DNA of 32,268 bases from a virus (IMGVR_UViG_3300030330_000812:1-32268), one strand, 5' to 3'. Positions 1 through 32,268 are shown, counted from the first letter of the stretch. The notes: generated by a model from the sequence alone, not told the origin. Made by a program: numbers and translations.

Positions 1-1453
1 AAGGTAAACCTATAGTTACTGTATCTGTAGCACTTACTGCTACTTCTACTTCATTAGAAGTACCACTAAATGTTATTGTATTACCATCACTAATTGTTTC
101 TGATGAAGAGCCATCTGATATTGTAAAGCTGTTCATATTACCAACACCAGTACCAGTCAAGAAAGCACTTCTTGTTTGTTTCCTTAACGCACTAGCAGAA
201 TCATCATAAATAAGTATGCTATCATTATTGTCAGCAGTTCCCTCATTAGTTTGACCTGTAATAACTGTTGCATCTACAGCAAAAGTATTAGCAGATAAAC
301 TAAGTCCTGAACCTGCAACATTACCACTTGTATTTATAGATATTACAGAATCTCCACCCATACCAGAATGTGATGTACAGTAGTAATAAAGATTGTCAGC
401 AGTAGCAGCATTAACAACTATCTGTGTATATCCACCAGAAGAACCAGCAGAACCAACAACTGTTACTCCTGTTGTATATGCAGAACCACTAGCGTGTGTA
501 CCATTTTTAGTTGTAGATAATCTAAGTGGGTGTCCAGAGTTAGAACCATCTGATTGGTCAAACCTATATGTTACACCAGGTACAAGTTGTATATTTGCTG
601 ATACTTCACCATCTAAATAATATCTATTACCAGAACCTGGATTAGCTACAGTAACTGCAAATTCTACTATTGCTGTGTTGTTTTCTAAATTTAAAATTTT
701 ATTAGTAAGCGTTTGTGAATCATCTAAATCTACAAGTGTTGCATCAGATACAGCAGTATTTAATTGTGCAAGTGTTGTAGTAATTGTATTTGTACCTAAA
801 CTTATTGATTTGTTTGTAAGTGTATCGGTAGAACTTTCAGTTACAACTGTACTATCTACTGAAAAAGTAATTTTATTTGTACCTGTAGTTGTATCTATAC
901 CTGTACCACCTTCTAGGTCTAATACTTCTGAATCTAAATTTATAGCTATATTACTACCAGAATCAGCAGAAATATCTAAAGAACCATCATTTGATTGTGA
1001 ATCTACATAAGCTTTTATTGATTGTTGTGTAGCACCTTTAGTAGCACTATCTGATGACATATTATCTTCATCTAAAAATAAAGATGTATTTATAGCAGTA
1101 CCATCTTCATTAATTATGGTATCTATTCTGTCATGTACATCATTAAACATTTCTGCCATAGCAACAAAACGTACTTTTGCTCCTATTGAATGTGCATTTA
1201 ATCCACCACCAAAATTATCAATGTTTCTTGTAACTGTAAAGTTAACACCCGATTTTACAGTTACATAAACATATTCTCTAGTTGAATCACTATCTGGACT
1301 TATAACTAAATAAAATCCAGAACCAGAGCTAAAATCGTTTATTCCTCCAGGAGATGCAGCAACAGATACTGTTGTATCAGAACTGCTTGCAGATAATGCA
1401 GATATTAATGTACTTTCATATGCGTTTTGTAATTTTGTTTCTCTTGCTACCAT
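1..1453 (-). CDS. Tail fibre/spike protein, C-terminus truncated by the window edge; not in the ORF track
   Basis: ATG at 1453-1451 (MVARETKLQNAYES...), open to the window start. Ser/Thr/Gly-rich with TLTNK repeats typical of fibres. Contains GHP...YYYCTSHSGMG. Follows the tail genes. Confidence 0.85.
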   Translation of the reverse strand, partial: MVARETKLQNAYESTLISALSASSSDTTVSVAASPGGINDFSSGSGFYLVISPDSDSTREYVYVTVKSGVNFTVTRNIDNFGGGLNAHSIGAKVRFVAMAEMFNDVHDRIDTIINEDGTAINTSLFLDEDNMSSDSATKGATQQSIKAYVDSQSNDGSLDISADSGSNIAINLDSEVLDLEGGTGIDTTTGTNKITFSVDSTVVTESSTDTLTNKSISLGTNTITTTLAQLNTAVSDATLVDLDDSQTLTNKILNLENNTAIVEFAVTVANPGSGNRYYLDGEVSANIQLVPGVTYRFDQSDGSNSGHPLRLSTTKNGTHASGSAYTTGVTVVGSAGSSGGYTQIVVNAATADNLYYYCTSHSGMGGDSVISINTSGNVAGSGLSLSANTFAVDATVITGQTNEGTADNNDSILIYDDSASALRKQTRSAFLTGTGVGNMNSFTISDGSSSETISDGNTITFSGTSNEVEVAVSATDTVTIGLP

Positions 1454-1454
1454 C

Positions 1455-3440
1455 TTATCCTAAGTTACTTACTGCTAATCTACCAATACCTAATATTCTA
1501 GATATAGATGTAGTAGTAGTTTCAGCTCTTACACCTCTTACTCTTACAATACAATATTGCGTGACAGAACCTAAGTTTCCATCTTCAATAATTGGATACT
1601 GAACAGATTCTACCACACCTCTTATAGTTTCACTAGGTTCATGTAAAATTAATGTAACAGAATCACCTTCTTTTGTTTTTAATGTTTGATAAATAGTTTC
1701 TCCAAGTCCAGTAACTCTAAGTCTTTTTCTATTTGGTCTTTCTATTTGGTCAGATAAATTTATTGGTATTGATACAACTACAAGTTCTGGTCTAGGTAAT
1801 GCTCTTATAGCTATAGACCTAAACTCTGGTGAAGATGTTAAAGCTGTATTAGGTGTCAAAACAACTTTTGCATTTACGTATCTAGCATTTCTGTTTAGTT
1901 CATATTCAACACCGCCAGTACCAGAAACAGATTGACCTACTAACTCCCAGTTAGAACTATCTGGATTATCTACAGTATCATAAATTGTAGATATAAATAC
2001 GTCTATTTGTTGACCACCACCAAGTTCATTGTGTTCTACTTCAGCACCTACCCATTGTTTTTGTTCTGATGTAAAAAAATCTGCATTAGGTATGATTATA
2101 TATCCAGTAGATACAAAACTTGTTGATGATTCTTTATATATATCTTTTCCTGCACCTACAATAATAAATTGACCATTTGCTTGTGTAATACCTGTTATTT
2201 CAGAACCTGTATCAATTTCTAAATCTCTTGCTAATCCTGCAGTAGGTAAATAATATCTCCATAAATATGCTTCAGTAGATGATTCTTTTATACCCATGTA
2301 GATACTATCTCTTGTGCTAAACATAAATTTAGGAGATGCATCTATACCAGAAATTATCCATTCTTTTATTAATTGTCTATTTGCTAATACATATAAATCA
2401 TCAGCAACTGTTAACTGAGAACGATATAATCTACCAGTATTTGTTCCTATTTCTTTTGTTCCAAACAAAACAATACCTTCTGCTGCTTCAATACTATGAA
2501 CTTCTTCAAAAGGTACATGTGTTTGACCTTTTAGTGTCATTGTTCCTGATATATCTTTTATAGAATAAATATTACTATCAGTACTAGCTGCTAATACAAC
2601 AGCTCCTGCATCCACTACATCTTTTATATCATGTGTATTTTCTGATACTAATAATGCAGATGCAGTAGTTAAATCAGAACTAGACCATGTTTTACCAAAA
2701 GGTTTAACAGCCCATAGATAAGATGCACTAGAATCTTGTCCACTTATAAATAATTGATTTTTAACAAACCATACTCCAGTTAATCCACCTGCAGATGTTT
2801 GTGCAGTTGTTTCCTCTGACCAACTAGAACCATCAAATTTAATTAATTCTGAAGCTGTTGTACCATTTGCAGTTGTTAAATATAAACCATTACCAAATGC
2901 TGCTATACCTGTGAAGTTATTATTTATAGTTAAACCTGTTGATACTGCAGACCATGCAGCTCCATCATTTGTAGATACATAAATATTTGTTGTATCTGTA
3001 AGATATAAATAACCATTACTTGTTCTTGCTATATAATTGTTTGAACCAGCAAGGTCATTACCAGAACCTTTAACATTTATTTCATCAGTTGCATTTAGCA
3101 AATGAACTTTATAACTACCTTCTTCATCACCATGAAATACATCAACACCTTTAGAATCAAAAAATCTTGTAATATCATCTTCAGTACCATTTCTTTTATG
3201 TGCTGTATCAAGGCCTTCTCCACCACTAAAATTACTTCTTGAAAATATCTGACCAACGTTTGTAGTAATATCTTCTGGATTTACTGCAAGATTTATACTT
3301 TGTTGTGGAAATTCAGCTGATTGTATTTGTAATACTCTATCAGGACCTGTAGCTGTACGTAACAATAAATCATCTAATTGTACGTTATAACCTTTTCTTT
3401 TAGAGAAATCTACTTCTGATGCTAATGGTACTCTTGCCAT
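1455..3440 (-). CDS. Tail tubular protein B/nozzle-like beta-propeller virion protein (661 aa)
   Basis: Beta-rich repeats including an Asp-box-like STNDGAAW. Size and position after the adaptor match T7 gp12/P22 gp10-type proteins (inference). Confidence 0.65.
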   Translation of the reverse strand: MARVPLASEVDFSKRKGYNVQLDDLLLRTATGPDRVLQIQSAEFPQQSINLAVNPEDITTNVGQIFSRSNFSGGEGLDTAHKRNGTEDDITRFFDSKGVDVFHGDEEGSYKVHLLNATDEINVKGSGNDLAGSNNYIARTSNGYLYLTDTTNIYVSTNDGAAWSAVSTGLTINNNFTGIAAFGNGLYLTTANGTTASELIKFDGSSWSEETTAQTSAGGLTGVWFVKNQLFISGQDSSASYLWAVKPFGKTWSSSDLTTASALLVSENTHDIKDVVDAGAVVLAASTDSNIYSIKDISGTMTLKGQTHVPFEEVHSIEAAEGIVLFGTKEIGTNTGRLYRSQLTVADDLYVLANRQLIKEWIISGIDASPKFMFSTRDSIYMGIKESSTEAYLWRYYLPTAGLARDLEIDTGSEITGITQANGQFIIVGAGKDIYKESSTSFVSTGYIIIPNADFFTSEQKQWVGAEVEHNELGGGQQIDVFISTIYDTVDNPDSSNWELVGQSVSGTGGVEYELNRNARYVNAKVVLTPNTALTSSPEFRSIAIRALPRPELVVVSIPINLSDQIERPNRKRLRVTGLGETIYQTLKTKEGDSVTLILHEPSETIRGVVESVQYPIIEDGNLGSVTQYCIVRVRGVRAETTTTSISRILGIGRLAVSNLG

Positions 3441-4456
3441 TATATGCCTGGATTATGTGTGCCATTTATTGATACAGATTCAGGATATCTTGCTCTTAAA
3501 TTCTTACGTGCTTGATTAATTAATATTTGTTGATATTGCAATAAAGAGTTTCTTATACTTGTAGAAGAACCTACAGGATAAACTGCAGCCTGTAATGATT
3601 CTGTAATATAATTCTGTGTTACCATAGGTAAATCTCTTCCAGAAATTATCTGTGCAGCAACACCTGCCATAATTATTGGCTCATATTCTGTTTCTATTCC
3701 AATACCAGCTAAAGTAGAAGACTCACTTGTAGGTGCAATAAATTTCTTTTTAAATGTTACATAAACTGTATGACCTGAAGATATATTATAAAATTGTAAA
3801 GCATTTACTACTGATGGTCCTTCTGTATATCTTTTAGTTCTAGATACACCATCTGAGTCAGTAAATGTAAATGGATTAGGTAACTGTACTATTTGTGTAG
3901 ATACTGGACTAAATATTGTACCTGTTGAATCTGAACCTGTAGAAAAATCTGTATATTGTGATATAGCTTTTAAAGGATTTACTAAATAATTATTTGTATC
4001 AACATCTTGACCATGTGTTCCAATCAATACATATCCTGTATCTGCTGTTGCTGTTATTGTTTCTACTGCAAATAAAGTAGGATATAAATTTTCTACTTGG
4101 TCTGATATGGCATCAAATACTACTTTTCTAGGAAATGGTGGATTAATTTTTAATGTATCACCTGTAGAATGTGCAGCAATAGTAGTGCCACGTGCGGCTC
4201 TTTTTACTGTTATTTGTGAAGCTGTTGTATTTAAAGAAGATACTAACATTATTTCATTATTAATTTCTAAAAATGCACCAGTACCTAACGCATCTTCTTC
4301 TTCAGAAGTTAAATACGTTGCATCATAATCTATAATTGTATCTGATGTTGAATCAGTCAATGCGTCTTTTAAAACAGTAAAAGATACTACATCATCATTA
4401 GGTTCTAAATATTCTCTAAAAACCCTGTCTATTAGGTTGCCTACAGTTGTGCTCAT
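3440..4456 (-). CDS. Head-tail adaptor/tail tubular protein A-like (338 aa)
   Basis: MSTTVGNLIDRV N-terminal helix and helical C-terminus typical of adaptors. Inserted beta domain with VKRAARGTTIAAH motif. Lies after the capsid genes. Confidence 0.6.
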   Translation of the reverse strand: MSTTVGNLIDRVFREYLEPNDDVVSFTVLKDALTDSTSDTIIDYDATYLTSEEEDALGTGAFLEINNEIMLVSSLNTTASQITVKRAARGTTIAAHSTGDTLKINPPFPRKVVFDAISDQVENLYPTLFAVETITATADTGYVLIGTHGQDVDTNNYLVNPLKAISQYTDFSTGSDSTGTIFSPVSTQIVQLPNPFTFTDSDGVSRTKRYTEGPSVVNALQFYNISSGHTVYVTFKKKFIAPTSESSTLAGIGIETEYEPIIMAGVAAQIISGRDLPMVTQNYITESLQAAVYPVGSSTSIRNSLLQYQQILINQARKNLRARYPESVSINGTHNPGI

Positions 4457-4463
4457 AGTAAAC

Positions 4464-4796
4464 CTATAAACTAACTAATATTAAATCTATTTTTCTTTCA
4501 GCACCTTCAGAACTAGCAGATACTAATTTAACGTATCCACCTACTGAATAAGCATGTGTATATGGGTCTAATACAGTCCAATCATCAACTGATTTACTAA
4601 ATGTTAATGCACCAGCTGCAGATGTTTTTACATCATAAAAGTTTGTGCCATCAAGACTAAATTGTACAGAAACTGTTGAACCTGTAAATGCTGCAGGAAA
4701 TTTAATACCTGCTATTGCTAATCCTAATGTATCTACTACATCTGATGTTGTTTCACCACTTGCTATTGTTGCTGTTTTTGCTATTGCTTTACTCAT
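4464..4796 (-). CDS. Small all-beta virion protein, possible capsid decoration protein (110 aa)
   Basis: Directly downstream of the MCP, with a beta-strand pattern and AGGA SD. Confidence 0.5.
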   Translation of the reverse strand: MSKAIAKTATIASGETTSDVVDTLGLAIAGIKFPAAFTGSTVSVQFSLDGTNFYDVKTSAAGALTFSKSVDDWTVLDPYTHAYSVGGYVKLVSASSEGAERKIDLILVSL

Positions 4797-4810
4797 ATTT
4801 TCCTAACTAT

Positions 4811-4855
4811 AGCAGAACTTTGAGGAGGTATTGCTACTCCCCCAAAGTTTCTGCT
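4811..4855 (-). terminator. Long imperfect hairpin after the major capsid gene (mRNA stabiliser or weak terminator)
   Basis: Minus-strand RNA AGCAGAAACUUUGGGGGAGUA-GCAA-UACCUCCUCAAAGUUCUGCU has a GNRA loop. No U-tract follows. Confidence 0.6.
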
Positions 4856-4868
4856 AAATATTTACCTA

Positions 4869-5996
4869 TTAAGCAACATCATTAATCATACAGTGGTATG
4901 AAGGAGGACCGAAGTCGTATCCCATTTCCATGTAGATTGCTTTTGCTACTCTTGCGTGGTCATCTTGGTCAATGTCACGTACGAACACAGTTCCAAATCC
5001 TGGGATATTGGTAAATACTGGTTGTACGAATGCAAAGTCAACAATAAATGCTTTGTTGGCTGGCATTATGTTAGGGTCAATGACCATCATTCCAATTGAA
5101 CCAAATGGTGTTACAACTGTATCAATGTCTATACCAGCAACATTTCTATCACGTGGTAAGACAGCAGCAGTTAATGCTCCTGAAATAGCTCCATCAACTG
5201 TTAGTTCTTTGTTAAGGTCTAACAATTGTTGTGGACTAACTAAAAGTACAGGATTTTGCATAGGTGCAGAAGCATCATAAAGCCTCTTTAAAGCACCAGC
5301 AATTGTATCATAATGTAATTTTTGGTCAGTTCCAGAACCATCACCTGATGTATCGTTATAGTAAATGTTACCATTGATACCACCAGCTGCAGCTGAGTTG
5401 TTTGCATTAGCATTAAGAGCTAAGTATTCTGCAAGACCACGCATTTCTCTAGTTCCTGAACCAGGAGTAGTATTTGCACCGTCTGCGAATGTTCCGTTAA
5501 ATGCGAACCATTCTACTTCTCTTGCTACTTTTTCCATTGCTAATGCCATTTGCTCTGCAAATTCATCAACAATAGGATTACCATCACTAAAAGCTAGTTT
5601 ATCACCAGCTGTAGTTGTTCCATCACCATCAGATGAGTTTGCAATATTTGCAGACAAATCAAATGGATTTTGATTTCCATATGACGCCATAGCTGTGTAA
5701 GTCATCTTGACACCTTTGTGAAATACCTGCGTAGTTCCTGTAAATGCAACTCTGTCTCTACCTAAATATTCAGTAGGTTGTGCACCTTCTTGACCTTTTG
5801 TAGGCTCAGAAGAAACAGTTGCGTTATCAGCAGCTTGGATTTGGAAAAAAGTAGAGTTAATTACTTTACCTCCATTTAATCCACCTGTTGCAGATAAGAA
5901 AGGTGTTCTTTGACCACCAACACGGAATAGCTCCCCAGAAAAGTTATTAATATTCTGGGCATAAATTGAGTTATTGGTAAGCGAAATTGCTCCCAT
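4869..5996 (-). CDS. Major capsid protein, SU10/DUF5309-like, HK97 fold (375 aa)
   Basis: TPFLS, TQVFHKGV, REVEWFAFNG, REMRGL and TPFG motifs resemble this MCP family. Strong GGAGG SD. Follows the scaffold-like gene. Confidence 0.88.
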   Translation of the reverse strand: MGAISLTNNSIYAQNINNFSGELFRVGGQRTPFLSATGGLNGGKVINSTFFQIQAADNATVSSEPTKGQEGAQPTEYLGRDRVAFTGTTQVFHKGVKMTYTAMASYGNQNPFDLSANIANSSDGDGTTTAGDKLAFSDGNPIVDEFAEQMALAMEKVAREVEWFAFNGTFADGANTTPGSGTREMRGLAEYLALNANANNSAAAGGINGNIYYNDTSGDGSGTDQKLHYDTIAGALKRLYDASAPMQNPVLLVSPQQLLDLNKELTVDGAISGALTAAVLPRDRNVAGIDIDTVVTPFGSIGMMVIDPNIMPANKAFIVDFAFVQPVFTNIPGFGTVFVRDIDQDDHARVAKAIYMEMGYDFGPPSYHCMINDVA

Positions 5997-6029
5997 AATC
6001 TACCTCCGTTATTATCTTGTATTAAATTA

Positions 6030-6497
6030 TTACTTTTTTTCTTCTTGGTCGAGTAATGATAACTTTGCTCTGATACTTGCTTTTGGGTCTCCGCTTGCAA
6101 CTATCTTTTGCAGTTGGTCCATTACATCGGTTGGCACTTCTGATTGTGAATTTGCATCAAGTGCAGCTACTCTAGCTCTAGCATCATCTTGAATTACAGG
6201 TTCTTGTTCAGGTTGTGGTGTATCCTCAACAACTCCTTTTGGCTCAAAACCATACTCATCTTTAGCAAACTTAGCGATAGACTCTTTTTCAATTGGTCCA
6301 TCATACACTTGTTTCAACGCCTTACCGAAACCTTTTTGAACATCAAGACCGACTTCCTCAAAAACTTGATTAAGTTCTTTCTCTTGATAAGAAGCAAGTT
6401 TAGCTTCAAGCTCTTTAACTTCTTTATCTTTACGTTCGATAGTTTCTCTCATTTGTTTTGCACCTGAAGATTCAGTTGCATCAAATTCATTTTCCAT
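6030..6497 (-). CDS. Capsid scaffolding protein (155 aa)
   Basis: Acidic, N-terminal coiled coil, immediately upstream of the MCP, GGAGG SD. Confidence 0.75.
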   Translation of the reverse strand: MENEFDATESSGAKQMRETIERKDKEVKELEAKLASYQEKELNQVFEEVGLDVQKGFGKALKQVYDGPIEKESIAKFAKDEYGFEPKGVVEDTPQPEQEPVIQDDARARVAALDANSQSEVPTDVMDQLQKIVASGDPKASIRAKLSLLDQEEKK

Positions 6498-6509
6498 TTA
6501 GTACCTCCT

Positions 6510-6690
6510 CTATGTGTTTACCAATCAGACAAGACCATAGGCATCTTGCCGCGGTGCTACCTTACCACTTGACTTATACTCTGGTAGCTTAAAGCTATAA
6601 GTCCATTACTCTACGTATTTAATACAAGCTTCCAACGTAGGCCTGAAAGCCGATTTGTAAGTCTATTTAGGCGGACTTAGCAACGCACAA
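6510..6690 (-). ncRNA. Candidate structured 5' leader/ncRNA of the scaffold-capsid transcript
   Basis: Four stems: 6658-63/6674-79, 6611-16/6635-40, 6571-78/6596-6603, 6528-34/6544-50. Loop-flank complementarities suggest pseudoknots. Lies downstream of a TATAAT box. Confidence 0.55.
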
Positions 6691-6694
6691 AACT

Positions 6695-6722
6695 ATTATA
6701 CACTATCTTTCGGTTAATCCAA
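6695..6722 (-). promoter_or_regulatory. Putative sigma70-type promoter for the scaffold/capsid genes
   Basis: Perfect TATAAT at 6700-6695 with a weak TTGGAT 16 nt upstream. Confidence 0.5.
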
Positions 6723-7728
6723 TAACCCTGTCACCTTTTTGTCTAGAGCCAGTAATAAAAGAACTTTCTGATTGTAATTCATCTGCAGCTCTAGCTATTT
6801 CTTTTCTTGATTCTATATCTCCAATAGCTGCATCTTCTAATGCTGCAAGGTCTATTTGTCTACCTACTCCTCTAGCAGATGACATAATATCTTGTGCAGA
6901 TTCATATAAACTTGATGCTTCTTGAACATTTAAACCTTGTTTACGTAATTCATCAAATCTAGCAAATGTAGTACTAAAACCTCTAGATGATGCCTGTGCT
7001 TGTAATTGTAATGTAGCTATATCTCCTGCTAAAACTTTATCTTGTATATCTGGATTAATTAAAGCACCAAAAATAGTAGGTGCATCTAGACTAATATTAA
7101 ATCTATCTCTAAACAATCTTTCTACTTCTGGTATTTGATTAGAGACACCTTCGTAAACAGTATCAATTCTTTGTTGAAATTCTAATCCTGATACTTCATT
7201 TGCTATTAAATTTTCAAATTGTTTTTCAAATGCATTAAAATCAGTAATTCCTACTTCAGCTAATGTGCTTTTATAAGTTGCTATAGTTGCTAATGCATCT
7301 ATCTCAGACATAATTAATGTACCATCAGTTCTTTGCAAATATCCAAACTCTTGCTTCCAGGTATTAGATTTACGAACTGCACCCATAGCAATGTTAGCAT
7401 CTCCGTATTTAGCCCATGATTGTGCAAATGTTTCTAGTAAATTAGGAGATAAAAAAGAATATAAAGCACTTGCTTTTTCTAAACCTTTTTGATATCCAAA
7501 ATCAACATTTGGAGCAGCTGTACTTGATGAGTCTGCATAAAAATCTGCACTATCAGTACCTGTAAATATAGAACCACCAGGGTCTGCTCTACCAACATCA
7601 GCTTCTGCAGGGTTACGAGAATATCCTACTGCTTCAAGTTCTCTAGCACGTTCTTCTGATACTTCGTAATAGTTTTGACCATCTGTTCCCTGTCCAAAAC
7701 CTAAATCTTTACGATAAACTCTAACCAT
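6703..7728 (-). CDS. Probable internal virion/ejection protein (341 aa)
   Basis: Alpha-helical and acidic, translationally coupled within the block between portal and scaffold. Confidence 0.5.
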   Translation of the reverse strand: MVRVYRKDLGFGQGTDGQNYYEVSEERARELEAVGYSRNPAEADVGRADPGGSIFTGTDSADFYADSSSTAAPNVDFGYQKGLEKASALYSFLSPNLLETFAQSWAKYGDANIAMGAVRKSNTWKQEFGYLQRTDGTLIMSEIDALATIATYKSTLAEVGITDFNAFEKQFENLIANEVSGLEFQQRIDTVYEGVSNQIPEVERLFRDRFNISLDAPTIFGALINPDIQDKVLAGDIATLQLQAQASSRGFSTTFARFDELRKQGLNVQEASSLYESAQDIMSSARGVGRQIDLAALEDAAIGDIESRKEIARAADELQSESSFITGSRQKGDRVIGLTER

Positions 7729-8954
7729 TATCCCTCCACATATTGTGTAGCTTGTATTATACCTGTGCCAAATTGAGACATCATAGCTTGATTTAACTCA
7801 TTTACTACTTTAGGTATATCTCTATTCAATCCTTCTTGTCTTAAATATCCATTTTCTGTAGATGTATCATTTTGTCTTATTATATAATCTAATGCTTCAT
7901 CACTATCATCAACTTCTATACCCCAAATATTCTTAATAGCTTGTTTTTTAGCTAATAAAATGTTCTGCCAGGGTATATCTATATCGTACATTTGATAGGT
8001 TGCAAACCTTTTTTCTTTTAAATCTTTAATAAATTGCTGCTCATAGTTACCAATATTACGTAATTTACCTGCTTCCTCAGAAATATTTATTGTTCCATGT
8101 TGTGATTTAGGTAAATATTTATTTAAAAGTTCTTGCACTTTATCTTCGTTAGTTGTTACCTGTGTTACAGATTTACCATCTAAAACACTTAATAATCCTG
8201 TATCTATTTTATAAGGTGAAAAATCATCTAATACTGCATTAATTTGATTTACAGTTTTTGTTTGTGTCCAAAGGCCATTAGCCCATTGTCTAGCCATGTA
8301 TTTAACAGCTTCAACAGGCACTTCTCCACCATTTCTTTGAATAGTAGCATTTATAATATCAATGTAATCTAAATAGTTACGTTCGTATTGTAATGGGTCT
8401 GTTCGTTTTATATCATAAGAATCTATTTGTGATTGAGTAAAACCTAAACTAGATATAATTTGACCATAAGCATCACTATTTTTAAAATTTTCATATGCTA
8501 CTGCAACATTACCATCAGCTAATAAAACATATTTATTTAATTCATCAACATATCTTTTACTATTCCACCATGGTGCATCGCTTTTAAGACTTGCAACAGA
8601 CTCTTCAAAACCAACAATTATATCTGCTGCATCATTATCTATAAATAAATCAATATTACTAATGTTTCTAGGAATACTGATTAATCTATCATTTTTATAA
8701 AAACCACTTAAAAATTCTTGATTATTAGTTTTTACCAAGATACCTTGACTTTCCATATCATCTCTTGCTTCTTTTTCAGTTATTTTTATATCTTGTGAAA
8801 AACCAGGAAAGTTAGTTAAATCAGATAATTTTGCACTTTCAGGTGTATCAAAAACATAGATAGCATCACCAGCATCTACAATTATCTTATATTCTTTTGT
8901 ATCTTCTATATATATAATTCCAGAACCATCTGGACCTTTTATTTCATATCTCAT
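7728..8954 (-). CDS. Probable internal virion/ejection protein (408 aa)
   Basis: Long ORF with TAATG coupling on both sides, mostly helical. Function inferred from position. Confidence 0.5.
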   Translation of the reverse strand: MRYEIKGPDGSGIIYIEDTKEYKIIVDAGDAIYVFDTPESAKLSDLTNFPGFSQDIKITEKEARDDMESQGILVKTNNQEFLSGFYKNDRLISIPRNISNIDLFIDNDAADIIVGFEESVASLKSDAPWWNSKRYVDELNKYVLLADGNVAVAYENFKNSDAYGQIISSLGFTQSQIDSYDIKRTDPLQYERNYLDYIDIINATIQRNGGEVPVEAVKYMARQWANGLWTQTKTVNQINAVLDDFSPYKIDTGLLSVLDGKSVTQVTTNEDKVQELLNKYLPKSQHGTINISEEAGKLRNIGNYEQQFIKDLKEKRFATYQMYDIDIPWQNILLAKKQAIKNIWGIEVDDSDEALDYIIRQNDTSTENGYLRQEGLNRDIPKVVNELNQAMMSQFGTGIIQATQYVEG

Positions 8955-9064
8955 TAAAAACTATCCATCATAAATTTAATACCTGCATAAGATTTTTTAA
9001 CTACTTCTTTATATTTTAATTTTTCAGGTTCAACAACCTCTTCTTTTTTTTCTTCTTCAGCCAT
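8954..9064 (-). CDS. Small hypothetical protein (36 aa, MAEEEKKEEVVEPEK...); not in the ORF track
   Basis: Fills the gap exactly, with TAATG overlaps at both ends and GGAGG upstream. Confidence 0.7.
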   Translation of the reverse strand: MAEEEKKEEVVEPEKLKYKEVVKKSYAGIKFMMDSF

Positions 9065-10200
9065 TATGTACCTCCAAACATAATCTGTAATAATTGATTT
9101 TGATAAGATTTCTTACGTTCTCCTGCTTCAAACTCATCTATTTCTGATTCAAAAGCTGTTTCGAAGTTTTCATCAAATATACCTGCTTGTGTTCTTCCAC
9201 TACGAAATTGTGATAAATCTAAATTTGTATTTGACATTGAGTCTTGTGGAACTAAACCTTGTGCATATGCTTGGTCATCAAACGCTGCTAGTGCTGCTTC
9301 TGACTCCGCAAAAGCTGTTGAATAACTTTTTGCAAGATTAGTAGACCAAGTATCTAATTCTTGAGTGGTAGGTTTTCTACCTAATTTTGCATAGAAATAT
9401 GCTTCTGTAAAATCTTCTAGTTCTGAATCAGCAGGAGGTATAAAACTTCTTGCTCTATTTTTAGCATTTTGACTTTCTTCAAATTTTTTTTCAGCTTCAT
9501 CAATACGTATAAACTCTTTTAAACCATAATTAAATAAATTTCTTTCAAAACTTAAATCTTGATTATCTTGTTGTACAGATGAAAAATATACAGGAGTTTC
9601 TTTTCTAATATCTGCAACTACATCAGGAGTTAAATTTATATTTCCATCAATAAAATTCATAACATCAACTATTGCAGTTCTTAATTTTTCGCTATATTGA
9701 CCTTCAGTTCCTGCAAAATATCCTTTTGGAAATACTCCTGATTGTATTAAATAATCTTGAAATTGTTTTATTTCATTAGGAGTTGCAAGCCTAGAAATTA
9801 TATCGTCTGTAGATACGCCAAAATATGATTCATCAGGTGCTAATTTACCTGTATCTGGTTGTAATCTTAAACCAACACCATCACCACCAAGTGATGCTAA
9901 GTCTTGTGCTAATTGCTCTATATCTCCTGATATACCTAAATCTTGTGCTACTTTTATTATATAGTCTTCAGTTTGTGATTTAGGTGCATCATCCTCTTCA
10001 ACATTTAAAGGTGCTACAAATATATCAGAAAATGTTGCAAAATCTTGGTCACTTATAGCATCTTTAAGTCTTTGTTTTCTATCATCATCAAAAAATTGTG
10101 TTGGTAAATTATTGACTACTGTAACAACATTAAAATCACCTGTAAGCTCAATACCTAGTTGTGATGCATATTTTCTAATTAAATCTTTATATTGCTCCAT
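9064..10200 (-). CDS. Probable internal virion/ejection protein (378 aa)
   Basis: Acidic helical protein after the giant virion gene. The segment EIKQFQDYLIQSG...GQYSEKLRTA loosely resembles a peptidoglycan-binding helix bundle. Confidence 0.5.
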   Translation of the reverse strand: MEQYKDLIRKYASQLGIELTGDFNVVTVVNNLPTQFFDDDRKQRLKDAISDQDFATFSDIFVAPLNVEEDDAPKSQTEDYIIKVAQDLGISGDIEQLAQDLASLGGDGVGLRLQPDTGKLAPDESYFGVSTDDIISRLATPNEIKQFQDYLIQSGVFPKGYFAGTEGQYSEKLRTAIVDVMNFIDGNINLTPDVVADIRKETPVYFSSVQQDNQDLSFERNLFNYGLKEFIRIDEAEKKFEESQNAKNRARSFIPPADSELEDFTEAYFYAKLGRKPTTQELDTWSTNLAKSYSTAFAESEAALAAFDDQAYAQGLVPQDSMSNTNLDLSQFRSGRTQAGIFDENFETAFESEIDEFEAGERKKSYQNQLLQIMFGGT

Positions 10201-10201
10201 T

Positions 10202-13200
10202 TTAACTTTCTGAAATATAATCTAAATATTCGTAGTCATCTCTATATAACTTTAACATAACACCTTGCCATACATTATAAAACTCTGGATATTCTTGTAT
10301 TATTTGATTTGCTTTGTTATATATCCAAACACGCATAGTTCTAGCTTCTGGTGTAGTTGATGATAACCACCAATCTGGATTTTTACTTGGGCTATAAATT
10401 TTAGACAATCTTTCTGCTTCATCCCAAAATGGTTGAAATACAGCTAATCCTTGTGCAGCTTCTTGGTCAGCTAGTATAGGATTAACACTATAACCAGTTT
10501 CTGTTTTGTTAATCCATACACGTTTCATTTCTTCATATTTTTCAAGACTTGATGTTGATGTTAAAGTACCATCTGGGTCTCTTAAATAACCAGGTAAATT
10601 TTCAACTAATTCGTTTTTATATGTTCTTTTTAATATATCTTCTTGTACTTTTGGCAGTTCTAATTCTTCTACATTTTCTGAAAATGTTTTGTATCTTAAA
10701 TATCCAATAGTGTCATTAATTGATTCTTGTGCTTGTTTAGGTGTCATTTGTTGTTTACCTCGTACAATATCGCTAAATGACCTTTCATCAAATGGATTGT
10801 CTACATTTAAATAATATGCAGTGCCTTTAGGTAATATTTCATAAATATCTAAATTTTCTCTTTTCCATTTTTCTGATGCACGTGTATAAGGTTCTCTAGG
10901 ACCTTCTGTTTCTACATCACGAACAGTTATCCAAGGATGTTCAAAACCATACAATTGTAAGAACTCATTATATGTTGCTACTGGTTCTCCATCATTTTTA
11001 TCTCTTATTCTGATATATTCCTGATATAAAACAGATTCACCCCAAAGATTACCTACATCATCTTTTATAAAAAATTGTGGTTGAAATCCTGTAGGACCAA
11101 AAAATTGTGTAATAAATTGATATCCAAATAATCTACCAGATGCAAGTTTTGAGTATTCTAAATATGCATCAGCTATTTGTCTTTTAGTAATAGTATCTGG
11201 ACTCCATTGTCCTGGAAATAATTTATCTAAATGTTTATCTAATTTACCAGCATCATATAATTTATTATGTTGTCCTGCAGCCATACCATATCTAAATATA
11301 TCAATAGTTGCATTAGCTCTAGCTTTTTCTGATTCGCTAGAACTATCATCTATTTGTTCAAATTCTTTTGTTTTTTGTACCCAAGCAAATAATTTTCTAT
11401 AAGATGCAGATACTTGTTGTGTTGGGTCAACTAAATCTGTAATTTTTTCTGCTGGTGGAAATGTACCAAATAATGTTTCACGTATTTCATCTCCAATATC
11501 ATTATCAGGTAATACTTTGTTTACTGCAAAAGCTACTACTGGGTTTGGTCCAGGAACAAAACCTTGTCCTAATAAGTTAATACCTGTTACATAACCTCTT
11601 GGAGATATACGCACATCTGAATCATCACCAAATATAGAATCTGTTAAGAATCCACCAAATGGGTAAATAAACTTTTCTTCATCAGGATTACCTGGTGCTG
11701 GTGAAAAGAATCCATCATCAGAACTAGAACCTAATGAGTCAGCTCCACCTAATCCTCTAATTACAACATGACCTTGTCTTACAGCTGCTGGATTTTCTGC
11801 TAGTATTTTTCCCCATGTCTGAAAGACTTCAAACCATACTTCAGCAAATGGGAATATATTTGCAACTTTATCTGATAATGCATGTCTTTGCGTTGTATCA
11901 TACAAAAGTTGTTGTACACCAGATAAACCAAAAGCTTTTGATTGATTATCAAATAATGTAAAATCTTTTATTTTTCCTGATGGATACAATGCATCTAAAC
12001 CTTTTAATTCATCAATTACAGATTTAGGTACTGCAGCATCTATAGCTTCTTTAATGTATTTTTTACGTAAACCTTTATCTAAATTTTTAAATCTATTACC
12101 AATAAACTGCCATCTAAATTGTTTGAAAGCTGTTGACCTATTTAAATAACCTATTGGTTTTGTCATTAAATGTTCAAATACAAAATCAAATGCATTATCT
12201 AATCCATCTAATATATTTTTATCATTTATATCTTCAGGAAACTTAACTGCTCCTACATCTAAATCTAAACCATCTGAATCAAGATATTTGCTTAATCTAT
12301 CTGTTACTGCACGTTTTTTAAAGAATTTTATTGTTTCTTCAGGATTTTCAGAAAAATCTAAATAATCTTTTTTAGTTGCTTTTGCTGCATTAGTAATATC
12401 AAAATCATCAGCAAACAATCTACCTTCTGCTATTGCATATCTAAGATTTGCATTACCATTATCAGAAGATGTTATATTGTATCTATATTCCTGTGAGTTA
12501 GGTATTTTTCTATAATCTTTACCTTTAACAACATTACCACCAGTTTTAATTCTTATTCTTGCTTCTATTGATTGTAAATACTGGTCAATAAAATCTGCAT
12601 CATCAAGTATTTTTTTATAATCTTGACCACCATAATCATATAAATTACGTCTTGCTTTAAAACCAGCATCACTATTTATCCAAGTTTTTAATTCATCACT
12701 ACCGTATCTTAATTTTGCTACTTGTCTTGATATTTCATCATTACGTAACATAATTAATTCTGTAAAAGCACCAGATACGTATTTAGGTAAATTGTTTGCT
12801 AAATCTGCTTTTGTTTCTGCATAGTATTCAAGTCCTTTTGCATCTCTGTTATATTTAACTTTTCCTAAAAAATCACTACTAAGAAATGTTTGTTGAGCAG
12901 CTTTCATAGCTTCCTGTGATGACAATAGCTCTACACCATCTGCATTTGCTTTTTTTATACCAGGTAATTTTCTTAAACTTAAAAACCATGGGTCTTTTGG
13001 ATTATGTGCTGATAACCATTGTATATATCTAAATGGATGATTATATAAACCATCTAAACCTTTCATAGCAATACGTGCTTGTTCTTCCATAAATACACGT
13101 GTGAAAAATGCTGCTCGTAATAAAACCATAGGTTTAAATACATTTCTTGTGTAATAATTTGCTAATTTAGAAAATGTATCATCAGTTAATTTTTTAGTAT

Positions 13201-15958
13201 TAATAATTCCATTTTCAAATGGATTATCATCTATAGCACCAAATTTGAATTTAGCATATTGTTTCGCATCATATACAAATCCTGCAGCTCCAGTTAATGC
13301 TTCTTCAGATGCATCTGCACGAAATACTTTACCCATAGCTCTGTTTAAAGCTTTATAGTCAAGTAAAGGCACTACATCATCTGACATTTCACTAAACAAA
13401 TGTGCAGTAACATGTTCTATATTTACAGCTTTTCCATCTTTAGGATTTCTTAAAGTAACAACAGTACCTCTAGAACCAACTGTAGGTAATGTTTCTTTAT
13501 TTTTAGCTAAAGCATAAATTTTAGATTTTTTAAGACCTTCAAATGTTTGTTCTACAATTTGTGCTAATACTTCTCCATCTTTTTCTTTTGCCTTTACTAA
13601 ATCTAAATCAACTTTCATTTGGTCATATGCAAAATCTCTTATAGAACCTTTATTTGAAAAATCTAATTTTCTAAACTTTTGTAGTTGTTTAGATGCTGTT
13701 TCCATATCATGTCCTACTATTTGCAAATGTGCTCCTAATTGTTTATATCCACTTGCAAAATTATTTAATGATATACCTAAATAAGGTACCATACCAAGCA
13801 TTTTTCTATATGCTGGATTGTATGATGCATTAAATGCTGAACTAAAACCAAGATACTTTTCAAATTCTAATTTGCCATATGTTGGGTCTAAGTCATCAAT
13901 TAACTTTTGTTTTTTAATCATTTCACCAGCAGCAGTTGTTCTATCAATAATTGTGTCATTTTTATTTATAGGTTTTACTTGTCTTAGTTTTTTAAGATTT
14001 TGACCAACCATATTGCCAAAACTTCTATAACTAGCATTTTCATTACCAAATGTAGATGCAACTCTTCCTAATGCTCTTGATGATATTGTTCCTTTTTTCT
14101 GCAACCTACTACCTGTTTCTGCAAGATTTCTAGATAATTTAGATAAAGTAAAAGAACCTTTAACAGGTAACAACCCATCTGATACTGTATCTAATGTTTG
14201 TAGTAAATCTGATGTTAAGTTATTTTCAGTTGTAGCTTTAACAACATATCCTTCATCCATCATGTCACTAAATATTTTTTGTATTTTTGCAGGGTTAGTT
14301 TCTTTTATTATTTCTTCAATAACTAATGGATGTAAATTTTTAAGTTTATTATTTGTTGCTACTGCAAATTCAACTGATTCATCTGTTTTTGCTAAAGCAT
14401 TAAAAAATCCTTGCATTTGTCCTTGATTAAGTATTTCATCTTTAGTTACTTGAAAAAATCTTGGAACTCTACCAAATAATGTATATTCTTTTTTTAATTT
14501 TTTAGCAGCTTTTTTAGTTTGTTTTCTATTTGCAACAATATCTGTATTATGTTTTTTAAGTGTATTTGTTGTATAGTCAACAAGATTGTCAAAATTACCT
14601 GTTCCTGTTAATGCATCAGCTTCTTTAGCAGTAGTTTCAACAACATCATCTGCAATAGCTCTAGGATTAATTTTTACTGATTTACCAGTTTGTTTTACTA
14701 TACCTAATTCTGAAGCTTCAAATGCTTTGTTTATACCTCTAAAACCTTTTCTTAAATTACGTAAACCTTTTAGGCCTTTACCACCAACAAGCTCTGGAAT
14801 TATTTGATTTACAGCATCTAATGTTCCAGATAAAGTATTAAACGCAACAGTACCAGGTGCATAAATATCTGCTGCTACTACTTTTCCTGGCGAGTATTCA
14901 AGTAATTCATTTGATTTTGCCCAATCAGGTCGGTAATAATCTTGATTAGTTTGACCAGCAAAAAAATATCTTTGTTTATTTCTACCTGCATAAAAATTAA
15001 TTTTATTTGGATTATATGAAGATGTGTAATGTATATTGCCATTTGTATCAAATTGTTTTATTGGTGTTCCAATATTGTTATATATAAACTTTTTAGCTTC
15101 TTCTTCTGAATATCCATATTCTTCTATTAAATCTCTGTATATTGGAGTTTTTGTAGCATCAACAGATTCTATTGTAACCTTTGTACCTCTATCAAAATTG
15201 ACTGGTTTACCTGCTAATACTTGTCTAAACATGTTTGCAAGTAATGGTTCTCCTCCCATTTTGTGAGCTTCTTTAATAATATCAATATGTTTTTTAAAAT
15301 CTTCTATTAGGTTTGTATCTTTACCAATATTTTCTACTTCTGTCCAACTAACATCTACTTGCAACCTATCTTGTGCTTGTTGTGGTGTGTAGCCATCTTG
15401 TATTAATTTATCGAATTGTCTTAAATCTCTTGCATATGCTTGTGACCGACCTACTGTAGCTATTTGTCCAGGCACTAAAGCATTAATTGGTGCTAGTACA
15501 GAATACTTTCCAGAGCCACCAAGACTAAATGTTTGGAATAATGCGTCTAACCCAGCAAAAATCCAAACACCATATTGCACACCAAAAGGTTTTACACCAC
15601 CTGGAGCAAAACCAGCAGTAGCCATATCCCATATTGTCATTTTCATATTTTGTTCTAAGTTTTCTGGTTGATATTTTTCGTATAACTCAGTCCAAAGCTC
15701 TGCTTCTTTTCTTATTTTATTTTTAACAAGTTCATCTTCTATCTCACCTACAGCTTCAAAATTAGGATTTATATTATTTATACCCATAGCAACAACTACA
15801 TCTGTAGGTAAAGCAGGATATTGTTCTGCTATTTGTTGTATATTGTTTACTAATTCTGGATTTTGTTGAAATGCAAGTTTGTAATTATTAACTTGACTTA
15901 AAGCTTTTTTATATGCTTTTTCTTTATCTTGTTCTGCAAAATAATCAGGAAACAACAT
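10202..15958 (-). CDS. Giant internal virion/DNA ejection protein (1918 aa), T7 gp16-like role
   Basis: Very large helical protein in the structural operon. The FPFAEVWFEVFQTWGK segment resembles FxPF motifs of podoviral ejection proteins. No catalytic motif recognised. Confidence 0.6.
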   Translation of the reverse strand: MLFPDYFAEQDKEKAYKKALSQVNNYKLAFQQNPELVNNIQQIAEQYPALPTDVVVAMGINNINPNFEAVGEIEDELVKNKIRKEAELWTELYEKYQPENLEQNMKMTIWDMATAGFAPGGVKPFGVQYGVWIFAGLDALFQTFSLGGSGKYSVLAPINALVPGQIATVGRSQAYARDLRQFDKLIQDGYTPQQAQDRLQVDVSWTEVENIGKDTNLIEDFKKHIDIIKEAHKMGGEPLLANMFRQVLAGKPVNFDRGTKVTIESVDATKTPIYRDLIEEYGYSEEEAKKFIYNNIGTPIKQFDTNGNIHYTSSYNPNKINFYAGRNKQRYFFAGQTNQDYYRPDWAKSNELLEYSPGKVVAADIYAPGTVAFNTLSGTLDAVNQIIPELVGGKGLKGLRNLRKGFRGINKAFEASELGIVKQTGKSVKINPRAIADDVVETTAKEADALTGTGNFDNLVDYTTNTLKKHNTDIVANRKQTKKAAKKLKKEYTLFGRVPRFFQVTKDEILNQGQMQGFFNALAKTDESVEFAVATNNKLKNLHPLVIEEIIKETNPAKIQKIFSDMMDEGYVVKATTENNLTSDLLQTLDTVSDGLLPVKGSFTLSKLSRNLAETGSRLQKKGTISSRALGRVASTFGNENASYRSFGNMVGQNLKKLRQVKPINKNDTIIDRTTAAGEMIKKQKLIDDLDPTYGKLEFEKYLGFSSAFNASYNPAYRKMLGMVPYLGISLNNFASGYKQLGAHLQIVGHDMETASKQLQKFRKLDFSNKGSIRDFAYDQMKVDLDLVKAKEKDGEVLAQIVEQTFEGLKKSKIYALAKNKETLPTVGSRGTVVTLRNPKDGKAVNIEHVTAHLFSEMSDDVVPLLDYKALNRAMGKVFRADASEEALTGAAGFVYDAKQYAKFKFGAIDDNPFENGIINTKKLTDDTFSKLANYYTRNVFKPMVLLRAAFFTRVFMEEQARIAMKGLDGLYNHPFRYIQWLSAHNPKDPWFLSLRKLPGIKKANADGVELLSSQEAMKAAQQTFLSSDFLGKVKYNRDAKGLEYYAETKADLANNLPKYVSGAFTELIMLRNDEISRQVAKLRYGSDELKTWINSDAGFKARRNLYDYGGQDYKKILDDADFIDQYLQSIEARIRIKTGGNVVKGKDYRKIPNSQEYRYNITSSDNGNANLRYAIAEGRLFADDFDITNAAKATKKDYLDFSENPEETIKFFKKRAVTDRLSKYLDSDGLDLDVGAVKFPEDINDKNILDGLDNAFDFVFEHLMTKPIGYLNRSTAFKQFRWQFIGNRFKNLDKGLRKKYIKEAIDAAVPKSVIDELKGLDALYPSGKIKDFTLFDNQSKAFGLSGVQQLLYDTTQRHALSDKVANIFPFAEVWFEVFQTWGKILAENPAAVRQGHVVIRGLGGADSLGSSSDDGFFSPAPGNPDEEKFIYPFGGFLTDSIFGDDSDVRISPRGYVTGINLLGQGFVPGPNPVVAFAVNKVLPDNDIGDEIRETLFGTFPPAEKITDLVDPTQQVSASYRKLFAWVQKTKEFEQIDDSSSESEKARANATIDIFRYGMAAGQHNKLYDAGKLDKHLDKLFPGQWSPDTITKRQIADAYLEYSKLASGRLFGYQFITQFFGPTGFQPQFFIKDDVGNLWGESVLYQEYIRIRDKNDGEPVATYNEFLQLYGFEHPWITVRDVETEGPREPYTRASEKWKRENLDIYEILPKGTAYYLNVDNPFDERSFSDIVRGKQQMTPKQAQESINDTIGYLRYKTFSENVEELELPKVQEDILKRTYKNELVENLPGYLRDPDGTLTSTSSLEKYEEMKRVWINKTETGYSVNPILADQEAAQGLAVFQPFWDEAERLSKIYSPSKNPDWWLSSTTPEARTMRVWIYNKANQIIQEYPEFYNVWQGVMLKLYRDDYEYLDYISES

Positions 15959-16356
15959 TATACGTTCCTGTTATTTATTAACTCCAAAATTATTGGTGAT
16001 GGGTTTGTTTGATAAAGAGCCTGTAATATTAAATCTGTATTGTCAGATACAACCATTGGCATATCTCCAGGACCAGTAGGTACACCAGCTGTAATAGGTT
16101 CAGTAGGATTTTCTGTAGGTGCAAACACATTAGGAGCTACCATTGGCGGTGGTGTTGCTTTAGGTAAACCACCTCCAGCAGAAACTTGGTCTTCTAATTT
16201 TTTTCTAGAACCATAATCTCCACCACGTGCAGCTACAGGTGCTGTAGGATTGCCATCTGTTCTTTGACTCAATGCTCCTGGACCAGAAACTGCATTAGAT
16301 GTTTTAGCTTTTGGTTTTCTATATCCACCTCTACCACGATTATAAGTAGCCATCAT
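15958..16356 (-). CDS. Pro/Gly-rich virion-associated hypothetical protein
   Basis: Start probably at 16356/16353 after AGGGG. Basic RGRGG N-terminus and GPGALSQRTDG motif. Confidence 0.6.
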   Translation of the reverse strand: MMATYNRGRGGYRKPKAKTSNAVSGPGALSQRTDGNPTAPVAARGGDYGSRKKLEDQVSAGGGLPKATPPPMVAPNVFAPTENPTEPITAGVPTGPGDMPMVVSDNTDLILQALYQTNPSPIILELINNRNV

Positions 16357-16513
16357 TTCCCCTATCATAAAATTCTTTTGTTATAAAAATAATTATGCCT
16401 TCTGCTGGGTATATAATATTTTCTACTTTTTCTGATAAAACATCAAATTCATCTTGTACACCATACTCATTGTATATCATGTCCCAAAATTCATTTTGTA
16501 CGTAATCTTCCAT
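16340..16513 (-). CDS. Small acidic hypothetical protein (57 aa, MEDYVQNEFWDMIY...); not in the ORF track
   Basis: TAATG-coupled to the portal stop codon and fills the gap. Confidence 0.7.
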   Translation of the reverse strand: MEDYVQNEFWDMIYNEYGVQDEFDVLSEKVENIIYPAEGIIIFITKEFYDRGNDGYL

Positions 16514-18309
16514 TATCCCATTCCAAATGCTTGTGCAATAGTAGGTGGTTGGGCCTGTGGTGGTAGGCCCTGACCACCTAATGCTTGTTGCGCTATCAAA
16601 GCTTCTTGTTCAGGTGTCATTCCTGGTTCTTCAGGAGTGTAAAATTGTTTCATTACTTCTGTAATAGAATTAGGTTGTTCGTATATTGCTATAGCAGCCA
16701 TTGTAGCAGCTGGGTCACCTTGTGCTGACCTAGCAAGTATTGAATCAAATAAAACACCTTCGGCTTTACCTTTCCTAATTCTCTCTTGTACTTTCTGTAT
16801 ATTCTCTAAACCATCAATATTATCTTGTAAAGTTTCTGTATCAATAACACCAGCTTGTAATAATTGCAATCCTGTAACAATTTTTTGTGGTTCATCAAAA
16901 CCAGCCATGACTCCGTATATACGTCTTGTTACAGTATCTCCTCCAATATCTTTTAAAGGTTGATAGTTTTCAGAAAATGCAGCACCGTTAAGATAACCAC
17001 GTATAGGTTTCTTAGTTACGTCAGTACTCATAGCAATAATCATGTCCATTTCTAATCTTTTAGAATCCATTTGTTGAATACCTTTTTTAATAATTTCTCT
17101 GTATTCATTAATCATTAATGACATTGCACCATTTAATTCTTGCAGCCCTGCACCTGTTACGAATGAATTTGGTGACTGTGCGTCATCAGTTACTGGATAA
17201 CCACCAACAAGTCTTAATTGTCGTTCTAATCTATCAATTTGTTGAAACAACTGATAAGGCATATTGTTTTGTGGTTTAGATACTTGTGTACCAGGACTTA
17301 AATAGTTTACAGCAAATCTACCTTTTCTATATTGTCCTGACTCTATTTCACCAGAAATGTTTGTTTCTGTAAAAACAGCATCTTCCATGGCTATAGCTGA
17401 CATAATATTTATTTTTGCCATCATACCCATCAAACCAATAACATGGTCATATTGACCTTTTAGTTGGTCAAAAGATACTCTTTTCATAAAAACAAAAGGA
17501 ACAGTTGATAATGCGTTTGGTATAAAATCTAAAATTAATCTTTTTTCTGGAAATACTACATAAGTACCACCTAGGTCATAATATTCAACAACTCTTACTC
17601 CTGCTCTAACATTATCTTCCCAATCATTAGAACTACCAGAATCATAGTTTAAAAACTGTGAAGGCACAGGTGTATAGTCTACATTATCTAAATCATCATC
17701 ATCTGTTGCTAATATCTCTTTTGCAAACTCTGGATAAATTTGTGCAAGTTTATATCTAGGTATTCTTCTTATAACAGCCATTTCTTTAGGTTGTTGGTCT
17801 GGACCATAGTTTCCAGGATATGTATCATAAGGGTCTCTTAGTTCTGCAGATGGATATACAAAACCATTTTCATCCATTTTTGTTGTAATAACCCATGCAC
17901 AATATCCATAACCAGGTATCCATCTAGATGCTTGTGATAATTGATGTGATAAATTTTGTTTATCATCATAAGCAGTAACAATACGTTCTAGTTTTTCTGC
18001 TTGAAACTTTGCTCTTTCTGATTCATTACCATTAGCAATATCTACTCGTACTTGAGGTACACCTGATATTTTTTGTGCAAGTCTATCTATACCTGATTGT
18101 AATAAATTAGGAGCAGGTAATAAATCAGCGTCTCCTGCATCCATACTATTGCCTAGTAATGCAGTCAGACCTTCTACTCCACCATTTAAAATTGCTTTAA
18201 TTCTAGATTTTTGTGCTTGTCTTTGTTGTACTGCTTGACCACTTGTAAGTTCTGCTGCACTATCAATTATTTCATTGTAATTTTTTTTACCGATTGATTC
18301 TATTGCCAT
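16513..18309 (-). CDS. Portal protein (598 aa)
   Basis: Overlaps the terminase end. Size, YGYCAW and RDPYDTYP segments and Gln/Pro-rich tail are typical of podoviral portals. Confidence 0.85.
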   Translation of the reverse strand: MAIESIGKKNYNEIIDSAAELTSGQAVQQRQAQKSRIKAILNGGVEGLTALLGNSMDAGDADLLPAPNLLQSGIDRLAQKISGVPQVRVDIANGNESERAKFQAEKLERIVTAYDDKQNLSHQLSQASRWIPGYGYCAWVITTKMDENGFVYPSAELRDPYDTYPGNYGPDQQPKEMAVIRRIPRYKLAQIYPEFAKEILATDDDDLDNVDYTPVPSQFLNYDSGSSNDWEDNVRAGVRVVEYYDLGGTYVVFPEKRLILDFIPNALSTVPFVFMKRVSFDQLKGQYDHVIGLMGMMAKINIMSAIAMEDAVFTETNISGEIESGQYRKGRFAVNYLSPGTQVSKPQNNMPYQLFQQIDRLERQLRLVGGYPVTDDAQSPNSFVTGAGLQELNGAMSLMINEYREIIKKGIQQMDSKRLEMDMIIAMSTDVTKKPIRGYLNGAAFSENYQPLKDIGGDTVTRRIYGVMAGFDEPQKIVTGLQLLQAGVIDTETLQDNIDGLENIQKVQERIRKGKAEGVLFDSILARSAQGDPAATMAAIAIYEQPNSITEVMKQFYTPEEPGMTPEQEALIAQQALGGQGLPPQAQPPTIAQAFGMG

Positions 18310-20210
18310 GGTGCTTCATTCATATCTGTAATCTTATAATCTCCGTAACTAGGTGTATAATCAGTTCCTATGTCTGCAAGACGTTCTTTTTGCATACGTC
18401 TAAAAACTTTCATAGGAAACCAACTTGCCATCACTATATCTGTTTTTTCCTTGTTTCTTTTAGAAACAGGTTTACCATCAAAGTATAACAACTGTTGCCT
18501 GTATTTTTGTATTTTAGCACTACTTTCTGAATCTCCTGTAGGTAAATGTATTTTTCTATTTTCAAACAAGTCTGCCATTGCACCTACACCATATAGAGGG
18601 TCATGTTTGTTTTTACCAGTCAAATGACCTTGTACTTGTATACCATTACGTAATGTAAACTCTTTTATTGATTCATCTAGCCTTATGGCAGATTGGAAAC
18701 CATTTTCTTCTACTATCCAATGTCTACAGTCATAATGGTGTAACCAATCAGACATTTGGTCTAATGCAGCTCTAATACCTCCACCTTTACGATTTTCTAA
18801 ATCTATAAGGTATAACTCGCCTCTATATGCATCTATACCCCATAATACAGATGCTTGAAAACCAGATGATGCAGGGTCAAGTCCAGCAACTAAATGTAAG
18901 TTATGGTAGTGTTCACCCATAATTAAATCAGGTCGCATACACTGGTCAATAATATTCATAGTAAAAATTTGTGTACCTTCTACATAAGTCTGGTTGTAAT
19001 AAACCATTTCAAATATTTGCCTACCACCTGTAGATGATGCTGACCTAGCTCTAGACATCAACCAATCAAAACTTCTTTTTGTTGGCCATAGAACACAATC
19101 AACATGTTCTTCTGGTGTATGTTCTGGTAAATCACAATCTAATCTATGTGCTGTTTCTACTATTGATGTAAAGTTATCACTATCAAGCAAGTGGTGATAT
19201 AAATCATCAGGATGTTGCCTACTACCAATAACAACTACAGCTGTATGTTCTTCTTTACGACTTGATAATGTAGTTGTCCACCATTGTCTTGTTGACTCTC
19301 TTGCACCAGGTTGCATAGTTGTTTGATGGTCTTCAATGTCATCAGCAATAATTAAATCACAGTCACGTGATAATATCTTACCACCCTTACCTACAGCAAC
19401 CATTGTCGGTGATTTAATACCTGCTACTGTTCTAGTGCCTACAGTAAATTGATTTTGACTCCAGTTCTTACCTGACCTGTTATCAGGTTTAAAGTTTGTA
19501 CCAGGTGGACAGTATGCATCACGTAGTTCTTCATTAGTATCTAATACGTCTAGTACAGCAGATAGAGCATTTTTTGCTATATCCTCGTTACCACCTACCC
19601 ACATAATTCTTATATTTGGATTTTTGCATATTTGATACACAGCAAAATGTATAAGCAGTTCTGTTTTACCATGTCTAGGTGGGCTAAGTATCAACAGTTC
19701 TTTTCCATTATCTATAGATTCTATTATGTTACTTATCCAGTTCTTATGAAAGTCCGCGGTTTCATACTTCTGCCCTTGTTCTGTACGAAAATATTTTTCG
19801 CGAAAGCTAGAAAAATTTCTAAGGTTCCTTTTTGCTTCTTTGGATACTTGCCAGTCTTCGGCAGCAAGGGAGTTCCTGACATCTACTTTATAGGCTGCTG
19901 ACATCCTGGAGACTGTAGCCGAGCTAGTATCAAGGAGAAGAGCTACCTCAGCTACACTAATGTCTCCATTAGCTAGTAAGTCTGCATAGCCCTCACTTAC
20001 AAAAGATTGGTAATACTGACCTCTCCGTACACTAGCGTAGTCGCCATCATCAGATTTTAGTTCCCTGTTAATTGGTTTGGTAACCTTGTCGTTATGTCGC
20101 TTGTCAGATGCGAATTGTCTTTTCTGGCAAGTAGGAGAACAAAATTTTCTCTGTTTGCCTGTCAGACGCTTCCTACATCCTTTAGCTATACATACAACAT
20201 TTTTGCTCAT
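18300..20210 (-). CDS. terL: Terminase large subunit with N-terminal Zn-finger and HTH extension (636 aa)
   Basis: Walker A PPRHGKT, Walker B LIIADD, coupling motif IGSR, RNase H-like nuclease motifs GLDPA, VEENGFQ and TDIVMA. Confidence 0.95.
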   Translation of the reverse strand: MSKNVVCIAKGCRKRLTGKQRKFCSPTCQKRQFASDKRHNDKVTKPINRELKSDDGDYASVRRGQYYQSFVSEGYADLLANGDISVAEVALLLDTSSATVSRMSAAYKVDVRNSLAAEDWQVSKEAKRNLRNFSSFREKYFRTEQGQKYETADFHKNWISNIIESIDNGKELLILSPPRHGKTELLIHFAVYQICKNPNIRIMWVGGNEDIAKNALSAVLDVLDTNEELRDAYCPPGTNFKPDNRSGKNWSQNQFTVGTRTVAGIKSPTMVAVGKGGKILSRDCDLIIADDIEDHQTTMQPGARESTRQWWTTTLSSRKEEHTAVVVIGSRQHPDDLYHHLLDSDNFTSIVETAHRLDCDLPEHTPEEHVDCVLWPTKRSFDWLMSRARSASSTGGRQIFEMVYYNQTYVEGTQIFTMNIIDQCMRPDLIMGEHYHNLHLVAGLDPASSGFQASVLWGIDAYRGELYLIDLENRKGGGIRAALDQMSDWLHHYDCRHWIVEENGFQSAIRLDESIKEFTLRNGIQVQGHLTGKNKHDPLYGVGAMADLFENRKIHLPTGDSESSAKIQKYRQQLLYFDGKPVSKRNKEKTDIVMASWFPMKVFRRMQKERLADIGTDYTPSYGDYKITDMNEAPWQ

Positions 20211-20232
20211 TTAACTAACTTTCTGTAGATGT

Positions 20233-20260
20233 TTGCGTAGTGCTAATTATATGGTAACAT
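20233..20260 (+). promoter_or_regulatory. Putative promoter for the intergenic structured RNA
   Basis: TTGCGT (20233-38), a 16-nt spacer, then extended -10 TGgTAACAT. Confidence 0.4.
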
Positions 20261-20266
20261 AACCAC

Positions 20267-20481
20267 AATTACAAACATTCAATAGGAGTAATTTACTACA
20301 AGTAAAGGTGCCATCGGGAGGCAGAAAGCTTAGAATCGGTAGAACGATACACTAGAAAGACAAACTAAGTACTCAAGGGTAAATAAAATTATTGAATAAA
20401 ACACAACATCTACTAATGCCCGCTACTGCCCAAAAAGACTGTAGCCACCTACTGTATTCTGGATTACCAGCATATTTTTTT
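20267..20481 (+). ncRNA. Candidate multi-branch ncRNA adjacent to terL
   Basis: Nested stems ATTCAATA/TATTGAAT and GAGTA/TACTC enclose four small hairpins. Further stems GCTAC/GTAGC and CTGG/CCAG are followed by a T7 run. Confidence 0.5.
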
Positions 20482-20548
20482 ATACATACTGTATATGTAT
20501 TGGGACTGTAGATTAACACTGGTAGGTCAAATAACTGTCTGTACATAC

Positions 20549-20704
20549 ACTATATATAGTATGCCTATACATATCTAGATACTTACCTATTAGGTACAGC
20601 CAGTTACATAAATATACCTACCAGATATAGTATCCTTTACATTAAATACCACTATATGTAGTTAATTGATATACCTTTACTAGCTTATGGATACTATATA
20701 TAGA
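20549..20704. promoter_or_regulatory. Array of NrdR-box-like palindromes
   Basis: ACTATATATAGT (20549), ACCAGATATAGT (20620), ACTATATGTAGT (20651), ACTATATATAGA (20693) match the acaCwAtATaTwGtgt core. The last three are 31 and 42 bp apart. Confidence 0.6.
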
Positions 20705-20849
20705 TACGCAGTATCTTGTGTTAATCAGGCACAATACTCTCTGACCAGTAGAACGCCAGACCTGTGTCTATCTTTAATACTGGCGTGACCAAGCCGAGTC
20801 TAGTTTCATATCAACAGTTTCAATATATCTATACCTTCTGGGCTCCGCA

Positions 20850-20874
20850 CTATGCTTTTTTCGGGAAAGCATAG
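20850..20874. repeat. Hairpin family member 1 (9-bp stem, loop TTTCGGG)
   Basis: CTATGCTTT-TTTCGGG-AAAGCATAG upstream of the AAGGAG SD. Confidence 0.8.
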
Positions 20875-20901
20875 ATGCTTCCGCTACAAAGGAGATATAT
20901 T

Positions 20902-21156
20902 ATGAATACTGTTGATTATAAAGAAACTATCGACTGTGGCTTATGTCACGAGCCAGTAGATAAAGAAGATAGAGCTCAGGTCCAAGGGCGTTCCAAGACT
21001 GGTGCGATATATTATTGGCCTGCCTTCATACACCAAGATTGTATATATAATCGTGGTCGTATTTCTATCTATGAAGCTCATAGAAATAGTCGTACCTATA
21101 TAGCTAGGGCTAAAGCCAAGCTAGAAAAGGTAAATCAAATGGAATTAAAAATATGA
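20902..21156 (+). CDS. Small Zn-finger protein (CxxC...HxxC, 84 aa)
   Basis: AAGGAG SD favours ATG 20902 over 20875. CGLC and HQDC motifs. Confidence 0.75.
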   Translation: MNTVDYKETIDCGLCHEPVDKEDRAQVQGRSKTGAIYYWPAFIHQDCIYNRGRISIYEAHRNSRTYIARAKAKLEKVNQMELKI

Positions 21157-21311
21157 AAAATTATATTCAATCCACTTGGTTTTATTATTGGATATGGATT
21201 CCTATTGCTTGTGCTATTGAATCCAGAAGCAATCTATATCAAGTATATAGCGAGCTTTGGTTAATCAATAGCATCAAGCTAGGAAAATATAAGCAATGGT
21301 TAGGTGGATAA
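21153..21311 (+). CDS. Small Trp-rich hypothetical protein (52 aa); not in the ORF track
   Basis: ATGA overlap with the preceding gene. MKNYIQSTWFYYWIWIPIAC... Confidence 0.6.
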   Translation: MKNYIQSTWFYYWIWIPIACAIESRSNLYQVYSELWLINSIKLGKYKQWLGG

Positions 21312-21370
21312 TGACTTTATATATAAGTATGTTCTTTATCGGAGAACATACTTATATCTATGAAAGTCAT
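21311..21370. repeat. Hairpin family member 2 (perfect 15-bp stem, loop TTATCGG, plus outer stem)
   Basis: ATATAAGTATGTTCT (21321-35)/AGAACATACTTATAT (21343-57), with outer ATGACTTT/AAAGTCAT. Confidence 0.9.
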
Positions 21371-21408
21371 AGATATATTAGCTATATAGAAAGGAAATGT
21401 GATTACTT

Positions 21409-21702
21409 ATGGCTAAACCAATGAATCCAGTTGTATGTGGTATAACTGGCGAAACACTCACCGAGTGGAATCAAAGGACATTTGTCCAACGATATATCAA
21501 TGGTACGTTACAAACGCTACCATTGTATCTTGATATCGAAGCAGTCTTGGACTTGCATCGACAATCAGAAACATATATCGAAAAGAAAGCCAAAGAAAAT
21601 GCTTTCGTCAACGCTGGGAACGTTAGTGACCCAGAAGTTGAAGAGATGGCAGATGGCGATGCTATGAATGACGAATACGATAGTGACAACACTATTGATT
21701 AG
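21409..21702 (+). CDS. Hypothetical protein with acidic tail (97 aa)
   Basis: GAAAGGAAA SD. Asp/Glu-rich C-terminus. Confidence 0.8.
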   Translation: MAKPMNPVVCGITGETLTEWNQRTFVQRYINGTLQTLPLYLDIEAVLDLHRQSETYIEKKAKENAFVNAGNVSDPEVEEMADGDAMNDEYDSDNTID

Positions 21703-21725
21703 TTATTAATTAGTATTATAATTTA

Positions 21726-21762
21726 TGTATATACTGTCGTTTTTCGGACGACAGTATATACA
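21726..21762. repeat. Hairpin family member 3 (perfect 15-bp stem, loop TTTTCGG)
   Basis: TGTATATACTGTCGT-TTTTCGG-ACGACAGTATATACA. Confidence 0.9.
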
Positions 21763-21779
21763 ATACGAAAGGATAAACT

Positions 21780-21935
21780 ATGGAATATGCAACAATTGGC
21801 GTAGGATTTCTTACAATTCTGTTTGCGAAATTTGTATATGATTTACAAGCTAGATTAGATAAAGAACCACCAAAGACGCCATTACAATTACAAGCTGAAG
21901 AATATCAGAAAATTTTGCCACAGGTTTGGGAGTAA
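21780..21935 (+). CDS. Small membrane-anchored protein (51 aa); not in the ORF track
   Basis: GAAAGGA SD. Hydrophobic N-terminus MEYATIGVGFLTILFAKFVY. Confidence 0.7.
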   Translation: MEYATIGVGFLTILFAKFVYDLQARLDKEPPKTPLQLQAEEYQKILPQVWE

Positions 21936-21937
21936 AC

Positions 21938-22132
21938 ATGGGCGAGATGAAAAATTTAGTTGATACATTACAAAATGTAGAAAACGCATTTGAGGAATTA
22001 TCAAAGTTTGTAGTAGAAACAAGAACACGATTGGACGCTATAGAAAAACAAATAACTATGCTAGATGAATACCTAGTTAAAGCGCAAAGTAAATATATGC
22101 AGGAAGGAATACCAGGTGATTTACATGAGTGA
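21938..22132 (+). CDS. Small coiled-coil protein (64 aa)
   Basis: GGGAG SD before ATG 21938. Heptad pattern. Confidence 0.7.
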   Translation: MGEMKNLVDTLQNVENAFEELSKFVVETRTRLDAIEKQITMLDEYLVKAQSKYMQEGIPGDLHE

Positions 22133-22292
22133 TTTATCAGTAAATGAAGCTGATGGTATTGTTCTGATAGCTGAATTAGAAAAACGTTTTTCTTTCTATC
22201 CAGTAATCGTAACAAACGAAGATGGCGAACAAGAAATAAAAGCCATAATACCTTTAGTTAAAACTGTAATACAAACACCAGAGGAGGAATAA
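22125..22292 (+). CDS. Small hypothetical protein (55 aa, MSDLSVNEADGIVLIAELEKRF...); not in the ORF track
   Basis: AGGTG SD. Overlaps both neighbours. Confidence 0.7.
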   Translation: MSDLSVNEADGIVLIAELEKRFSFYPVIVTNEDGEQEIKAIIPLVKTVIQTPEEE

Positions 22293-22507
22293 TGCAAAAA
22301 CATGACGTCTATGAAATGGTTGACCAAACAGGTAAAAAAGATGAGAACTGTTTAACTGTTGATTTCTATTTCGAGTCAGATGTAACTAAAGACGAAGCTG
22401 TAAGTCAAATAGATTTACTAGCTATGTTAGCTGATAACAATGACAAATTTACTTTTTTTAGTCATAGAGCAGCTATATTTACTAAATCTAGATGGGCAGA
22501 TGAATAA
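22292..22507 (+). CDS. Hypothetical protein (71 aa)
   Basis: GAGGAGG SD and TAATG coupling. Confidence 0.75.
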   Translation: MQKHDVYEMVDQTGKKDENCLTVDFYFESDVTKDEAVSQIDLLAMLADNNDKFTFFSHRAAIFTKSRWADE

Positions 22508-22703
22508 ATTTAATACAGTCAAAACTTTATTAGATAATGATGTAGAGGTTTGTAAACATTTAACAAATATCGATGACATAAGAAAAATAATTGCAAGATT
22601 AAAAACAGATGAATTTAATTATTTAATTTATAGAAACATCTGTAATTGCAATTTAAGTAAAAGACAACATTTTTCATATGAGAAAGATTGGGCAAGTGAA
22701 TAG
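22500..22703 (+). CDS. Hypothetical protein (67 aa)
   Basis: ATG 22500 overlaps the previous gene end by 8 nt and is more plausible than 22440. Confidence 0.6.
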   Translation: MNKFNTVKTLLDNDVEVCKHLTNIDDIRKIIARLKTDEFNYLIYRNICNCNLSKRQHFSYEKDWASE

Positions 22704-22833
22704 TTATACTTGTTGGATTTGTGATGGTCAATTTCAAGGTTGGCCTAACAATGCAGAACCAATATCAGTTGGTGTATGCTGCGACCAATGTAACTACGAA
22801 TTTGTAATACCAGCACGATTTGGGGAATACTAA
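22696..22833 (+). CDS. Small Cys-rich Zn-finger protein (45 aa); not in the ORF track
   Basis: GTG start. CWIC...NNAEP...GVCCDQCN..VIPAR is a pattern common in small phage Zn-binding proteins. Confidence 0.75.
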   Translation: MNSYTCWICDGQFQGWPNNAEPISVGVCCDQCNYEFVIPARFGEY

Positions 22834-23064
22834 AATTTGCTACCTACAGCTAGCTTGTATAGACCATATGCTACAAATGTAGTGTCTGTAGGTAGCTTGT
22901 AGTACATAGGTTAAACTTGTGTATTACAAGCTACGCAAGTAGCAATTCATATACAACCGCCCTGTTGTATACGTACTAAGTAAAGAAGTAAGAGAGGTAG
23001 AGTTTTGAAATCTTTCACAATAATGCCTACCTTTCTTTACTTCTTTACGCAAAGTAAAGAAAGG
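22834..23064 (+). promoter_or_regulatory. Highly structured leader of the AAA/VWA operon, with alternative SD-sequestering helices
   Basis: Five or more stems, with G-U wobbles favouring plus-strand RNA. 23030-23042 can pair with either 22980-23000 or the SD region 23052-23064. Confidence 0.65.
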
Positions 23065-23070
23065 AATCAT

Positions 23071-23547
23071 ATGGATAAAAACAAAGGTATACCATCAGCA
23101 TTGGTACATGTACCTGCAAAAGAACAACAAGAATATGTTGTGCAAATGGCATTTGAACTACCAGATGTTGATAAAGAACATAAACTTACTGTTCATTTTG
23201 ATGACACACAAGGATATAGTTTTCATATTTATGCATCAAGTATTATGGAAGCTATTGATAGAGCTTGGCAAGTTCTTATGGTTATGAAAGCAGAACTGGT
23301 AACTGGTTATCCAGCTATCTTAGAAGAAATTGATGACGATGATATTACTTATCATTCGTTGCATTCATTTAGGGCATTTTTGCTTGATAAACATATCATA
23401 AAAAAATGGATGTTACTTGAGCCAATGAGCATGCAAGTATGCTTATTAAGTGACGAAGAAAAACTAAAAGACTTTACAGCAGATGTAGTTTATTCAGAAA
23501 TGAAAAATACTGTATCAGATGTAGAGGACTTTTTAAAAGATAAATAA
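23071..23547 (+). CDS. Hypothetical protein (158 aa), first gene of the AAA/VWA operon
   Basis: GAAAGGAA SD before ATG 23071. The TTG start at 23005 lies inside a hairpin. Confidence 0.75.
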   Translation: MDKNKGIPSALVHVPAKEQQEYVVQMAFELPDVDKEHKLTVHFDDTQGYSFHIYASSIMEAIDRAWQVLMVMKAELVTGYPAILEEIDDDDITYHSLHSFRAFLLDKHIIKKWMLLEPMSMQVCLLSDEEKLKDFTADVVYSEMKNTVSDVEDFLKDK

Positions 23548-23564
23548 TACAGAAAGGAGCTAAT

Positions 23565-24293
23565 ATGTCAACAAATTGTTGGGATTTAGTAGAATCTGTG
23601 TTAGGGCAATCTCGTAGAATACTGTTGTACGGACCGCCTGGCACAGGCAAAACATACGCTGCAGTTAAAACTAATACGCCTACTGCGTTTAGTAAATCAG
23701 CAGGAAAAGAAATAGATAATATCTATCAAATCACTATGACAGAAGATACTGCTAGTGCAAATTTAGAAGGTTTTTACAGACCTAGTAGCACTGGTATGTT
23801 TGAATGGCATGATGGTATTGCAATACAGTCATGGAAAAATGGTGGTCGTTTGGTTATCAATGAGATAGACCATGCTTCACCAGACGCTATGACATTCTTA
23901 CATGCAATACTAGATGACCAGGATATTGCTATGCTAACACTGAATAATGACAAGAAAGAGACTGTAAAACCTAAAGATGGTTTTCAAGTAGTTGCTACTA
24001 CAAACAGTCCACCTGAATCATTACCACTAGCATTGAAAGACAGATTTCCTGTCAAGATACATGTTGATACGATACATCCAAAAGCCATGGAAGGTTTTCC
24101 AGAAAAATGGTGGCAAACAATCAATGATACTTCTCTAGTAGAAGATGCTGAGGAACGTATATCTATCAGAGCATGGCGTGAGTTCTTTGATTTACAAGAG
24201 AAAGGCTTCAGCGAAGAAGAAGCTGGCAAGCTTATATTTGCTGATAAAGCTGAAGAACTTGTAGATGCAATCACACTTGCAGCCAGTGAGTAA
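23565..24293 (+). CDS. MoxR/CobS/dynein-related (AAA_5) AAA+ ATPase (242 aa)
   Basis: Walker A GPPGTGKT, Walker B variant LVINEID, WHDG, sensor-1 VATTN, Arg finger ALKDRF. Confidence 0.9.
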   Translation: MSTNCWDLVESVLGQSRRILLYGPPGTGKTYAAVKTNTPTAFSKSAGKEIDNIYQITMTEDTASANLEGFYRPSSTGMFEWHDGIAIQSWKNGGRLVINEIDHASPDAMTFLHAILDDQDIAMLTLNNDKKETVKPKDGFQVVATTNSPPESLPLALKDRFPVKIHVDTIHPKAMEGFPEKWWQTINDTSLVEDAEERISIRAWREFFDLQEKGFSEEEAGKLIFADKAEELVDAITLAASE

Positions 24294-25710
24294 GGCATAT
24301 CCATACCCAGAAGTAGTTACAGGTGAGGCATGGACTGTACATGGTACACCAGATAACAAGCTAAATGGTACTACAGACAATCTAAACAAGGTAATGACTG
24401 TACCATTGAATCGTGAATGCGAAAACTGTGGTATTAATCATGCTAGACAAATACGTAGACATGAGCTAGGTCATGCTAAATGGTCACCTAAAACTATGGG
24501 TAAACTTAAACCAGGTGTACGTCCAGAGGCAATACATTTGCTAGAGGAGGTACGTATTAATAAATTACTATTTGAAGCTGGATTAGGTACAACTGATTGG
24601 ATGGTATGTGAAGAACTTGTTCGTGCTAGAACTAGACAACTAATTGAAAAAGGTAGTATTGCTGAATTGATTATGTATGGTTTGGCAGCTTATTCTTTAT
24701 CACTTAATCCAGACCAAAACAAAAGTTATTATAATTCAGTACCAGGTCGTGAATACAAAGTATTTACAGATGCAATGGCAGATGCAATGAATGAAACAGA
24801 ATTTACTACATTGCGTAGAGCAGATATTAAATATGCTCGAAGTGTTGTAGTTGCATATGTAACTAGACTTGTAGAAGGATATTATAGATTTGGTAATATT
24901 TCGTTCAGACGAGTACAAAAACTTGCTGAACCATTATCAGATATTCTAAATATGTTTCTTGATAGACCAGATGAACAAGAAATATTTGAATCAGATGATA
25001 TTGATGGCGAAGGTGAATCAGAAAATCAAGATGGTGAATCAGTAGAAGAAGGTGGAATAGGTGATGGTGACCTAGAAAAACGTATGCGTAGAGCATTAGC
25101 TGAAAGAATGACATACAGCACTACTACTGAAATGGGTTATTGGGGTGATATGACTATAGTAAGACCACCATTGCCAGTTAATCTAACAGCAAGACTTAAA
25201 GCTGGTAGAGCTTACAGACCTGCTGATTTTGGTTACAATCCTAAATATATCAACAGATTTTGTATTGACAAAAAGATATTCAAACAAAAACAAACAGTAC
25301 TAGGCGGTACTATTTTGATTGATGCATCTGGTTCAATGTCATTTGATGGTAAAGATATACTTGATATATTGCAGCTTTTACCTGCAGCAACTATTGCAAT
25401 GTATAATGGCTATGGAAATTCAGGTTGTTTACGTATTATTGCAAAAGCTGGACATAGGGTACATGAAGACTATCTAGATTCACATACAGGTTCAGGTAAT
25501 GTAGTAGATGGTCCAGCCTTAGATTGGTTATCAACAATGCCACCTAGAAGAATATGGGTATCTGACATGCATGTATTTGGTGGTAGTGGTTCTACAAATG
25601 GTTACAATTTACTCAAATATTGTTATGACATGGTTACTAAACACAGAATTATTAACCTTAAAAACATAGAAGAAGTTAAGGAACATGCAATAAAATTAAA
25701 TATGATATAG
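24286..25710 (+). CDS. HExxH metallopeptidase-like plus VWA domain protein (CobT/DUF2201-like architecture)
   Basis: RHELGH plus downstream LEEVRIN, an acidic linker, MIDAS ILIDASGS and WVSD. Start is GTG 24286 or ATG 24265. Confidence 0.85.
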   Translation: MSKAYPYPEVVTGEAWTVHGTPDNKLNGTTDNLNKVMTVPLNRECENCGINHARQIRRHELGHAKWSPKTMGKLKPGVRPEAIHLLEEVRINKLLFEAGLGTTDWMVCEELVRARTRQLIEKGSIAELIMYGLAAYSLSLNPDQNKSYYNSVPGREYKVFTDAMADAMNETEFTTLRRADIKYARSVVVAYVTRLVEGYYRFGNISFRRVQKLAEPLSDILNMFLDRPDEQEIFESDDIDGEGESENQDGESVEEGGIGDGDLEKRMRRALAERMTYSTTTEMGYWGDMTIVRPPLPVNLTARLKAGRAYRPADFGYNPKYINRFCIDKKIFKQKQTVLGGTILIDASGSMSFDGKDILDILQLLPAATIAMYNGYGNSGCLRIIAKAGHRVHEDYLDSHTGSGNVVDGPALDWLSTMPPRRIWVSDMHVFGGSGSTNGYNLLKYCYDMVTKHRIINLKNIEEVKEHAIKLNMI

Positions 25711-25711
25711 T
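25703..25711 (+). promoter_or_regulatory. Extended -10 element for the candidate sRNA
   Basis: TGaTATAGT. The expected start, about 7 nt downstream, coincides with the first base of a stem at 25718. Confidence 0.45.
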
Positions 25712-25717
25712 AAGGAA

Positions 25718-25935
25718 GTGATATTGTATGCAAATACAACAAAGTTTCCTTTCCTTTGGATATCGCAAGAAGTAGTTTAGGTAGAATAGAGTGCAAAGAG
25801 AGTTTGCAACAAGGTATTTTATTCATCATGTCAACAGTGACCTATAGTGAACACTACCTAAACTATCATCATTCATAGCTACTACAGCTCCCGCCTATCG
25901 TGTCTTCGCTCCCTAGAACCTAGTCGCTGTGACAC
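25718..25935 (+). ncRNA. Candidate multi-domain sRNA with an anti-SD loop
   Basis: Three-way junction 25718-25766 with a GCAA tetraloop and loop UUUCCUUUC. A 12-bp stem 25773-84/25854-65 encloses small hairpins. GTGTC/GACAC forms a third domain. Confidence 0.55.
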
Positions 25936-25973
25936 TCTACGGCTCAAGCTTACGTTGCTATTCATTTAAATCA

Positions 25974-26001
25974 TTGACATATATAAAAATGAATATAAAA
26001 T
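25974..26001 (+). promoter_or_regulatory. Sigma70-type promoter, probably producing a leaderless mRNA
   Basis: TTGACA-16 nt-TAAAAT, with ATG at 26009 only 7 nt downstream and no SD. Confidence 0.7.
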
Positions 26002-26008
26002 GAAAAGT

Positions 26009-26251
26009 ATGAAAGATGTAGAAAGCTTATTGAAAGAAGCAGAAAACGGAAAAAAATCTGCTACTTTTGATAGAATCACAGAAGAAGCTATGCCTTTCTG
26101 GCAGGGATGTATCGACCGCGTTAAATCTGGTCACAAATTAAAACCATATGTAGTTCATAGGTTATTACGTGAGCAATATGATATAAAAATAAGTGAATCA
26201 GCAATACGCAAATATTTTACGGACTTGATAGAAACGCATGGCAAAAAATAG
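26009..26251 (+). CDS. Small helical, probably HTH-like protein (80 aa)
   Basis: VHRLLREQYDIKISESAIRKY resembles an HTH. Paired with the metallophosphoesterase gene. Confidence 0.65.
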   Translation: MKDVESLLKEAENGKKSATFDRITEEAMPFWQGCIDRVKSGHKLKPYVVHRLLREQYDIKISESAIRKYFTDLIETHGKK

Positions 26252-27302
26252 TAAAGAAGTAGATAAGCTTATTGCAGAAGCTGAATCTATCATAATACAA
26301 GAACTAAAAGCAGATAATCTTAGATTGCTTAAACAAGTAGATAAGCTTAAAAATAAAAAAGCTGATTTAATTGAAGCAATGTTTGATGCAGTCAGAATGA
26401 ATTTAGCTACATGGGCTAAACCTAAAATACCTATTCCTACTTTAAGTAAAAAAAATAAAAACGAAGAAGTAGCAGTAGCAATATTATCTGACATACAATT
26501 AGCTAAAGTAACACCTGATTATAACAGTGATGTAGCGGAAGAACGTGTCGTAGCATATGCACATAAGATAGTGGAACTTACTAATCTGCAACGTAATGCA
26601 CACCCAGTAAACAAGTGTGCTGTATTGGTTGCAGGTGATATAGTAGAAGGAGAGCTTATATTTCCTGGTCAATCACATTTGATTGATGCTAGTTTATACA
26701 AACAAGTAACAATTGATGGACCAAGGATATTAACACAGTTTTTTGACATATTATTGGCTAATTTTAAAGAAGTAGAAGTTACATGGGTAATTGGTAATCA
26801 TGGTTCACTTGGTGGAAGAGCACGTAAAGACTACCATCCAGATAGCAATAGTGACAGAATGCTAGGTAAAATTATGCAAATGGTGTATGAAAAAGATAAA
26901 AGAATATCATTTCATGTACCAGACAGTACGACAGAAGACCATTGGTATGCTATTGCAAACCTTGGTAAAGGCTGCAAATTCTTCGTATGGCATGGTGATA
27001 ACGTTAGAGGACATTCGGGATTCCCATGGTATGGCTTTGGTAAGAAGCTGTTAGGATGGAAAGCATTAGCATCAAGAGAGTTAATGCCTGATTTTGACTA
27101 TGCTATAGCTGGACACTTCCATACACCTACAACAATGTACGTAAATGACGTACGTTTATGGGTAAATGGCAGCACAGAAAGCTATAACAGTTATGCAATG
27201 GAACAGTTAGCAAGCATGGGTAGACCATGTCAATGGCTATTATTCTGTAAACCAGGGCATGGTGTAACTGCTGAATACCTTGTAAAGCTAGATAAAGTGT
27301 AG
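26238..27302 (+). CDS. Calcineurin-like metallophosphoesterase/nuclease with N-terminal coiled coil (354 aa)
   Basis: Motifs SDIQ, GDIVEG, GNHG, WHGD and GHFH. Confidence 0.88.
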   Translation: MAKNSKEVDKLIAEAESIIIQELKADNLRLLKQVDKLKNKKADLIEAMFDAVRMNLATWAKPKIPIPTLSKKNKNEEVAVAILSDIQLAKVTPDYNSDVAEERVVAYAHKIVELTNLQRNAHPVNKCAVLVAGDIVEGELIFPGQSHLIDASLYKQVTIDGPRILTQFFDILLANFKEVEVTWVIGNHGSLGGRARKDYHPDSNSDRMLGKIMQMVYEKDKRISFHVPDSTTEDHWYAIANLGKGCKFFVWHGDNVRGHSGFPWYGFGKKLLGWKALASRELMPDFDYAIAGHFHTPTTMYVNDVRLWVNGSTESYNSYAMEQLASMGRPCQWLLFCKPGHGVTAEYLVKLDKV

Positions 27303-27304
27303 GT

Positions 27305-27320
27305 ATACTATATATAGTAT
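27305..27320. promoter_or_regulatory. Perfect 16-bp palindrome (NrdR-box-like) overlapping a -10 element and start codon
   Basis: ATACTATATATAGTAT. TACTAT at 27306-11 lies 7 nt before ATG 27319. Confidence 0.55.
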
Positions 27321-27468
27321 GGATATAAAAGAAAATTCTCCAAGAATAGTATCTGTTGAATACGCTGGAGTAGGTAGTAAACCTTATTTTGTTGTTAACA
27401 ATAACAATGAAATTAAATTTATACCTATAGAACCAGGAGTTACTATGCTTAGAGATGTAATTAAATAG
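27319..27468 (+). CDS. Small hypothetical protein (49 aa, MDIKENSPRIVSVEYAG...), probably leaderless; not in the ORF track
   Basis: The open frame fills the gap. No SD. Confidence 0.65.
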   Translation: MDIKENSPRIVSVEYAGVGSKPYFVVNNNNEIKFIPIEPGVTMLRDVIK

Positions 27469-27469
27469 C

Positions 27470-27506
27470 TTATATTTTTTCTTTTTTTCGCAAAGAAAAA
27501 ATATAA
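27470..27506. repeat. Hairpin family member 4 (perfect 15-bp stem, loop TTTTCGC)
   Basis: TTATATTTTTTCTTT-TTTTCGC-AAAGAAAAAATATAA, followed by the GAAAGGAAG SD. Confidence 0.9.
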
Positions 27507-27524
27507 TTATTGAAAGGAAGTTAT

Positions 27525-28058
27525 ATGAATAACGATAAACTGTTGTCTCCATTTCCAAAGGAGCTTGTAAAGAAAGCACCTGCTGGTAAGTTCGGTGATT
27601 ATGTACCACATGCTAATTATGTTGAAAGATTACGTGATAGTGGCGTTCAATATAGTTGGTCTTGTGAACCAGTATATGGAACATTTAATGGAGAGAAAAG
27701 AATTGTTGGAGCTAAAGGTACCATAGCTATTGAAGGTATGGGTAAGTACGATGGCTTCGGTGATGTTGATACTTTCAAACTTAGTAATTCTAAGTTTAAT
27801 GATGGTAGCAACTTAAAAGACGCAGAGTCAGATGCCTTCAAACGTGCATGTATGCGGTTTGGTCTGGGTGTTGAGCTATGGACAGGTAGCAAGCAGACAG
27901 AAGAAGAGGCTAGGGCTGAGGTAGATGAACCTGAAGATAAGGTAGAAGTTACTAAGGTCGACATGCGTAAGAAAGAAAATAAACCATCTCCTGAAGATAT
28001 CAAGAAGATGGAAGCAATAATGGACAGTATCGTTGGTACTGTCGGAGAGGATAACTAA
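27525..28058 (+). CDS. sak: Sak/Rad52-family single-strand annealing protein
   Basis: YVPHANYVERL and KDAESDAFKRACMRFGLGVELW match the Rad52/22 signature. The SD supports ATG 27525. Confidence 0.85.
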   Translation: MNNDKLLSPFPKELVKKAPAGKFGDYVPHANYVERLRDSGVQYSWSCEPVYGTFNGEKRIVGAKGTIAIEGMGKYDGFGDVDTFKLSNSKFNDGSNLKDAESDAFKRACMRFGLGVELWTGSKQTEEEARAEVDEPEDKVEVTKVDMRKKENKPSPEDIKKMEAIMDSIVGTVGEDN

Positions 28059-28366
28059 TGCAATACACAATAGGACAGGTATTAGATACATTACCTGAAT
28101 CAATGCAAGCAAAAAAAGCAAGTGCATACTTGTTTGAAGAGCAATATAAGAACATACTAGATGCTACTCCTAACAAATGGGTAGCTATGGATGTTGAAGA
28201 CATTACTGGATTAGATAGAAAAGGAACTGAATATATAAAAAAGGTTGGTAAATACTATCACAGAGTAAAGTCTTGGAATAAAAAATATGATGATTATGAA
28301 TTTAAAAACATAAGAACTGAATCTCAATTCATCATGTTTGGAAAGAGAGTAATCAATGGAATATAA
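28058..28366 (+). CDS. Hypothetical protein, paralogue A (102 aa)
   Basis: Shares DTLPESM, PNKWV and NKKY with the next gene. Confidence 0.8.
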   Translation: MQYTIGQVLDTLPESMQAKKASAYLFEEQYKNILDATPNKWVAMDVEDITGLDRKGTEYIKKVGKYYHRVKSWNKKYDDYEFKNIRTESQFIMFGKRVINGI

Positions 28367-28649
28367 AGTAGGAGAAACATTTGATACTTTACCAGAATCT
28401 ATGGCTAGAGGTACTGGAGGCTCTCATAGAGCAGTATTCTTGGTAGAAAACTATGCAGAAAGATTAACTGCAGAGCCAAACAAATGGGTTGTATTAGATA
28501 CATTAGATGATTTAACTAAGTCTAAATTATATACACGTGTATCTAATTACAATAAAAAATACAATAGTAAGGGATTTGAATTTGCTAGAATTGTTACTGA
28601 AACAAATCAAATATTTTTGGGAAGATATAATCCAGATTTATTAGCATAA
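28356..28649 (+). CDS. Hypothetical protein, paralogue B (97 aa)
   Basis: End-to-end similarity to 28058..28366. Confidence 0.8.
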   Translation: MEYKVGETFDTLPESMARGTGGSHRAVFLVENYAERLTAEPNKWVVLDTLDDLTKSKLYTRVSNYNKKYNSKGFEFARIVTETNQIFLGRYNPDLLA

Positions 28650-29206
28650 TGCAAAACCTTGATTTTATTTTATCAACTGTAACAGAAATGTGTTCAAGTG
28701 TAGAATCTGCAGAAACTGTAAGTAAAATTATTGGTTCTGCTAATCAATACGCACAGGTACGTAAGTATCCACAAGATAAAACACAATGGTCTGACCAACA
28801 ACTAGACGCATACTTTGGTATGATAGAAAAGTTGGTTGATATGCCTACTGTGTTTACACAAGAAAACTTTGATAGCATGTCCATACAAGAAAAACTATCA
28901 GCAGTAGGTATAGAAACCGAAGACATAACTCCAGGCGTACAAGCTGCTGGTGATATGTTAGGAGGTATAGTAGATAAAATGGAAAAACAAAATAGTTATA
29001 GGGATGACCTTAAATGTCCATATTGTAAGTCAATGGTGTATGACAATAGAAACAATAAAAAGTCAGACAATAGTCCAGACTTTGTTTGCAGCACTAATGA
29101 CCCTATAGTATGTGGTGGACATACAGGCAAATGGCGGAAATCATGGTGGTTAGATAATAATGACATACCGAAGGAATGGGGTATCCATGATGAAACACCA
29201 TCTTAG
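28649..29206 (+). CDS. Protein with C-terminal Zn ribbon (CPYC..YDNR..SPDFVC..C), 185 aa
   Basis: Cys pattern seen directly. I recall similar Zn ribbons at the C-termini of Rad52-family proteins (unverified). Confidence 0.75.
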   Translation: MQNLDFILSTVTEMCSSVESAETVSKIIGSANQYAQVRKYPQDKTQWSDQQLDAYFGMIEKLVDMPTVFTQENFDSMSIQEKLSAVGIETEDITPGVQAAGDMLGGIVDKMEKQNSYRDDLKCPYCKSMVYDNRNNKKSDNSPDFVCSTNDPIVCGGHTGKWRKSWWLDNNDIPKEWGIHDETPS

Positions 29207-29244
29207 TAAATAGTTGGCTAGCTGCATGTGTAATACCTGTAGTA

Positions 29245-29640
29245 ATGAGTACAGCAAGTATGAATGAATACATAGAGTGTAGAGCAGATGCAGCAATAGT
29301 CAATCATGTAATAGAATACAAACCCCTTGTGGCTGATTATTTTAAAGAACAAGACATAACACAAGCCTTAAAAATTATCTTTTGTGAAAGCAGTGGAAAG
29401 AAAAATGCAAAAGGTCGTAATAGAGATGGGACAGAAGACATAGGTATCTGGCAGTTTAATGACAGAACATGGGCTTGGTTAAAACCTAAATTAGGTATAA
29501 TAAGTGATAGAACAGATGCAGTAGTATCAACTAAAGTTGCTGCCTGGCTAGTTTATAACGATGGCTGGCATCATTGGAACAGCAGCAAAAGTTGTTGGAA
29601 AGGAACTAACAATGCATTATTACAATATAAAGAAAGGTGA
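29245..29640 (+). CDS. SLT-type lytic transglycosylase (lysozyme-like fold); start uncertain
   Basis: IFCESSG (catalytic Glu), GIWQF and GWHHW motifs. Confidence 0.85.
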   Translation: MSTASMNEYIECRADAAIVNHVIEYKPLVADYFKEQDITQALKIIFCESSGKKNAKGRNRDGTEDIGIWQFNDRTWAWLKPKLGIISDRTDAVVSTKVAAWLVYNDGWHHWNSSKSCWKGTNNALLQYKER

Positions 29641-29759
29641 ATGATAACGTCAACAATCTTTACAACATGCAATGCAAAATGTGTGGTGCATGTTTTCTTA
29701 CAGATTATCCATTGGTAGATTTTTGTTCGGATTGTGAAGATGATGTTATGAAAATTATA
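29637..29759 (+). CDS. Small Zn-ribbon protein (40 aa, CKMC...CSDC); not in the ORF track
   Basis: GTGA overlap with the SLT stop codon. Two CxxC motifs. Confidence 0.65.
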
Positions 29760-29769
29760 AAGGAGTTTG

Positions 29770-29988
29770 ATGAAAGCTAATTTTGATAAAAAAGATATTG
29801 TTGATACCAACATATTTACTAATCCAGAATATATTAAGACGTGGGCAAAATCAATGCAAGATGCTTGTGGTAACGCATCAATGAAAATACCACCAGACAT
29901 GGGCAAATTAAAATGGTTAATGGATAAATTTGTTAATGATTATAATGAACAATTAGGTTTATTAGAGCCTATAGGAGAGGAAGAATGA
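29770..29988 (+). CDS. Hypothetical protein (72 aa)
   Basis: AAGGAG SD. Confidence 0.75.
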   Translation: MKANFDKKDIVDTNIFTNPEYIKTWAKSMQDACGNASMKIPPDMGKLKWLMDKFVNDYNEQLGLLEPIGEEE

Positions 29989-30548
29989 AAAACATAAATA
30001 CAACATTTGCTTCAGCAGAAGAAAAATATGCTGTAACACCTAGCGATACTAAGGTAAAATGGCACGCAAAGTTAAATCAATATAAAGAAAATGCAAAAAA
30101 TAAAAATACTTTTGGGGGAAAAAGGTTTTTAGGTCATACCAAAAAAGGTGCAGAGGTATGGGTTTCATATACATTAGATAAAAAAACTAAACAAATACAG
30201 ATAAAAACTACACATAATCTAAACGCGCTACGAGACAATTCTGCACGACTTGCACCGAGACGCGTAACAGTAGCAAATAATACATCATATATTGGTGATT
30301 TAAATGCAGTATCTGATAGAAATCATGGTAGAGTCACATCAAAAACACTTGAATATATAGAAACACTTATGGATTTTAGTCAAATGGGTATAGGTTTAGT
30401 ATCTGGTGAATGCAGTAAACAGTTGTTTTTATATGTATCTAATGCAATTTATGAAGGCGGAACAGATTTAGCTAAAGATGAATGCCGATGGTCAGATATT
30501 ATGGATACATGGGACTTACCAGCAGGACAATACTTTACAGTATATTAG
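29985..30548 (+). CDS. Hypothetical protein (187 aa), last gene of the plus-strand region
   Basis: GGAGAGG SD and ATGA overlap. Confidence 0.75.
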   Translation: MKNINTTFASAEEKYAVTPSDTKVKWHAKLNQYKENAKNKNTFGGKRFLGHTKKGAEVWVSYTLDKKTKQIQIKTTHNLNALRDNSARLAPRRVTVANNTSYIGDLNAVSDRNHGRVTSKTLEYIETLMDFSQMGIGLVSGECSKQLFLYVSNAIYEGGTDLAKDECRWSDIMDTWDLPAGQYFTVY

Positions 30549-30599
30549 TCCAAAATTGTAACATATAGGTCTTAAAACGTCTTAAAACAGCAAATAGGA

Positions 30600-30980
30600 C
30601 TATTTCTTACGTTTAATTTTTGGTTTCTGCATTCTAGAACTTGTAGGATATTCTCTAGCTAATGCTTTAAATTTACCTATAGCTCTTCTTTTATGCTCTA
30701 TACTTTGCATTTTGTAAAGAGTTTCTCCAAGTTTTCTATTTTTATATGCTGCTTTTAATGTCCTATGAGCACCCGCTAACCTTTTAAAAGGATTAGTTTG
30801 GTCTAATGTATCTTGCAACATTGTCTCTTGTCTTCTTCTAGCTTTACCATATAAAGCTTTATGAGATTGAATCCTTGCTTGTAATTCTCTTTTTGGCATA
30901 CTAAACGTAAGAGGGTCATCTTTTGCTGAACCTAATGGGCCAGGAAAATCTCTTTTAGGATTGTAAGGTGATTTTGCCAT
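30600..30980 (-). CDS. Highly basic hypothetical protein (126 aa)
   Basis: Lys/Arg-rich, TAATG-coupled to the holin. Confidence 0.75.
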   Translation of the reverse strand: MAKSPYNPKRDFPGPLGSAKDDPLTFSMPKRELQARIQSHKALYGKARRRQETMLQDTLDQTNPFKRLAGAHRTLKAAYKNRKLGETLYKMQSIEHKRRAIGKFKALAREYPTSSRMQKPKIKRKK

Positions 30981-31261
30981 TACTTACTAATTTGTTTTTT
31001 TGCGTATTCTTTTACTACTACTAACGCGGCACCGCCACCTGCAATAGCTGCTAGTTGTAATGTGTCTGCTTCAACACCAACGAGGGGACTAACAGTTAAA
31101 GCTCCAATAAAAGCTTCAACAAATGTCCATAACGTTTTTTCTAACATATTTTTTAATGAATCACTCATTTTATAACTCCATGCTTCGTTCCAAGGAGTCC
31201 ACCCCACATCCTTCTTGAATGTGCCATCTTGGTTTCTTTCTCTTTTATTCTTTATAAACAT
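30980..31261 (-). CDS. Holin (r1t/actinophage-type), with a possible second start at 31168
   Basis: LEKTLWTFVEAFIGAL and AAIAGGGAALVVVKEYA form two hydrophobic helices. Basic C-terminus. Near the endolysin. Confidence 0.8.
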   Translation of the reverse strand: MFIKNKRERNQDGTFKKDVGWTPWNEAWSYKMSDSLKNMLEKTLWTFVEAFIGALTVSPLVGVEADTLQLAAIAGGGAALVVVKEYAKKQISK

Positions 31262-31896
31262 TAATATTTAAATCCATAATCATCAATTTTAGAACCATAC
31301 AAATCAAAAGATTTCTTTTTTGCTTTAGGTAATGATGATAATACTGTAAATGCATCATAAGCTAACAATGCTGTACCAACTCCTGGTACTAATCTAGCAG
31401 CACCTTTAGCTACTAATTTTGCAGCAGCTTTTTTACCTACAACACCTTGCATGTATTTTTGCATAGAACGTGCTGCAAATTTATCTGCTTGAGCTTTAGA
31501 TTGTATACCTGATTTAAATGGTTTTTCTCCAGCTTTTAAAGTATCTACAGCTGTATCTGCAGGAAATGTTTTAAGAAAACTTGTTTGTCTAGTTCCTTTA
31601 GGTACTGCACCAGAACCAGATTTAATAGGACTACCTGCACTACGAGGCACACTTTGTGTCCCCGCTGTTACATTACCTAATTTATTTACACCTTTACCAG
31701 CTTTAGCTTTAGGTAAATCTTTAGGATTAACTTTTGTAACAATTAAACTTTTACGAGCTTTTACTCTTTGTGCAGTTGCAGCTAAACGTTGTTTTTTAGC
31801 AGCTTCTTTTAATGCTTTATCTGATATACCAGTAAATTCACCAACACCTTTTACTTTTATTGGTTTGCCTGAATCGTAATATAATTTTTTACTCAT
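31261..31896 (-). CDS. Highly basic Lys/Ala-rich protein with C-terminal hydrophobic segment (211 aa)
   Basis: Composition, and the segment AARLVPGVGTALLAYDAFTVL. Confidence 0.75.
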   Translation of the reverse strand: MSKKLYYDSGKPIKVKGVGEFTGISDKALKEAAKKQRLAATAQRVKARKSLIVTKVNPKDLPKAKAGKGVNKLGNVTAGTQSVPRSAGSPIKSGSGAVPKGTRQTSFLKTFPADTAVDTLKAGEKPFKSGIQSKAQADKFAARSMQKYMQGVVGKKAAAKLVAKGAARLVPGVGTALLAYDAFTVLSSLPKAKKKSFDLYGSKIDDYGFKY

Positions 31897-32268
31897 TTAA
31901 ATCATTCTCTTGCCATTTAGTTTAGCATTTAATGTTTTGATTTCACCACTAATCTCTTGTAATTTTTCATAAACATCTAATTGTTCAGTTGGTTTATTCA
32001 ATAATTTTTGTATAGTTGTATATTCTATACTTACAGGTTTACCTTGTAGTAATTCATTAGCTACTTTTGCATACATTTTTTTATATGCAACTGTACTACT
32101 ACCAACAAATCCATCTTTTGATATATCTAAATCTTGTTGTGTTTCACCAACTATTAAACAACCTGATGTATGCTCGTCAGTATTACCTGTATGAATTAAA
32201 ATATAGGTAAAATTAGGTACATCTTGTACATGTAACATCCCATAGTGGGCATTTTTGTAACGTTCAGT
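31897..32268 (-). CDS. DUF5675-like (YkuD/L,D-transpeptidase-related) putative endolysin, N-terminus outside the window
   Basis: ILIHTGNTDEHTSGCLIVG His/Cys motif. The frame is open to the window end. Confidence 0.8.
   Translation of the reverse strand, partial: TERYKNAHYGMLHVQDVPNFTYILIHTGNTDEHTSGCLIVGETQQDLDISKDGFVGSSTVAYKKMYAKVANELLQGKPVSIEYTTIQKLLNKPTEQLDVYEKLQEISGEIKTLNAKLNGKRMI

Follow-up and report, generated by a model that had tools for sequence, protein, structure and literature searches.

Known anti-SD small RNAs (sRNAs) are mostly cellular, and they hit chosen targets. Two such groups, 6C of actinobacteria (PMC6486639) and cuckoo/RSs0680/ar14 (PMC4615179), carry a fixed, anti-SD-like pyrimidine motif in hairpin loops on variable stems, as does the element described below. 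The c4 RNA of phages P1 and P7 (PMC12197685) is likewise a phage RNA with loop-held sequences, and it blocks a phage RBS. In the icaR 3'-UTR, with its UCCCCUG motif (PMC3868564), and in OppZ/CarZ (PMC7398697), a transcription unit ends in an anti-RBS sequence that complements the unit's own RBS, and the same arrangement is seen here. The T4 RegB endoribonuclease (PMC9409239) is a functional analogy, as it shuts off early phage mRNAs via an SD motif, and in cluster K mycobacteriophages (PMC3203893) some of the genes bear start-associated sequences, an RBS signature peculiar to these phages for which binding by an RNA or a protein has been proposed.

The stretch of DNA that we analyzed (the window) is a 32,268-base virus record with a GC content of 33%, and the reads containing it are marine; the phages that share the element described here are uncultured. 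Its minus strand carries the structural genes (terminase, SU10-type capsid, and a holin-like gene), and its plus strand carries small nonstructural genes that we presume to be early; the label "early" and the ORF and gene calls come from our own heuristics. A preliminary description, made from the window alone, proposed that positions 25703 to 25935 encode an sRNA whose loop complements the phage's own early SD sequences. In sequence comparison, the fold and the -10 box are conserved, the loop is invariant and complementary to the early SDs, and SD use is split by strand; we lean slightly toward regarding the element as a candidate anti-SD RNA that damps translation of the early arm.

Gene setting and architecture of the RNA

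The locus has the following features.

4869-5996: capsid gene, with GGAGG before its start
6030-6497: gene preceding the capsid gene, with GGAGG before its start; phrog_7813, of unknown function
23565-24293, plus strand: AAA_5 ATPase, first gene of the pair preceding the RNA
24265-25710, plus strand: 481-aa protein, second gene of that pair, VWA-like by a DxSxS-type motif
25703-25711, plus strand: extended -10, TG-A-TATAGT (TG at 25703-4, TATAGT at 25706-11), overlapping the upstream gene's stop
25712-25717, plus strand: AAGGAA, a purine-rich spacer that is predicted to mask the loop of read-through RNA
25718-25766, plus strand: domain 1, a three-way junction of P1 (GUGAUAU 25718-24/AUAUCGC 25760-66), P2 (25725-38, GCAA tetraloop), and P3 (25740-58; CAAAG 25740-44/CUUUG 25754-58, enclosing loop 25745-53)
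25745-25753, plus strand: candidate anti-SD loop UUUCCUUUC, core CCUUUC
25773-25865, plus strand: domain 2, a three-way junction closed by P4 (25773-84/25854-65, perfect 12-bp), with the inner order GAAUAGAG, P5 (25792-808; 5-bp stem, RGAGARY loop), AC, P6 (25812-15/25840-43; a variable stem), and UGAACAC (UUGAACAC in the motif)
25871-25945, no strand: GC-rich hairpin region 3' of the RNA, variable in sequence among homologues
25974-26011, plus strand: separate promoter TTGACA-16-TAAAAT and leaderless-like start of the small ORF/metallophosphoesterase pair
from 26009, plus strand: small ORF, paired with the metallophosphoesterase
26238-27302, plus strand: metallophosphoesterase
from 27525, plus strand: single-strand annealing protein gene

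The -10 box, the AAGGAA spacer, P1, the GCAA hairpin, and the CAAAG/loop/CUUUG hairpin were all found in the sequence where the preliminary description had placed them, except that its UUGUAU/AUACAA stem shares U25724 with the closing helix. Both genes that it had named as scaffold and capsid have GGAGG, but the scaffold identity of the phrog_7813 gene is unsupported. The 481-aa protein, which had no Pfam match, is presumably VWA-like, a call that we base on a DxSxS-type motif. The proposal that the gene at 26009 is leaderless held up: the best -10 (by best score) lay exactly 7 nt before the ATG in 71 of the 77 homologous regions. This leaderless-like start (25996-26011) strictly keeps its 7-nt spacer; the ATG at 26000 chosen by the ORF finder is probably wrong. 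In the window sequence, the gene at 27319 has TACTAT 7 nt before its ATG. Elsewhere on the early arm, two long near-perfect inverted repeats (21316-21363 and 21714-21760) lie between small genes.

Our guess is that the host is an actinobacterium, on the basis of the two best annotated nuclease matches (phages of Streptomyces and Actinomycetia), a weak r1t-type holin match, and the leaderless-like genes. The whiB gene was absent from all five complete relatives, in which no tRNAs were found either. The sole GTDB match was a probably mis-binned contig from a MAG that bears the name Gammaproteobacteria and in which no 16S was found.

Searches with the flanking proteins yielded 133 loci. In 121 of them, 77 distinct, the intergenic region was complete, and in the other 12 one flank was missing. 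CCTTTC occurred 10 to 120 nt after the stop codon in all 77 distinct syntenic intergenic regions, with TCCTTTC in 69 and CTCCTTTC in 14. When loci were chosen by domain 2 alone, the CCUUUC core lay upstream in 112 of 115 distinct matches; the other three were from unrelated phages. The stems of domain 1, which include conserved G-U pairs, vary across homologues while the loop stays fixed. When 16 selected members of equal length were aligned with plain MAFFT, 93.9% of the domain 1 cells were paired (32 to 45% for slid partners) and 15 of the 18 pairs were compensatory; a model-fitted alignment of 61 distinct rows gave 96.8% and 17 of 18. In an alignment-free test on 38 representatives below 90% identity, own arms paired far better than foreign arms for P1, P3, and P4, and two control pairs showed no own-arm advantage. 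The genomes are related, so p-values overstate their independence. Covariation around an invariant loop, named as a check in the preliminary description, was present among the homologues.

By this comparison, positions 25718 to 25865 are a conserved two-domain structured RNA that represents a new family. The conserved unit stops at ~25865, giving roughly 150 bases, and the sequence beyond 25870 differs among homologues; the extent first proposed holds to that point, and its tail (25870-25935) is not conserved. No family in Rfam 15 (including c4, 6C, cuckoo/ar14, RsaE, riboswitches, and self-cleaving ribozymes) matched at the gathering threshold: the window gave five sub-threshold eukaryotic matches, 16 loci gave two sub-threshold matches, and 20 loci gave none at gathering. 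A blastn search against INPHARED returned 7 short chance matches only. Scanning IMG/VR with the domain 1 pattern returned 94 loci, of which 24 reached a model E value of ≤0.001, all in the same lineage context; the remaining loci look like chance. Two uncatalogued RNA families were obtained, the domain 1 element and domain 2.

The GC-rich region at 25871-25945 (fold z-score, -1.65) probably lies outside the RNA, to judge from its sequence. CGAAG/CTTCG occurs there and in the matching region of 74 homologues at 4.6 per kb, compared with 0.6 genome-wide. We guess that the region perhaps forms single-stranded DNA hairpins of an origin.

RNAfold of 25718-25870 recovered both proposed domains, with the three-way junction and the loop open (z-score, -2.87). 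A 241-nt stretch from 25700 folded no better than shuffles (z-score, -0.97), with AAGGAA masking the loop. This masking in read-through transcripts had been anticipated in the preliminary description; the predicted unpaired probability of the window's loop is 0.77 for RNA from 25719 and 0.21 for read-through RNA. For promoter-started RNA, the mean loop unpaired probability was 0.91, reaching ≥0.9 in 27 of the 38 representatives. Real upstream sequence masked the loop more than shuffles did (0.59 versus 0.76), with sequences that are related, not independent. No loop partner covarying inside the RNA from +1 was found, nor was a reading frame conserved in the element among the 38 representatives. 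A small-peptide or leader ORF at 25728-25775 was rejected: the 15-codon ORF at 25728 is unique to the window, 12 of the 38 representatives have no ATG at that position, and the remaining homologues give unrelated peptides.

Domain 2 is, on the same comparative evidence, an independent, uncatalogued motif present in many unrelated phages. Its perfect 12-bp closing stem was correctly described at the outset, but the domain is more than this stem. Among 45 clade members, 100% of cells were paired and 11 of 14 pairs were compensatory; for the window and 42 copies from other phages, the values were 93.9% and 12 of 13, and P4, which the search pattern did not require, covaries in those copies. A relaxed domain 2 pattern found 121 loci in part of IMG/VR (~320 stretches estimated). 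The 53 distinct copies without domain 1, one of which (L353) is a truncated clade member, include tandem copies in L208 and L361; stand-alone copies are in L135, L208, and L253-L373. An ATG-led ORF lay within 30 nt downstream in 25 of the 53 lone copies, a count with no null computed, and the genes that follow include those for a T7-like RNA polymerase, a DNA polymerase, an excisionase-like protein, and terminase. Domain 1 occurs alone in L131-L133, L427, and L469, and since these are distant relatives, domain 2 appears to be an add-on module.

We take both short conserved strands of domain 2 to resemble T-loops. Likenesses to 16S h45, 23S pieces, group I P7, and the hairpin or twister core had no Rfam support and were rejected, and a match of UUGAACAC to a lariat-capping ribozyme sequence in a paper was a chance 8-mer. 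No Rfam ribozyme matched domain 2, for which a ribozyme role is conceivable. We would guess that it shields the RNA's 3' end or sets where that end lies; a role as a 3'-end stabilizer at this locus is guessed because no terminator follows in the window. A minus-strand TTGACA in domain 2 was rejected as a promoter: it has no constant distance to a -10, and copies in other phages do not have it.

Promoter and transcript forms

A TAnnnT hexamer was found 35 to 45 nt before the loop in all 38 representatives, in eight versions that differ at the middle three places, with a TGn extension in 27 and a purine at the 7-nt-spacer position in 35. Because the search picked the best match within 26 nt, the evidence for a -10 box is its fixed distance, not its presence; the -10-to-loop distance is fixed wherever the upstream stop codon falls. 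With the 7-nt spacer calibrated on the 26009 gene, the predicted +1 is 25719, or 25718 if a purine is needed. In two loci with domain 1 alone (L427 and L469), P1 starts just after TACAAT/TATAAT plus 7 nt. In sequence, the promoter resembles a usual host -10 and does not look like one for late genes.

One metatranscriptome contig (X6) spans 25719-25869, with domain 2 unbroken. We regard it as a hint only, because it is of read length and depth 2, another piece of the X6 run has the identical length, and two of seven RNA runs touched the element (contig gaps in the other five are uninformative). The X2 piece (25627-25783) crosses the promoter and therefore represents read-through or DNA. Among 13 metagenome contig ends within 300 nt, there was no pile-up at +1, and the metagenome contigs at the locus look like DNA assemblies. 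No intrinsic terminator was found after the RNA in the window.

A further helix, P0, joins the spacer to sequence 3' of domain 2; it forms a duplex of ≤-5 kcal/mol in 27 of the 38 representatives, where it covaries, but the window's clade does not have it (the window's own sequence gives -0.1). Since P0 uses bases upstream of +1, the read-through form is probably under selection as well, and the AAA/VWA-like mRNA likely carries a second form of the RNA at its 3' end.

Predicted targets and the sister clades

GAAAGGA occurs six times on the plus strand of the window and once on the minus strand (the loop itself), and five of the six plus-strand sites precede starts. Duplex energies with the loop are in kcal/mol.

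21389-21397, plus strand: GAAAGGAAA before 21409, predicted target, 9/9 complementary, -10.0
21767-21773, plus strand: GAAAGGA before 21780, predicted target, -8.5
23059-23065, plus strand: GAAAGGA before 23071, predicted target, -9.3
23552-23558, plus strand: GAAAGGA before the AAA ATPase gene (23565), predicted cis or trans target, -8.9
27512-27520, plus strand: GAAAGGAAG before the single-strand annealing protein gene (27525), predicted target, -9.5

The exact complementarity to 21389-97 and the GAAAGGA sequences before 21780, 23071, 23565, and 27525 agree with the preliminary description. The GAAAGGA of the 23071 gene is buried in a 13-bp cis hairpin (23030-23064; z-score, -3.75). Duplexes at the five GAAAGGA sites (-8.5 to -10.0 kcal/mol) compare with -3.4 to -6.8 at six structural-strand starts and -6.2 to -8.3 at five other plus-strand starts; early genes at 22292, 28058, and 29985 pair with the loop nearly as well without GAAAGGA. 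The predicted pairing is short and A/U-rich, with three G-C pairs.

In the window and five complete relatives (six genomes, with our own ORF calls), GAAAGG preceded 37 of 141 genes on the RNA strand versus 1 of 201 on the opposite (structural) strand. GGAGG-type sequences only were found before 14 of 141 and 50 of 201 genes, respectively. The AAA-gene RBS contains GAAAGG in 22 of 33 cases in the window's clade and lacks it in 11. Within the clade, loop-versus-SD covariation beyond the shared core was not significant (p = 0.087, 56 groups). The base before GAAAGG is mostly A, which fits the 16S U rather than the loop's C, and one homologue's loop (G002, ACCUCCUUUC) would also pair with its own late GGAGG(U) sites. 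The 16S tail constrains both the loop and the SD, so the two should be complementary even if they never pair. The GAAAGG split may also predate the RNA, since it is no stronger than in the sister clade, which lacks the RNA (37/141 versus 41/191, p = 0.36). Streptomyces phage Dagobah, a single and imperfect control (a distant high-GC phage), gave no model match and no GAAAGG split (2/22 versus 2/67).

What sustains the anti-SD reading of the preliminary description is the promoter, the open invariant loop, the covarying stems, the GAAAGGA complementarity, the near absence of GAAAGG from structural-strand starts, the leaderless-like gene downstream, and the masking predicted for read-through transcripts. 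It is weakened by the lack of loop/SD covariation, the late GGAGG pairing of the G002 loop, the host-type -10, and the three genes that pair without GAAAGGA.

Seventy sister-clade loci have a 60%-identical nuclease and keep the gene order; domain 1 matched none of the 51 loci searched. In most of them (L484-L549), the VWA-like stop is followed by a plain CUCUC-loop hairpin with no evident promoter and then by an intrinsic terminator. GAGAG was found in the AAA-gene RBS in 10 of 19 sister-clade cases (four of the 19 starts being mis-picked) versus 0 of 33 in the window's clade, and the CUCUC hairpin tracks the sister-clade AAA RBS (within-clade permutation p = 0.037). Sister-clade early and late genes differ in both motifs: GAGAG precedes 36/191 early versus 1/169 late genes, and GAAAGG precedes 41/191 versus 5/169. 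Right after the holin-like gene, 27 of the 36 sister loci covering the holin end have a late-strand hairpin with UCCUUUCU in its loop, which is invariant in 10 of 10 aligned:

L484:5255-5311, minus strand, and L495:11927-11988, minus strand: late-strand UCCUUUCU hairpin (plus 25 more sister-clade loci)

The nine loci without it are a subclade with little GAAAGG use (4/45 versus 1/39, three loci). Read without these late-strand hairpins, the GAAAGG split of the sister clade would suggest that such a split arises independently of an RNA. A low-sensitivity detector found no such hairpin on the late strand of the six genomes with domain 1. In L526, L528, L530-L532, and L550, what follows the VWA-like stop is another kind of three-way junction, in which GCAA or GCGA caps two hairpins and a pyrimidine loop is lacking. 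Some fold is present at this spot in all three clades. The sister-clade pattern fits pairing between the loop and the early RBS and rests on two or three clade-level events; the change of loop and RBS between clades is one event, and homology of the hairpins is putative.

Proposed mechanism, rival readings, and known systems

In the reading toward which we lean, host RNA polymerase would start at 25718-19, and a stable, compact RNA of ~150 nt would build up. With UCCUUUC predicted to be exposed in the open loop of domain 1, the RNA would pair in trans, over 7 to 9 bp, with the GAAAGGA sites of nonstructural mRNAs, competing with the 16S tail. The mRNAs covered would include the operon preceding the RNA. 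Translation of early mRNAs would be damped, GGAGG-led and leaderless messages would largely escape, and ribosomes would be freed for the structural genes. The mark of trans-acting anti-SD sRNAs, a single-stranded motif conserved on variable stems, is present here by computation. A wider proposal, which is conceivable and which we think doubtful, is that the host anti-SD is split in two, with early genes using its 3' half (AGAAAGGA) and structural genes using the CCUCC core. A stable phage RNA copying the 3' half only would then be a timer that shuts the whole early class, as an RNA counterpart of T4 RegB. Sister clades would achieve this with other RNAs, including one carried by the late transcript, and domain 2 would be a new, widespread class of functional RNA that was bolted on.

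Of the alternatives, feedback in cis deserves weighing although we find it unlikely: the AAA/VWA-like mRNA would carry the element as its 3' tail, and this tail, intact or cut out, would pair only with the RBS of the same transcript, as in icaR/OppZ, and the -10 would be secondary. The element comes right after stop codon 25710 and, like such 3'-UTR autoregulators, combines the 3' end of a unit with the complement of that unit's RBS, which has GAAAGG in 22 of 33 cases. P0 covaries in 27 of 38 representatives and uses bases upstream of the predicted +1, the X2 contig crosses the promoter, and the sister hairpin, with no evident promoter, tracks its AAA RBS (p = 0.037). However, the -10 box keeps its distance regardless of the stop codon position, and P0 is missing from the window's clade, where read-through RNA is predicted to mask the loop (0.21). 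Moreover, GAAAGG is missing from 11 of 33 AAA RBSs and is found on many early genes of other transcripts. The sister clade also bears on whether the loop is a decoy that mimics the 16S 3' tail and soaks up, or is cut by, a host protein reading that tail. Such a protein could be a toxin RNase that cleaves the anti-SD, or else a ribosomal or processing factor, and the decoy would spare the host's ribosomes for use by the phage. The sister clade's CUCUC loop is not a 16S copy, yet tracks that clade's RBSs. In the window's clade, 63 of the 77 loops lack the CCUCC core and fit the phage GAAAGGAA consensus instead, and no host, hence no host toxin, was identified. What a decoy would explain are the homologue loops that extend to CUCCUUUC (14/77) and ACCUCCUUUCU (L077 and L078), which match anti-SD sequences in Table 1 of PMC10783764. 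Some mycobacterial toxins cut the 16S anti-SD, with MazF-mt3 cutting U^CCUU (PMC5408214, PMC12620021), and a protein could well bind a rigid junction in which G-U pairs are conserved. We consider a decoy quite unlikely.

The loop has no gene-specific extension and could pair with any GAAAGGA-type SD, and AAAGGAGG/GAAAGGAGG are class-level SD consensuses of Actinomycetota and others (Table 1 of PMC10783764). Host mRNAs with such SDs could thus be the main targets, with phage early mRNAs hit in passing, but the clade-specific GAGAG tracking points to phage targets; we judge this reading very unlikely. The least probable reading, to which we give little credence, is that the folds merely stabilize or end the AAA/VWA-like transcript; domain 2 might then block nucleases or be an unknown ribozyme, and the pyrimidine loop would have a tertiary role. 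That all three clades have some fold here, including the twin-GCAA junction without a pyrimidine loop, and that domain 2 stands alone between genes of unrelated phages would agree with it, whereas the loop has no covarying partner inside the RNA from +1, the RNA has a dedicated -10 box, and the match to the early SD class is seen in two clades.

If the anti-SD reading is true, a phage RNA that reads a whole RBS class would provide simple, RNA-only timing of the lytic cycle, with the structural genes written in another RBS class. Neither this RNA nor any phage RNA directed at a class of SDs turned up in our literature search, in which subscription literature was thinly covered. The motif words were absent from four supplements of Fremin 2023 (PMC10690425), among whose 10,000 candidates either domain may be.

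Membership in the closest families was rejected. The cuckoo/RSs0680/ar14 RNAs have two to four adjacent hairpins, each with CCUCCUCCC; here there is one loop, and CCUCCUCCC was found in 0 of 25 loop contexts. The 6C sRNA has two or more loops with long C-runs, and the longest C-run at the loop here is 3. The element differs from both in being phage encoded and in presenting UCCUUUC once, in a loop of a three-way junction, where those RNAs have C-runs or CCUCCUCCC on two to four hairpins, and its loop matches the 3' half of the anti-SD. G-C-rich pairing has been invoked for the chaperone-free action of 6C (PMC6486639), whereas the pairing predicted here is A/U-rich. The c4 RNA has one specific target (ant mRNA) and a role in immunity; the loop of the element fits a whole SD class, and there was no Rfam c4 match. 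Unlike icaR and OppZ/CarZ, the element has a conserved internal -10 box that predicts a separate transcript, and it has many potential targets. The start-associated sequences are a different, 13-bp motif, GGGATAGGAGCCC, for which the available portion of the report (PMC3203893) names no partner RNA. Finally, RegB is a protein that cuts GGAG, whereas the element is an RNA predicted to cover GAAAGGA.
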